A stretch of 62,456 bases of DNA, counting the filler, from Actinomycetota bacterium (GTDB lineage Bacteria; Actinomycetota; CADDZG01; JAHWKV01; JAOPZY01), in the NCBI GenBank assembly GCA_025963875.1. It is 9 parts of 9 records of this genome, joined end to end, with 100 filler letters (N's around TTAATTAATTAA, not from the genome) between each part and the next. Parts side by side here need not be neighbours in the genome. Positions count along the whole stretch, not along the records: positions 1 to 13,330 come from JAOPZY010000163.1; 8 more parts are not named here. The stretch is one strand, 5' to 3'. The position numbers and the translations under genes are program-made. Under the pieces are notes generated by a model. That model was not told the DNA's origin and made no database searches. It worked only from the letters and a program-made list of their open reading frames with translations. The stretch's first letter is position 1; each line of letters opens with the position of its first letter. This document shows positions 1 through 62,456 of the stretch, piece after piece.

Positions 1-1328
1 TGCTTCGGCAGCACGTAGACGCCGATCGGGTAGTCGCCGCTGCGGGTGTACAGCTCGATCTGGGCGATGACCTGGTTGGTGAAGCTGTTCGACATCACGA
101 AGCTCGGGTGCCCGGTGGCGTTCCCGAGGTTCAGCAGGCGTCCCTCCGACAGGACGATGACCGCATGGCCGTCCGGGAACGTCCAGGTGTCGACCTGCGG
201 CTTGATGTTCTCCCGGCGGATGCCGGGGACCTTCTTCAGGCCCGCCATGTCGATCTCGTTGTCGAAATGGCCGATGTTGCCGACGATCGCCTGGTGCTTC
301 ATCTTCGCCATGTGGGCAGCGGTGATGATGTCCTTGTTGCCGGTGCAGGTCACGAAGATGTCGACGTCGCCCACCACATCATCGAGCCGAGCGACCTGGT
401 AGCCGTCCATGGCGGCCTGCAGGGCGCAGATGGGGTCGATCTCGGCGACGATCACCCGCGCCCCCTGCCCCCGGAGGCTCTCCGAGCACCCCTTGCCGAC
501 GTCGCCGTAGCCGCAGACCAGGGCGGTCTTGCCGCCGATCAGGACGTCGGTGCCCCGGTTGATGCCGTCGATGAGGGAGTGCCGGCAGCCGTACTTGTTG
601 TCGAACTTCGACTTGGTGACCGAGTCGTTGACGTTGATCGCAGGGAACAGGAGCGTGCCCGCCGCCGCCATCTCGTAGAGCCGGTGCACGCCGGTGGTGG
701 TCTCCTCGGTGACCCCACGGATGCCCTCGGCCATGCGGCCCCACTTGCCCGGTGCCGAACCAAGCCGCTGCCGCAGGAGGTCGAGGAAGACGTGCCATTC
801 CTCGCTGTCCGCATCCGTGGCCGCCGGCACCGCGCCGGCCTTCTCGTACTCGACGCCCTTGTGGATCAGCATCGTCGCGTCCCCGCCGTCGTCGAGGATC
901 ATGTTCGGGCCTCCCGCAGAACCGGCGTCCGGCCACGTGAGCGCCTGCTCGGTGGCCCACCAGTACTCCTCCAGGGTCTCGCCCTTCCAGGCGAAGACCG
1001 GGACGCCCTCGGGGTCCTCCGGCGTCCCGTTTGGGCCGACGGCCACGGCTGCGGCGGCGTGGTCCTGGGTCGAGAAGATGTTGCACGAGGCCCAGCGCAC
1101 CTGGGCCCCCAGCGCCACGAGCGTCTCGATGAGCACGGCGGTCTGGATGGTCATGTGCAGCGAGCCGGTGATCCGGGCACCGGCGAGGGGCTGAGCGTCG
1201 GCGTACTCCCGGCGAACCGACATGAGGCCGGGCATCTCGTGCTCGGCGAGATGGATCTCCTTACGGCCGAGCTCGGCCTGGGACAGGTCGGCGACCTTGA
1301 AATTGTTGAAATTGAGTGACTGGCTCAC
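1..1328 (-). CDS. ahcY: Adenosylhomocysteinase (3' end runs off the window)
   Basis: Manual minus-strand translation from GTG 1328 (GGAGG RBS upstream): [36 protein letters not shown]...[16 protein letters not shown]...[12 protein letters not shown]...YVLPK. These are hallmark AhcY motifs. Absent from the ORF track because no stop lies in the window. Confidence 0.96.
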
Positions 1329-1460
1329 TGCGTTCCCTCCTGTCTGCGCCTCTCCAGCTCGCGCTGTGGGCGAACCTCAGCATACCGGCGAGGCACATCC
1401 CCGCCAGCCATTTTGGGGAATACGGCTCTGTTGATCCGGCTGATCCGGGCGTATACTCGT

Positions 1461-1787
1461 GCGAGGTTCGCCTGGGTCTGTGGTTGCGGGATCCTCCCGG
1501 CAACGGGTGGGTCCTCAGTCCAGGCCAGTCGCAGGCAAAAGGATCCACGTAAGGCAACCATTGGTTGCTGAGCACGGTGCGACTTAGGGGTAAGTCCTGC
1601 CTCGAGCCCGGGATGGTCCCGGGTAGATCGGGAGAAGGTGCGAAGCATCGCCGGAGTCGACTCGCCAGTGCGGCATCAAGGGGGTCAGGCCGAACACGGC
1701 CCGTTTCCCTGCCGGGCGAAGGCGGCGTTGCGAGGCCTCAGCAGGCGGGTGTGGGGTCAAAGACCAGGTCAGCCGGGCGAACCTCGC
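1461..1787 (+). ncRNA. raiA-motif structured RNA (expanded variant)
   Basis: Has the raiA-motif conserved blocks in order: GGTCTGTGGTTG, GCCAGTCGCAGGCAAAA-GATCCACGTAAG, TGAGCACGGTGCGACTTAG, GTAAGTCCTGCC and CAGCAGGCGGGTGTGGGGTCAAAGACCAGGTCA. The closing stem is GCGAGGTTCGCC(1461)/GGCGAACCTCGC(1787). A -10 TATACT lies at 1452-1457, and the RNA is directly upstream of hpf/raiA. Confidence 0.9.
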
Positions 1788-1865
1788 CGCAGTACTGTCC
1801 ACCGCAGCACCTCGCCGGAGTAACACCACGACAGCACTCTCGGACAAGTTAGGAGTGGTGGCGTA

Positions 1866-2264
1866 ATGGATATCACGGTCCGTAGTCAGCACGGCCACAT
1901 CCCCGGGTCCCTCCAGGATCTCACCGCCTCGAAGATGGAGGGCCTTGGCAAGTTCCTCAGGACGATCACCTCCATCGACGTGGAGGTGGACCGCGACGGG
2001 CACGCCAGCCGCAGTAAGGCCTTCCTGGTGCGGGTGGCGGTCATGACGCCCGGACCGGTGTTCCGGTCGAGGGTCGCGTGCGACGATCCGGTGGCGGGGA
2101 TCGACGTCGCCGTCGAACGCCTGTCGCGCCGCCTCAAGGAGTTCAAGCGGCGTCGATCCGGTCGTCCGTTACACTCAAGGCCAAAGACAGCCCCCAGTGC
2201 CACGTCAGGTGTCACCCCAGATGGCATCTCAGGTGGAAGCATCGATGCGGTTGACGTCGACTAG
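1866..2264 (+). CDS. hpf: Ribosome hibernation factor HPF/RaiA (short form)
   Basis: MDITVRSQH...IDVAVERLSRRLKEFK fits the S30AE/RaiA domain. AGGAG RBS. Typical position upstream of secA. Confidence 0.85.
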   Translation: MDITVRSQHGHIPGSLQDLTASKMEGLGKFLRTITSIDVEVDRDGHASRSKAFLVRVAVMTPGPVFRSRVACDDPVAGIDVAVERLSRRLKEFKRRRSGRPLHSRPKTAPSATSGVTPDGISGGSIDAVDVD

Positions 2265-2290
2265 TTGCTGCGCTCGAGGGGAGTGATTGG

Positions 2291-3007
2291 GTGGGCCAGG
2301 AGCCCGAAGTAATCGACGAGGCGCCCAGAGTCGGCGGCGCTGTGGCGGAACCCATCCGCGTGATCATCGTCGACGACCACGCCCTGTTCCGGCGAGGTCT
2401 GCAGATGGTGCTCGAGGTCGAGGACGACATCGACGTCGTCGGCGAGGCCGGCGACGGGACCGAGGCCCTCGCCAAGGCGGAGGAGACCGTCCCCGACGTC
2501 GTGCTCATGGACGTCCGGATGCCGAAGCGTTCCGGGCTCGAGGCCACACGCGCGATCAAGGAGATCCTGCCGAACACCAAGATCCTGATGCTCACGATCT
2601 CCGACGAGGAGGCCGACCTCTACGACGCCATCAAGTCCGGCGCCTCCGGCTACCTGCTGAAGGAGATCTCGATCGAAGAGGTCGCCAACGCCGTCCGGGC
2701 CGTCAATGCCGGACAGTCGCTGATCTCCCCCTCGATGGCGTCGAAGTTGCTGAACGAGTTCGCCAGCATGGTCAAGCGCTCGGACGACCGGGCCGGCGTG
2801 CCCGCCCCCCGCCTCACGGACCGGGAACTGCAGGTGCTCAAGCTCGTGGCCCGGGGCCACAACAACCGGGACATCGCCAAGGAGCTCTTCATCTCGGAGA
2901 ACACTGTCAAGAACCACGTCCGCAACATTCTGGAGAAGCTGCACCTGCATTCCCGGATGGAGGCAGTGGTCTACGCCGTCCGGGAACGGCTTCTCGATAT
3001 CAAGTAA
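2291..3007 (+). CDS. NarL/LuxR-family response regulator
   Basis: Receiver domain (VDDH, LMDVRMP, YLLK) plus LuxR HTH (LTDRELQVL...ISENTVKNHVRNILEKL). Confidence 0.95.
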   Translation: MGQEPEVIDEAPRVGGAVAEPIRVIIVDDHALFRRGLQMVLEVEDDIDVVGEAGDGTEALAKAEETVPDVVLMDVRMPKRSGLEATRAIKEILPNTKILMLTISDEEADLYDAIKSGASGYLLKEISIEEVANAVRAVNAGQSLISPSMASKLLNEFASMVKRSDDRAGVPAPRLTDRELQVLKLVARGHNNRDIAKELFISENTVKNHVRNILEKLHLHSRMEAVVYAVRERLLDIK

Positions 3008-3096
3008 CCCGATAAGTACGTAAAAGTCGTCACTGCTCTCCGGATGCCCCCAGCACGGGCGCTGTCCGGATTGGCGTCATACTTGGTGGCACAGCT

Positions 3097-5859
<2,763 letters not shown>

Positions 5860-5860
5860 C

Positions 5861-5899
5861 CTCTGCCAAAAAGACCGGATTGCCGACCTTTTGGCACAG
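5861..5899. terminator. Hairpin between convergent secA and DUF3048 genes, likely bidirectional terminator
   Basis: Inverted repeat TGCCAAAA(AG)...CTTTTGGCA immediately after the secA stop. Confidence 0.55.
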
Positions 5900-5912
5900 A
5901 CTCCCCGCTGAG

Positions 5913-7016
5913 CTAGGAGGCCGAGAAGCTCCCGACGGGGATCGCGCCAGGACCGGTGACCGAGGACGGCACCAGCTCGACCCACGTGTTGCCCGGCGTC
6001 AGCGGGATCTGGTGGCCGGCGCCGTCGAGGAAGTACGTGGGCTGGCCGAGGCCCTCACCGGGGCGCCACCACGTTCCGGAGACGCAGGTCCCCAACCGGC
6101 AGACCAGCGCCGCGCCCTTGCCGAGGAGTTGCGGCACCGGCTGGTGCGACCCGCTGGGGTCTTCGATCCACCAGCTCATCGTGACCGGGACCGACTCCAC
6201 GATGACGTTGCGGGCGGAGAGGATGGATCCGTTCGCCTCGGTGGCCGGCGCGTTTCCGTAGTACCGCTGGTAGGCGTTGGCCGCGGGAGTCCAGTGCCAG
6301 TACACGTCCGCGGAGTACGAAAAGTCGGCGTGGACCAGCGCTCCGGGGCCCCCGGGCGGCGGTGACGCCGAGTACGTGAAGACCGGGGTCGCCTGGGGGA
6401 GGCCCTGGGCGTCCGGGCGGGCGTACAGCGCCGGCGTGCTCGTGTAGAGGTTGTGGGGAGAAACCCGGCCGCCGTCCCGGATGTAGCCGCCTCCCGTGCT
6501 GTAGCCGACGTCCACCAGCCAACCGGCCTTCACGGCCGAGTCGAGGGCCTGCAGCGATGGCGGGCTCCCCGAGGCGTTGCCGAACAGCGACTTCCCGGAC
6601 TGGTTCACGAGATACGGGTCGGCCTGGCGGACGCTGCGCACGGGTTCCACCCGGGCGGCGTCGTGGCACTGGTAGGTGACGACGAAGCGGGTGATGCCTC
6701 CCTCGACGGGCTCCTCGTAGATCACATCGGCGGCGTCCAGGCCGACCGGCGGCCGCGACTCCGGGGAGTTCTCCACCTTGATCGCCAGCGCGGGGCGGTT
6801 CGGCACCGAGCCGCCCGTCTCGCCGGTCAGGGGGCAGGTCGGCGGCGGTGGGGGTGGTGGCGGTGGCGGCGTGGGGGCGTGCGAGGGAGGCGGCGTCGGC
6901 GAGGCCTTGGCGGGCGCAGCGGTCTTGGCGGCGGTGTGGCTGCAGCCTGTCATCACGACGGCGGTCGCCAATGCGACGCCGGTCCACGCCCACGCGCGAC
7001 TACTCAGTCTCAGCAT
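5913..7016 (-). CDS. DUF3048-family lipoprotein
   Basis: Lipobox MTGC, Pro-rich linker, and motifs CPLTG, RPALAIKVENSPESRP, ADVIYEEPVEGGITRF, PVRSVR and PHNLY. Confidence 0.85.
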   Translation of the reverse strand: MLRLSSRAWAWTGVALATAVVMTGCSHTAAKTAAPAKASPTPPPSHAPTPPPPPPPPPPTCPLTGETGGSVPNRPALAIKVENSPESRPPVGLDAADVIYEEPVEGGITRFVVTYQCHDAARVEPVRSVRQADPYLVNQSGKSLFGNASGSPPSLQALDSAVKAGWLVDVGYSTGGGYIRDGGRVSPHNLYTSTPALYARPDAQGLPQATPVFTYSASPPPGGPGALVHADFSYSADVYWHWTPAANAYQRYYGNAPATEANGSILSARNVIVESVPVTMSWWIEDPSGSHQPVPQLLGKGAALVCRLGTCVSGTWWRPGEGLGQPTYFLDGAGHQIPLTPGNTWVELVPSSVTGPGAIPVGSFSAS

Positions 7017-7157
7017 CCAGGGATTCTCCTTTTGGGCAACCGCTCTTCCCGGGGTTATCGGGCGCGGGCGGGCACTACTGTAGCGCGAGCGCCGGCGGCA
7101 ACCGTCCGGCGGGCCAGGACGACGGGCAGGATGGGCCCCGAAGGTATCATCGCGTCC

Positions 7158-8277
7158 ATGGACGACCTCAAGCTCCGCCTGGCCGACGCTCAGTCAAAGC
7201 TCTCCCACGTGAAGGAGTACCTTTGACGTTGCCGCCAAGCGGTCGCGGGCCGATGAGCTCAGGGAGCTAGCCGCCCAGCCGGGCTTCTGGGACACCCAGT
7301 CCGAGGCCACGAAGAAGATGGCGGAGCTCTCCCGCCTCGAGGACGACCTCAAGACCTACGACCGCCTTGCGTCGCGCCTGGAGGAGGCCTCGATCCTGCA
7401 GTCGCTGGCGCAGGAGGAGGACGACGAGGCGACGGGGGCCGAGGCCGCGGGGGTGCTGGCCGAGGTGGAGTCGTCGCTGGAGGAGGCGGAGGTCCGCACC
7501 CTGCTTTCCGGCGAGCACGACGAAGCCAACGCCATCGTGACGGTCCACGCCGGCGCCGGAGGGACCGAGTCCTGCGACTGGGCGGAGATGCTGCTGCGCA
7601 TGTACCTCCGCTGGGCGGAGCGCAGAGGCCTGAAGACCGAGCTGGTCGAGCTGCAGGAGGGCGAGGAGGCGGGCATCAAGCGGGCGACCTTCATCCTGAC
7701 TGGGCGTTTCGCCTACGGGCTGGCCTCGACCGAGAAGGGTGTGCACCGCCTGGTCCGGATCTCGCCCTACGACGCCGCCAAGCGCCGCCACACCTCCTTC
7801 GCCAGCGTCGACGTCGTGCCGGAGATCACCGACGACGAGGTCCCGGAGATCGATCCCAAGGAGCTGCGGATCGACACGTACCGCTCCCAGGGCGCCGGGG
7901 GCCAGCACGTCAACGTGACGGACTCGGCGGTCCGCATCACGCACCTGCCGACCGGCGTCCAGGTCGCCGTGCAGAACGAGCGGTCGCAACTCCAGAACCG
8001 GGCGGTGGCCATGAAGATTCTGGCAGCCCGCCTCGCCCAGCGGGCACAGGAGGAGCGCCTGAAGGAGCTGCAGGAGCTGCGAGGTGAGCAGATGGAAATC
8101 GGGTTCGGCTCGCAGATCCGCTCCTACGTCCTCGCCCCCTACCAGCTCGTCAAGGACCACCGCACCGGTGTCGAGGAGGGCAACGTCGAGGCGGTCCTCG
8201 ATGGCGAGATTGACCAATTCATCACGGCCGAGCTCCGCCGAAGGGCCTCGCGTGTAGCCAGGGTGACTGGACGGTAA
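7158..8277 (+). CDS. prfB: Peptide chain release factor 2, expressed by programmed +1 frameshift
   Basis: First ORF ATG 7158 to CTT-TGA-C (7221-7227) with internal SD AAGGAG (7212-7217). The +1 frame carries GAGGTESCDWA, the SPY tripeptide (SPF-type) and GGQ. Confidence 0.97.
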
Positions 8278-8505
8278 TCACTCGTGAACGATCAAGAAGG
8301 CCCTCCATGGAGTGAATACCGGCTGAATGGCCCGGAAATTTGGCTATTTCCGGGGACCATCTGCTAGGATCCCCCCCAAGCAGCCGAGCGCACGGCGTCT
8401 GCAGCCGAGAGGGTTGGGGGACCCTTGGAGACCTCCCGGTTTGTAGTTGAACCACACGTCGTGGTCCCTGAGGCGCTGCCTTCCTAAGGAGCTTCGGACA
8501 GACAT

Positions 8506-9195
8506 ATGATCCGGCTCGAGAACGTAAGCAAGGTCTACAAGGAATCGGTCGTCGCGCTCCGTGACGTCTGCGCGGAGATCGTGAAGGGCGAGTTTGTCTT
8601 CCTCGTCGGGACCACCGGTTCCGGCAAGACGACCCTCATCAAGATGATGATGCGGGAGGAGGAGCCGAGCGAGGGCCGGATCTACGTGGCCGGCAAGGAC
8701 CTGAGCATGCTGCCTCGCTGGCGCATCCCCTACCTGCGCCGCATGATCGGGTGCGTCTTCCAGGACTACAAGCTGCTGCCGAACAAGACCGTCTACGAGA
8801 ACGTCGCCTTTGCCCTCGAGGTCATCGGGAAGCCCCGCCATGTGATCCGGGAGCGCGTGCCCGAGATCCTCGACCTCGTGGGCCTTGCCGACCGCATGAA
8901 CAACCGCCCCGACGAGCTTTCCGGTGGGGAGCAACAGCGGGTCTCCGTGGCCCGTGCGATGGTGAACCGCCCCGCCATCCTGCTGGCCGACGAGCCCACC
9001 GGGAACCTCGACCCCACCACGTCGGCCGAGATCATGAAGCTGCTGGTCCGCATCAACGCCGCCGACACGACCGTCGTCATGGCCACCCACGACCATGCGG
9101 TCGTCAACCAGTTCCGCAAGCGCGTCATCGAGCTGGACAACGGCAAGGTCGTCCGGGACCAGATGCGCGGCGTCTACGGATACGGGACCAGATAG
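8506..9195 (+). CDS. ftsE: Cell-division ATP-binding protein FtsE
   Basis: GTTGSGKT, LSGGEQQRV and ADEPTGNLD. Located after prfB and before ftsX. Confidence 0.95.
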   Translation: MIRLENVSKVYKESVVALRDVCAEIVKGEFVFLVGTTGSGKTTLIKMMMREEEPSEGRIYVAGKDLSMLPRWRIPYLRRMIGCVFQDYKLLPNKTVYENVAFALEVIGKPRHVIRERVPEILDLVGLADRMNNRPDELSGGEQQRVSVARAMVNRPAILLADEPTGNLDPTTSAEIMKLLVRINAADTTVVMATHDHAVVNQFRKRVIELDNGKVVRDQMRGVYGYGTR

Positions 9196-10076
9196 TGGGC
9201 CTGCGGCTCAAGTACTTCGCCAGCGAAGCGGTTGTCAATCTGAAGAGAAACCTCTTCATGACGATCGCCGCGATCTCCACGGTCGCCGTCAGCCTGTTCC
9301 TGCTGGGCGGCGTCATCGTGCTGGGCCACATCGTCAACAACGTGGTGGGGACCTGGGAGGGCAAAGTCGAGCTCAACGTCTTCCTGCGGGACGACATCAG
9401 CCCCACGCAGCAGGCGACGCTCCAGGACTCCATCAAGGGCATGCCCGAGGTCCAGGACGTCATCTACGACTCCAAGCAGCAGGCGTTCCAGGAGTACAAG
9501 ACGATGTTCGAGGGTTCGCCGGCGCTCATCCAGAACGTCGATCCCAACGCCCTGCCGGCGTCGTTCCGGGTCAAGCTGCACGACCCCAGCAAGGTCGACT
9601 CGGTGCGCAGCCAGCTCATCGGGCGTGCCGGCATCGACTCGGTGACCTTCGGCGGCGACGCCGTGAAGAAGCTCCTGCGGATCAACGCCCTGTTGCGTAC
9701 GATCAGCCTGGTCATGACCATCCTGCTCCTCACGGCCGCCACCGTGCTCATCGCCAACACCATTCGCCTCGCCATCTATGCCCGGCGCCGGGAGATCGGG
9801 GTCATGAAGCTCGTGGGGGCGACGAACTGGTTCATCCGGGTCCCGTTCATCTTCGAGGGCGTCGTCGAGGCGGTGGCGGGGGCGATGGTGGCCGCCGGCG
9901 TCATCTGGCTGGCCAAGATGCTGTGGCTGGACCGCTTGAGCAGCTTCCTGGCCTTCCTGCCCATCGGCATCACGGCGGCGACCGTGGCGAAGATGTTCGT
10001 CGTGCTGGTGGTCGTCGGGATCTCGGTGGGCGCGCTCGGGTCGACGCTGGCCCTTCGGCGGTTCCTGGAGGTCTAG
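9195..10076 (+). CDS. ftsX: Cell-division permease FtsX
   Basis: GTG start overlapping the ftsE stop. Motifs NTIRLAIYARRREIGVMKLVGATNWFIRVPFIFEG and a 4-TM pattern. Confidence 0.95.
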   Translation: MGLRLKYFASEAVVNLKRNLFMTIAAISTVAVSLFLLGGVIVLGHIVNNVVGTWEGKVELNVFLRDDISPTQQATLQDSIKGMPEVQDVIYDSKQQAFQEYKTMFEGSPALIQNVDPNALPASFRVKLHDPSKVDSVRSQLIGRAGIDSVTFGGDAVKKLLRINALLRTISLVMTILLLTAATVLIANTIRLAIYARRREIGVMKLVGATNWFIRVPFIFEGVVEAVAGAMVAAGVIWLAKMLWLDRLSSFLAFLPIGITAATVAKMFVVLVVVGISVGALGSTLALRRFLEV

Positions 10077-10173
10077 TTCCAGGCCTGTAATTCGCAGCGA
10101 ATTACTGCTGTGTAATTAATGCAATAATTCCCACTCTCGCTCCTGGCCGGGTTATTGTTGTTGACGCCCGGAT

Positions 10174-11442
10174 ATGACTGGCTATTTCCGTCATCTATTG
10201 AGAACGCTCGCAGTAGGCTGCGTCCTGGTCTCCGCGAGCGTGGGACCGGCCGGTCAGACGGGAAGTTTCCCGGCTGCGACAGGCACCGGCGGCCCCCAGA
10301 CCGCCGACCAGATGGCCCAGCTCTGGGACCAGTTCCGCACCGCGCAGCTCAAGGCCAGCCAAATCAGCGGCAAGGTCAGGCAGCTGAATGCCCAGATCGC
10401 CGCCGAGACAGCCCGCCGGGCCCAGCTCCAGGGCCAGATCGCCGCATACACCAACCAGATCAGGCAGGCGGAGGCGCGGCGGGCTTCCGACGTCGCGCAG
10501 CTCGACCTCACCGACCAGCACCTCGGGGCGCTGGAGGCGGGCATCGGCGACACCACGGGCAAGGCCGCCGACATGAAGAGCCAGGTGCAGGCCCGCACGA
10601 TCGACATGTACAAGCAGGGGCCGTCCACCTACCTCGGCATGCTGCTCTCCGCGCACAGCTTCCGCGACTTCCTGTCCCGGCTGCACTTCATCGGTGGCGT
10701 CGTGGGGACCGACCGATCCAAGCTCACCGCCCTCGACCAGCTCAACACCCAGCTGGGCCAGCAGAAAGGCCAGGCGCAACAGAGTCGTACCGAGATTGCC
10801 GCCGCCAAGGCGGCTGTGGAAGCGGAGACCGCCAAGATCACCGCCCTCCGGGTCGGCGTCACCCAGGCGAGCCAGACGCTGGCGGGAGCGGTCGCCGACG
10901 ACCAGGCGGCCGTCGCGGAGGAACAGGGCCTCCTGAAGGACGTGGAAGCGGAGAAGGCCACGTACCTCGCAGCGATGGCCAAGCTCGCCGGGGAGTCCTC
11001 GAGCATCACCGGCATGCTCCGGGCCCGCCAGATCAACCAGAGCTACGCCTGGGCGGGCCGCAAGGTCCCCTGGCCGGTCACCGGGCCGATCTCGTCGCCC
11101 TTCGGCCCCCGGATCAACCCCATCTTCGGCACACCCGAGTTCCACACCGGGCTGGACATCGCCGTCGACTACGGCGTCCCCGTCAAGGCGGCGGAGGCGG
11201 GGCAGGTGGTGTCCTCCGGCCTGATGGAGGGCTACGGCAATGTCGTGATCATCGACCACGGGGGGGCGCTGGCGACGCTGTACGCCCACATGTCGTCGCT
11301 GTCGGTACGCCAGGGCCAGACGGTGACCAGGGGCCAGCAGATCGGCGCCATCGGCTGCACCGGGCTGTGCACGGGGCCGCACCTCCACTTCGAGACCCGC
11401 ATCGGCGGGGTCCCGGTGCAGCCGCTGAATATGCTTCCCTAG
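10174..11442 (+). CDS. Coiled-coil M23 peptidase (EnvC-like FtsEX partner)
   Basis: Signal peptide, long coiled coil, and intact M23 motifs HTGLDIA, TLYAHMS and TGPHLHFE. Confidence 0.9.
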   Translation: MTGYFRHLLRTLAVGCVLVSASVGPAGQTGSFPAATGTGGPQTADQMAQLWDQFRTAQLKASQISGKVRQLNAQIAAETARRAQLQGQIAAYTNQIRQAEARRASDVAQLDLTDQHLGALEAGIGDTTGKAADMKSQVQARTIDMYKQGPSTYLGMLLSAHSFRDFLSRLHFIGGVVGTDRSKLTALDQLNTQLGQQKGQAQQSRTEIAAAKAAVEAETAKITALRVGVTQASQTLAGAVADDQAAVAEEQGLLKDVEAEKATYLAAMAKLAGESSSITGMLRARQINQSYAWAGRKVPWPVTGPISSPFGPRINPIFGTPEFHTGLDIAVDYGVPVKAAEAGQVVSSGLMEGYGNVVIIDHGGALATLYAHMSSLSVRQGQTVTRGQQIGAIGCTGLCTGPHLHFETRIGGVPVQPLNMLP

Positions 11443-11475
11443 CATTCCTCCGGGCCTGGGCCGTACGCTGGCGGG

Positions 11476-11958
11476 ATGTCAAAGAAAAAGGGAGGGGCCA
11501 AGGCCAAGAGCAACGGGGCGGTCGCGACCAACCCCAAGGCCCGCCACGACTACGAGATCCTGGAGACGATGGAGGCCGGCATGGTCCTCACCGGCAGCGA
11601 GGTGAAGTCGCTGCGGGGCGGTTCCGCCTCGATGCGGGAGTCCTTCGCCATCATCCGGGACGGGGAGACCTGGCTGATCGGGATGCACATCGGCCCCTAC
11701 GCCCAGGCCGGGTACGCCGGCCACGAGCCCACCCGCACCCGCAAGCTGCTCCTCCACAAGGACGAGATCCAGCGCCTGGTGGGCAAGACGGCCGAGCGGG
11801 GCCTCACCCTCGTCCCGCTGAAGGTCTACTTCAACCACGGCCTCGCCAAGATCGAGCTCGGTCTCGCCAAGGGCAAGAAGACCTACGATCGGCGGGAGTC
11901 GCTCAAGGAGAAGGACGCCCAGATGCAGATCGACCGGGCGATGCGCCGGCGCCGGTAG
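11476..11958 (+). CDS. smpB: SsrA-binding protein SmpB
   Basis: NPKARHDYEILET, GSEVKSLR, RKLLLHK and GKKTYDRRE. Apparently leaderless (-10 TACGCT at 11464-11469). Confidence 0.98.
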   Translation: MSKKKGGAKAKSNGAVATNPKARHDYEILETMEAGMVLTGSEVKSLRGGSASMRESFAIIRDGETWLIGMHIGPYAQAGYAGHEPTRTRKLLLHKDEIQRLVGKTAERGLTLVPLKVYFNHGLAKIELGLAKGKKTYDRRESLKEKDAQMQIDRAMRRRR

Positions 11959-11977
11959 CCCCCCTGCCGGCCCAAAA

Positions 11978-12004
11978 AAACGTTTGCTCAAACGTTTATA
12001 GAAT
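11978..12004 (+). promoter_or_regulatory. Palindromic operator plus -10 of the AbiEi/DUF559 gene
   Basis: Perfect 9-bp inverted repeat AAACGTTTG-CT-CAAACGTTT (11978-11997), then TAGAAT (11999-12004) 6 nt before the ATG. Confidence 0.6.
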
Positions 12005-12010
12005 AGCGTT

Positions 12011-12925
12011 ATGCAGCCTTGGATGGCGCAGGCTACACGTCAGCATGGCGTCATCTCGGCGGCCGAACTCCGACGATTCGGACTCACGGAGAAGGCCATC
12101 AGATGGAGGGTTGAGACCGGGATCCTTCAACCGCTGTTCGTCGGTGTGTTCCTCGTCGGTGGCTCGCCCCGGACGTGGGAGCAGCGGATCACGGCAGCCG
12201 TCCGCTGGGGCGGGGACGGTGCCGTGGCTTCGTACAAATCGGCAGCGGCCCTTTGGAGGTTCGAAGGATTCGAGCCCGGCCCGCTGGAGATCTCGACCCT
12301 CAAACAGAACCGCCAGCGCCTCGGCTTCAAGGTGCACCGGACGCTGGTCGAGCCCGTGTTCATCACCACCAAAGCCGGCATTCCTGTCACCAGCCCCTCC
12401 CGCACGCTGCAGGACGTGGTGACCGTCGTCGACGAGCACCGTGGCAACCAGCTCTTCGACGAGCTGCTGCGCAAGGGCCTCGTCTCGATGGAGTCGCTCC
12501 AGCGCTACGTCGACCGGACCGAGTGCTCGGGCAACAAGGGTGTCGGGAAGCTACGGAGGATGGTGCGGCAGCGCAGCCCTGCCTACGAGCCGTCGGCCTC
12601 CGAGTTCCAGGCCCTGGTGCGACGGCTCCTGGCGGGGGCCGGCTTCGCATTCGTCGAGGAGTTTGTCGTCGTCGACAGCGACGGCACTTTCATCGGCCGG
12701 GCCGACTTCAAGTTGCTCGACGTCCCGGTGCTCGTCGAGGCGGAGGGCCGGGCCAACCACTCCTCGAAGGAGGACTTCGAGCACGACCTGAAACGGCGCA
12801 ACGGCTTCACGGCGGCGGGCTTCGCGACGGTCCACGTCACCTGGAACATGGCGCTGAACGATCCCGAGGTCTTCCTCGCCGAGGTGGAGCGGGCCCGGGA
12901 GAGTCAGCTCCGGCGGCGGGCGTAG
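12011..12925 (+). CDS. AbiEi-like N-terminal HTH plus DUF559/Vsr-like PD-(D/E)xK nuclease protein
   Basis: N-terminal ATRQHGVISAAELRRFGL (AbiEi_4-like), central GIPVTSPSRTLQD, and C-terminal RADF...VLVEAEG...H...DLKRRN...VHVTW. Confidence 0.75.
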   Translation: MQPWMAQATRQHGVISAAELRRFGLTEKAIRWRVETGILQPLFVGVFLVGGSPRTWEQRITAAVRWGGDGAVASYKSAAALWRFEGFEPGPLEISTLKQNRQRLGFKVHRTLVEPVFITTKAGIPVTSPSRTLQDVVTVVDEHRGNQLFDELLRKGLVSMESLQRYVDRTECSGNKGVGKLRRMVRQRSPAYEPSASEFQALVRRLLAGAGFAFVEEFVVVDSDGTFIGRADFKLLDVPVLVEAEGRANHSSKEDFEHDLKRRNGFTAAGFATVHVTWNMALNDPEVFLAEVERARESQLRRRA

Positions 12926-12978
12926 GCAGCGGCGGTACACTGGACCTCTTGACAACTGAATAGCGGTTGCTTCAACCA

Positions 12979-13330
12979 GGGGGCGAAATGGTTTCGAGGC
13001 CAGTATCGTGTCTGGTGGAAGCGGGCCGAGGTCCAGGTACCTCGTAAAACTGTCTGGAAAACTAACTTAAACGTCGCTGCCTAAGCGACTTCCCACCTCT
13101 AGATAGGTGGGCGTTCCACCCGGGAGTGCCTGCGGCCCGGGATGGGGCGTCGTGCAGCAGGATTACTCCGAGGCTCTCTGTTCGACGGACCTCGGGGGAA
13201 ATGAAGTCGGACTGGGCACCAGCAAGCTAGTTCGCGGCAACTGCTGGGCCGAGACAAGAAAGCGGACTACGCCCGTAGATGCCCCAGGTGTGAGCTGTTG
13301 CCGACCCGGGTTCAACTCCCGGCGCCTCCA
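12979..13330 (+). ncRNA. ssrA: tmRNA
   Basis: 5' GGGGGCG pairs with 3' CGCCTCC-A with G3:U. T-arm CCGGGTTCAACTCCCGG, pk1 at 13027-13058, and GCT GCC TAA within helix GTCGCT/AGCGAC. Located downstream of smpB. Confidence 0.95.
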
Positions 13331-13430
13331 NNNNNNNNNNNNNNNNNNNNNNNNNNNNNNNNNNNNNNNNNNNNTTAATTAATTAANNNNNNNNNNNNNN
13401 NNNNNNNNNNNNNNNNNNNNNNNNNNNNNN
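13331..13430. other. Artificial contig linker (N-TTAATTAATTAA-N). Identical linkers at 29316-29415, 34864-34963, 37639-37738, 41568-41667, 48778-48877, 55756-55855 and 59715-59814
   Basis: Identical 100-nt N-padded spacer with stops in all six frames. Genes are cut at each junction. Confidence 0.99.
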
Positions 13431-13578
13431 TCACGCCGTAGATCTGGCCCCGTTCCACGACCAGGCTCACACCGTCGACGGCGGTGATCGATGCTCCCCG
13501 CCGGCCCGCGAGCCGCGACGCAAAGCTCCCGGAGAGGTGGAAGGTCGTCCGGAGATCTTCGACCTGCAGGAAGCTCAT
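13431..13578 (-). CDS. Peptide ABC transporter ATPase (DppF/OppF-like), 5' fragment
   Basis: MSFLQVEDLRTTF...AVDGVSLVVERGQIYGV, cut by the contig end. Confidence 0.8.
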
Positions 13579-14579
13579 GGCACCTCCCCGACGAAAGGGA
13601 CCGGTGTGGGTCGTGACGCCTCGGGCACGTGGAGCCAGCACGCTGCGGTGCCGTCCCCGACCGCGACGGTCGGGGGCTCGACGCTGCGGCAGACGTCCAT
13701 GACGTGAGGGCACCGCGGATGGAAACGGCATCCCGGCGGAGGCTCGGCGAGATCGGGGGGTGACCCCGGGATCGACGACAGGGCCTCGGTGTCGAGATGG
13801 ATGACCGACGCCACCAGACCCTGGGTGTACGGATGCGCAGGGGTGGCCAGCACCTGCTCGACGCCGCCGACCTCGACGACCTTGGCGGCGTACATGACGG
13901 CCACCCGGTCGCAGATCTCTGCGACCGCCCCGATGTTGTGGGTGATCAGCAGGACCGCGATCCCCTGGTCGTCGGCCAGGCTTCGCAGGATCTCGAGGAT
14001 CTGGGCCTGGACCAGCGTGTCGAGTGCGGTCGTGGGCTCGTCGGCGACGACCAGGCGGGGTCGCAGCACGATGGCCAGGCCGATCATGATCCGCTGGCGC
14101 ATCCCGCCCGAGAACTCGTGGGGCCACTGGCGCGCCCGCCGTGGCGGTATGCCGAGCGACGCCAGCGTCTCGTGGCACATCCTCCGGGCCTCCCCTCTGG
14201 ACACCTCGTGGCGGTGGGCCACGATCATCTCGACGAACTGGTCCTCGACCCGCATCAACGGGTCGAGCCGGCTCATCGGCTCCTGGAAGATCAGGGAGAC
14301 CTTCTCGCCCCGCAGCTCCCGGAGCTCCGAGGCCGGCATGCCGACGACCTGCGCGCCGGCAACGCGGAGCTCCCCCTCCTCCCCCGCCCCCTCGGGCAGC
14401 AGGCCGAGGATCGCCCTGGCGACCGAGGACTTGCCGGAGCCCGACTCCCCCACGAGCCCGAGGCACTCCCCTGCCGCAACCGAGAGATCGACGCCGTCCA
14501 CGGCGACGAGGCGGCCCTTTGGCGTGGCGTACCACACCCGCAACCCCCGGGCCTCCAGTACGTGCCCGGGCTCCGTCAT
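13575..14579 (-). CDS. Peptide ABC transporter ATPase (DppD/OppD-like)
   Basis: GESGSGKS, FSGGMRQR, ADEPTTALD and C-terminal HPYT...GCRFHPRC. Confidence 0.93.
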   Translation of the reverse strand: MTEPGHVLEARGLRVWYATPKGRLVAVDGVDLSVAAGECLGLVGESGSGKSSVARAILGLLPEGAGEEGELRVAGAQVVGMPASELRELRGEKVSLIFQEPMSRLDPLMRVEDQFVEMIVAHRHEVSRGEARRMCHETLASLGIPPRRARQWPHEFSGGMRQRIMIGLAIVLRPRLVVADEPTTALDTLVQAQILEILRSLADDQGIAVLLITHNIGAVAEICDRVAVMYAAKVVEVGGVEQVLATPAHPYTQGLVASVIHLDTEALSSIPGSPPDLAEPPPGCRFHPRCPHVMDVCRSVEPPTVAVGDGTAACWLHVPEASRPTPVPFVGEVP

Positions 14580-15532
14580 TCGGTCCCGCCCTCGACCGGC
14601 ACGACGTCGGGCAACACGGTCGTCGCCGCATGCCTGCCGGCAGCGCCGCGACGGAACCCCCGCCGCCGCAGCAGGGGGTTGACGAGGTCGTTGATCCCTT
14701 CGCCCAGCAACGTCAGCCCGGTGGTCAGCCCCAGGATGGCGAGGCCCGGGAACAGCGAGGTCCACCAGAAGCCGCTGGCGGCGTCGCTGATCGCCTTCGA
14801 GATGTCGTAGCCCCACTCGGCAGACGGCACGTGGACCCCGTAGCCGAGGAAGCCGAGGGCCGCCAGGGTGAGGATGGCGTCGGCGGCGTTCAGGGTGAAG
14901 ATGACCGGGACCGACTGGATCACGTTCGGGAAGATGTAGCGGGCGATCGTCGTCGAGCGGCTGGCGCCGAGCGCCCGTGCCGCCTCGACGAACGTCTCCT
15001 CGCGCACCGACAGCGTGTGGTTGCGCACCACCCGGAAGTACTGGGGGACGTAGATCACCGAAATCGACAGCGCCGCAGCCGGCACGCCCTGGCCCACCCA
15101 CCGGCGGAGGGCGAAGGCTGCGACGATCGCCAGCAGCAGGCTCGGGAAGGCATACATGGCGTCGGTGACCATGACGAGGGCCCGGTCGAGCCGGCCCCCC
15201 GAGTAGCCGGCGACCAGGCCGAGCGGCACCCCGATGAACATGGCGACCACCGTCGACAGCACCACGACCTCGAAGGCCAGCCGGGCACCGAAGATCACCC
15301 GTGAGAACACGTCGTACCGGAGGTTCGTCGTGCCGAAGAGGTGCCGGGCCGACGGTGGCTGGAGCTGCGGGATCCCCTGGAACTGCGCCTCCCCGTAGGG
15401 CGCCAGGAGCGGGGCGAAGAGCGCCAGGACCACGAACACGAGGGTGATCACCGCCCCGGCGACGATGATGTGCCGGGCCGTCGGATGGGCCGACGCCCAA
15501 AGCGCCTTTAATTTCTGCCAGCGGCCGCTCAT
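14576..15532 (-). CDS. Peptide ABC transporter permease (DppC/OppC-like)
   Basis: HLFGT...DVFSRVIFGAR, EAA motif FVEAARALGAS, and AEWG. Confidence 0.93.
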   Translation of the reverse strand: MSGRWQKLKALWASAHPTARHIIVAGAVITLVFVVLALFAPLLAPYGEAQFQGIPQLQPPSARHLFGTTNLRYDVFSRVIFGARLAFEVVVLSTVVAMFIGVPLGLVAGYSGGRLDRALVMVTDAMYAFPSLLLAIVAAFALRRWVGQGVPAAALSISVIYVPQYFRVVRNHTLSVREETFVEAARALGASRSTTIARYIFPNVIQSVPVIFTLNAADAILTLAALGFLGYGVHVPSAEWGYDISKAISDAASGFWWTSLFPGLAILGLTTGLTLLGEGINDLVNPLLRRRGFRRGAAGRHAATTVLPDVVPVEGGTE

Positions 15533-16557
15533 CAGTACCGGATCCTCGGGTCCACCCACGCCGACACCACGTCGATGAGGAGGCTCACGACGACGACGAA
15601 GAGGGCGTAGAACGTGACGAGGCCCTGCACGCCGATGTAGTCGCGGTCCTGGAGGAACTGGTACAGCGACAGGCCGATCCCCGGCCACGTGAACGTCGTC
15701 TCGGTCAGCACGGCCCCCGACAGCAGGAGGGCGAACTGCAGGCCCACAATCGTCACCACCGGCACCAGGGCGTTGCGGAACGCGTGGCGCAGCACCACCT
15801 GCCGCTCGGGGATGCCGCGGGCACGGGCAGCCTCCACGTAGTCGGCCTTGAGCGTCTGGATCATGTTCACGCGGACGAGCCGGATGAAGATCCCTCCGAT
15901 CGCGACGCCGAGCGTGAACGCCGGCAGGGCGAGGTAGCGCAGGGCGCTGCCCAGGGCCGGCCAGTTGCCCGTGAGCAGCGCGTCGACGGTGTAGAGCCCG
16001 GTGATGGAGCGGGGCTCGGAGAAGGGGGCGATGCGCCCGCCGGTGGGGAACCATCCCAACTTCACTGCGAACAGGAGCTGCAGCATGATCCCGAGCCAGA
16101 AGATGGGCGCCGCATAGAGGAGGATTCCCAGGATCCGGCCCCCGACGTCCATCGGCGTGTCCCGGAACCGGGCCGACAGCGCCCCGATCCCGACGCCCAC
16201 GGCGATCGCCACCAGAAGCGCCGCCAGCGTCAGCTCGAGGGTTGCCGGGAAGCGGTCGGCGATCGTCGAGGAGACCGGCCGGTTCGTGGTGATGGCCTTG
16301 CCGAAGTCGCCGTGGACGACGTGGTCGAGGTAGTCGACGTACTGCCGCCACAGCGGCCGGTTGAGCCCGAGGGACCGCCGGATGGCGTCGGCCCGCGCCT
16401 CCGAGACCCGGTCACCCAGCGTCGCGGTGACGGGGTCCCCGGGCGCCACGCGCAGCAGGAGGAACGTGGTGGTCAGCAGGATGACCAGCATGGGCACGAC
16501 GAGGGCGAGGCGAGTGACGAAGTACCGCGCGAGCGAGCCGCCCGGTCCCCGGGCCAT
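15532..16557 (-). CDS. Peptide ABC transporter permease (DppB/OppB-like)
   Basis: APGDPV, RFPATLEL, DYVEAARARG, HAFRNAL and DPRIRY. Confidence 0.93.
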   Translation of the reverse strand: MARGPGGSLARYFVTRLALVVPMLVILLTTTFLLLRVAPGDPVTATLGDRVSEARADAIRRSLGLNRPLWRQYVDYLDHVVHGDFGKAITTNRPVSSTIADRFPATLELTLAALLVAIAVGVGIGALSARFRDTPMDVGGRILGILLYAAPIFWLGIMLQLLFAVKLGWFPTGGRIAPFSEPRSITGLYTVDALLTGNWPALGSALRYLALPAFTLGVAIGGIFIRLVRVNMIQTLKADYVEAARARGIPERQVVLRHAFRNALVPVVTIVGLQFALLLSGAVLTETTFTWPGIGLSLYQFLQDRDYIGVQGLVTFYALFVVVVSLLIDVVSAWVDPRIRY

Positions 16558-16590
16558 CAGCGACGGCGGGCAGACCCCGGCGTGGCCGGG

Positions 16591-18213
16591 TCAGCCCTTC
16601 TTTTCGAGCAGCCAGTACCGGAAGATCTGGATGGGATCGAGGACGATGCCCGAGACCTTGTCGCTCGACGAGGCGAACTGCGAGATCTGGAACACCGGAA
16701 CGTAGGGCGTCTGATCGGCCATGTAGCTCTGGGCCTGCTTGATGGTCATCGCCCGCTTCGTCGCATCGAGCTCCTTGGCCTGGGCTGCGACGAGCGACAG
16801 CATCTGGGGGTCGTTCCACTTCGCCGGGTCGAAGATCTTCGGGTCGGCGAACGGCGCGAGGTAGTCGTCCTCGTCGAGGTAGTCCGGATACCAGCCCATC
16901 AGGAAGACAGGCATCTCTCCCGCCTTGCGCTTCTGGCCGTACTCGGCCCACTCGACGTTGGAGATCTTGACGGTGAAGCGACCCGTCGCCTCCAGGGTAC
17001 GGGCGATCACCTGCGCCACCGACGCCTCGGTGTCGCCGTAGTGGGTCGGGCTGAACCAGAAGTCCACGTTCACCTTCTGGCCGGCCGGCACCCCTGCGGC
17101 CGTCAGGAAGGCGTCGACCTTCGCCGTGTCACCGCCGTTGCCGTAGAGGCTGGTCCAGGCGGGGTCATGCGTGGAGAACGTCGGCGGGATCATCGAGTCG
17201 AGGGGCTTCCCGGTCCCCTTCAGCACCTCGTTGACGACCGGCGTGCGGTCGAGGGCCGCGGCCAGGGCCTTGCGCATGTTCGGGTTGTTCCAAGGGGCGG
17301 TATTGACGTTGAAGACGATATAGCGGATGCCCGGGCCCTGGCCCTCGACGACCTTGAACCCGCTGGCGGTTCGGAACGAGGCGAGCTCGTCCGGCTGCAG
17401 CGAGCGGAACGCGATGTCGACCTCGTGGTTCTGCAGCGCGATCTTGAGCGCCGACGACTTGTCGAACAGGCGCACCAGGATCTTGTCGGTCTTCGGCTTG
17501 GTCCCCCAGTAGGTCGGGTTGGCCTGGAACTCGAGCGACTGCTTCTCCTTGTACGACACGAGCTTGTAGGGCCCGGTCCCGACGATGGTGTCGGTCTTGT
17601 ACTTCGCGACGACCGCGGCCCCCGCCTCGGTGCCGGACAGGACATTGCTCTTGTAGGCCGTGGGGCTGACGATGCTGGCCACCGAGTAGGCCAGCTTGGA
17701 GAGGAACGCCACGTCGGGCGCCGACAGCGTGACGACCACCGTGGTCGTCGAGGGGGTGGCGATATCCTTGATGCCGCTCAGGAGGAAGCCAGCAGACTCC
17801 GAGTCCTTGTCCCCGAAGGCCTTTGCCCGCTCCAGGGAGAACTTGACGGCCGCGGCGTCCATGTCCGTGCCGTCCTGGAACTTCACGCCGCTGCGGAGCT
17901 GGAAGGTGTAGGTGAGGCCGTCGGCGGAGACCACCGGGAGCGCCGCAGCGAGCAGGGCGGAGGGCTTGGAAGCGCTGGGGGCGTAGGTGACGAGGGTCTC
18001 TGCGGAGTTGAAGACCACCTCGCTGCCGAAGTAGTCGTAGGCCTCGGCGGGGTCGAAGCTGTTCTGCAGCGAGTCCGTGGTGCCGATGACGATGTTGCCT
18101 GCCGTGCCGCCACCGGCGTTCGTCGAGGTCGAGGATTTGCAGGAGGTGAAGACCAGCAGCAAGGCGCCGAGTAGTCCAAAGATCCGAAGGGCGGACGGAT
18201 TCGAGGATCGCAC
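16591..18213 (-). CDS. Peptide/nickel ABC substrate-binding lipoprotein (family 5)
   Basis: GTG 18213 with GGAGG RBS, lipobox FTSC, and motifs SADGLTYTFQLRSGVKFQDG and VGTGPY. Confidence 0.92.
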   Translation of the reverse strand: MRSSNPSALRIFGLLGALLLVFTSCKSSTSTNAGGGTAGNIVIGTTDSLQNSFDPAEAYDYFGSEVVFNSAETLVTYAPSASKPSALLAAALPVVSADGLTYTFQLRSGVKFQDGTDMDAAAVKFSLERAKAFGDKDSESAGFLLSGIKDIATPSTTTVVVTLSAPDVAFLSKLAYSVASIVSPTAYKSNVLSGTEAGAAVVAKYKTDTIVGTGPYKLVSYKEKQSLEFQANPTYWGTKPKTDKILVRLFDKSSALKIALQNHEVDIAFRSLQPDELASFRTASGFKVVEGQGPGIRYIVFNVNTAPWNNPNMRKALAAALDRTPVVNEVLKGTGKPLDSMIPPTFSTHDPAWTSLYGNGGDTAKVDAFLTAAGVPAGQKVNVDFWFSPTHYGDTEASVAQVIARTLEATGRFTVKISNVEWAEYGQKRKAGEMPVFLMGWYPDYLDEDDYLAPFADPKIFDPAKWNDPQMLSLVAAQAKELDATKRAMTIKQAQSYMADQTPYVPVFQISQFASSSDKVSGIVLDPIQIFRYWLLEKKG

Positions 18214-18443
18214 GCGGGCCTCCAATACACGAGTCCTGTGCCCCGGGCCCAGGCGCCCCTCAAGGCGCCGGATCAGGAAAGCGGCAGCCGGTCGGGCAAC
18301 CGGCCGCAAGATCTTACGCCCCGCCTTTGGCCCCCGCCGCCGCTGCCGCCCGTTGCGTGGCAAGGATCTGAGTTGGGATGTTCTGGCCCGACAGATTGGA
18401 GCCGACGGATGCTGATCCGAGGGTCGGGGCGACCCACCTAAAA

Positions 18444-19913
18444 CTAAAGGTCCGCAACGTTATCCGTGTCCAGCGCGGATAACGTTGCGGACTTCTCAAC
18501 GGGAGCCGGCGCCACCCCCTCAGCCGCCTCGACCAGATCCGCCAGGCTGCGGTGCAGGCCGGCGACCAGCTCCCCGGGGTCCTCGATCGAGTCGGCGAAC
18601 GACAGGAGCCCGAGCAGCAGGCGGCCCGCGTAGTCCCAGGCCACGATCGTCACCCCGACGCCGCCGTTGGGAGGCCCGGTGATGTACATCTCCTCAACCA
18701 CTGCCGACCCGAAGTGCCACGGCTCGGACGGCCCGCGGATGTTGGAGATCACGACGTTGGCGTCGAGCTTGGCCGGCGCCTTGCCGGTCTTGCGGCGGGC
18801 TGCCTGCATCCGGCGCACCGCGGGATCGCCGACCAGCGGCGGCAGGTATTCCAGCCAGTCCGGGAGAAGCTCCCTGCCGGCGAGGTCGAGGCAGTCCTTG
18901 GCCTCGCGCGTCACGGCGGCAATCGTCCGCAGGCGCGTCCAGGGATCGGCCACATCGGTGGCGAGCGACGTCGTCAGGCGGGAGAAGCGATTGCCTTCGG
19001 CACGGGCCGGCGCCTCCCGACCCTCCATCCCCACGGGCACGCTCGCCACGAGGGGGCGGTCGGGCAGCTCGCCGCGGGCTTCGAGGTACGACCGTAGGGC
19101 GCCGGCCACGACGGCCAGCACCACGTCGTTGACGGTGACGCCGGCGGCTTCCTTCACCCGCTTCACGTCCTCCAGCGACAGCCCCGTCCGGGCGTAGCGG
19201 CGGTCCGCGGTGAAGCCGCGGTTGATCCTGGACAGCGGCGTGTCGACGCCGGGCTCCGGAGCCTTGATCGCCGACTCCGAACGTCGCCGCTTGACGGCGG
19301 CAGCCCCCCGCCGCGTCCTGCCGACCAGGCCAGGGAGCCGCACCAGCACCCTGGCCTGGTGACCGAGGGCGCCGGCTATGAGCCGTACCCCGCCCGGAAC
19401 CCGGTCGGGGCACCAGGCGTCGCCGGGCTGAGGCTCGTCGCCGGGGGCGGAGAAGATCCGGGCCAGCGTCGCCAGCGTGGCGAAGCCGTCCATGAGGGCA
19501 TGGTGGATCTCCAGCACGAGGGCCTGGCGATCGCCTGCGAGGCCGTCGACCAGTGTCATCTGCCAGAGCGGGCGGCTCCGGTCGAGGCGTTGCTCCGCCA
19601 GCCGGGCACACAGCCCGTCGAGCTCGCCGTCACCCCCGGGCTCCGGCAGGAGGGCATGGCGGACATGGCGGCCCACGTCGAAACCCGGATCCTCGGCGAA
19701 GAGCGGATGGCTGAGCCCCAGCGGCACCGGGACCACCCGCCCGCGGAATGCCGGCAGCTCGTGGAGGCGAGCTGCCATGTGCCGCTGCACGTCCTCGACC
19801 CGCAGCGGTCCCGCCGGGCCGGGCCGGAGGATCGCCAGCACCAAGGTCTGCATGGGCTGCACCGGCACGTCCAGCAGCAGGAATCCGCCGTCCTGGCCGC
19901 TCAGCCGGCGCAT
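18444..19913 (-). CDS. Wax ester synthase/diacylglycerol acyltransferase (WS/DGAT)
   Basis: N-terminal RLSGQDGGFL, catalytic HHALMDG, VTVNDVVLA and ISNIRGP. Confidence 0.92.
   Translation of the reverse strand: MRRLSGQDGGFLLLDVPVQPMQTLVLAILRPGPAGPLRVEDVQRHMAARLHELPAFRGRVVPVPLGLSHPLFAEDPGFDVGRHVRHALLPEPGGDGELDGLCARLAEQRLDRSRPLWQMTLVDGLAGDRQALVLEIHHALMDGFATLATLARIFSAPGDEPQPGDAWCPDRVPGGVRLIAGALGHQARVLVRLPGLVGRTRRGAAAVKRRRSESAIKAPEPGVDTPLSRINRGFTADRRYARTGLSLEDVKRVKEAAGVTVNDVVLAVVAGALRSYLEARGELPDRPLVASVPVGMEGREAPARAEGNRFSRLTTSLATDVADPWTRLRTIAAVTREAKDCLDLAGRELLPDWLEYLPPLVGDPAVRRMQAARRKTGKAPAKLDANVVISNIRGPSEPWHFGSAVVEEMYITGPPNGGVGVTIVAWDYAGRLLLGLLSFADSIEDPGELVAGLHRSLADLVEAAEGVAPAPVEKSATLSALDTDNVADL
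18450..18492. repeat. Perfect 17-bp inverted repeat inside the 3' end of the WS/DGAT gene
   Basis: GTCCGCAACGTTATCCG (18450-18466) and CGGATAACGTTGCGGAC (18476-18492). Confidence 0.85.
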
Positions 19914-19932
19914 GGGCGATCCTCTTGCCGGC

Positions 19933-20475
19933 TCAGTTGGACGAAGGGTCGTCCGGCATCAACGACAGCATCCGGTACTCACCTCCCTTGCGGCGCAGCA
20001 CCGTCATCCAGAGCCGCTCCGGCTCGGACGTGAAGACGTCGTCGGGAAGCGCCGGCTCCACGATCCAGGCCGACTCCCCCATCTCCCCTTCGAGCTGGCC
20101 CGGTCCCCATCCCGAGTAGCCAGCGAAGACGCGTGCCCGGACAATGCCCTGCACGAGGACCGGGTCGAGGTCGGGGTCAGCGAAGCCGACAGCGCCGACC
20201 ACCGGCCGGTCGGCGAGGATCGAGTCCGTGAACTCGGCGAGGACAAGGACCGCCTCCGGCTGGACCGGGCCACCCATGAACAGCGGCGCCTCCGGCTCGA
20301 CCAACCCCGAGAGCAGTGGGGCTGCGTCCTGCACCCGGACCCTCGCCGGTCGGTTGAGCACGATGCCGAGCGCCCCTTCTTCCCCGTGTTCGGCGATCAG
20401 GACCACCGTGCGGCGGAAGTTGGGGTCGAAGAGGCCTCCTGCCGCCAGGAGCAGCGAGCCACGCAGCGTCTCCAT
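19933..20475 (-). CDS. YqgE/AlgH (DUF179) family protein
   Basis: DPNFRRTVVL, GALGIVLNRP, GGPV and FAGYSGWGPGQLEGE. Confidence 0.92.
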   Translation of the reverse strand: METLRGSLLLAAGGLFDPNFRRTVVLIAEHGEEGALGIVLNRPARVRVQDAAPLLSGLVEPEAPLFMGGPVQPEAVLVLAEFTDSILADRPVVGAVGFADPDLDPVLVQGIVRARVFAGYSGWGPGQLEGEMGESAWIVEPALPDDVFTSEPERLWMTVLRRKGGEYRMLSLMPDDPSSN

Positions 20476-20605
20476 GCAGGCATTCTGACAAACGCGCCAC
20501 GACGGCGTTTCCCGGCAGGCGCGCCGCCCGTCTCCCTGAGGTCAGTTCAGGCGGGCCCCGAGGTCCCCCGGAACCCCGGGAGGCCGCCCGAACTACCCCC
20601 CCGGG

Positions 20606-20887
20606 TTACGCCGAAGCCGCGGCTGCCGCGGTGGCGGCCTTGCGCCACTCGAATCGTGCCGCAGCGAAGGCGATGACCGTGACGACCACAGCGACGGCGA
20701 CAATGGTCCACTCCAGCGAGCCGCTGTGGTGGTCGGGATCGACCTTGAACACGATCTCGACCCAGTCCCTCCAGGCGAGGGTCAGGACGGCGAACACGGT
20801 GCTTGCCAGACCGAGCCCGAGCTCCGCCCAGAATCGTCCGTTGAGCCTTCCCCTGAGCGACAAACCCTTGCTTCCGGCGATACCCAT
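20606..20887 (-). CDS. Small two-TM hypothetical membrane protein
   Basis: GGAG RBS. Two hydrophobic helices flank DWVEIVFKVDPDHHSGSLEW. Confidence 0.65.
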   Translation of the reverse strand: MGIAGSKGLSLRGRLNGRFWAELGLGLASTVFAVLTLAWRDWVEIVFKVDPDHHSGSLEWTIVAVAVVVTVIAFAAARFEWRKAATAAAAASA

Positions 20888-20986
20888 TGCCCGACTCCGT
20901 TCCGTAGCGGTGACCTTGCAGTTCGTCTAGTAACTGTCCTATTTAGCCACTACCTGTCCAAAATGGCCAGTTAAACTTCTTTAATA

Positions 20987-22186
20987 CTACGAAGCGGCCT
21001 GATCGCTGACCCGACGCCGGGTCAGGACGAGCAGCGATGCGGTCGCAACCAGGGCGAGCACCCCGCCGTAGGAGAGGGCCAGCCGCGGTCCGAAGCGGGT
21101 CCAGAGAAAGCCGACCGCGACGCTGGAGACCAGGTCACCCACGCCGTTGACCGCATGCTTCACACCGTAGGCAGTGCCCCGCAGCCGGTCCTCGACGAGG
21201 GAACCGACGAAGGAGTCCTCCGTGGCCTTCACCAGGGGTCCGTAGGCGCCTGCGGGCACCAGGAAGGTAATCACTCCAATTGTACCATGTGCGAATGCAC
21301 CGACCAGGCACGCCGCCCCGAACAGGGCGTACCCGGCCGCCAGTACCGGCGGCTTGCCCACCCGGTCGGTCAGCCACCCCGCCGGGAACGACACGAGGGA
21401 ACCAATGACGTTCATGCCGATGTAGAACCCGATCGCGGAGAGCACCGCTGCGTGCTCGCCCGCCTGCACCTGGATCATCTCGGCAGCTCTCAGCGTCATG
21501 AAGGTCGGGGCGAAGTCGGCGATGCCGAACACGCCCACGGCCACGAGCAACCGCCAGAACGCCGCCGGCAGCGGCTCCCACGTCACCTTCCGCGTGGGCA
21601 GCGAGATCCTCGGGTCCCGGGTGAAGACGGCGAAGCAGACGACGGCGAGGACGCCCGGGACGATGGCGACGGCGAAGACGTCGCGGTAGAGGTGGCCGCT
21701 GGAGATCAGGAGAAAGGCCACCGCCGGGCCGATCACCGCTCCCACGGTGTCCATGGCCTGGTGGAATCCGAAGGCCTTGCCGAGGTCCTCCTTCTCGACC
21801 GAGCCTGCCAGCATCGCGGCCCGGATGGGCTGGCGGGTCCCGCGCCCGATCCAGGCCACCCCCCGTCCCAGGAGGACCTGCGGCCAGGTCGTCACCGCCT
21901 GTAGCAGACCGAGGCCCCCCGCCGTGACGGCATAGCCGGTTGTCGCCAGCGACTTCCGGTGCCGCATCCGGTCGCTGAAGTAGCCCGAGGTGAACTTGAA
22001 CACCGCGGACGACCCGTCTGCGACGCCCTCCACCAGCCCCAGGGCGTAGACCGGCGCCCCCAGGCCGAGGATGAGGAACAGCGGCAGGACCGCCAGCACC
22101 ATCTCGTAGTTGGCGTCCGCCATCAGCGACGAGACGCCGATGGCCAGCACGTTGCGGTTCAGCCACCGCCGGGTCGTCACCGCCAC
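20987..22186 (-). CDS. MFS transporter
   Basis: About 12 TM helices with GYFSDRMRHRK, GKAFGFHQAMDTVGA and GWLTDRVG. Confidence 0.9.
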   Translation of the reverse strand: MAVTTRRWLNRNVLAIGVSSLMADANYEMVLAVLPLFLILGLGAPVYALGLVEGVADGSSAVFKFTSGYFSDRMRHRKSLATTGYAVTAGGLGLLQAVTTWPQVLLGRGVAWIGRGTRQPIRAAMLAGSVEKEDLGKAFGFHQAMDTVGAVIGPAVAFLLISSGHLYRDVFAVAIVPGVLAVVCFAVFTRDPRISLPTRKVTWEPLPAAFWRLLVAVGVFGIADFAPTFMTLRAAEMIQVQAGEHAAVLSAIGFYIGMNVIGSLVSFPAGWLTDRVGKPPVLAAGYALFGAACLVGAFAHGTIGVITFLVPAGAYGPLVKATEDSFVGSLVEDRLRGTAYGVKHAVNGVGDLVSSVAVGFLWTRFGPRLALSYGGVLALVATASLLVLTRRRVSDQAAS

Positions 22187-22206
22187 GCGGGTATTCTGGC
22201 GGGGTC

Positions 22207-23439
22207 TTGAGGTTCGTGTCCGCTCTGGTCGCCGTGCTGGTGTGCTGCGGTGCCGGGGCCGCCTGCTCCCTTCCCGGCTCGGGCGCGGGCACGGTGCTGA
22301 TCTACGTCAACGCCCCCTTCGCGTCGTCGCGCTGGGTGGGCAGGGTGGGCCAGCAGGGCGCCCAGCTCGCCGCGGACCAGATCAACAACCGCACCGGCGT
22401 CCTCGTCAGAGGCAAGTCGTACCGCATCAAGATCCGCACGGCCGACCACAAGGGATCCCCAGACCAGGCCCTCGCCAACGTCCGCAAGGCTGCCGGCGAG
22501 AAGGCGGTGGCGGTGATCGACGACGGCTCGACGGTCACGGCCACGTCGGACGCCGCCAGGCAGGCGGGCCTCCCGCTCCTGGTGTACTTCGACGGGACCA
22601 CCGGCATCGTCGACCCCGCAGTCCGGCCCAACGTCTTCCGCCTCGCCCCCTCGAACCAGGCCCTCGCACGGCGCCTGGGGACCTACCTCGCCGGCAAGGG
22701 CCCGCGGCTGGCCCTCGTCCACGACGACAGCGCGTATGGCGCCGACGGGGCGTCCCAGCTGCGCCAGGCGTTGACCGCAGCCGGTACCGCGCCGGTGGCC
22801 GACGTCACCGCCACCGCCGGCTTGCCCGACTACCGGGACCAGGCGGCCCGGGCCGCCGCGGCCCAGCCGAACGCGGTCGTCGTCTGGGCCGCGGCCCCCG
22901 TCGTGGCAGGGGTGCTGCAGGCCCTGCGCGAGCTGGGGTCCACCCTTCCGGTCTACACCGCCCCCACGGGTGAGGACCCGTCGGTACGGACGGCGCTGGC
23001 GACCCGCCCCGACTGGGTCCAGGGACTCACGTTCGCGTCGCTGCGCATCACGGACGCCGCCGGGCTTGCCCGCTGGGTGCAGTTCCGTCTCGCCTACGAG
23101 ACGCGCTACGGGGAGGACAAGCTCGGCCTCGGCGAGTCGATCCGCCGGCCCGTTGTCCAGCCCCCGGACTGGCAGATGCTCTCCTACGACATGGTGTACC
23201 TGGTGAAGGCGGCGCTCGAGAAGGCCGGGACGACCGATCCGAGCAACGGGAAACTCGTGTCGGCCCTCAACGAAGTCCAGGCCCAGGGCGCCAACGGCGC
23301 GACGGTGGGATGGACCGCCTCGAACCACGAGGGCATCGGCGAGGACCAGGTGTACTTCGCCGTGATCCTGAACCTGAACTTCCAGCCGGTGCAGGACGAC
23401 CCCATATCGAAGGCGCAGCCGCAGATCGAGCAGGACTGA
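22207..23439 (+). CDS. LivK-like ABC substrate-binding lipoprotein (orphan)
   Basis: Lipobox GAAC and type-1 PBP motifs PNVFRLAPS, LVHDDSAYG and DYRDQAAR. Confidence 0.75.
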   Translation: MRFVSALVAVLVCCGAGAACSLPGSGAGTVLIYVNAPFASSRWVGRVGQQGAQLAADQINNRTGVLVRGKSYRIKIRTADHKGSPDQALANVRKAAGEKAVAVIDDGSTVTATSDAARQAGLPLLVYFDGTTGIVDPAVRPNVFRLAPSNQALARRLGTYLAGKGPRLALVHDDSAYGADGASQLRQALTAAGTAPVADVTATAGLPDYRDQAARAAAAQPNAVVVWAAAPVVAGVLQALRELGSTLPVYTAPTGEDPSVRTALATRPDWVQGLTFASLRITDAAGLARWVQFRLAYETRYGEDKLGLGESIRRPVVQPPDWQMLSYDMVYLVKAALEKAGTTDPSNGKLVSALNEVQAQGANGATVGWTASNHEGIGEDQVYFAVILNLNFQPVQDDPISKAQPQIEQD

Positions 23440-23575
23440 CGAGGCGGGTGGCCTTCCATCGCAGGGGGCCCGCCATGTTCTTGGCTTGCTCTTCAGTGTC
23501 TGTGAATAAAAAGTGGTGTTCTACGCCGGAATATGCTCAAAGTCCATATGCCTGTGCCGGCCGGTTAGTCGCCTA

Positions 23576-24058
23576 TTACGAAGCCGGGAGGGCCTGCGTA
23601 TAGCGGGCGGCGACCCCGGGAGCCAGCAGCGGGCTCAGCAGCATCAGGTACGGCCCCCGCCCGACCACGGTGCCGCCGTTGGCCGGCAGGGAGGCGAAGG
23701 CCTTCTGCCTCGCCTCCCGGTCCGTCTGGGTGGTGAAGAGCTCCACCGTGCCCCCGTCCTCGAAGCCGAGGGCGGTGTCGCCGGCCGGCCGCTGCAGCGT
23801 CCCGTCGTGCCACGTCGCGCCCGCGTAGACGCCGGTCATGCCGAGCGGGGGATTCGGGTCATGGCCGGCAAGGAACTCGTTGTAGGTGCCGATGGCCAGA
23901 CCGGCGGCGGTGAACCGCGCCATCACCTGCTCGGTGGCGGTCGATGGGCTTGACGACAGGACGGTCGACGGGCTCTGCACCGCCCGTGGTGAGGAAGCCT
24001 TGGAGCATGCGGCGAGACACAGCACCACCACGGCGGCGCCGGCACGGACGAGTCTCAA
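23576..24058 (-). CDS. Hypothetical lipoprotein
   Basis: TTG start overlapping the upstream stop, lipobox CLAAC, and Ser/Pro linker. Confidence 0.6.
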   Translation of the reverse strand: MRLVRAGAAVVVLCLAACSKASSPRAVQSPSTVLSSSPSTATEQVMARFTAAGLAIGTYNEFLAGHDPNPPLGMTGVYAGATWHDGTLQRPAGDTALGFEDGGTVELFTTQTDREARQKAFASLPANGGTVVGRGPYLMLLSPLLAPGVAARYTQALPAS

Positions 24059-25374
24059 TTGCGGTAGATCTTGCCGGTGTCGGAGTAGTACAGGGCGTGG
24101 TCCGGTCCCTGCTTGACGTCCAGCCTGCAGTTCGCGGGGCCGCGGGCGACCGTGCCGTGAGGGGAGCCGGGCGTGTAGATCATGCCGCCGTCGTTCAAGG
24201 TGCAGAACACCAGGTGGCCGGCCGCGCCGGAGGGCCCGGCTGCGTCGACGAACGTCGCCCCCGTCGGGACAAAGGTGGACGCCTCGGTGCTGTAGTCCGG
24301 GGCGATCAGAGAGCCCGGACAGGGATCGGCCTCGAGCGGATGACTGTAGCCGTAGCACTCCGGCCACTGGTAGTCGCCGCCCTTGGTGACCGAGAAGATC
24401 ACGGTGTCGTAGCCCGTCGACGGCGAGTTGTCGTCGCCGGTCGGGCCGTTGACGGTGAGCGCCATCTGCCCCGACGGCGAGATGGCGATCCCGAACGGGT
24501 TGCGGAACCCGTATGCCCAGGCGGCACTCCCCTGCGCCGCAAACGGGTCGTCCGGGGGCACCGAGCCGTCGGGGTTGTAGCGCAGCACCTTGCCGAGGGG
24601 GCTCGTGACGGTCTGGGCCTGGTCCGGGTTGTGCTCCTCGCCGAGGGTGACGTAGAGCTTGCCGTCCGTGGGGCCGAAGACGAGCCTCCCGCCCTTGTGG
24701 CAGCAGTCCCCACCGGCGGGGTACGTGAGGATGGTCTTCGAGGCGGTGCCGGTGCCGCCGCTGTCCGTCCAGCGGACGACGTGCTGGGTGGAGCGGTTCG
24801 CGTCGGAGTAGAACGCGTAGACGAAGTGGTCGGTGGTGAACGTCGGGCTGATGGCCAGCCCGAGCAGGCCCCGCTCGCTGTAGCCGCCCCCGGCCTCGGT
24901 CGTCACCGTGCTCACCGTGGCGAACACCTTGGCCGCCCCGTTCTGGTAGACCATCACGTTGCCCGCCCGCTCCGTCCAGAACAGGCGCCCGTCCGGTGCG
25001 AACGCGAGGGCCGTCGGGAAGTTGGCGGCGATGGGGAAGGCAGAGGCCTGGGGGCCCGAGACGGCCGGTGGAGCCGTTGTTGGGGGCTTGGTGGCGGCTG
25101 GCGTCGGGCTCTTGGCGGCGGAGCTGGGCTTCGCCGTCGGGGGCGCCGGGGTCACGGTGGAGGGGGCCGGGGAGGGCTGTGAGGCCGTGGCGGTCACCGT
25201 GGCCGTCGGGGAAGTCCCGGTGGGCGGCGGCACTACCGTTGCCCTCCTTTTCGCCGAGCAGGCGGTGGTCAGCAGCGCCACGACGGCCAGCAGGGCAACG
25301 CACCAGAAGTGGGGGCGACGTCCCCGGAGTCGGACAGGCTGCACGGTGCCAATGTAGTGGAAAGGTGTGGGCAT
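24055..25374 (-). CDS. PQQ-dependent glucose/sorbosone dehydrogenase-family lipoprotein (start uncertain)
   Basis: Lipobox TTAC and motifs LAFAPDGRL, ERGLLGLA, HKGGRLVFGP, GKVLR and AYGFRNPFG. Confidence 0.85.
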   Translation of the reverse strand: MPTPFHYIGTVQPVRLRGRRPHFWCVALLAVVALLTTACSAKRRATVVPPPTGTSPTATVTATASQPSPAPSTVTPAPPTAKPSSAAKSPTPAATKPPTTAPPAVSGPQASAFPIAANFPTALAFAPDGRLFWTERAGNVMVYQNGAAKVFATVSTVTTEAGGGYSERGLLGLAISPTFTTDHFVYAFYSDANRSTQHVVRWTDSGGTGTASKTILTYPAGGDCCHKGGRLVFGPTDGKLYVTLGEEHNPDQAQTVTSPLGKVLRYNPDGSVPPDDPFAAQGSAAWAYGFRNPFGIAISPSGQMALTVNGPTGDDNSPSTGYDTVIFSVTKGGDYQWPECYGYSHPLEADPCPGSLIAPDYSTEASTFVPTGATFVDAAGPSGAAGHLVFCTLNDGGMIYTPGSPHGTVARGPANCRLDVKQGPDHALYYSDTGKIYRN

Positions 25375-25430
25375 CCTCCCGCGGGATCCCGGAAGCTGGC
25401 GCTAGAATCCGGCTGCGGCCGGGAGGCGGT

Positions 25431-26837
25431 GTGAACCAGGTCTCCTCGCCAAGCGCCGCGGCCCCCAAGGAGCCCGATATCGGCAATCGCAAGCTGGACA
25501 ACGTCCTCGCCGCCCTGCCCGAAGGATCGGTGGCCGTCGCCGTCGGCGTGTTCGTCGCCGGGGTGGCCGCCTTCGGCTTCCTGTCGGTCTCGGCCCGGGC
25601 GCTCGGCCCGAGCCAGTACTCGGACCTTGCCGCGCTCTGGATCCTCGGCTTCATCGCCGGACCCGGCGTCTTCATGCCCCTCGAGCAGGAGGTCGCGCGG
25701 GCGATCGCCGCCCGCCGGGCGAAGGGCCTCGGCGCCCGGCCGGTGCTGCAGCGGGCCATCATCCTGGGCGGGGCCATGCTGGGCGTCCTCGTGGTCGCAA
25801 CCACGGCGGTGGCCGGCCCGATCACGAGCCATCTGTTCGACCACAAAGGCGTCCTGTTCCTGGGCTTCCTGATCTGCCTGGCGAGCCTCTACGTGGGGTA
25901 TCTGGGGCGGGGCTACCTCTCGGGCAACGGGAAGTTCACCGCGTACGGCTGGTTGGTGGCCCTCGAGGGCATCGCCCGCCTGCTCCCCGTGGCGGTCTTC
26001 GCCGCCGCCGGCTGGGCGAGCGTGGGGCCGTACGGCCTCGCCTTCGGGGTGGCACCGCTGTTCGCCTATCCCCTGGTGCTCTCCCGCCAGCGGCGGCTCA
26101 CGTCGCCAGGCCCCGAGGCGCACTGGGGCGAGCTGACGGCGGCGCTCGGTTACCTCGTGATGGCGGCCCTGCTCACCCAGCTGCTCCTGAACGAGGCGCC
26201 GGTGACCGTCAAGCTCCTGTCGACGGCGAGCCAGAAGGCGCTCGCCGGGCAGTTCCTTGCCGGGCTCGTGATCGCCCGGGTCCCCGTGGTGCTGTTCCAG
26301 GCCGTGCTCGCGGCGCTCCTGCCGAAACTCGCTCACCTCGCCGCATCGAACAAGTTCAAGGAGTTCGAGGCCACGGTGCTGCGGCTGCTGGCGGCGATCG
26401 CCGGCCTGGGGGTCGTCGCGGTCATCGGGGCCACCGTGGCGGGCAACATCGCCCTGCACGTCATGAACGGCCCCAAGTACAGCCTCGGCCGCGGTGACTT
26501 CGCCTTCCTCAGCACCGCGAGCATCGTCTTCATCCTGGCCCTCACGCTCGGCCAGGCGCTGATCGCGCTCCGCTCGTACTCCTACCTCTCGATCGGCTGG
26601 CTTGCCGGGGCGCTCGGGTTCGCCGCCGCGGTGGCGATGGGGCACGCCCTCCTGCTGCGGGTGGAGGTGGGCTTCCTGGTCGGATCGGCCACCAGCGCGG
26701 TCGTGCTCGGCGCCCTGCTGTTGAAGCGGCTCCCCCGCACCTCCGAGGCGCAGCGACGCCTCCAGGAGCGCCTGCGCGAGGCCCACCCCGTCGACGAGGT
26801 CCCGACGGTGGAGGCATCGCCGACCGCATCGCCCTGA
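25431..26837 (+). CDS. Polysaccharide flippase (Wzx-like)
   Basis: GGAGG RBS with GTG start, 12 or more TM helices, ARALGPSQYS and PLEQEVAR. Near GDP-sugar genes. Confidence 0.75.
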   Translation: MNQVSSPSAAAPKEPDIGNRKLDNVLAALPEGSVAVAVGVFVAGVAAFGFLSVSARALGPSQYSDLAALWILGFIAGPGVFMPLEQEVARAIAARRAKGLGARPVLQRAIILGGAMLGVLVVATTAVAGPITSHLFDHKGVLFLGFLICLASLYVGYLGRGYLSGNGKFTAYGWLVALEGIARLLPVAVFAAAGWASVGPYGLAFGVAPLFAYPLVLSRQRRLTSPGPEAHWGELTAALGYLVMAALLTQLLLNEAPVTVKLLSTASQKALAGQFLAGLVIARVPVVLFQAVLAALLPKLAHLAASNKFKEFEATVLRLLAAIAGLGVVAVIGATVAGNIALHVMNGPKYSLGRGDFAFLSTASIVFILALTLGQALIALRSYSYLSIGWLAGALGFAAAVAMGHALLLRVEVGFLVGSATSAVVLGALLLKRLPRTSEAQRRLQERLREAHPVDEVPTVEASPTASP

Positions 26838-26892
26838 GCTCGCAAGCGCATAACGTCCGCCCCGCGGAGGTGCGGAGGTGATGCCCGGCCCG

Positions 26893-26947
26893 TGGTCCGA
26901 AGTTGGGAGTGAATCGCGCGCATACGCGCCCTAGGCTCCCAACCTCC
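26893..26947 (-). repeat. Partial copy of the structured repeat found at 46245 and 46449
   Basis: TGGTCCGAAGTTGGGAG-TGAATCGCGCGCATACGCGCCCTAGG-CTCCCAACCTCC is the reverse complement of the 3' half of those repeats. Confidence 0.85.
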
Positions 26948-26957
26948 TCGGTTTTAT

Positions 26958-27551
26958 CTACGGAGTCGGTGGAGGGGTGGGCGAGGAGGAGGTCGCCGTT
27001 GACGTCACCACGGGTGTGACGGTGGCGGTGACCGGCGTCGGCGTCGGCGTCGGGAGGGGCTGCGGCGCCGGCGACGGCTCCGGCCGGGGCCTGCGGGTCG
27101 GCACGACAGGGGTCGGGTACGGCACCGGTTTCGGATTGCCCACGTTGCCGGGAGGCGGCGTGGCGCCGGAACCCGACTGTGGGAGCGGTTCGACGGTCGC
27201 GTTGATGGAGGCGTTCACCTGCTGGTCCGTCCCGGCGGGCGGACCGACGGCCGTGTCCACGGGCCTGCCCGGCGCGGGTGCCCGAGACAGGTCCTTGAGG
27301 CTTCCGGGGACCACCTGGCGACCGACGGCGAGCACCTGCGATGCCGCGGGGGAACTGGGCAGCGTGGCCGGGAGGTCAGCAACCGATGGAGTGCCGGCGT
27401 CCGGGGAAGGGCCGGCGATCGCGATCATCTGCGGCAGCCCTGGCGCCCCGGGGCGGCTCCCGAGACCCATGTACGCGGCGACCAGAAAAAAGCTTGCAGC
27501 GATGACCGCAACGATGGACGTCTTCATGCTCATTCCCCCCGACGCGGTCAA
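26958..27551 (-). CDS. Pro/Thr-rich exported hypothetical protein
   Basis: N-terminal hydrophobic segment followed by a low-complexity P/T-rich body. Confidence 0.55.
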   Translation of the reverse strand: MTASGGMSMKTSIVAVIAASFFLVAAYMGLGSRPGAPGLPQMIAIAGPSPDAGTPSVADLPATLPSSPAASQVLAVGRQVVPGSLKDLSRAPAPGRPVDTAVGPPAGTDQQVNASINATVEPLPQSGSGATPPPGNVGNPKPVPYPTPVVPTRRPRPEPSPAPQPLPTPTPTPVTATVTPVVTSTATSSSPTPPPTP

Positions 27552-27602
27552 GAGTACCCCATCGGGGCAACCTCGCCCGCGAACGGGACCAGCGGGACGA
27601 AT

Positions 27603-28556
27603 CTAGACGCGCTCCCGCCAGTACTCGAGGGTGTCCGAGAGCATCTGGTCGAGGGAGATCTGCGGCTCCCAGCCGGTCGCCGCCCGGAACCGGCTGGAGT
27701 CGGAGATGAGGATCTCGACGTCCGAGGGCCGCATCTTCTCCGGGACCTGGCGGACCTCGACCGACGCCTCGGTCATGGAAAGCATGCGGTCGAGGATCTC
27801 CCCGATGCTCGGCGCGTTCCCGGTGCCGATGTTGTAGACCTCCCCCGGTTCCCCCTTCTCGAGGGCGAGCCAGTAGGCCCGGACCATGTCCCGGACGTCG
27901 GTGAAGTCCCGGAGGGCCTCGAGGTTGCCGACCTTGACCACGGGCTCCCGGAGCCCCTTCTCGATCTCGGCGATCTGCTTGGCAAAGTCCGACGGCAACA
28001 GCACGTCACCCCGGCGTGGCCCTCCGTGGTTGAACGCCCTGGTCCGAACGGCATGCAGCCCGTAGGAGCGGAAGTACTGGTAGCCGAGCAGGTCCTGGCC
28101 GACCTTGCTGACGCCGTACGGCGACAGCGGCCGCAGTGCGTTGTCCTCGGTGATCGGGGTCTCCTCCCGCGCCACGTAGCCGTACTCCTCGCTGGAGCCA
28201 CAGACGTGGAAGCGGGTGTCGAGGCGGTCAAGCGACCGCAGCGCCTCGAAGAGGTTGAGCTGGCCGAGGACGTTCGTGGTGATCGTCGACGCCGGGGCGG
28301 ACCATGACGTCGGGACGAAGGACTGCGCCGCGAGGTGGAAGATCCAGTCCGGTTCCACCGCCGCAAGCGCCCGGTGGCAGGAGGTCGCGTCCAGGATGTC
28401 CATCTCGACGAGTTCGAGGTCCTTGATGTGGCCGATGTTGTTCCGCGGGCTTCGCCAGCGGTAGGTGCCGACGACCTCGACGTCGCCGAGATTCTGGCAC
28501 AGCTCAGCCAGGTGACTGCCGACGAAGCCGGTGATGCCCGTGATCAGTACCTTCAC
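27603..28556 (-). CDS. GDP-mannose 4,6-dehydratase / GDP-4-keto-6-deoxymannose reductase family
   Basis: ITGITGFVGSHL, HLAAQSFV, SSEEYG, SPYGVSK and RDFTDVRD. Confidence 0.9.
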   Translation of the reverse strand: MKVLITGITGFVGSHLAELCQNLGDVEVVGTYRWRSPRNNIGHIKDLELVEMDILDATSCHRALAAVEPDWIFHLAAQSFVPTSWSAPASTITTNVLGQLNLFEALRSLDRLDTRFHVCGSSEEYGYVAREETPITEDNALRPLSPYGVSKVGQDLLGYQYFRSYGLHAVRTRAFNHGGPRRGDVLLPSDFAKQIAEIEKGLREPVVKVGNLEALRDFTDVRDMVRAYWLALEKGEPGEVYNIGTGNAPSIGEILDRMLSMTEASVEVRQVPEKMRPSDVEILISDSSRFRAATGWEPQISLDQMLSDTLEYWRERV

Positions 28557-29315
28557 TCAAGTCCTCCCTCGTCCGTGCCCGGTACGAATCCAGCGTGTCG
28601 ACCAGCGAGGTGGCCAGAGGAATCTCGGGCTCCCAGCCGAGCCCCTTCCGCAGCTTGGTCGAGTCGCCCACCAGCACCTCGGGGTCCCCCGGGCGCGGTG
28701 AGGAATCGGCAACGATCTCCACTGCGTCTTTGAGCCCGGCGGCGTCGATAAGAATATCGAGCAGGTCGCCGATGCGCTCGGCTCTGCCCGACGCGACGTT
28801 GTAGACCTCCCCCGGCTCCCCGGCCTCGACCAGGAGGCGGTAGGCGTTGGCGACATCCCGGACGTCGAGGTAGTCCCGACGGCTCTCCAACCAGCCGACC
28901 CGCAGGCGCGGCTCCCGGTCGCCCCGCTCGATCTCGGCGACCTGGGACGAGAACGAGCCGATCGCGTACTCGGTGCTCTGGCCGGGGCCGGTGTGGTTGA
29001 AGGGGCGGGCGACGATCACCGGCAGCCCGAAATGGCGCCGGTACAGGGCGCCGACCAACTCCTGGGCCACCTTGCTCACGCCGTAGGGCGACCGTGGCTG
29101 GAGGGGGTCGGTCTCGACCAAGGGGCGGCCGGCTGCCGCCAGCCCGTACTGCTGGGCGGACCCCACCAGCAGGACCCTCGTCTCCGGCCGGTCGGCAAGG
29201 GACTCCAGCAGGTGGCTCGTGCCCGTGACGTTGACCGCGAAGGTCTCGTCGGTGGCCTCCCAGGATCGCCGCACCGATGCCTGGGCCGCCAGGTGGATGA
29301 CGGCATCGGGGCGCC
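28504..29315 (-). CDS. Second GDP-sugar dehydratase/reductase (Rmd-like), 5' truncated
   Basis: HLAAQASV, GSAQQYG, SPYGVSK, RPFNHTGPGQ and RDYLDVRD. Cut by a linker. Confidence 0.85.
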
Positions 29316-29415
29316 NNNNNNNNNNNNNNNNNNNNNNNNNNNNNNNNNNNNNNNNNNNNTTAATTAATTAANNNNNNNNNNNNNNNNNNNNNNNNNNNNN
29401 NNNNNNNNNNNNNNN

Positions 29416-30184
29416 TGCCACGGCAAGCGGGCAGGCCTCCGAGGTGCGGCGACTGGCGGCCGAGCTCGAGGAACGCCTCGCAGCGGTCCGCCGCCTCCTC
29501 AGCGATCTGCGCTCGGTGCCCGGCGCCCCTCCCGTTCCCGACGCACCGGTGCTGGATCTGGACGAGGCCGACCTGCGCCATCGGCGGGCGGCGGCCAGGC
29601 TGCGGGAGAACGACCAGAGGATCGCCGAGCTCGGAGGCCGGCGCGCCCAGCTCGTGGAGCAGCTCCGGAGCGTGGAGGAGGCGGAGGGCGCCGAGGCGGC
29701 GCAGCTCGCGGCCTACCGTCGAGAGGCGATCGCGCAGGCCGCGGCCGAGGTCCTGCAGGAGACCGCGGACAGGATGATCCGTGAGCGGATCGATCCGCTC
29801 ACCCGTGAGGTGGCCTGGCGATGGAAGCGGCTCTTCGGGACCGGCGACCTGATCCTCCACCCGGACGGACGGATCCGGCGCCGGATCGGCAGCCGGGAGC
29901 TCGAGTTCAGCGAGCTGAGCGGCGGAGAGCGCATCTGGGCGTTGCTGGTGACCCGGCTGCTCGTCCTGTCGGTGTCGACGAGGGTTCCCTTCGTGTGGCT
30001 CGACGAGCCCCTCGAGCACCTCGACCCTCGCGTCCGCAGGATCGTGGCCGGCACGCTGGTGCAGGCCGCCTCCTCGGCGAATCTGCGGCAGATCTTCGTC
30101 ACCACCTACGAGGAGCCCCTCGCCCACCAACTTGCCGAGGACAACCCGATGGCCGAGCTGATCACCGTCCGCGAGGGCGTGTAG
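29416..30184 (+). CDS. SMC/SbcC(Rad50)-like ATPase, C-terminal fragment
   Basis: Coiled coil, signature LSGGE, and Walker B/D-loop WLDEPLEHLD. Confidence 0.75.
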
Positions 30185-30816
30185 TGGCCGCGTCGGCGCA
30201 CCTGACCGTCGTCGGCCTGGGCGGCTCGATGGCGAAGGTCTCGAGGAGCCGGGCGGCCCTTGTCTCGGCACTCCAGGGGGCCGCGGGCGCTGGTGCGGAG
30301 ACAGAGCTCCTCGACATCCGGGAGCTCAACCTGCCGATGTACAACCCCGATGACGACGCGCCAACCGAGGCGGCCATGCGGCTGATCGAGTCGTGCCATG
30401 CCGCCGACGGGATGCTCTGGGCGAGCCCGATGTACCAGGGGACTATCTCGGGCGCCCTCAAGAACGCCCTCGACTGGCTCCACCTGCTGCGTGATCGGGA
30501 TCCGCCCTTCCTCCACGACAAGGTGATCGGGCTCGTCAGCGCCGCGGGGGGAACGCAGGGCCTTCAGGCCATCAACACGATGGAGTTCTCGGTCCGGGCA
30601 CTCCGGGGCTGGGCCGTGCCGTACGTCGTCCCGGTCGCAGGGGCGGCGCGCGTCTTCGACCCGGATGGCCAGGTGCGGGAGCCGGCCATCGCGCTTCAGC
30701 TCAAGACCCTAGGAATGGAGGTCGTTCGCGTCACCGAAAAGTTCTCCTCCAACGGTTCGCTTCACCGCCAGGCCGAATGCGAGCAGGCGGCCGAACGGGT
30801 GGCGACCGCCGGATAG
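30184..30816 (+). CDS. NADPH-dependent FMN reductase
   Basis: GLGGS, SPMYQGTISGALKNALDW and SAAGG. Confidence 0.9.
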   Translation: MAASAHLTVVGLGGSMAKVSRSRAALVSALQGAAGAGAETELLDIRELNLPMYNPDDDAPTEAAMRLIESCHAADGMLWASPMYQGTISGALKNALDWLHLLRDRDPPFLHDKVIGLVSAAGGTQGLQAINTMEFSVRALRGWAVPYVVPVAGAARVFDPDGQVREPAIALQLKTLGMEVVRVTEKFSSNGSLHRQAECEQAAERVATAG

Positions 30817-30856
30817 TCCCAGAAAGCTCGGTTCTTACCAAAGCAAGGAGGAAGCA

Positions 30857-31261
30857 ATGACCTATAGCCGGCAGATGATTCTGGCCCACCCCGGCAGCCT
30901 CGACATCGATACCGACGCGCTGTCCCGGTGCATCGACGACTGTCTGCGCTGCGCCCAAGCGTGCACGGCCTGCGCCGATGCCTGCGTTGCCGAGGTCACT
31001 GTCGCGGACCTGCGCCGCTGCATCTACCTCTGTCTGAACTGTGCCGACATTTGCGACGTCACCGCCCGGATCGTCTCCCGCACCGCCGAGTTTGACCGGG
31101 TGCTGGCACGGGCCACGCTGGAGGCCTGCGCCACGAGCTGCAACGTGTGCGGGGCCGAATGCGAGCACCACGCGAAGATGGGGATGGTGCACTGCGAAGT
31201 CTGCGAGGAGGCCTGCCGGACCTGCGAGGAGTCCTGCCGGGCGCTGATCGCTCTCGTCTGA
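30857..31261 (+). CDS. Four-helix-bundle copper storage protein (Csp3/DUF326)
   Basis: Repeated Cx2-3C motifs, CEHH...HCEVC, no signal peptide. Confidence 0.88.
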   Translation: MTYSRQMILAHPGSLDIDTDALSRCIDDCLRCAQACTACADACVAEVTVADLRRCIYLCLNCADICDVTARIVSRTAEFDRVLARATLEACATSCNVCGAECEHHAKMGMVHCEVCEEACRTCEESCRALIALV

Positions 31262-31277
31262 GTGAGGCCCGGTATCG

Positions 31278-32000
31278 CTACCGGGTGGGGCCGAAGCGTT
31301 CGACGCGGATCCTGTTCGTAGCGATAGTCGCATCGGTGAGCAGCCCGGTCGCGGCGTCGGCGAAGCCGGGCGTCCCGCACACGTACGCGGTCGCATCGGG
31401 GGTGATGGGGGCCGGCAGGTCGCCCCCGTTGAGCCGGCCGACGGGCCGCGGCCACGACGGGGGAGCCGCCCGCGTGTAGACGATCGTTGTTTCGGGACCA
31501 GGGAGCTCACCCGCGTAGTAGAGGTCGCCAGGGCTCCGGGCCGAGACGACGAGTCGCACCAGGTCCGATCGGCCCGTCCGGCGGGCCAGCCGGAGCATGG
31601 CCATGAGCGGCACGACCCCGGACCCGCCGCCGACGAGGAGGGCCGGGGTGTCACCCCGCCAGACGAACCAGCCCCCGATTGGCCCCCGCACCTCGAGGGT
31701 GTCGCCCGGCATGACCACCTCGTGCAGGAAGCTGGAGACCTCTCCGTCCGGGAGGAGCTCCACGGTCAGCTCGATCTCGGCAGACCCGTCGGGCGGGCTG
31801 GCGACCGAATAGGAGCGAGAAGCCGTGTACCCGTCGGGGGCGGTCAGGCGAACAATGTAGTGCTGCCCGGCGAGATGGATTGACGGGTGGGGAAGGGCCA
31901 GGCGGAAGGTCTTCGCGTGGGAGGTCTCGGCCCGGACGTCGACGACGGTGGCCATCTCCCACGGCCCCCGTCGGGGTGGCGGAGGGGGATGGTCAATCAC
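31278..32000 (-). CDS. Ferredoxin-NAD(P) reductase-like flavoprotein
   Basis: RSYS, GEVS, GGGSGVVP, YVCG and ERFG. Confidence 0.88.
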   Translation of the reverse strand: MIDHPPPPPRRGPWEMATVVDVRAETSHAKTFRLALPHPSIHLAGQHYIVRLTAPDGYTASRSYSVASPPDGSAEIELTVELLPDGEVSSFLHEVVMPGDTLEVRGPIGGWFVWRGDTPALLVGGGSGVVPLMAMLRLARRTGRSDLVRLVVSARSPGDLYYAGELPGPETTIVYTRAAPPSWPRPVGRLNGGDLPAPITPDATAYVCGTPGFADAATGLLTDATIATNRIRVERFGPTR

Positions 32001-32607
32001 CCTGGTAACGCTGCTCCAGCCACGGGTCGCCATGGTCGTGGTAGCCGTTGCGTTCCCAGAACCCGGGCTCGTTGTGGTCCTGGAGCTCCATGCCTGAGAC
32101 CCATTTCGCGCTCTTCCAGAAGTACAGGTGCGGCACGATCATCCGGGCAGGGCCCCCGTGCTCGACCGGCAGGGGGCTCCCCTCGTAGTCCCAGACCACC
32201 CACGCCTTGCCGCCCGTCACGTCCTGCAGCGGGAGGTTCGTCGTGTAGCCCGTATAGCCCAGGGCGAGAACGTGGGTGGCGGTTGGCAGTGGGCGAGCCG
32301 CAGCGAGGAGCGTGTCGACCGACACGCCGCTGAATTTCACCCCGAGCTTGGACCACGTGGTGACGCAGTGGATGTCCCCCTCGAAGGTCGACTGGGCAAA
32401 GGCGTGGATCTCGTCCCAGCTCCAGGTGGTCGGTTGCTCGACGAGCCCTCGGATCTTGAACGTCCACGTCTCGGTGGACAGCTTGGGGGTCGCCTCGGCG
32501 GTCAGCACCGGCCACGCCGAGCCGACGTCGTACTGGCCGGGGGGGAGCCGGCTGTCACGAGTCGCTTGTCCCCGACCGCGGAAGCCCCTCGTGAATCTCT
32601 TCATCAC
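31993..32607 (-). CDS. Sulfite-oxidase-like molybdopterin oxidoreductase
   Basis: RLPPGQ, DIHCVTTWS, EHGGPAR, YFWKSAKW and GFWERNGYH. Confidence 0.9.
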   Translation of the reverse strand: MMKRFTRGFRGRGQATRDSRLPPGQYDVGSAWPVLTAEATPKLSTETWTFKIRGLVEQPTTWSWDEIHAFAQSTFEGDIHCVTTWSKLGVKFSGVSVDTLLAAARPLPTATHVLALGYTGYTTNLPLQDVTGGKAWVVWDYEGSPLPVEHGGPARMIVPHLYFWKSAKWVSGMELQDHNEPGFWERNGYHDHGDPWLEQRYQGD

Positions 32608-32694
32608 CTTTCCTTTCGTGTCACTGTCGCATCGCCGCGAAGAGATAGCAAGACGAGCTTGGGCCGCAATCGCGCATATGCGAGCGAAAAACGA

Positions 32695-33504
32695 CTAACC
32701 TCGTGGCCCGGGGGGTGCCGCCGCGGGAACTGGCTTCTCGGCAGCCTTGCCGGCGAAGCGCCGGTCGACGATCCCCGGCAGAGCGGCCGACAGGAACACG
32801 GCGAGGCGGTACCTGCCGGGGACGATGAGCCGTCGGCGCGGCCGGCGCAACGCAGCCTCGACGGCATGGGCCACGATGTCGGGGCCGGGCATGCGACCGG
32901 CACGTCCCGCGGTGAGCGGGGTGTCGATGTAGCCGGGCTCGATCAGCGTCACCCCGATGCCGGAGCCTGCGAGCTCACGACGCACCGAGTCGGTCATGCC
33001 GCGCAGGCCGAACTTCGTCGCCGAGTACGTGCCGTTGATGCCGATCTCGCCGGCGACGGAGCCGATGTTCACGATGCTGCCGCTGCCATGGGCGATCATG
33101 ACCGGGACGACGGCACGCATCAGCCGGATCGGCGCAAGCAGGTTGACCGCCAGCATGTGCTCGACGTCGGCGTCGTCGGACATGATCGAGTGGCTGCGGC
33201 CGACGCCCGCGACGTTGACGAGCGCATCGATCCGGCCGCTCAGTGACATCGCCTCTGTTGTCAGCCGCTCGATGTCGTCCATGCGGGTGACGTCGGTTGC
33301 CACTGCGAGAGCCCTCCCGGCGCTGCGTTCGATCTCAGCGCTCAGCGATTCGAGCTCGCTGGCGCGGCGAGCGGCCAGGACGACCGTCATGCCCTGCGCC
33401 CCAAGCCGAAGGGCAGTCGCCCTGCCGATGCCGCTGGACGCCCCGGTCACGATCACGACGCGGCGATCGTCCGCCGGGCCGCCTTGCCTTGCTGTGCCGT
33501 CCAC
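32695..33504 (-). CDS. Short-chain dehydrogenase/reductase
   Basis: TGASSGIG, NVAG and YSATK. Confidence 0.9.
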   Translation of the reverse strand: MDGTARQGGPADDRRVVIVTGASSGIGRATALRLGAQGMTVVLAARRASELESLSAEIERSAGRALAVATDVTRMDDIERLTTEAMSLSGRIDALVNVAGVGRSHSIMSDDADVEHMLAVNLLAPIRLMRAVVPVMIAHGSGSIVNIGSVAGEIGINGTYSATKFGLRGMTDSVRRELAGSGIGVTLIEPGYIDTPLTAGRAGRMPGPDIVAHAVEAALRRPRRRLIVPGRYRLAVFLSAALPGIVDRRFAGKAAEKPVPAAAPPGPRG

Positions 33505-33532
33505 GTTGCCACCCTCCTTGGATGTCGCCGGC

Positions 33533-34030
33533 TCAGACGTGCAACGGACCTCGCGCCAGGCGGGTGCGATCGAAGTCGTCGTCCGACGCGCCCGGCCCGG
33601 GGACGGCGGTGACCGCACCGACGTCCAGCGGTTCGCCGCAGTGCGAGCACACCGGGACGGCCTTGACCACGCGCCCGCACGCGGTGTGCCTGATCTTCAG
33701 AGGCGGCCCGCTGGGCGCCGCCCATCGGTCGCCCCACTGGCGCATGGCGGTCACGACGTGCCACAGATCGCGCCCCTTCTCCGTGAGCCGGTACTCCGAG
33801 CGGGGCGGATGTTCCTGGTAGGGCACTCGCTTGAGTACGCCCTTGTCGACCAAGCGGTTCAGCCGCTGGGTGAGGATGTTGCGCGAGATCCCGAGGCGGG
33901 CCTGCAGGTCTTCGAAACGGGTCACGCCCAGGAAGGCGTCCCGGACGATGAGAAGGCTCCACCATTCCCCGACGATCTCGAGGCACTGGGCGACCGAGCA
34001 GTTCACGTCCTCGAAGCTGGTTCGCTGCAT
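33533..34030 (-). CDS. HxlR-family transcriptional regulator
   Basis: CSVAQCLEIVGEWWSLLIVR...EYRLTEKGRDL. Divergent from an SDR gene. Confidence 0.92.
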   Translation of the reverse strand: MQRTSFEDVNCSVAQCLEIVGEWWSLLIVRDAFLGVTRFEDLQARLGISRNILTQRLNRLVDKGVLKRVPYQEHPPRSEYRLTEKGRDLWHVVTAMRQWGDRWAAPSGPPLKIRHTACGRVVKAVPVCSHCGEPLDVGAVTAVPGPGASDDDFDRTRLARGPLHV

Positions 34031-34136
34031 GGATCCAGCATATAGGGTTGCGTAATGGAACGCACTTCACTAGACTCAGTTCCATGAAAGAACTTCCGAG
34101 GCCACGGCGTCGGCCCCCAATCTGAGGAGGATCGCC

Positions 34137-34862
34137 ATGGACATTGAGGGATCGGTCGCGCTCGTCACGGGCGCCAATCGAGGGCTGGGAAGCGTGTTCG
34201 CCCGGCTGCTCGTCGAACGAGGGGCAGCCAAGGTCTACGCCGCTGCCCGCAACACCGACACCTTGACGCTCGACGGGGTGATCCCGGTGCACCTCGACAT
34301 CACCTCCGCAGCCGACATCGCCGCCGCGGCGCAACGGTGCGACGACGTGACGCTGCTCATCAACAATGCCGGCATCACCACCCGCACCTCCGCGCTCGCC
34401 GGCGACGCGGATGAGGCCGGCCACCGGGAGATGGAGACCAACTTCTTCGGCACCCTCGCGATGAGTCGGGCGTTCGCTCCGATCCTGGCCGGCAACGGCG
34501 GCGGGGCCCTGGTCAACATCCTGTCCGTGGTCTCCTGGGTGGCACGGCCGGCCAACGCCATGTACTCCGCGTCGAAGGCAGCATCCTGGTCGCTCACCAA
34601 CGCCTTGCGAGTCGAGCTTGCACCGCGGGGAACGCTGGTGGTGGGCGTGCACCCCGGGCCCATCGACACCGACTCGGCCGCCTTCCTCGACGGCCCCAAA
34701 ATCGCACCAGCAGACGTCGCGACCCAGACGCTCGACGCCGTCCAGCACGGCCGCTACGAGGTGCTCACCGATGACACCAGCCGGCGGGTCAAAGCCGCCC
34801 TGGCAGGCGACGTCACCGAGCTCTACCCGAGCTTGATCCGAGCCGGAGCCCCGGCGCGATGA
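34137..34862 (+). CDS. Short-chain dehydrogenase/reductase
   Basis: TGANRGLG, NNAG and YSASK. Confidence 0.92.
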   Translation: MDIEGSVALVTGANRGLGSVFARLLVERGAAKVYAAARNTDTLTLDGVIPVHLDITSAADIAAAAQRCDDVTLLINNAGITTRTSALAGDADEAGHREMETNFFGTLAMSRAFAPILAGNGGGALVNILSVVSWVARPANAMYSASKAASWSLTNALRVELAPRGTLVVGVHPGPIDTDSAAFLDGPKIAPADVATQTLDAVQHGRYEVLTDDTSRRVKAALAGDVTELYPSLIRAGAPAR

Positions 34863-34964
34863 CNNNNNNNNNNNNNNNNNNNNNNNNNNNNNNNNNNNNN
34901 NNNNNNNTTAATTAATTAANNNNNNNNNNNNNNNNNNNNNNNNNNNNNNNNNNNNNNNNNNNNG

Positions 34965-35444
34965 GGCCACCTGTTCGCCGCCCTCGTCCTCGTGGCCGCC
35001 GCCTACGGGGCGGTTGCCATGGCATCGGCCCACCTGGACGCCGCCGTCCTCGAGGGCGTCCGCGGGATCCCCGAGGCCCGGTTCGTCATCACGGGCGGGG
35101 TCCTCACCCGGACCCTGTCGCGCTACTACTCGTACACGTCGTTCACGATCGTGGTCCTGGGGGCGCTCTGGTCCGCGCTCCGGCTGTCCCGGCAGCGCTC
35201 CGCTCCCAACGCCGCCCATCTGCGCCGGCTCGCCACCGGCAATCTCCTCATCGCGGCCGGCACGTTCGTCGTCGCGGCGGCCAGCATCGCGGTGCGCCTG
35301 GGGCGGGGCTCGGAGGTGGCCATGCTGTTCTCGGTCGGCCTGCTGGCCGGGATCGGCCTGATGTTCTCCGGATTCCTCCGCACCAGGCCGAAGCCGGTCC
35401 TCGCGGCCGCCGGGGGAGCGGCCCCAGCCCCCAACCGGGCATGA
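34965..35444 (+). CDS. Hypothetical membrane protein, 5' truncated
   Basis: Several TM segments; open frame from the contig start. Confidence 0.6.
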   Translation, partial: GHLFAALVLVAAAYGAVAMASAHLDAAVLEGVRGIPEARFVITGGVLTRTLSRYYSYTSFTIVVLGALWSALRLSRQRSAPNAAHLRRLATGNLLIAAGTFVVAAASIAVRLGRGSEVAMLFSVGLLAGIGLMFSGFLRTRPKPVLAAAGGAAPAPNRA

Positions 35445-35665
35445 GCGCCGTCTACCTCTACAGCCGCCCGGGGTGCCACCTCTGCGACAACGCCCGGGCC
35501 GTGCTGGAGGCGGCCGGCATCGCCTTCGAGGAGGTCGACATCACGGCGGACCCCGCCCTGGAGGCCGAGTACGGTGTCTTCATCCCGGTAGTGGAGCAGG
35601 GTGGCCGGCAGCTCTTCGAGGCGGGCATGGACCCAAACGAGCTGCCGGCGCTGCTGGAGCGCTGA
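35441..35665 (+). CDS. Glutaredoxin-like protein (DUF836)
   Basis: YSRPGCHLC, EVDI and IPVV. Confidence 0.85.
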   Translation: MSAVYLYSRPGCHLCDNARAVLEAAGIAFEEVDITADPALEAEYGVFIPVVEQGGRQLFEAGMDPNELPALLER

Positions 35666-35678
35666 TCGGGGGAACAAA

Positions 35679-35729
35679 GGACGTTTGGTGAAAATTTGTT
35701 CGCAGTGAACGAAAAAACACCAAACGTCC
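35679..35729. terminator. Long hairpin between convergent genes
   Basis: GGACGTTTGGTG and CACCAAACGTCC arms enclose an inner TTTGTTCGC/GTGAACGAA stem. Confidence 0.55.
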
Positions 35730-35764
35730 CGGCCCGACAGGCAACGACACCCAGCCGTCAGCCG

Positions 35765-36727
35765 TCAGACGGGCAGGCTCGCCCGCTCTGCCTTGCGGCG
35801 CCGCTCGTAGGAGCGGAGGCCCAGCATGTGGATCGTGAAGCCCAGGATGGAGGCGATGAGGTAGTACATCGCCGGCGTCCGGAGCTTGCCCCGAACCCGG
35901 ACCGCCACCACGGTGATCGGCGGCGGCTGGTCGGGTTGGCCCGAGAGGTCGACGGTCATCACGGGCCCTCCGGCACGCACCCGGTCACCGGAGCGGAGCG
36001 GCTCGGCGGCGACGATGCCGGCGTCGGTGGACTTCACGTTCACGTCGCCCCCCTTGGTGGTGACGCTCATGAAGTCCTGGCCCTTGTCCACCTTGTCGCC
36101 GATGTTCAGGAGGTACTTGTTGAGGGTCCCCTCGGTGACGCCGGCACCCAGATCGGCATTGACCGCCTTCGACGGGGCCGCCTTGGCGACGGCGATGAGC
36201 GAGTCCTTGCCCTGGACCTGCACGGGCTTGAGCTCGATGTTGTAGTTCGTGAACTGTCCGGTGGTGAGGCCGATGTCACCCTGGACGATCGGCTTGACGG
36301 CGTCCACCTGGCCCGGGATCACGCTGACCGCGTTGCCGACCGCCGAGTCGAGGACGGGTTTGGCCTGGGTGGCCTCGGTGTCGGTGTCGTCGGCGCCCTT
36401 GAGGTCGGCGAGATGCGCGCCGACCTTGGGTTTCTGCCACCCGTCACCGGGGTAGTCCGCCACGTTGTAGGTGGTGCCGAATGCCTTGGCCTCGGTGATG
36501 TTGGGACCGAGGGCGATCGCCTCCCACGCGGTGTCGGGACCGGTGGGCCCCAGGCCCGAGATGAACCAGATGAAGGACATGATGCCGAGGACGCCGAAGG
36601 CGACGCTACCCTCCACCCAGTAGGCGAGCTTGGAGCCGAGCACCATCGACATCAGCAGGTAGACCATGCCGAACAGCGCACCCATGACGCAGATGGTGGC
36701 CAGCACGCCCTTGGTGAACACGCTCAC
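35765..36727 (-). CDS. Membrane protein with a lipoyl/biotinyl-like domain
   Basis: Two N-terminal TMs and one C-terminal TM. Internal TEGTLNKYLLNIGDKVDKGQ...KSTDAGIV...GDRVRAGGPVMTV follows the lipoyl-domain pattern. Confidence 0.7.
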   Translation of the reverse strand: MSVFTKGVLATICVMGALFGMVYLLMSMVLGSKLAYWVEGSVAFGVLGIMSFIWFISGLGPTGPDTAWEAIALGPNITEAKAFGTTYNVADYPGDGWQKPKVGAHLADLKGADDTDTEATQAKPVLDSAVGNAVSVIPGQVDAVKPIVQGDIGLTTGQFTNYNIELKPVQVQGKDSLIAVAKAAPSKAVNADLGAGVTEGTLNKYLLNIGDKVDKGQDFMSVTTKGGDVNVKSTDAGIVAAEPLRSGDRVRAGGPVMTVDLSGQPDQPPPITVVAVRVRGKLRTPAMYYLIASILGFTIHMLGLRSYERRRKAERASLPV

Positions 36728-36742
36728 GCTTGTATCGGCCTC

Positions 36743-37369
36743 CTAGGAAGACGCCGCCGAAACCGGCCGCTGGATGGTCTGGAGCCAGTCGATGATGTCG
36801 TTGATCTGCTGGTCGGTGAGCGGACCGCCGTAGAGCTGGCCCCAGGTGGGCATGTCGTCGCCGTTGCCGAGGACGTTGTTGGTCCGGCCCCGCTCGATCG
36901 TGGCCATGATGTAGTCCCGGGGCGTCTTGTAGCCCATCTGCGGGTGCAGCACGTACTTGTTGAACACGACCGTCAGGTCGGGGGCGTGGCCCTGCACCTG
37001 GGTGTTGGTCTGCGAGTCCGTGTAGGGGACGTCGCCGCCGTGCGCGTCGTTCCCGTGGCAGCGCGCGCACCCGATGCCGCGGGTGTTCGTGGCGCCCGTC
37101 ACGGGGTTGGTGGGCAGGGCGAAGTACTGCTGGCCCCGCTCGATGGCGTCCTTGGAGAACTTCGTGGTCGTGTTCGTCATGCGGCTGGGTTCGGCGGTCC
37201 AGTAGAGAAAGATGAACAGGGCCAGCGCCAGGCTGAGGAGCAGGCCCCAGACGGAGATCCGGGTGAGGCGTGGCCCTTCGAGGAAGTCGTCGGTGTCGCC
37301 GGGACGGATGGCTGCCGGGACCTTCTCCGGCCTGCCGGCGGGGCGAACCGGTCCAGCGGTGTCTGCCAT
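36743..37369 (-). CDS. Membrane-anchored c-type cytochrome
   Basis: TM anchor, CARCHG heme motif, and MPTWG...GGPLTDQQI (axial Met). Confidence 0.9.
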   Translation of the reverse strand: MADTAGPVRPAGRPEKVPAAIRPGDTDDFLEGPRLTRISVWGLLLSLALALFIFLYWTAEPSRMTNTTTKFSKDAIERGQQYFALPTNPVTGATNTRGIGCARCHGNDAHGGDVPYTDSQTNTQVQGHAPDLTVVFNKYVLHPQMGYKTPRDYIMATIERGRTNNVLGNGDDMPTWGQLYGGPLTDQQINDIIDWLQTIQRPVSAASS

Positions 37370-37415
37370 ACCGACGCCTAACCCCCGATCACGATGAGAG
37401 AACCCTGGGGGACCG

Positions 37416-37638
37416 TCATGCGCCGGAGATGGTGACGCAGTGGACGCCCTCGGGGGCGGGCTGACCCGTGACGGTGCCCCGCGGGGGACCGGTGATGACC
37501 TGCGAAGTGTCGACGACGACCTTGCCCCCGACGATGTCGACCCGGAAGCGGTCGAGGCTGCGGGGTGCGGGGCCGCTGCGGTACTCGCCGTTGATCGAGT
37601 ACTTCGATCCGTGGCATGGGCACTCGAACCACTTTGCG
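37416..37638 (-). CDS. Rieske iron-sulfur protein (QcrA/PetC-like), 3' fragment
   Basis: Manual translation KWFECPCHGSKYSINGEYRSGPAPRSLDRF...HCVTISGA*. Confidence 0.9.
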
Positions 37639-37738
37639 NNNNNNNNNNNNNNNNNNNNNNNNNNNNNNNNNNNNNNNNNNNNTTAATTAATTAANNNNNN
37701 NNNNNNNNNNNNNNNNNNNNNNNNNNNNNNNNNNNNNN

Positions 37739-38719
37739 TGGCCCGACCGGACATCCCGGGTGGCCCGGCGTGTCCCCCCAGGTCCGCCTGCCGCCAAGCC
37801 CGAGCCGGCAGACCAACCTGAACCGGAGGCGCCCCCTGCTGCCTCGGATGTGAAGAAGCGCGCGGCGAGCAGCTTCGGGGGTCCGCCGAGCGCCGCCACG
37901 CCGCCGCCTGCTCCGGAGCCGGCACCAGCCCCGGAGGCCCCATCCGCCCCGGAAGCCGCGCCCGCGCCGGCGGCCCGTGTCCGCCCGAAGGCGGTCACGC
38001 CCACGCCTGCTCCCAAGCCTCCCGCACCGCTCGAGCCCAAGGTGGCCGCCCCGGCCAAGCCGGCGGCTTCGGAAACGGCGGCCCCGGCGCCGCTCAAAGC
38101 AGTGCCACCGAAGCCCGCTGCCAAGCCGCCCCTTCCGAAGCCGAAGGCGGTGCTCCCTCCCACCCCCGCTCCGAAGCCGAAGGCGGTGCTTCCTCCCCAG
38201 CCGGCTCCCGCACCCGCTCCGAAGCCAACCCTTCCGAAGCCGAAGGCGGTGCTCCCTCCCACCCCGCCACCGGCACCGGCTCCGAAGCCGGCCCTTCCGA
38301 AACCGGCCCTCCCGAAGCCGAAGGCGGTGCTTCCTCCCACGCCGGCACCGGCCCCGAAGGTCGTGGCCAAGGCAAAGCCGGCACCGCCGCTCAAGGCAAC
38401 GGCGGCCAGGCCGCCCGTCAAGCCCGCGCCGGTCCTCAAGCCTCCGGCCAAGCCAGCGGCGGCCGCCAAGCCCGTGGGGAGGATCGCTGCGAAGCCTCCG
38501 GTCAAGCCCCCCGCCGCGGCTGCGCCAAAGGCCCCGGCCAAGCCGGCAGCCAAGGTCACCCCCAAGGCCGCAGCAAGTCCGCCACCCAAGGCGAAGGCTG
38601 CGCCGGTGAAGCCGCCAGCCAAGGCGGCCGTCAACCCCCCCGCGAAGCGCAAGGCTGCCCCCTCGATCCCACCCAGAACGACCACCCAGTCGCCAAAGCC
38701 CAGGGGGCCGAAGAGGTAG
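37739..38719 (+). CDS. Pro/Ala/Lys-rich low-complexity protein, 5' truncated
   Basis: Open frame with four PKPKAVLPP repeats and a basic PAK-rich tail. Confidence 0.6.
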   Translation, partial: WPDRTSRVARRVPPGPPAAKPEPADQPEPEAPPAASDVKKRAASSFGGPPSAATPPPAPEPAPAPEAPSAPEAAPAPAARVRPKAVTPTPAPKPPAPLEPKVAAPAKPAASETAAPAPLKAVPPKPAAKPPLPKPKAVLPPTPAPKPKAVLPPQPAPAPAPKPTLPKPKAVLPPTPPPAPAPKPALPKPALPKPKAVLPPTPAPAPKVVAKAKPAPPLKATAARPPVKPAPVLKPPAKPAAAAKPVGRIAAKPPVKPPAAAAPKAPAKPAAKVTPKAAASPPPKAKAAPVKPPAKAAVNPPAKRKAAPSIPPRTTTQSPKPRGPKR

Positions 38720-38730
38720 GGCTTTTCGTA

Positions 38731-39822
38731 TTAGTCCGCGACCACCCTCCGGCCCTTCGGGCCGTACGTGTGGGGAGGGCGGCTCGCCTTCCGCATCGGG
38801 CTCGAGAGGAACAGCAGGAGTCCCGCGCTGGCTGAGACGCCGAACCCGGCGAGGATCTCGGCGCGGCGCAGCCACGTCCCGAGGGTGGGCAGCGGAGACG
38901 CCGGGGCAACCTGCCGCACCAGTCCGAACACAAGCAGGTAGAGGCCGAAGAGCAGGACCCAGGTGTAGGCACGCCGGTCCCCCCGCAGCAGGCGCGGCAG
39001 GGCGACCGCCGTTACCAGCACCAGGCCGGGCAGGACGGCGAGGGGCGCGATGCCGGCTCCCCCTTCAGCGCCGGACCGCAGGTCCAGCAGGACGCGTGCC
39101 GCCTCGACGGCCCCCGCGATCAGGGAGACCACGGTCACCCCGCGGGCGATCTTTGCCACGTACGGCTTGGCCTTTGGCTCCAGCCAGAGCAGTGCGACGA
39201 CGACGAGCGGCACGAACAGCAGCGGGATCTCCAGGTTGAGCGGGGCGGGAACCCAGGTCACGTGCCCCTGGATGGCGGCGGCTCGCCCGTCGAAGACTGC
39301 CGGGATCGAGAACCGGTAGACGGTCGCCGTCCTGCCGAGGCGCCTGGCCTCATCGGGCTGGCCGGTGTGGGGCCACTCGGCCCGGGTCTCGTAGTAGTGG
39401 TAGAGGGGCTGGTCGGCCACCTTCTGCCAGGTGGGCGTCTGGCTGACCGTGGCGGAGGTGGCCGGCTTCTTGGATGGGTCCCGCGTCAGGTACAGGCTGG
39501 GCGAGTCCTTGTTGACCGAGACGCCGTCCGGGGTGATCTGGATGAACGGCTCGCCCTGCAGGCCGCGGATCTCGAAGGTGTGGGGGCCCTGCAGGGACAC
39601 GGTGACGTAAGGGGCGCTGCCGGTCGACAGGATCGAGTAGTCGACGCCGGGGGCCGGCGGCGCGATGGCGTCGATGTGCGAGATCAGCTGGGGCCCGGTC
39701 GTGTGGGCCTGCGCGGGGAGCGCCCCTGCGCCGGTGAACACAGCGGCGATCGCCAGCGCGATGGCGCTTCGTCGAAGCAGGGCTCCAAGGTGCCGGTTAT
39801 ACACTGGCGCCCATGATGCCAC
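38731..39822 (-). CDS. Exported/membrane hypothetical protein (start uncertain)
   Basis: Signal peptide ending AQA-H, a soluble domain, then about 5 C-terminal TMs. Confidence 0.6.
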   Translation of the reverse strand: MASWAPVYNRHLGALLRRSAIALAIAAVFTGAGALPAQAHTTGPQLISHIDAIAPPAPGVDYSILSTGSAPYVTVSLQGPHTFEIRGLQGEPFIQITPDGVSVNKDSPSLYLTRDPSKKPATSATVSQTPTWQKVADQPLYHYYETRAEWPHTGQPDEARRLGRTATVYRFSIPAVFDGRAAAIQGHVTWVPAPLNLEIPLLFVPLVVVALLWLEPKAKPYVAKIARGVTVVSLIAGAVEAARVLLDLRSGAEGGAGIAPLAVLPGLVLVTAVALPRLLRGDRRAYTWVLLFGLYLLVFGLVRQVAPASPLPTLGTWLRRAEILAGFGVSASAGLLLFLSSPMRKASRPPHTYGPKGRRVVAD

Positions 39823-40262
39823 TCCGTTTTCATCGGTCCGCGCCCGTTCGCAGCTCGGTCACGTTCCTCTTCGTTGCCCTCGTGGCCATTGTGCTCGCAT
39901 TCCTCGGGGCCGCCTGCGGCAGCAGTACCGCGAAGCCGGTGGCCCAGCGTCCGTCGACCACGGCCACGGTGGAGATCGTGTCCCCAACCGGAGGGCAGAC
40001 GGTGACCGGGTCCACCCTGCACGTCGTCCTGAGGCTCACCGGCGGGACGATCGTTCCGACAAGCACGACGACGCCCCTCGGCTCGAACGAGGGTCACATC
40101 CACCTCATTGACAACGGCTCGGTTATCTCCATGGCCTTTGGCACCGAGCAGGACATCCCGATCACGCCCGGGAGCCACATTCTCCAAGCAGAGTTCGTCG
40201 CCAGCGACCACCTACCCTTCAGTCCCAGGGTGGTCGCCTCGGTCCACTTCACCGCGCAGTGA
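39813..40262 (+). CDS. Lipoprotein with GHIH motif (DUF4399-like)
   Basis: Lipobox GAAC, EGHIHL and PGSHILQAEFVASDH. Leaderless -10 TACACT at 39800. Confidence 0.7.
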   Translation: MMPLRFHRSAPVRSSVTFLFVALVAIVLAFLGAACGSSTAKPVAQRPSTTATVEIVSPTGGQTVTGSTLHVVLRLTGGTIVPTSTTTPLGSNEGHIHLIDNGSVISMAFGTEQDIPITPGSHILQAEFVASDHLPFSPRVVASVHFTAQ

Positions 40263-40852
40263 GGGTCAGCGCCGCCAACCCAGCTCGCATCGCGACGCCC
40301 CTCGCGGTCGGCCTTGGGCTCGTGGCGCTGGCGGCCAGGGTTCCGTCCACCTGGGCGGTGATGGTCACGGCGGCCGTCGGGATGGTGGGCCTACTCGCTC
40401 CGATCGATGCGCCAACCCCCGTTCGGCCCCCCCACCCTGCCTCGGTTGCCAATTGGCTGGGTGCGGTGGCACTGGGACTTGCCGCCATGCTGCTGGCAGC
40501 CCGCCTTCCCGGCCTGCTCGGACTGCGGCCACACGGAGCCGGGCGCATCGTCTCCAGGGTCGCCCCGGCCGCGGTCGCCGCCAGTGTGGTCGCCGCCGTG
40601 GCGGAGGAGATGTTCTTCCGCCGCCTGGTCTACGGGTGGCTCGCCGCTACCTGGGGGGCGGCCGTGGCCATCTGCGGCTCGGCGGTGGCGTTCGCCGCCA
40701 TTCATGTGCCCGTCTACGGCTTCGCCGTCCTTCCCATCGACACGGCAGCGGGGCTCCTGCTCGGCTGGCAGCGTTGGATGACCGGAGGGTGGTCGGCTTC
40801 GGGGCTGACCCACGTGGCGGCGAACCTGATCGCAGAAGGAGTGATCCCATGA
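40259..40852 (+). CDS. CPBP (CAAX/Abi) intramembrane metalloprotease
   Basis: AEEMFFRR, FAAIH and HVAAN motifs. Confidence 0.85.
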   Translation: MRVSAANPARIATPLAVGLGLVALAARVPSTWAVMVTAAVGMVGLLAPIDAPTPVRPPHPASVANWLGAVALGLAAMLLAARLPGLLGLRPHGAGRIVSRVAPAAVAASVVAAVAEEMFFRRLVYGWLAATWGAAVAICGSAVAFAAIHVPVYGFAVLPIDTAAGLLLGWQRWMTGGWSASGLTHVAANLIAEGVIP

Positions 40853-41567
40853 AGCGCAAGGCCCTCATCGCCGGTATCGCTCTCGCCCTCGTAGCGGCGG
40901 CCGTCGTGTTCTGGGTGGCCCGCAGGCCAACGCTCACCATCGGGGCGGTCTACCCGACCGGTGGCGGGCAGGGACCGGGCGGTGTCGAGGAGTACCGCGG
41001 CCTGACGCTGGCTGCCGCGCTCCAGAACAAGGGCGGTGGCGTCCAGGGACGCACCATCGACATCCATCTCAAGGCCGCCGACTCTGCGGATGCTGCTCCC
41101 GGGGCGGTGCAGGCGCTGGCGTCGCAGGGAGCGCCGGTGATCGCCGGCAGCTACGGAAGTACCATCTCCTTCCCGGCCGCCCAGGCCGCCTACAACCGGG
41201 GCCTCGACTTCTGGGAGACCGGCGCGGTGGGGGATCTGGGGATGCTGGCGACCGACGTGCCTCCGCCCTACCTCGGCTCCAACGTGTTCCGGTTCCCTCC
41301 GGCGGGATCCGTGCTGGGGTCCTCGGCGGTGGACTTCGTCGCCAACCAGCTGAAGTCGTCGCTCCCCGACCGGCCGCTGCGTTACACGGTCGCCTACGTG
41401 AACGACGCCTACGGGGCAGAGGTCGCCCAGGGAGCGCTCGACCAGATATCCAAGCAGGGGCTGACGCTCGCGGCCAAGATCCCGTACGACCTCCTGCACG
41501 CCGACTACAACGCCGTCGTCGACCAGATCGCCGCCGCCAGGACGGACGTGCTCTTCGTCGCCTCCTA
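40849..41567 (+). CDS. LivK-like ABC substrate-binding protein, 3' truncated
   Basis: MKRKAL..., IGAVYPTGG, GSYGS and VNDAYG. Confidence 0.75.
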
Positions 41568-41889
41568 NNNNNNNNNNNNNNNNNNNNNNNNNNNNNNNNN
41601 NNNNNNNNNNNTTAATTAATTAANNNNNNNNNNNNNNNNNNNNNNNNNNNNNNNNNNNNNNNNNNNNGAAATCAATGGCAAGACCGACGGCCAAGACGAA
41701 GATCGGGAGCAAAGCGACAGTTGATGGACCTGGCACGTGCGCTGCTCTCCTTGAATCGCGTCGACTCAGCAAGGGGGAAAGACTCCTACAAGTCTGGCAC
41801 CCCCGGGTGTTCGCCGGGCGCTCGGTGCCCAGAATGCTCAGCGTGAGCACCGTCCGGCCACTGCCAGGCCGTTCTGCGGGCGGGGGTGC

Positions 41890-42321
41890 CTACTCGGCGC
41901 CGAGGACCTGGAAGCTGTTGCTGACGAAGACGTGGTGCGGCCAGTTGACGCCAATCATGTGGACGTTGTACTCGCCGTTGCTCAACAGCACAACACGGTT
42001 GACGGTGCCTCCTGGGTAGGCCGCCAGGGCAGCGGCCTTGGCCTTATCTGCCGCAGTTCCTGTGACGATCGTGCCCGTCCCGGGACTGAAGTTCGCCGGG
42101 ACCTGACCAACTACCGTCGCCGGACTGGGTTGACCGCGGTGGAACGGGATCACTTTCGCCACATTCGCTGCTGCCGCGCTATTCGACGCGCCCCTGCTCG
42201 AAATCGCGTCGACGATCGCATAGCCACCGATCGCAAGGGCAATGGCCGTGGCGCCGGCAACGACGGATTTGGTGAGCTTGCGCCTGCTCAATATCTTGTG
42301 CCTGAGGTTCATGGTGGTCAT
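41890..42321 (-). CDS. Exported PepSY-like hypothetical protein
   Basis: AGGAG RBS, signal/TM segment and AKAAALAAYPGGTV. Confidence 0.6.
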   Translation of the reverse strand: MTTMNLRHKILSRRKLTKSVVAGATAIALAIGGYAIVDAISSRGASNSAAAANVAKVIPFHRGQPSPATVVGQVPANFSPGTGTIVTGTAADKAKAAALAAYPGGTVNRVVLLSNGEYNVHMIGVNWPHHVFVSNSFQVLGAE

Positions 42322-42653
42322 CTCCTGCTTGCTGGGTCGTTAACTGACCCCAGTGTGCGATCGAGCCCTCATATCCTGCTGTGAGAAACGGAAGAAAAGC
42401 CTGTGAAGATCGACGAAGCCGCCGTGGCCCTTTGTGGGGAACTCTCCGGCGAGAGGGTCCACGACCCATCGTCGGAGGTGGTCGGACGGAATCGCATCGC
42501 CAAGATGCCCGCGAATTTCGGTAATCGGAATCAGTTGGTCGGACCTGCGGAGTGCGCCGCCCGGAACGCACCCAGTCCGAACCGGGCCTCAGTCCCGGCA
42601 GCATCGGCAGCTGAGGCCCGGCTCGGCGGGAACAGATCCGATCCCACCGCCGG

Positions 42654-43043
42654 TCAGGACTCCACGACGTAGAGCGTGTTGCCGTCGGGGTCGCGGAAGG
42701 TGAACATGGGGGGCACGTCCTCCCCGAAGCGCAAAACCGGATCTGTGTCGACGCCGTTGGCCAGGAGGCGGGCGTTGTCCGCCTCCGCATCGGCCGTCAG
42801 GAGTCGGATCGCCGTGTCTACGCCGACAGGGGAGCCCGGGGGTGTGGGAAGGAGGGCGACGGTGGTGGTGCCTTCGGGCGGAGCAACCTCCACCCAGCGG
42901 AGACCTGGCCCGAACGTCACGTCGCGCCGCTTCTCGAAGCCGAGCTTCCCGACGTAGAACTCCAGGGCTCGGTCTTGGTCGGTCGTAGGGACACCCACGT
43001 TCCCTACGCTCGTGATGCGCGTCTTGGTCGCTGCCTCGCTCAT
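42654..43043 (-). CDS. VOC/glyoxalase-family protein
   Basis: DQDRALEFYVGKLGF, RWVEVAPP and FRDPDGN. Confidence 0.9.
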   Translation of the reverse strand: MSEAATKTRITSVGNVGVPTTDQDRALEFYVGKLGFEKRRDVTFGPGLRWVEVAPPEGTTTVALLPTPPGSPVGVDTAIRLLTADAEADNARLLANGVDTDPVLRFGEDVPPMFTFRDPDGNTLYVVES

Positions 43044-43135
43044 CTTCGTTCTCCTTTCCGTTCTGTCAGGACATGAACTCAGACGCCGGACCGCGGCAAA
43101 ACTCATCGCGCCAGATGCACGGTGCGAATCAGGCT

Positions 43136-43441
43136 GTGCCGGTAGGCGCGCCGGCGTTGCCGGTGTGCGTTGAGCAGCGGGTTGAGCTGGTTCATATGTC
43201 GAGGTCGACGTCGTTGCCGCATCGCACGGTGTTGCAGGCCAGAAGGTTGCTGTGGGCGGCGGACGGGGTCGCGAATCAAAAGATCGCCCGGCGCTGTGGG
43301 GTTGATTCGGACACGGTGCGGCGGTGGCGCACACGCTTGGCCGAGAAGGGTGTCGGCGAGGTTGGCGTGATCGCTGCGGCACTAGTCGTTGGGAAGGCCC
43401 TTCAGCAGCTCGGTGAGATCGCTGTCCGCCCGGCAGCGTGA
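43136..43441 (+). mobile_element. IS630-family transposase remnant (HTH only)
   Basis: QRVEL..SRS....HRTVLQARRLLWAADG.ANQKIARRCGV...TVRRWR matches the IS630 N-terminus. No DDE domain follows. Confidence 0.7.
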
Positions 43442-43703
43442 CGAAGTTCAGGCGGTGCCCGTCGAGGTTTGTCGTACCCTCCCCCGGGCCCCGATCCCCC
43501 ACGTGCGAGGCTCTCTTTGCTTCGATACCTCTGGCACGACCCTCGCTCCTCCCGGTCAGTGGAAGAGGCGCACGGAAGGGGGGCGGTTCGGGTCATCGGT
43601 CGTTCGACCCATCTTTTGCCCGAGGTAGGGCTGGCCCGGGGCGAAAGGTCTGCCCCAAAGGCCCTTGCCCGTGCCGCCGGCCACGACCAGACTTGCCTTT
43701 GCG

Positions 43704-45596
43704 ATGAGGCAGCACAACGATCACCCCACGGAATCAACCGGCGGTAGCCAGCGGGCCAGCCTTGGGCCTGTGGGCCCCGTCGCCTCGCAGGCGAACTGGG
43801 CTGTTCCTGACGTGCGCCTCGTCCAACGACTCCAGACCGCCGCCGGCAACGCTGCGGTGACCGACCTCCTCACGCATCCCCCCACGGTCGGGCTCACGCT
43901 CCAGCGCCGGCCGGCCGATGTCGGTGCGACCCCGGCGCTGACCCTCAAGTCGGGGTGGGGTTTCCTCGCCATCCTCGCCACGCCGTGGGACCACCTCCAG
44001 ACGGCCCTGCGGGACTACGCCTCGCTGAAAGACGACCAGTACGCCGCACGCGCGGCAGTGCTCAAGCGTCTGCCGGTCCTCATCACGGACTGGGAACTGC
44101 ACCACAACGTGGGCACCGCGGCGTTGACGGCGGAGGAGAAGGCCAAGGTTGCCGCCATCGTGACGCTGCGGCAGCTGATCGCCGACGAGAAGCGGGAGTT
44201 GGCGGTCCTCGCCGCGGGTGTCGACGAGGCCACGCAGGCGGTGAAAGCCGGACGCTTCAAGGGCGATCCCCTCCTCGAGCAGGTGATGGTCGGGGCGTTG
44301 ACGGTGGGCCTGGGCAACAGCGGGCTCTACGTCACCAAGCTCCAGCAGGCCCTGGCGGACATGCCGTACCTGGCCGTGGACAAGGTCAGCGGCACCTTCG
44401 ACGCCGACACGCAGGCGGCGGTGAAGCGCTTCCAGCGAGCCAACGCTCTGGGGGAGACCGGCACCGTGGACCAGGCAACCATGAGTCGTCTGGAAGGGGG
44501 CTTCCGTGGCCACGCGGTCGAAAAGCAGCTCGCGCAGGCCCCGAAGATCGGGCCGAAGTCAAGCGCCGGGCAGTTTGCCTGGGGCTCCGCTCCCACCCAA
44601 CTCGGTGTGGGCACCCGTGTGCTGGGGCCGGATGAACAGACGGCTGCCAAGGAGGCGGTCAAGACGGCCCAGGTCGCAGGGCCCGGAGGCGTCCTGCCGA
44701 CGTTCGTCAACGACGTCGGTCCGGGCACGTACGAGTCGAGGCTCCAGACGCTGGTGCTTGGCCTCGTCGACCGCCAGTTCAACCGCTTAGCGCGAGGAAA
44801 GGCGGTCGAGCGGACGAAGCCCGACGCGCTCTTCGACTGGGCACACCTCGACGCCGTCGCGGCCAAGTCGAAGGCAGCGACCGACGCGGTGTTCGGCAAG
44901 TTCGCCACCGGCCCCCCGCTGGCCCACGGTGTGAGCATCCATGACGCCTGGGACACGAAGGTCCTGGAGCTGCAGGACGTCTCGGTCCAGGACACATCCG
45001 CGACCTGGCGGGTCAACAAGCTGTTGACAGGCAACGCGGACGTCAAGGCCCTGGACAGAGAGCACGGCGCGATCCAGGGCCGAGGCCCCGAGAAGGCGAT
45101 TGTCGACCGCGTGAGGACGGCCGTGATCGTTGCCAAGCGTGACAAGCTGCTGGAGATCCACAAAGCCTGGCCGGCGTTCGCGTCTGCTGGGGTCGTCAAT
45201 ATCCAGCGGTTCAAAGCGGCGACGGCGTTGGCCAACCGCGACGAGATGTGGAAACTGTTCCACACGGTGGTGCACGAGTACCTGCACACTCTGGAGCACT
45301 CGCGTTATCGGGCATACCAGACGAAGCTGGGACAGCAGGAGGGCTCCTTCACGCTGCGCGAGGGGGTTGTCGAGTACTTCACCCACACCGTCCTCGATGG
45401 AGTCGCCTACGATGACCCCTTGCGTGTGGCGGTCGAAGGACCCTTCCACGACCCCTTGACCAAACACCCCATCCCGCCGTATGGGGGCTACGCCGAGCGA
45501 ACCAGTGCCGAGAAGTTGGCCGGCCTGGTGGGCGCCCGCAACGTCATGGCGGCCTTCTTCCTGGGTGACGTCGAGAAGATCGGAGGCAAGGGGTGA
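43704..45596 (+). CDS. Putative toxin/effector with PG-binding domain and HExxH metallopeptidase
   Basis: N-terminal RLQTAAGNAAV...LQR, PG_binding_1 (KLQQAL...GTFDADTQAAVKRFQ...GTVDQAT), and HEYLH...EGVVEY. Confidence 0.7.
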   Translation: MRQHNDHPTESTGGSQRASLGPVGPVASQANWAVPDVRLVQRLQTAAGNAAVTDLLTHPPTVGLTLQRRPADVGATPALTLKSGWGFLAILATPWDHLQTALRDYASLKDDQYAARAAVLKRLPVLITDWELHHNVGTAALTAEEKAKVAAIVTLRQLIADEKRELAVLAAGVDEATQAVKAGRFKGDPLLEQVMVGALTVGLGNSGLYVTKLQQALADMPYLAVDKVSGTFDADTQAAVKRFQRANALGETGTVDQATMSRLEGGFRGHAVEKQLAQAPKIGPKSSAGQFAWGSAPTQLGVGTRVLGPDEQTAAKEAVKTAQVAGPGGVLPTFVNDVGPGTYESRLQTLVLGLVDRQFNRLARGKAVERTKPDALFDWAHLDAVAAKSKAATDAVFGKFATGPPLAHGVSIHDAWDTKVLELQDVSVQDTSATWRVNKLLTGNADVKALDREHGAIQGRGPEKAIVDRVRTAVIVAKRDKLLEIHKAWPAFASAGVVNIQRFKAATALANRDEMWKLFHTVVHEYLHTLEHSRYRAYQTKLGQQEGSFTLREGVVEYFTHTVLDGVAYDDPLRVAVEGPFHDPLTKHPIPPYGGYAERTSAEKLAGLVGARNVMAAFFLGDVEKIGGKG

Positions 45597-46108
45597 CTGC
45601 CGAGTCTGCCCTGCAAGCCTTCGTGGCCCGCGACGTGCCCCGGATCGAGGGACTTCCGGAGGGTATGACGCTCGAGGAAGCGGCCACCACACTGGGAGCC
45701 GACCCGGCATCGTTCGGCCGCTGGTTCATCGGGGAAGCCCAGGACGAGGTCTTCTACACGCAGGCGGATGTGCCCGGCTACGAGGGGGGAGTCAGGATCT
45801 GGTTCCGCGACGGCGTCGTGCTGGAGGTCACCGGTGCGTGGCCACAGATGGACACCGGCGCGCTGGCGGCGCTCGGGGACCCCGATGACCGGCTCGACTT
45901 CCGCATGGACACGTTGGTCGTCCCCGAAGGGGAGCGCGTGTATGCCGCGCGGGGCCTCGCCGTCCGCCTCAACCGCACGGAAGACCGCGTGGTGGGGTTG
46001 TCCGTCTTCCCGCCGACGACCCCAGCCCGGTACCGAGACGCCCTGCGCCCGGCCGACGAGTACCGTGAGGTGGCCATCGACGACGAGCCCTGGCTCGACG
46101 AGCCGTAG
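45593..46108 (+). CDS. Hypothetical protein, candidate immunity partner
   Basis: GTGA overlap with the upstream stop. Acidic 171-aa protein with no recognisable motif. Confidence 0.6.
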   Translation: MTAESALQAFVARDVPRIEGLPEGMTLEEAATTLGADPASFGRWFIGEAQDEVFYTQADVPGYEGGVRIWFRDGVVLEVTGAWPQMDTGALAALGDPDDRLDFRMDTLVVPEGERVYAARGLAVRLNRTEDRVVGLSVFPPTTPARYRDALRPADEYREVAIDDEPWLDEP

Positions 46109-46244
46109 CCACCGCCCCAGAGCGGCGTTACCAGTGCGGGCGCAGCGCCGCGACCAGCCAAGCGACCGTGCGTCCAACGACCAAGTCCGGCCGCCAATGT
46201 TCAGCCAGAACCAGCGCCTCCTCGGCGACAAGCTCCACCGACCC

Positions 46245-46565
46245 GGCGAGCGGGATTCCCGGGTATGGCTTGTCCGGACCTCCGGACGCCACCCAGGGGC
46301 CGGAGGTTGGGAGCCTAACGCGCGCATGCGCGCACTTCGCTCCCAACTTCGGACCAGAGGCGGGGCGTCAAGGCTGGGGCTTCTGCCTCGAGCGTCAACG
46401 CCGCTCGAAGTCCGGTGGATTTGCCGGGTCTGCGGGCCGGCGCAAAATGGCGAGCGGGATTCCGGGGTATGGCTTGTCCGGACCTCCGGACGCCGGCCAG
46501 GGACCGGAGCTTGGGAGCCTAGCGCGCGAATACGCGCGATTCCCTCCCAACTTCGCACCAGGGGC
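46245..46565 (+). repeat. Two near-identical 117-bp structured direct repeats (46245-46361 and 46449-46565)
   Basis: Both read GGCGAGCGGGATTCC-GGGTATGGCTTGTCCGGACCTCCGGACGCC...GGAG-TTGGGAGCCTA-CGCGCG...CTCCCAACTTCG-ACCAG. Confidence 0.9.
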
Positions 46566-47043
46566 TGGTCGGAAACGGGGCAATTCGGGCGGAAAGCGGG
46601 CCGAGTACAACCTCGGAGGCCCCCTCAGTGGAATTTTGTTCGCGACTGCCTGTTTCGTTCGAATTTGGCCCAGGGTCTTGATCGCATCGGCCAGCAGCAA
46701 CGGGGTGCAAGTCAGATGTAACCCGCATCAGTCTGCTGGTAAGGCCAGCGGTTGAACGCACATCAGTCGGCCGCGACCACTTCCACATCAACGACGACGG
46801 AAGAACCCTTCCATGGCAGCGTCATAGGCGTTGTTGGCGGTCAGGCGCTCTCGATTGACGGCTGCAGCTGCCGTATCGGCGTGGATTACTGTCCCGAGTT
46901 CTCCGAGGGTGCAGACTGTCTTGGCGGCTTCCGTACAGGGGCCGAGCAACTCGTGGACTGCGGCCCAGACCCGGCGGCCCTCGATCCGGCGGACGAATAG
47001 GCCAGTGTGCCGTGCGCTAGACCTGCTGTTAGGGGAGGTGGTC

Positions 47044-48744
47044 GTGGCAAGCCCACTACTCGAGACCAAGTTCCACGTCCCGACACGGCGTCGAGGTTTG
47101 GTGGCTCGTTCAAGACTGAACGAGCGTCTGCGCCGTGCAGGTGAGTCAGCGCTGACGCTCGTGTCGGCGCCGGCTGGGTTCGGCAAGACCACGCTGCTGA
47201 CCGACTGGTTGACGACCGCGCCTGGGGATGGACGCGCTACAGCGTGGCTCTCACTCGACCACAGCGACAACGACCCAGCGCTGTTCTGGGCGTACTTCAT
47301 CGCTGCGCTGAAGACGGCGGCGCCCGGGGTCGGGGAAGGCGCTCTTGCGCTTTTGCGTTCGACCGAGTCGCCGAGGGAAGCGTTCGTTGTGACGCTGCTC
47401 AACGACCTCGCCGCCGTCTCCGACGAGGTCGTGGTGGTGCTCGACGACTACCAAGTGATCGAGGAGCCCGACATCCGGGACGGGATGGCCTACCTGGTGG
47501 AGCACCTACCGCCCCAGATCCGTCTCGTGATCGCTACCCGGGCCGACCCTGCGTTGCCGCTGCCGCGCCTTCGAGCGCGCGGCCAGCTCGTCGAGATCCG
47601 GGCCGCCGATCTGCGGTTCACACTCGGCGAGGCCGCGGCGTATCTCACCGAGGTGATGGGACTGGAGTTGTCGCCGGGGGACGTCGTCGCTTTGGAGGGA
47701 CGCACCGAAGGGTGGATCGCTGCGCTCCAACTGGCGGCGCTGTCGATGCAGGGACGCGACGACCTCGCCGGCTTCATCGCGGGGTTCGCCGGCGACGACC
47801 GCTACATCGTCGACTACCTGGTCGGCGAGGTCTTGCAGCGTCAGCCGGAGCATGTCCGGAGCTTTTTGCTGCAGACCTCCGTCCTGGCCCGGCTGAACGG
47901 CTCGCTCTGCGATGCCGTGACGGGCCAGGACGGAGGACGGGCCATGCTCGAGGCCCTCGATCGCGGCAACCTGTTCCTGGTCCCGCTCGACGACCGCCGC
48001 CTTTGGTACCGCTACCACCATCTGTTCGCGGACGTGCTGCGAGCCCGCCTGCTCGACGAGCAGGGCGACAAGGTCCTCGAACTCCATCGGCGGGCGAGCG
48101 GGTGGTACGCCCGAAACGGTGATCAGTCGGCGGCGATCGGCCATGCGTTGGACGGCGAAGACTTCGAGCGAGCAGCGGACCTCGTCGAGATGGTGGCAAC
48201 ACGACTGCGCCAGGCTCGACAGGAGGCGACGCTGACCCGCTGGCTGGAGGCGCTCCCCGAGGAGCTGTTCCGCGTCAGGCCGGTGCTTGCGATCCTTCTC
48301 GTCGGAGCACACATGGTCCGCGGCGACATCGAGGGCGTGGAAGCACGGCTGCAGGACATCGAGCACTGCCTGGAGGCGACGGCGGCGGAGCGACCGGGCG
48401 GGGCGTCGACGGCAATCGTCGTCATCGACCACGAGGAGTTCGGCCGCCTCCCGAACCAGATCGCAGTCTTCCGCGCCGGACAAGCGCTGATCCGCGGCGA
48501 CGTCGCCGGCACCATCGCACATGCCCATCGCGCGCTCGGGCTCGCCGCTGAGGACGATCATCTCGGGCGTGGTTCGGCGGCCGCCCTGCTCGCTCTCGCG
48601 CTTTGGACCCAAGGCGATCTCGATGGCGCACACCGTTGGTATGCCGATGCCCTAGGTGACGCCGCAGAAAGTGGCCTTTTTCGGCAAGCCCCGTCAGCAC
48701 GGACGGCGGAGCCTTGGGGGCGACCGTTCGACGTTTTCGGGTAG
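47044..48744 (+). pseudogene. MalT-type LuxR ATP-binding regulator, C-terminally truncated
   Basis: LLETKFHVP, APAGFGKTT, TEGWIAALQL and WYRYHHLF. Similarity appears to end at CTAG 48652-48655 and no LuxR HTH follows. Confidence 0.75.
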
Positions 48745-48879
48745 CCCGGCGGCCTTCGTGGCCCCATATGACCCGTCNNNNNNNNNNNNNNNNNNNNNNN
48801 NNNNNNNNNNNNNNNNNNNNNTTAATTAATTAANNNNNNNNNNNNNNNNNNNNNNNNNNNNNNNNNNNNNNNNNNNNAG

Positions 48880-49053
48880 CTCATGGTGCTGAACAAGGTG
48901 GACCTGCTGCCCTACGTCCAGTTCGACCCGGAGCAGTGCATCACCTACGCCCGCCAGGTCAACCCCAAGCTGGACGTCGTCTCGGTGTCGGCCACCCGCG
49001 GCGATGGCCTGGACGCCTGGTACAACTGGCTCCGCGACCAACGCCAACGGTAG
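48880..49053 (+). CDS. hypB: Hydrogenase nickel-insertion GTPase HypB, 3' fragment
   Basis: LMVLNKVDLLPYVQFD...VNP...VSATRGDGLDAWYNWL*. Confidence 0.88.
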   Translation, partial: LMVLNKVDLLPYVQFDPEQCITYARQVNPKLDVVSVSATRGDGLDAWYNWLRDQRQR

Positions 49054-49320
49054 GCGCTCAGAAAATCTCTTGATTTCGAGACAGCCCCGAGGGACTAGGT
49101 AGTTCTGCGACCCGGAAAGATGATTCCTTTGGGGTATCGACTGGGCGCCGGACCCTGTCCTAGTATCAGGAAAGACGCAGCCGGGCGCATTCCCCAAACG
49201 TCACCGGCCGCTTGGCCCGAGGCCCAAGACTCGGGCTCACGGAACCCCCGCCTCGGCCCTCGCCCCCCCGAGGGTCTGGGCGGGCGGTTCCGAACCCAGA
49301 CCCCGGTCCTCAGCCCCCCG

Positions 49321-50523
49321 CTAGCAGATGCGCGGCAGGGGATCGCCCACGAGCATGTCGACGATCCGGGTCCCACCGAACTCCGTCTTCAGCAGCACGA
49401 GCGTGGGCGGATCGTCCTTCACGGCGCCGATGACGGCGGCCCCCTCGCCGAGCGGATGCGACCGCAGTGCCGCCAGGGCGGCCGCCGTCTCTGCCCCGTC
49501 GACGACGATGACGAGGCGCCCCTCGCAGGCGACGTAGAGCGGGTCGATCCCGAGGATCTCGCTCGCTCCCCGGACCTCTTCGCGCGTGGGCACCGCCTTC
49601 TCGTCGACCACGATGGCCACGTTGGATGCCCGGGCCACCTCGTTCAGGATGGTCGCCACGCCGCCACGCGTGGCGTCGCGCATGACGCGCACGCCCGTGG
49701 TGGCGTCGAGGAGGACGCCGATGAGCTCGGCCAGCGGGGCGGTGTCGGACTCGATGTCGCTCTCGATGTCGAGCTCCCCACGGGCGAGCATGACGGTGAC
49801 GCCGTGGTCGCCGATCGGCCCCGACACGAGCACCGAGTCCCCCGGCTTGACGGTGCCGGCCCCCAGGGTGATGTCCCGCTCGATGACGCCGATGCCGGCG
49901 GTGTTGATGTAGACGCCGTCGCACTGCCCCCGCTCGACGACCTTGGTGTCCCCGGTCACGATCTGCACGCCTGCCACCGCAGCGGCCACGGCCATCGAGT
50001 CGGCGATCTGCTGGAGGTCGGCGACGGGGAAGCCCTCCTCGAGGATGAAGCCCGCCGACAGGTAGAGCGGCCGGGCGCCGCCGACGGCGAGGTCGTTCAC
50101 CGTCCCGTTCACCGCCAGGTCCCCGATGTTGCCGCCCGGAAAGAACAGGGGGTGGACGACGAAGGAGTCCGTCGTGAACGCCAGGCGGGCGCCGCCCACC
50201 GTGAGCGTCGCCTGGTCCTCCATCGCCTCGAGGACGGGGTTGCGGAAGGACTCCAGGAACAGGGCGTCGATCAGCGTGTGCGTGGCCTTGCCCCCGGCGC
50301 CATGGGCGAGGGTGATCCGCTCCTCTTTGATCTTCGCCTTGCGCCGGCGCTGGCGGTCGATCCGGGCCAGGACCTGCTCCTCGAGGGACAGGGTCTGCCC
50401 CCCGAGGGCGTACTGGGCAAGCTCGGGGTCCTCGTGCGACGCAGCGTCGCGGACCGCTTCCTCGGCCCAGTCGGCCGAGCGCTGGTCGGTGTCTCCGGGA
50501 TGGGTGACCTGCTCGCCGCTCAA
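49321..50523 (-). CDS. hypE: Hydrogenase maturation protein HypE
   Basis: ITLAHGAGG, TTDSFVV, GTVNDLA, MRDATRGG and C-terminal LPRIC. Confidence 0.97.
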   Translation of the reverse strand: MSGEQVTHPGDTDQRSADWAEEAVRDAASHEDPELAQYALGGQTLSLEEQVLARIDRQRRRKAKIKEERITLAHGAGGKATHTLIDALFLESFRNPVLEAMEDQATLTVGGARLAFTTDSFVVHPLFFPGGNIGDLAVNGTVNDLAVGGARPLYLSAGFILEEGFPVADLQQIADSMAVAAAVAGVQIVTGDTKVVERGQCDGVYINTAGIGVIERDITLGAGTVKPGDSVLVSGPIGDHGVTVMLARGELDIESDIESDTAPLAELIGVLLDATTGVRVMRDATRGGVATILNEVARASNVAIVVDEKAVPTREEVRGASEILGIDPLYVACEGRLVIVVDGAETAAALAALRSHPLGEGAAVIGAVKDDPPTLVLLKTEFGGTRIVDMLVGDPLPRIC

Positions 50524-51647
50524 GCCCGGGTCGCCTCCTTGACCCGCTCACGCGTGAACCGTCCGAAGTTGTAGTAGGCGGCGCAGGCCCCCTCGGGGGA
50601 AACCATGCAGGTCCCGATCGGGGTCTCCGGCGTGCAGGCGGTACCGAAGACCTTGCACTCCCAGGGCTTGATGACGCCCTTCAGGACCTCGCCACACTGG
50701 CAGGCCTTGGGGTCGGCGACGCGGATGCCGGGGATCTTGAAGATCTCCTCGGCGTCGAACTTCGCGTACTCCTCCCGCACCTTGAGGGCGGAGTGGGAGA
50801 TGAAGCCGAGGCCCCGCCACTCGAAGTACGGGCGCAGTTCCATGACCTCGTTGATCACCTGGAGAGCCTTGAGGTTGCCGTCCCAGGGCACGACCCGGGT
50901 GTACTGGTTCTCCACCTCGCAGCGGCCGTCCCGCAGCTGCACCATGAGCTGGTAGATGGAGGCGAGGATGTCGAGGGGCTCGAACCCGGCGCACACGAGC
51001 GGCTTGTGGTGGTCGCGGGCGATGAACTCGTAGGGCTTGCAGCCGATGACCGTTGACACGTGGCCCGGGCCGAGGAAGCCGTCGAGGCGCATGTCGGGGG
51101 AGTCGAGGATCGCCTTGATGGCGGGGATGATCGTGACGTGGTTGCAGAAGATGGAGAAGTTCTCGAGGCCGTCCGCCGCCGCACGCAGCACCGTCATGGC
51201 CGTCGAGGGCGCCGTCGTCTCGAAGCCGATGGCCATGAAGACCACCTTCTTGTCCGGATTGGCCCGGGCGATCTTCAGCGAGTCGAGGGGCGAGTACACC
51301 ATGCGGATGTCCGCGCCCTTGGCCTTGGAGTCGAAGAAGGACCCCTTGCCACCGGGCACCCGCATCATGTCACCGAACGACGTCATGATCACGTCGGGCT
51401 GCTCGGAGATGTAGATGGCGTCGTCGAGGCGCCCCATCGGGATCACGCACACGGGGCAGCCGGGGCCGTGGACGAGGCTGACACTCTCCGGGAGGTAGTC
51501 CTCGAGACCGTGCTTGTAGATCGTGTGGGTGTGGCCTCCGCAGACCTCCATGAAGCTGTAATGGCGACCAGGTTCGCACAGGGCAGCGATCTGCCCCGAC
51601 AGAACTTGAGCCTTCTCCGCATCGCGGAACTCATCGACAAAACGCAA
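50520..51647 (-). CDS. hypD: Hydrogenase maturation protein HypD
   Basis: MEVCGGHTH, GPGCPVC, GFETT, PGHV and CMVSPEGACAA. Confidence 0.98.
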   Translation of the reverse strand: MRFVDEFRDAEKAQVLSGQIAALCEPGRHYSFMEVCGGHTHTIYKHGLEDYLPESVSLVHGPGCPVCVIPMGRLDDAIYISEQPDVIMTSFGDMMRVPGGKGSFFDSKAKGADIRMVYSPLDSLKIARANPDKKVVFMAIGFETTAPSTAMTVLRAAADGLENFSIFCNHVTIIPAIKAILDSPDMRLDGFLGPGHVSTVIGCKPYEFIARDHHKPLVCAGFEPLDILASIYQLMVQLRDGRCEVENQYTRVVPWDGNLKALQVINEVMELRPYFEWRGLGFISHSALKVREEYAKFDAEEIFKIPGIRVADPKACQCGEVLKGVIKPWECKVFGTACTPETPIGTCMVSPEGACAAYYNFGRFTRERVKEATRA

Positions 51648-51702
51648 AGCTGCTCACCTCCAAGCTGGTCGCGGGTGATCCACGGGGCCCCGGCAGCGGG
51701 GC

Positions 51703-51972
51703 CTATTCGATATTCGATTCCGCCAGGGCATCGAGCTCGTCGGTGTACGCCGTGCCGATGCCCTCGAGAAACGCCAGTGCCGCTGCAGCCTCGTCCTCGT
51801 CGATCTTGGAGAGGGCGAATCCGACGTGGATGAGGATCCAGTCGCCGGGCTGGACGTTCTCGTTCTCGAGTAGGCCGATGTTGATGGCCCTGCGCACCCC
51901 GCTGACGTTCACCTTCGCGAGGTCTGGCCGGTCCAGGAGCTCGATCACCTCACCTGGGATCCCAAGACACAT
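51703..51972 (-). CDS. hypC: Hydrogenase chaperone HypC
   Basis: MCLGIPGE...GDWILIHVGFA. Confidence 0.97.
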   Translation of the reverse strand: MCLGIPGEVIELLDRPDLAKVNVSGVRRAINIGLLENENVQPGDWILIHVGFALSKIDEDEAAAALAFLEGIGTAYTDELDALAESNIE

Positions 51973-52075
51973 ACCTTCTCCTCTCGTCCTTCTCTTGTCA
52001 CTCGCCGGACGGTGCTCTCGCCTTGGGCTGCGGCACCGTCCGGAGGCTGCCTGACGCTGCGGTTGTAGCTTGCGA

Positions 52076-52342
52076 CTACGCGGCCCGGAGGCCACCGGAC
52101 ATGATCTTGCCGGCCTTGTCCGCGACGACGCCGACGACGCCCTGGGCGAAGCCCATGCCCCCGGTCTGCTGCAGACCCTTGGACAGCAGTGCCCCGCCCA
52201 CGGACAGGCCCTGGCCCATGAGGTTCTTGAACTCTTCCGACTTGGTGATGGCGTCGAGCGCGCCGAGTGCCTTCTGCAGACCCTCGCGTCCGTCACGGGT
52301 CCCGACGTAGTAGCCGATTGCGAAGCCGATGAGCGCTTCCAT
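52076..52342 (-). CDS. Small hypothetical protein of the hydrogenase cluster
   Basis: GGAGG RBS and MEALIGFAIGYYVGTRDG. Confidence 0.65.
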   Translation of the reverse strand: MEALIGFAIGYYVGTRDGREGLQKALGALDAITKSEEFKNLMGQGLSVGGALLSKGLQQTGGMGFAQGVVGVVADKAGKIMSGGLRAA

Positions 52343-52394
52343 TCGTGTGTCCCTCCTCGTGGTTGCTTGGGAACGGTTGGTCAGCGGGACATCC

Positions 52395-52493
52395 CTACAT
52401 GGACTTGAGTTCGAAGTACCGCTTGATATCGGGAAGCGACGTGATGACGAGTGCTGCGATTCCAGCGGTCACGACTGCCTTGATCAGCTTCAT
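52395..52493 (-). CDS. 32-aa membrane peptide (DUF6893-like)
   Basis: AGGAGG RBS. MKLIKAVVTAGIAALVITSLPDIKRYFELKSM. Confidence 0.7.
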   Translation of the reverse strand: MKLIKAVVTAGIAALVITSLPDIKRYFELKSM

Positions 52494-53062
52494 ACATGCC
52501 CCTCCTTTCGGGTGTCCTTGGCTGCCAACACGGAAAGCTCCATCTTCTGGCCGTTGTAGACGCTGTTCTGGATCCGATCGATGATGTCGACGAGGCGCCG
52601 CACCGCCGGCTCGACGGCGGCCTCCACCGTGGCGGTGAGGCCGAGGCCGTCCTCGACGTCCTCCGGTTCGCACCCGACCACGAGGGCCCTGCCGACGTTG
52701 CCACCGAGTGCCTTCAGCATCCCGAAGATGGCGTCGGGCTCGAGCCCGTGGGCGTCGATGAGGGCCGACTCGCCCTCCGTCGCCGCCTGGACGAGCGGCG
52801 ACTCCGCAATCTCCTCCAGCTTGGGCTCGATGAGGTAGAGGTCGCCGGGCTTGCCGCCGCAGGGCGCGGCGTCGACGATGATGACGGTGTCGTAGCCTTC
52901 GAGCAGCTCGTAGGCGAGATGGACGCCCTTGATGCCGAAGTCGGCCACGGTGACCCCCTCGGGCAGGTCCTCGTTGGCGAGGCGGCGGACCACCTCGCAG
53001 CCGAAGGCGTCGTCGGTGAAGAAGATGTTCCCGACACCGGCGACGAGCATCTTCTGCGTCAT
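52490..53062 (-). CDS. Hydrogenase maturation endopeptidase
   Basis: VAGVGNIFFTDDAFG, IVDAA, DAHG and VGCEP. Confidence 0.93.
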   Translation of the reverse strand: MTQKMLVAGVGNIFFTDDAFGCEVVRRLANEDLPEGVTVADFGIKGVHLAYELLEGYDTVIIVDAAPCGGKPGDLYLIEPKLEEIAESPLVQAATEGESALIDAHGLEPDAIFGMLKALGGNVGRALVVGCEPEDVEDGLGLTATVEAAVEPAVRRLVDIIDRIQNSVYNGQKMELSVLAAKDTRKEGHV

Positions 53063-54558
53063 ACGGTGCCCCCCTCAGCCCGGTCCGGGGTCAGAGCTTC
53101 GACTTCGTCGGGGGAGAAGTAGAGGAACCGCCCGTGCTCGATCTGGATGTCGGCGTTGATGTCCTCCTCGAGCGTGACGGCGAGGAACATCTTGTCCTCG
53201 AGGTCGTGGAAGACCGCCTGCACGTCCGCCACCTTGCCGGCCAGGAACATGTCCTGGGCGTCGGATCGTCGTGTTCCCGGCCGCAGCACCACCTTGTCGC
53301 CCTTGGCCACGAGGACCCCGCCGATGTTGACGGTGTCCTTGTCGGGGTTGACGGAGGGGTCGTTGGCGGGGTCCCAGATGGGCGACGACCCGACCGACGA
53401 CTCGGCCGACGACTCGGCCGGGCGGCGGTGGGCGAACTCCTCGCCGAACGGACGGTGCTCGCCGAACACCGGGACACCGTCGGCCCTGGTGCCGAACTCG
53501 GGGACCGCATCCTGCCGGGGGGAACCGGAGGTGACATCCCTCAGGTACCGCACGGCGCCGTGGAGGCGGTCCATGATCTCCTGGGGCATGTCGTCGACCC
53601 GATCGATGATGGCCGCAGCCCGGGGGTCGGTGGCCCTCGCCTCGGCCTTCTCCTCGTCGGTCAGCGTCATCGTGCGGAGGATCAGGATCTCGTCGATCTC
53701 GGTGGCGTCGAACAGGTCGCCAGGGCTCTCGGGAGCGATCTGCGGCCAGTCGTAGAGGGTGATGGGGGAGGAGAGCATCACGTCCTCCCGCCCGCGGTCG
53801 CCGATCATGACCGGGAACGTGTGGATGTTCTTGCAGTCCTCGGCGGCGGGCTTTGCCCACTCGGGCGGCTCGAGGAGGGAGATGAACCGCCCGGCGCCCT
53901 CCGGGGACAGGCCCAGGAGGGTGTGGCAGGCGACGAGCGAGTGGCTCATGGCCTCCTTGCGGGCGTTCGGGTCGCCGTCGTAGGGAGTGAGGTTCTCGGT
54001 CCGCACCGTCAGCCGGATGGCTCCGAACGGGCCGTCCAGGCGCTCCGCCGAGAGCGTCAACGCCGCGCTGAGCGGCTGGCGGGTCCGAAGCACCCGTGCG
54101 GCCAGCGCTCCGGTGGCGTCGTGGACCAGCTGGGGATCCTCGCCGCCGGCATCGACGTCGATCGGGATCGTCTGGGCGCCGGCGAGCAGCTTCGCCACCG
54201 GGACCGCCAGGTCCACCTGGTGCTCGACCGCCTCCTCCCAGGTGATGAGCGACGTGCCGTCAACCGTCAGTGTCTCGACAGGGGTGAAGGCTTCCCCGTG
54301 AGCGGCTTCGACGACCTTGGCCTGCACGTGGAGGAACCGCACCCGCAGCTCGAGGACGGCCCCGTCGTCGGACTCGAGCAGGCACTGGGTCTGCTGCTCC
54401 CACGGCTCGGGGCCGCCGGCGGTGCTCCAGGCCTTGGGGGCGACGACGCCGAACTGCCAGCGCACACGGTTCTTCGCCGCCGAGGCGCGGTACGGGTAGA
54501 GGACGTAGCCCTCGAAGAGGACGGCGTCGGCGACCTTCCTGGCGTCGTCGAAGTTCAC
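53059..54558 (-). CDS. Conserved group 1h hydrogenase-associated protein
   Basis: ADAVLFEGYVLYPYR, LSSPITLYDWPQIAPES, DATEIDEIL and FSPDEVE. Confidence 0.75.
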   Translation of the reverse strand: MNFDDARKVADAVLFEGYVLYPYRASAAKNRVRWQFGVVAPKAWSTAGGPEPWEQQTQCLLESDDGAVLELRVRFLHVQAKVVEAAHGEAFTPVETLTVDGTSLITWEEAVEHQVDLAVPVAKLLAGAQTIPIDVDAGGEDPQLVHDATGALAARVLRTRQPLSAALTLSAERLDGPFGAIRLTVRTENLTPYDGDPNARKEAMSHSLVACHTLLGLSPEGAGRFISLLEPPEWAKPAAEDCKNIHTFPVMIGDRGREDVMLSSPITLYDWPQIAPESPGDLFDATEIDEILILRTMTLTDEEKAEARATDPRAAAIIDRVDDMPQEIMDRLHGAVRYLRDVTSGSPRQDAVPEFGTRADGVPVFGEHRPFGEEFAHRRPAESSAESSVGSSPIWDPANDPSVNPDKDTVNIGGVLVAKGDKVVLRPGTRRSDAQDMFLAGKVADVQAVFHDLEDKMFLAVTLEEDINADIQIEHGRFLYFSPDEVEALTPDRAEGGTV

Positions 54559-55208
54559 GGCTGCCTCACCTCCTTGGCCGAGTTCGCATCCGAGATCAAC
54601 GTCGCGAGGGTCTCGTCCCAGTTCGTGAGTGCCCGGTCGGATTTGAACCGCTGCAGGGCGTCGAGGGTCTCCCTGCGCATCCGGATCCAGGCCTGGTCGG
54701 GGAAGTAGAGGTCCATGAGCCGGTCCCAGGTCTTGACCGGCATCCCGAAGCTGACCTCCTTGTGCCACGGCACCTGCTCGACCGCGAAGCCGGTCTCGCC
54801 CCTGGTGAACACGGTGCCGGAGAAGAGCATCAGGAAGGGGATCTCGCCGTCGTCGAGGGCGTGGAAGTACTTGGCGGTGGCAACCTCGAAGTCGTAGGTG
54901 CAGGGGACCGCGACATCGACCTCGATGGCGCCGTCGAAGCCGGGGATGCTGGCATCGGCGAAGGCGAACTGCATCGGCTTCACCGTGTCCCCCCAGCGCT
55001 TGGTCTCCCCAAACAGGTCCACGAGGCGCTCCGCCTCGGCGGGAGAGTAGCGCCGTCGCTTGGGTTCGATCCGGATCTGGATCCTGAGCACGATGGCGTG
55101 CACCCGCATCCCGGTAGTCTCGGATATCCGGAGCCCGAAGTTGAGTGTCGGCGAGGCCGCGTACGGATCCGGCTCGACTCCGAGGATGTCGAAGACAAGT
55201 TCACTCAT
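54555..55208 (-). CDS. DUF6084-family hydrogenase-associated protein
   Basis: QIRIEPKRRRY, DLFGE..RW, VPCTYDFEV and LFSGTVF. Confidence 0.75.
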   Translation of the reverse strand: MSELVFDILGVEPDPYAASPTLNFGLRISETTGMRVHAIVLRIQIRIEPKRRRYSPAEAERLVDLFGETKRWGDTVKPMQFAFADASIPGFDGAIEVDVAVPCTYDFEVATAKYFHALDDGEIPFLMLFSGTVFTRGETGFAVEQVPWHKEVSFGMPVKTWDRLMDLYFPDQAWIRMRRETLDALQRFKSDRALTNWDETLATLISDANSAKEVRQP

Positions 55209-55755
55209 TTTCCGCCTTCGCTCTCGCCGGCGACGCCTCGCGGGCCGAGACCCACGACGGCGCTGCGGCTCTGCAGGTCCTCGAAGAAGGTGCCGATGGT
55301 CGTCCAGACCTCCTCGCCACCGGAGAAGCCCTTCCAGTTCATGCGGACCAGGGCGGTGAGCTCGTAGGCCTTGTCGATCGGGACCAGGTAGCACTCGAAG
55401 CGATCGTCCTCCTGTCGCAGCAGGAGGGCCTCGACATCGGGCATGAGGCCCTCGAAGGAGGGGTTGGCCTTGATGACCTCGCCCCAGGCCTCCAGGTCGA
55501 GCAGGGACTCGGTGGCCCCGGCCGGGCTCGGATAGAAGGCGACGAACTTGTCGATGGACGTGTTGTAGAAGAAGAAGGCCATCGACACCGGGATCTGGAT
55601 CTGCTCCCACTGTGCGTTGTCCAGCACGAAGTACGGGTCGAAGAGGTAGCGCTCGGGGACCTGGCGGAACTTGCCCTGGGCCGCCCCCTCCCTTGCGAAC
55701 AGGAGGTAGCAGGCCCGGCAGACACACATGAGCTCTCGGGTGTCGATGTTGACGA
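55205..55755 (-). CDS. DUF5947-family hydrogenase-associated protein, 5' truncated
   Basis: CVCRACYLLF, IPVSMAFF, FYPSPAGATES and WKGFSGG. Confidence 0.78.
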
Positions 55756-55855
55756 NNNNNNNNNNNNNNNNNNNNNNNNNNNNNNNNNNNNNNNNNNNNT
55801 TAATTAATTAANNNNNNNNNNNNNNNNNNNNNNNNNNNNNNNNNNNNNNNNNNNN

Positions 55856-57647
55856 GGCCGGTTTCCGGGTCGATGATGATCCCGAAGGTGCGGATCTTCC
55901 GGTAGATCGTCGCCCGGGAGATCCCCAGCCGGACGGCGGCCTTGATCTTGTCGCCGTGGGCCTCCGTGAGCGAACGGATGATCGCGTCCCGCTCGATGGT
56001 CTCCCACTCGGACAGGACCCGCCGGCTGGTGGCGTGGCAGGACTCCGGGAGGTCGGCGATGGTGATCTCACCCGTGTGCCGGCGGGCGAGTGCGCTGCGC
56101 AGGGCCTGCCCGAGCTCCGCGACGTTGCCGGGCCAGGCACAGCGGAGCAGGCTGTGCATGGCGTCCGGGGCGAGGGTGATCTGCCGGCCCGGAGCGTGGC
56201 GTTGCAGGAGATGCGGGACCAGCTCACGGATGTCTTCGATCCGGTGCCGGAGGGGCGGCACCGGCACAGATTCCGTGAAGTGCGGGAGGAGCTGTCCGAG
56301 ACGTGCCTCCACGTCGGTGTCCGAGTGGAGCGTCCCCACTACCCAAGGCCTATGTAGGGGTTTGTCGACCGTTTGCAGCACGGCGTTCAACTTGCCGAGC
56401 GCCGCCGGACTCATCCGATCGACGTGGCGCACGACGAGGGTGGCCGGGAAGTCCTCCAGGTCGAGGTTGCTCGCCAGCCAGGCGTCGACATCCTTGCCGC
56501 ACGCAAGGGCATCGAGCACCGTCAACCGCCGAGCCGGATACCAGCGGCGATGAACGGCCTCGGCCAGGGCGAACTTGCCGACGCCGGACTCCCCGGCGAG
56601 CAGCACCCAGGAATGCTTCCTGCAATGGGCCTCGACCTGGTTCGCTGCCTCCATCCACGCCGGGCTGTGTCCGGCGAGACCCCGCAAGGGCTCGGCGGGC
56701 ATGCTGCTCGTCGCGTGGTGCCGGGGGGTGGCCTCGCCCAGCGTGATCTCGACAATTGTTCCTGTCGTGCCGGCCGAGCTGGCGAGGGGGTGGCACCGCA
56801 ATCGCGCAAGCTGGCCCCGGGAAAGCACGATGTACCCGGAGCTGTCGTGATTCCCGGTTATCAGGTCGGCAGCCTTCTCCCGCAGGATGTGGAGGTCGGC
56901 CCCATCAAACGAACGGTCGGCCAGGTCGTTGGCCATGACGAGGTCGTCGCTCAGGGCCAGGACGGGGTTGGCGGTCCGCCGGTTGGCGGCCAGGAACTCG
57001 CGGAGAAGGGCCTGCTCGCGTTCGCTGCTCTGCTGCAGGAGGCGTTGCTCGATCTCGGCGGCGGCCTCCTGGGCCAGGGCCTGCATCAGCAGGTTGGCAT
57101 CGGTGCGCCTGGTGGTGAGATCGATGACCCCTTCGAGGCGCCCGTTCAGTAAGTTCCTGATGGGCGTCCCGGCACACGACATCACCTGGAGGCGCTCGGA
57201 GAAGTGCTCGGAGCCGAAGACCCGCGCGGATCGCCGTTCCTCTATGGCCGTTCCGATGCCGTTGGTGCCGACGAACTCCTCGGCGTAGCTGAAGCCGGGC
57301 GCCAGGAGGATCGCGTCCAGCTGCTGGATGAGGGCAGGCTCGCCGCATCTGCGGTCCAGCACGCACCCGTGGGCATCGGTGAGGATGACGCTCATGGGGG
57401 CGTCCGCCAGGGCGGACTCCAAGCGGTCGATCACCGGCTGAGCTGCATGGACCAGTCGGCTGTCTATCTCCGTCTCCGGGCGGTACGGCGGGGTCAGGTC
57501 GTCCACGGAGACGCCGAAGAACTGGGACCGGCGCCAGGAGGCCAGGATCCTATCCCGTACCTCCGGACTGTCGAGGTCGTCGGATTCGAGGAACCGCTCC
57601 CGAGCATGGGCGAGCACCTTCGCCGTGTCCTTTGGCTCATCAGACAC
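55856..57647 (-). CDS. GAF-AAA-Fis (AcoR/MimR-type) transcriptional activator, stop not in the contig
   Basis: ILASWRRS, GTNGIGTA (GAF), GESGVGK, PPLRHR, WPGNVAEL and LGISRATIYRK. No GAFTGA loop. Confidence 0.88.
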
Positions 57648-57746
57648 GTGACTGCCCCCCTCGATGACGGTCCACTGCCCCGACCTCTCGGTTCTGCCTT
57701 ACCACGCTGTATACAGATTCTAGGCCCTTGGCGCTGCTAACGGAAA

Positions 57747-57759
57747 TCTCAAGATGAGA
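57747..57759. promoter_or_regulatory. Palindromic activator site upstream of the monooxygenase
   Basis: TCTCA-AGA-TGAGA between the divergent regulator and prmA. Confidence 0.55.
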
Positions 57760-57852
57760 CCGCGCTGGCCCTGCGGATCGTGTGGACTAGGAAGGCAACG
57801 GGCCGACAACGAGCGGCTCATCAGGCGAGTCCACCACGACCAAGGAGGGCGT

Positions 57853-59508
57853 ATGAGTCGCCAGAGCCAGACGAGGGCGCACGAGAAGATCAAGGAGCTG
57901 TCGTGGGAACCGACCTTTGCCACGCCAGCCAAGAAGTACGTCACCGACTACACCTTCGAGCACGCTCCCAAGAAGGATCCGCTCAAGCAGGTCCTGCGCT
58001 CGTACTTCCCGATGGAGGAGGAGAAGGACCAGCGGGTCTACGGGGCCATGGACGGGGCCATCCGCGGCAACATGTTCCGTCAGGTGCAGGAACGCTGGAT
58101 GGAGTGGCAGAAGCTGTTCCTCTCCATCATCCCGTTCCCGGAGATCTCGGCCGCCCGGGCGATGCCCCTGGCCATCAGCGCCGTCCCGAACCCCGAGATC
58201 CACAACGGTCTGGCCGTGCAGATGATCGATGAGGTGCGGCACTCGACCATCCAGCAGAACCTCAAGCGGCTGTACATGAACCACTACATCGACCCGGCCG
58301 GGTTCGACGGCTCCTTGAGGTTCTTCCACAGCGACTACTGCGGGACGATCGGGCGGCAGTTCGCCGAGGGGTTCATCACCGGCGACGCCATCACCGCCGC
58401 CAACATCTACCTGACCATCGTGGCCGAGACGGCGTTCACGAACACCCTGTTCGTCGCCATGCCGGCCGAGGCAGCCGCCAACGGGGACTACCTGCTGCCG
58501 ACGGTGTTCCACTCGGTGCAGTCAGACGAGTCCCGCCACATCAGCAACGGCTACGCGATCCTCCTGATGGCTCTGGCCGACGAGCAGAACCGCAAGCTGC
58601 TCGAGCGGGATCTGCGCTACGCCTGGTGGAACAACCACCGGGTGGTGGACGCCGCCATCGGCACGTTCATCGAGTACGGGACCAAGGACCGGCGCAAGGA
58701 ACGCGACAGCTACGCCGAGATGTGGCGGCGGTGGATCTACGACGACTACTACCGCAGCTACCTCGTCCCCCTGGAGAAGTACGGGCTCGTGATCCCACAC
58801 GACCTCATCGAGGAGGCGTGGAACCAGATCTGGAACAAGGGCTACGTGCACGAGGTGGCTCAGTTCTTCGCCACCGGGTGGGAGGTCAACTACTGGCGTA
58901 TCGACGGGATGACCGACGAGGACTTCGAGTGGTTCGAGTACAAGTATCCCGGCTGGTACAACAAATACGGCAAGTGGTGGGAGGCCTACAACCGGCTGAA
59001 GTATCCCGGTGCCGACCACGGCCCCATCGCCTTCGAGAACGTCGACTACCAGTACCCCCACCGGTGCTGGACGTGCATGGTGCCCTGCCTGGTGCGCGAG
59101 GACATGGTTATGGACGAGGTCGACGGCCAGGTCCGGACGTACTGCTCCGAGCCGTGCTGGTGGACGGACAAGTACGCCTTCCGGCCGGAGTTCGAGGGGC
59201 GGCCCACGCCGTCGATGGGCAAGTTGGTCGGGACGCGTGAGTGGGAGACCATGTACCACAACTGGGACCTGGCCGAGATCTGCCAGGACATGGGCATCGT
59301 CCGCGACGACGGCAAGACGCTCATCCCCCAGCCCCACCTGGACCTCGACGACCCGAAGAAGCTGTGGACGCTCGATGACTTCCGCGGCCGTCCCTTCCCG
59401 AGCCCCAACGTCCTGCTGAATTCCTGGTCCCCCGAGGAACGTGAGACGTTCGCCACGCAGTACCGCAAGGGTGGCCCAGGCGGCCGGCCCGCGCCCGTAG
59501 CCAGCTAG
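57853..59508 (+). CDS. prmA: Soluble di-iron monooxygenase alpha subunit, propane-2-monooxygenase/MimA type
   Basis: [22 protein letters not shown], two diiron motifs (DEVRH, DESRH), and a YHS-like C-terminus. AGGAGG RBS. Confidence 0.92.
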
Positions 59509-59578
59509 TCGATCGCTAAGCCAGGGCCCCCGCCCGGGGGCCCTGGTCCTGCACGTCACCAGACAGGGAAACCTTCAG

Positions 59579-59714
59579 ATGGGAGCGAAGCACACCGTGC
59601 GCTTCGAGCCGGTCGGCATCGAGATCGAGGTCGACGAGGACGAAACCGTCCTCAATGCCGCCTTCCGGCAGGGCGTCATGCTCATGCACGGCTGCAAGGA
59701 GGGGCAGTGCTCCG
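59579..59714 (+). CDS. prmB: SDIMO reductase (PrmB/MimB), 5' fragment
   Basis: MGAKHTVRFEPVGIEIEVDEDETVLNAAFRQGVMLMHGCKEGQCS, a 2Fe-2S domain start. Confidence 0.88.
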
Positions 59715-59814
59715 NNNNNNNNNNNNNNNNNNNNNNNNNNNNNNNNNNNNNNNNNNNNTTAATTAATTAANNNNNNNNNNNNNNNNNNNNNNNNNNNNNN
59801 NNNNNNNNNNNNNN

Positions 59815-60682
59815 CGGGGCCGTCCATGGAATGGGTGTCCACGTAGATCTGGCCGCAGTGGTCGCGGAGGCGCGCCAGGGCCCCCTCTGGATCGGCGACC
59901 AGGCCCCGGACGAGTTCCAGACGGCTGAGGAGGAACGGGAAGAGGCCGCCCAGCTGGCCGAGAACCACCCGGAGGCCAGGCAACCGCTCGAAGGTCCCCG
60001 CCATGAGGAGGCGCAGGACGCACAGCGTGATCTCAACCGGCATCGAGAGGCCGCCCCTGAGAAAGACGAGGGCACGGGGCGCCGGTGCCGGGTCCCCCAC
60101 GGCCAGGTCGTACTTGCCGCCCGCGTGCACGAAGAGAGGGACCCCGAGGGACGCTGCAAGCTCCAGGGCCGGGGCAAACTGCGGGCTGTCGAGGAACTGG
60201 AGCTGCCCCTCGACGCCGGCGGGCCCTCCGAGGGGCAGGAAGGAGCACAGGGTGGAGAGACCGACGACGCCGTCCTCCCCCACGGCCCGCTGCATCTCGG
60301 CCAGCGCATCGTCTCCGAGGCGTGGATCGACCCATGCCGTGGCAAGCAGCCGGCCACCGCTGGTCGCCGCCCACGCGGCCAGCTCCCGGTTCACCGCCCG
60401 CACCGTCTCCGCTGCCCCCCTCCCCGTGGCCTTGGCAAGGGCATGCAGTGCCGCCGGCGCGTTGGAGCTGAACGTGAGGACCGCCGTGTCGATGCCTGCC
60501 TGGTCCAGGGCGTCGACCTGGAGCGACGGGCTGGCAAAGGCTTCGGAGGCCCAGAGCCTCGGCGGCCCCTCCGAGAGATCACCCGCCCCCGACAACGAGG
60601 TCCGGAAGGCGTCCATGGTCGGCCCGGGCAGGGCGTGGACGTGGCAGTCGATCACCCGGCGGACATTGGGAGCGCCGGTCAT
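59815..60682 (-). CDS. Amidohydrolase-2 family protein (decarboxylase-like), 3' truncated
   Basis: VIDCHVH, LGVPLFVH, GTFERLPGLRVVL and IYVDT. Confidence 0.8.

Positions 60683-62456: not shown

Follow-up and report, generated by a model that had tools for sequence, protein, structure and literature searches.

A soil Actinomycetota tmRNA that probably reads a tag of three codons, a short frame shared by most tmRNAs of its class

Results

A tmRNA gene at a contig end

The DNA analysed here (the window) is a stretch of 62,456 nucleotides, filler included, in which nine contigs of a metagenome-assembled genome (MAG; GCA_025963875.1) are joined by linkers of 44 N + TTAATTAATTAA + 44 N; features on either side of the eight junctions (13331-13430, 29316, 34864, 37639, 41568, 48778, 55756 and 59715) are not true neighbours. 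Within it, cmscan aligned the plus strand at 12979-13333 to the full tmRNA model RF00023 (positions 1-374); its score of 135.8 bits exceeds the gathering score of 47, and the E value of 5e-53 rules out a chance match. The last three positions of the match (to 13333) are N. The gene itself ends at the discriminator A at 13330, which is also the final base of contig C57, and the CCA is not encoded inside the contig. When the whole MAG (273 contigs, 94.6% complete) was searched, this proved to be its sole RF00023 match above the cut-off. Judged from its sequence, the tmRNA gene (12979-13330) is complete, and its host is an uncultured soil member of the Actinomycetota. The tRNA-like domain is present, with a 7-bp acceptor stem, a T-arm and the discriminator A; the acceptor stem includes a G3.U pair (12981 G with 13327 T), which we take to be an alanine identity element. 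The parts of the gene, together with the upstream gene for its protein partner, are as follows.

11476..11958, + strand: smpB, encoding the tmRNA's protein partner (PF01668, 198.9 bits, profile positions 1-142 of 143)
12979..13330, + strand: tmRNA (ssrA) gene (RF00023, 135.8 bits; RNA-library contigs cover the gene)
12979..12985, + strand: 5' strand of the acceptor stem, GGGGGCG, pairing with 13323-13329 (sequence and cmscan structure line)
13027..13058, + strand: pseudoknot PK1, stem 1 13027-13031/13040-13044 and stem 2 13032-13039/13051-13058 (paired and covarying across the order)
13059..13072, + strand: single-stranded spacer with the frame-setting context (unpaired in the fold; T at -5 and A at -4 of 13073)
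13073..13084, + strand: likely tag frame GTC GCT GCC TAA, Val-Ala-Ala-stop (top resume-site score, 6.87; kept in 27/27 tmRNAs of the order)
13073..13089, + strand: hairpin 5a, stem 13073-13078/13084-13089, loop GCCTA (fold; the closing pair covaries)
13092..13111, + strand: hairpin 5b, CCCACCT/AGGTGGG, 13092-13098/13105-13111 (cmscan alignment; covariation)
13306..13329, + strand: T-arm (13306-13322) and 3' strand of the acceptor stem (13323-13329) (cmscan alignment)

Both here (13298-13330) and in four relatives (G001:C302, G016:C155, G024:C6 and G072:C112), the tmRNA gene stops at, or is truncated by, the end of a contig. Small separate contigs in the metagenome runs X9, X2 and X16 (see below) carry only the last 33 nt of the tmRNA, which in those of X9 and X2 are joined to different upstream sequence. 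Duplication of the ssrA 3' end by an integrated element would be expected to leave such a pattern; a second copy of that end was not found in the binned genome. Elsewhere in the window, 1467-1781 (+) matches the raiA motif RNA model RF03072 with 130.8 bits, above its gathering score of 101.3, and carries two long insertions that the model lacks.

The short frame lies in a hairpin of its own

An earlier analysis made from the DNA letters alone (the sequence-only reading) had described an intact PK1 followed by a collapsed tag region, with a minimal tag or none. The base-level description was borne out. In PK1, CGAGG (13027-13031) pairs with CCTCG (13040-13044) and TCCAGGTA (13032-13039) with TGTCTGGA (13051-13058); 23 nt (13059 to 13081) separate PK1 from the stop codon TAA at 13082-13084; and the helix GTCGCT/AGCGAC, in which 13073-13078 pairs with 13084-13089, has the tag frame inside it. 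Both proposed resume registers are also there, GTC preceded by TAAAC at 13073 and TAA preceded by TAACT at 13068, the latter TAA (13068-13070) falling within the spacer. The region is not collapsed in length, since the gene measures 352 nt against 353-365 nt in relatives with normal tags (short-tag genes span 352-365 nt) and a second hairpin follows at 13092-13111.

When 13059-13118 was folded alone (-21.1 kcal/mol, z -4.5), 14 unpaired nt were followed by exactly two hairpins. The first, 5a, contains the entire tag frame, while the second, 5b, occupies the position of helix 5 in the Rfam model and has TAG in its loop, where the 5b hairpins of short-tag genes often retain a stop codon. These structures are conserved: across 26 of the order's tmRNAs, the stems of PK1 and of both hairpins had 87.5% of their cells paired, versus 34-50% with partners slid, and the covariation score was 0.220 versus 0.121 after shuffling, with 0/500 shuffles reaching it. 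Taken singly, PK1 stem 1 was paired in 97.6% of cells across the order and hairpin 5b in 97.7%; both-sided changes were seen in 4/8 pairs of PK1 stem 2 and 3/7 pairs of 5b, and the closing pair of 5a covaries (UA 6, AU 5). Among 74 short-tag sequences, indels of 0-3 nt occur right after the short-frame stop and none within the frame, so the stretch past the stop behaves as non-coding. We conclude that the tmRNA has not shrunk, and that its short frame is housed in its own hairpin ahead of the retained helix.

The frame is shared by the order and most of its sister order

To place the frame in its lineage, we used 113 species genomes of the class, 80 of which had a tmRNA at E <= 1e-20. We aligned 81 tmRNA sequences and took the frame at the column of 13073; that of G072 was read separately. 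The window's order (families f1-f3) contributed 27 tmRNAs from 26/27 genomes, the one genome with no tmRNA match being G002 (82% complete), and the sister order (f4) contributed 55. All 27 tmRNAs of the window's order encode V-A-A-stop, with variation at third positions only: GTC, then GCT (20) or GCA (7), then GCC (12), GCA (9) or GCT (6), then TAA (25) or TAG (2). In the sister order the tag reads AAA in 45, VAA in two and a normal tag in eight (ADSNEFALAA in three, ADSNEYALAA in two, and ANSNEYALAA, ADSNEFAVAA and ADDTVAVAA in one each). Its resume codon is anchored, since short- and normal-tag genes share the same context, AACT before GCC, in the same column. Short tags thus make up 74/82 tmRNAs of the class. 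The sequence-only reading had asked whether a short mRNA-like domain might be lineage-wide; the minimal tag is indeed common to the whole order and most of the sister order, and is not peculiar to the window genome.

In the rest of the phylum, sampled evenly, a short tag was found in 0/135 tmRNAs. ARAGORN called 121 tags among these outgroup tmRNAs, 117 of them of 8-16 residues; four implausible calls gave frames ending ...LALAA or ...MALAA when re-read by hand, and the 14 sequences that it missed all have frames ending ...AA behind typical A/G-start tags.

The counts include unpublished genomes: G003, G007, G009 and G019 in the order (4/27); G027, G028, G030, G038, G061, G075, G080, G082, G094 and G101-G105 among the sister-order short tags (14/47); G035, G065 and G072 among the normal tags (3/8); and G188 and G194 in the phylum sample. 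Without them the conclusions stand, with 23/23 in the order and 33 short plus five normal tags in the sister order. Among the good-quality genomes of the class, 15/61, G039 and G040 included, had no tmRNA match at E <= 1e-20; as the gene often lies at contig ends, an assembly gap is a more likely cause than loss.

Two genomes yielded more than one match. G013, of the window's order, has two full tmRNA genes (L034 and L041, at C41:27865-28220 and C21:6840-7198), both VAA (GTC GCA GCA TAA and GTC GCA GCT TAA), a pair for which duplication, copying by a mobile element and a mixed bin are all possible sources. The outgroup genome G192 has three matches with differing tags, two of them on very short contigs: L155 is GKNNTQSAPALAMAA according to ARAGORN, and, read by hand, L094 ends ...ANDDNYALAA and L250 ends ...ANDENYGAEFKLAA. 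Contamination or phage copies are the likely source.

The resume position

We scored possible resume sites with a position matrix built from 116 outgroup resume sites, all of which have A at -4 and G at +1 and 113 of which have C or T at -1; the matrix ranked the true site first in 112/116. Within the window, 13073 scored highest (6.87), ahead of 13068 (-0.56) and 13052 (-6.46). True outgroup sites score 3.2 at the lowest and 14.2 at the median, with the 5th percentile at 7.4; the score of 13073 lies between the lowest value and that percentile. At 13073 the candidate resume codon begins with G, A stands at -4, and a stop follows in frame after three codons (TAAAC followed by GTC GCT GCC TAA). 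The peptide of the GTC frame is invariant and is the sole conserved product among the registers. Moreover, the G at +1 is invariant though its pairing partner is absent in 17/25 distinct rows; codon 3, which lies in the loop of hairpin 5a, still keeps its G and C, with only the third base varying; and G014 offers the GTC register only, in the context TAACT before GTC. The hairpin partly confounds this wobble-only pattern, the third base of codon 2 being part of a covarying pair.

Other observations speak against 13073. A GUN resume codon occurs in 0/116 outgroup tmRNAs; across the order the matrix puts the GTC site first in 15/27, a site 5 nt upstream in nine and TGA in three; and cmscan aligns the consensus resume codon, gapped and with a posterior probability of 0.4-0.6, to 13068-13069. 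The distance from PK1 does not discriminate: in a comparison of the outgroup table with two class rows, the outgroup median was 25 nt, and spacings of 23 nt (6/87) and 28 nt (5/87) fell in the two tails. Weighing these points, we regard 13073 as the likely resume position.

Resumption 5 nt earlier, at 13068, would give rescue with no templated tag and decouple it from tag-directed proteolysis: the codon there is UAA in the window, so release factors would terminate the chain once the alanine carried by the tmRNA had been added. Besides the cmscan placement and the nine relatives in which the matrix ranks it first, this register has T at -5 and A at -4 (TAACT before TAA), a distance of 23 nt from PK1 stem 1 that is within the outgroup range, and, in 17/27 relatives, a frame of 10-12 codons that mostly ends in the loop of hairpin 5b, the customary tmRNA stop site. 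Against these stand the nature of the codon itself (GAA in 25/27 and TAA in 2/27, the window and G014) and of what it would encode, namely products of 0 to 46 residues with no common C-terminus and none with a terminal Ala-Ala. The frame is shifted between close relatives by one-base indels past the VAA stop, and its variable bases land on second codon positions (L/Q, P/H/L). Resumption at 13068 also leaves the conservation of GYC GCT GCN TAA in both orders unexplained, and its score of -0.56 compares with 6.87 for 13073 and with outgroup sites that have G at +1 in 116/116. We consider it unlikely. The minimal tag of the sequence-only reading is thus upheld, and of its two versions, (A)VAA from 13073 is favoured over no tag from 13068; for the window, the tag has at most four residues under either register.

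The short end was probably reached in both orders separately

A tmRNA tree from which the tag and helix-5 columns were omitted recovered the window's order as a clade (support 100), and likewise the sister order (99), with normal-tag genes at the base of the latter; a branch with support 95 leaves out G033 and G065. Three tag changes are required on the quick-search tree and four on the carefully searched one. Forcing all short-tag rows into one group cost 48.6 log-likelihood units (AU p 0.048), a borderline value for a group that was named after seeing the tree. A quick-search ClpX protein tree, meant for counting origins, resolved only the two orders (100) and left the sister order as a comb. 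Direction gives a stronger argument than these trees: normal tags in the sister order are similar to tags found in other Actinomycetota (e.g. ADSHEFALAA and ADSEFALAA), so it is unlikely that they were regained from AAA. If regain is unlikely, a normal tag stood at the base of the sister order, and the window's order represents a separate shortening. The same short end was therefore probably reached separately in the two orders.

Partners and the putative degron

SmpB is encoded 1 kb upstream of the tmRNA as a full-length protein of 160 aa with a basic C-terminal tail, in the gene order RF2 gene, ftsE-like ABC ATPase, M23 peptidase, smpB, AbiEi-like ORF, ssrA; a search for this SmpB locus found one close relative, whose SmpB is 96% identical. 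The ORF between smpB and ssrA (12011-12925, +) encodes 304 aa whose N-terminal domain is of the AbiEi_4 antitoxin type (PF13338; 27.2 bits, cut-off 25; E 4e-6). The genome also encodes ClpX (667.8 bits), two ClpP, Lon, RF1, RF2 and a 173-aa ArfB-like frame. RqcH was not found in it, the NFACT_N match of 22.9 bits being below the cut-off of 31. ClpX is present in 100/113 genomes of the class and in 58/61 of the good-quality ones, and that of the window genome retains the motifs GYVG, ITRDV and GGRKH, presumably equivalent to E. coli Y153/V154, T199/V202 and R228/H230.

Overall, we think it fairly probable, if a little less so than the resume position, that the tmRNA is functional and that normal rescue appends (A)VAA, whose bare Ala-Ala-COO- would be a putative ClpX-type degron. 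SmpB would bring alanyl-tmRNA to a ribosome that has stalled where a broken mRNA ends, and the nascent chain would be moved onto the alanine. The preceding UAAAC, with its A at -4, would then direct translation to resume at 13073 on GUC, and the ribosome would read only GUC GCU GCC before terminating at UAA (13082-13084), leaving the rescued protein with just Ala-Val-Ala-Ala. Further contacts with ClpX would have to be supplied by the unfinished protein's own, usually unfolded, end, and (A)VAA would, we infer, lead to degradation by ClpXP.

The C-terminal Ala-Ala is supplied under the 13073 register only, and GCT GCC TAA is kept in 27/27 tmRNAs of the order. Published work on ClpXP describes the terminal Ala-Ala-COO- as the part of the ssrA degron that matters most (PMC7652416; PMC11317155). 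Some five residues of the tag make contact with ClpX (Fei et al. 2020, PMC7652416), and the same paper reports that E. coli ClpXP degrades GFP-YALAA and does not degrade GFP with a three-residue LAA, about five residues being needed. Of the roughly five accessible residues described there for the ClpX recognition complex, the tag would give four (A-V-A-A) and the substrate the remainder. For this reason (A)VAA is a plausible degron only if the substrate's end is accessible, as it likely is in truncated proteins. The genome's own proteins are not depleted in C-terminal Ala-Ala, which occurs in 49/1909 genes (2.6% versus 1.9% at internal offsets) among ORFs that were crudely called, chosen by GC3 and cover 55% of the genome; this counts against a strong, context-free Ala-Ala degron.

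It is also conceivable, if improbable, that the three codons are translated and the tag is no longer a degradation signal, in which case the tmRNA would be kept for ribosome release only and Ala-Ala would be a leftover of ...LAA. That proteins of this genome do not avoid C-terminal Ala-Ala would fit such a state, as would the presence of Lon and an ArfB-like gene, the stability of GFP with a three-residue tail (PMC7652416) and the statement in a review that cells need ribosome release by tmRNA and not degradation (PMC8012679). Drift would be expected of a leftover; in 74/74 short-tag tmRNAs, however, the two Ala codons and the stop persist with synonymous changes only, and since codon 3 is in the loop, pairing fails to explain its invariant G and C. 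The probable separate arrival at the same end in two orders and the retention of ClpX likewise speak against a leftover.

Independent contigs carry the same gene

The stretch was found in soil metagenome runs of 15 studies, six RNA libraries among them. Contigs of four runs were compared with the window.

X3, DNA from another study: contig over 12900-13330, two other letters, no gap
X9, DNA from another study: contig over 12947-13330, one other letter, no gap
X2, RNA, contig word depth 4190: 12979-13169, no cover upstream of 12975, one other letter, no gap
X16, RNA: 12950-13181, two other letters, no gap

No indel was listed in the tmRNA stretch across these contigs, and the sole recurrent difference, A>G at 13185 in those of X3, X9 and X2, is probably strain variation at a site that the cmscan alignment places in a downstream pseudoknot. 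The RNA-library contigs of X2 and X16 indicate presence only, as contigs give neither ends nor strand and DNA carry-over is possible.

Of the two programs that the sequence-only reading had proposed as checks, Infernal recovered the gene and ARAGORN found no tmRNA in the window. On 43 loci ARAGORN made eight tmRNA calls, with mostly implausible tags, and it gave plausible tags in only 2 of the 34 full-length class tmRNA loci tried. Because it missed the window and most of its called tags were implausible, it is unusable for this class, and annotation pipelines that rely on it would wrongly report the class as lacking tmRNA.

An artefact or decay, whether an assembly deletion, a degenerate second copy or VWKTNLNVAA read from 13052 as the true tag (all of them outcomes that the sequence-only reading had said would overturn it), might be suggested by ARAGORN's silence, by the contact of the gene with the contig end and by the absence in the window of an upstream stop in the VWKTNLNVAA frame, but it is highly improbable, for the DNA contigs of X3 and X9 and the RNA contigs of X2 and X16 are free of indels, the tmRNA is the only one in its genome, the three-codon frame is lineage-wide (27/27 in the order and 47/55 in the sister order), and the ten-codon frame is refuted by an in-frame TGA two codons ahead of GTC in 20/27 relatives, with 13052 lying within a covarying PK1 stem and scoring -6.46.

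Discussion

Beyond the window, it is possible, and we propose it tentatively, that a whole class of soil Actinomycetota has shortened its tag to V/A-Ala-Ala and nothing more, on two or more independent occasions (one in the window's order, one or more in the sister order), and that an Ala-Ala-COO- end suffices for quality control. If so, the rest of canonical tags would serve adaptors and extra proteases that this lineage does without, and the tmRNA of the sister order would write AAAA, a templated alanine tail with the same signal as the template-free tails of ribosome-associated quality control (RQC), an unrelated pathway. The lineage offers a natural test of how little tag trans-translation needs, with normal-tag relatives from the same family as built-in controls.

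With the canonical one-piece tmRNA (RF00023; (A)ANDENYALAA in E. coli) the gene shares the tRNA-like domain with its G3.U, PK1 ahead of the resume codon, A at -4 and G at +1, a hairpin that holds the last tag codons and the stop, downstream pseudoknots, an SmpB partner and a tag ending in Ala-Ala. It departs from that type in having three codons, where a 2021 review gives 8-35 residues (PMC8012679), in the extra hairpin 5a before the helix-5 position and in going undetected by ARAGORN. With nothing ahead of its terminal tripeptide, the window tag has no room for adaptor or second-protease sites.

Extremely short tmRNA tags have already been reported: a 2025 database paper describes 25 sequences with two-residue Ala-Ala tags, especially in Fermentibacterota, as well as some tag-less tmRNAs (PMC11915505), and the likely three-codon V/A-A-A tags of this Actinomycetota class add to them. 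Compared by description only, the two-residue-tag tmRNAs likewise have an extremely short frame of alanine codons in an otherwise complete tmRNA; those described here differ in belonging to Actinomycetota and in having three codons (V/A-A-A; GTC GCT GCC). The main text of that paper has 0 occurrences of 'actinobacter' or 'actinomycet', and its database may already list these genes. Its supplement, a gapped alignment in which such a search says little, gave 0 matches for the order's three mini-frame strings; two matches of one sister-order string were rejected as unrelated rows. Our literature searches turned up no report on this lineage. The two-residue tags of 2025 are the only shorter natural ones that we found in print, and the class forms a second, larger and well-sampled case (74/82).

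The tag-less tmRNAs listed in the same paper (mitochondria, some plastids, phage DS6A and possibly Nasuia; PMC11915505) would be a parallel if the 13068 register were used. As described there, they are without an mRNA-like domain, whereas the window tmRNA keeps PK1, the spacer, a conserved mini-frame and four pseudoknot regions. Finally, alanine tailing by RqcH/RqcP (PMC8012679, PMC11317155) resembles the tag proposed here in adding a short, alanine-rich C-terminal tail read by ClpXP, to which the predicted AAAA product of the sister order comes close; as those sources describe them, RQC tails are made template-free on a split 50S subunit, whereas here the tail would be templated, on the 70S ribosome.
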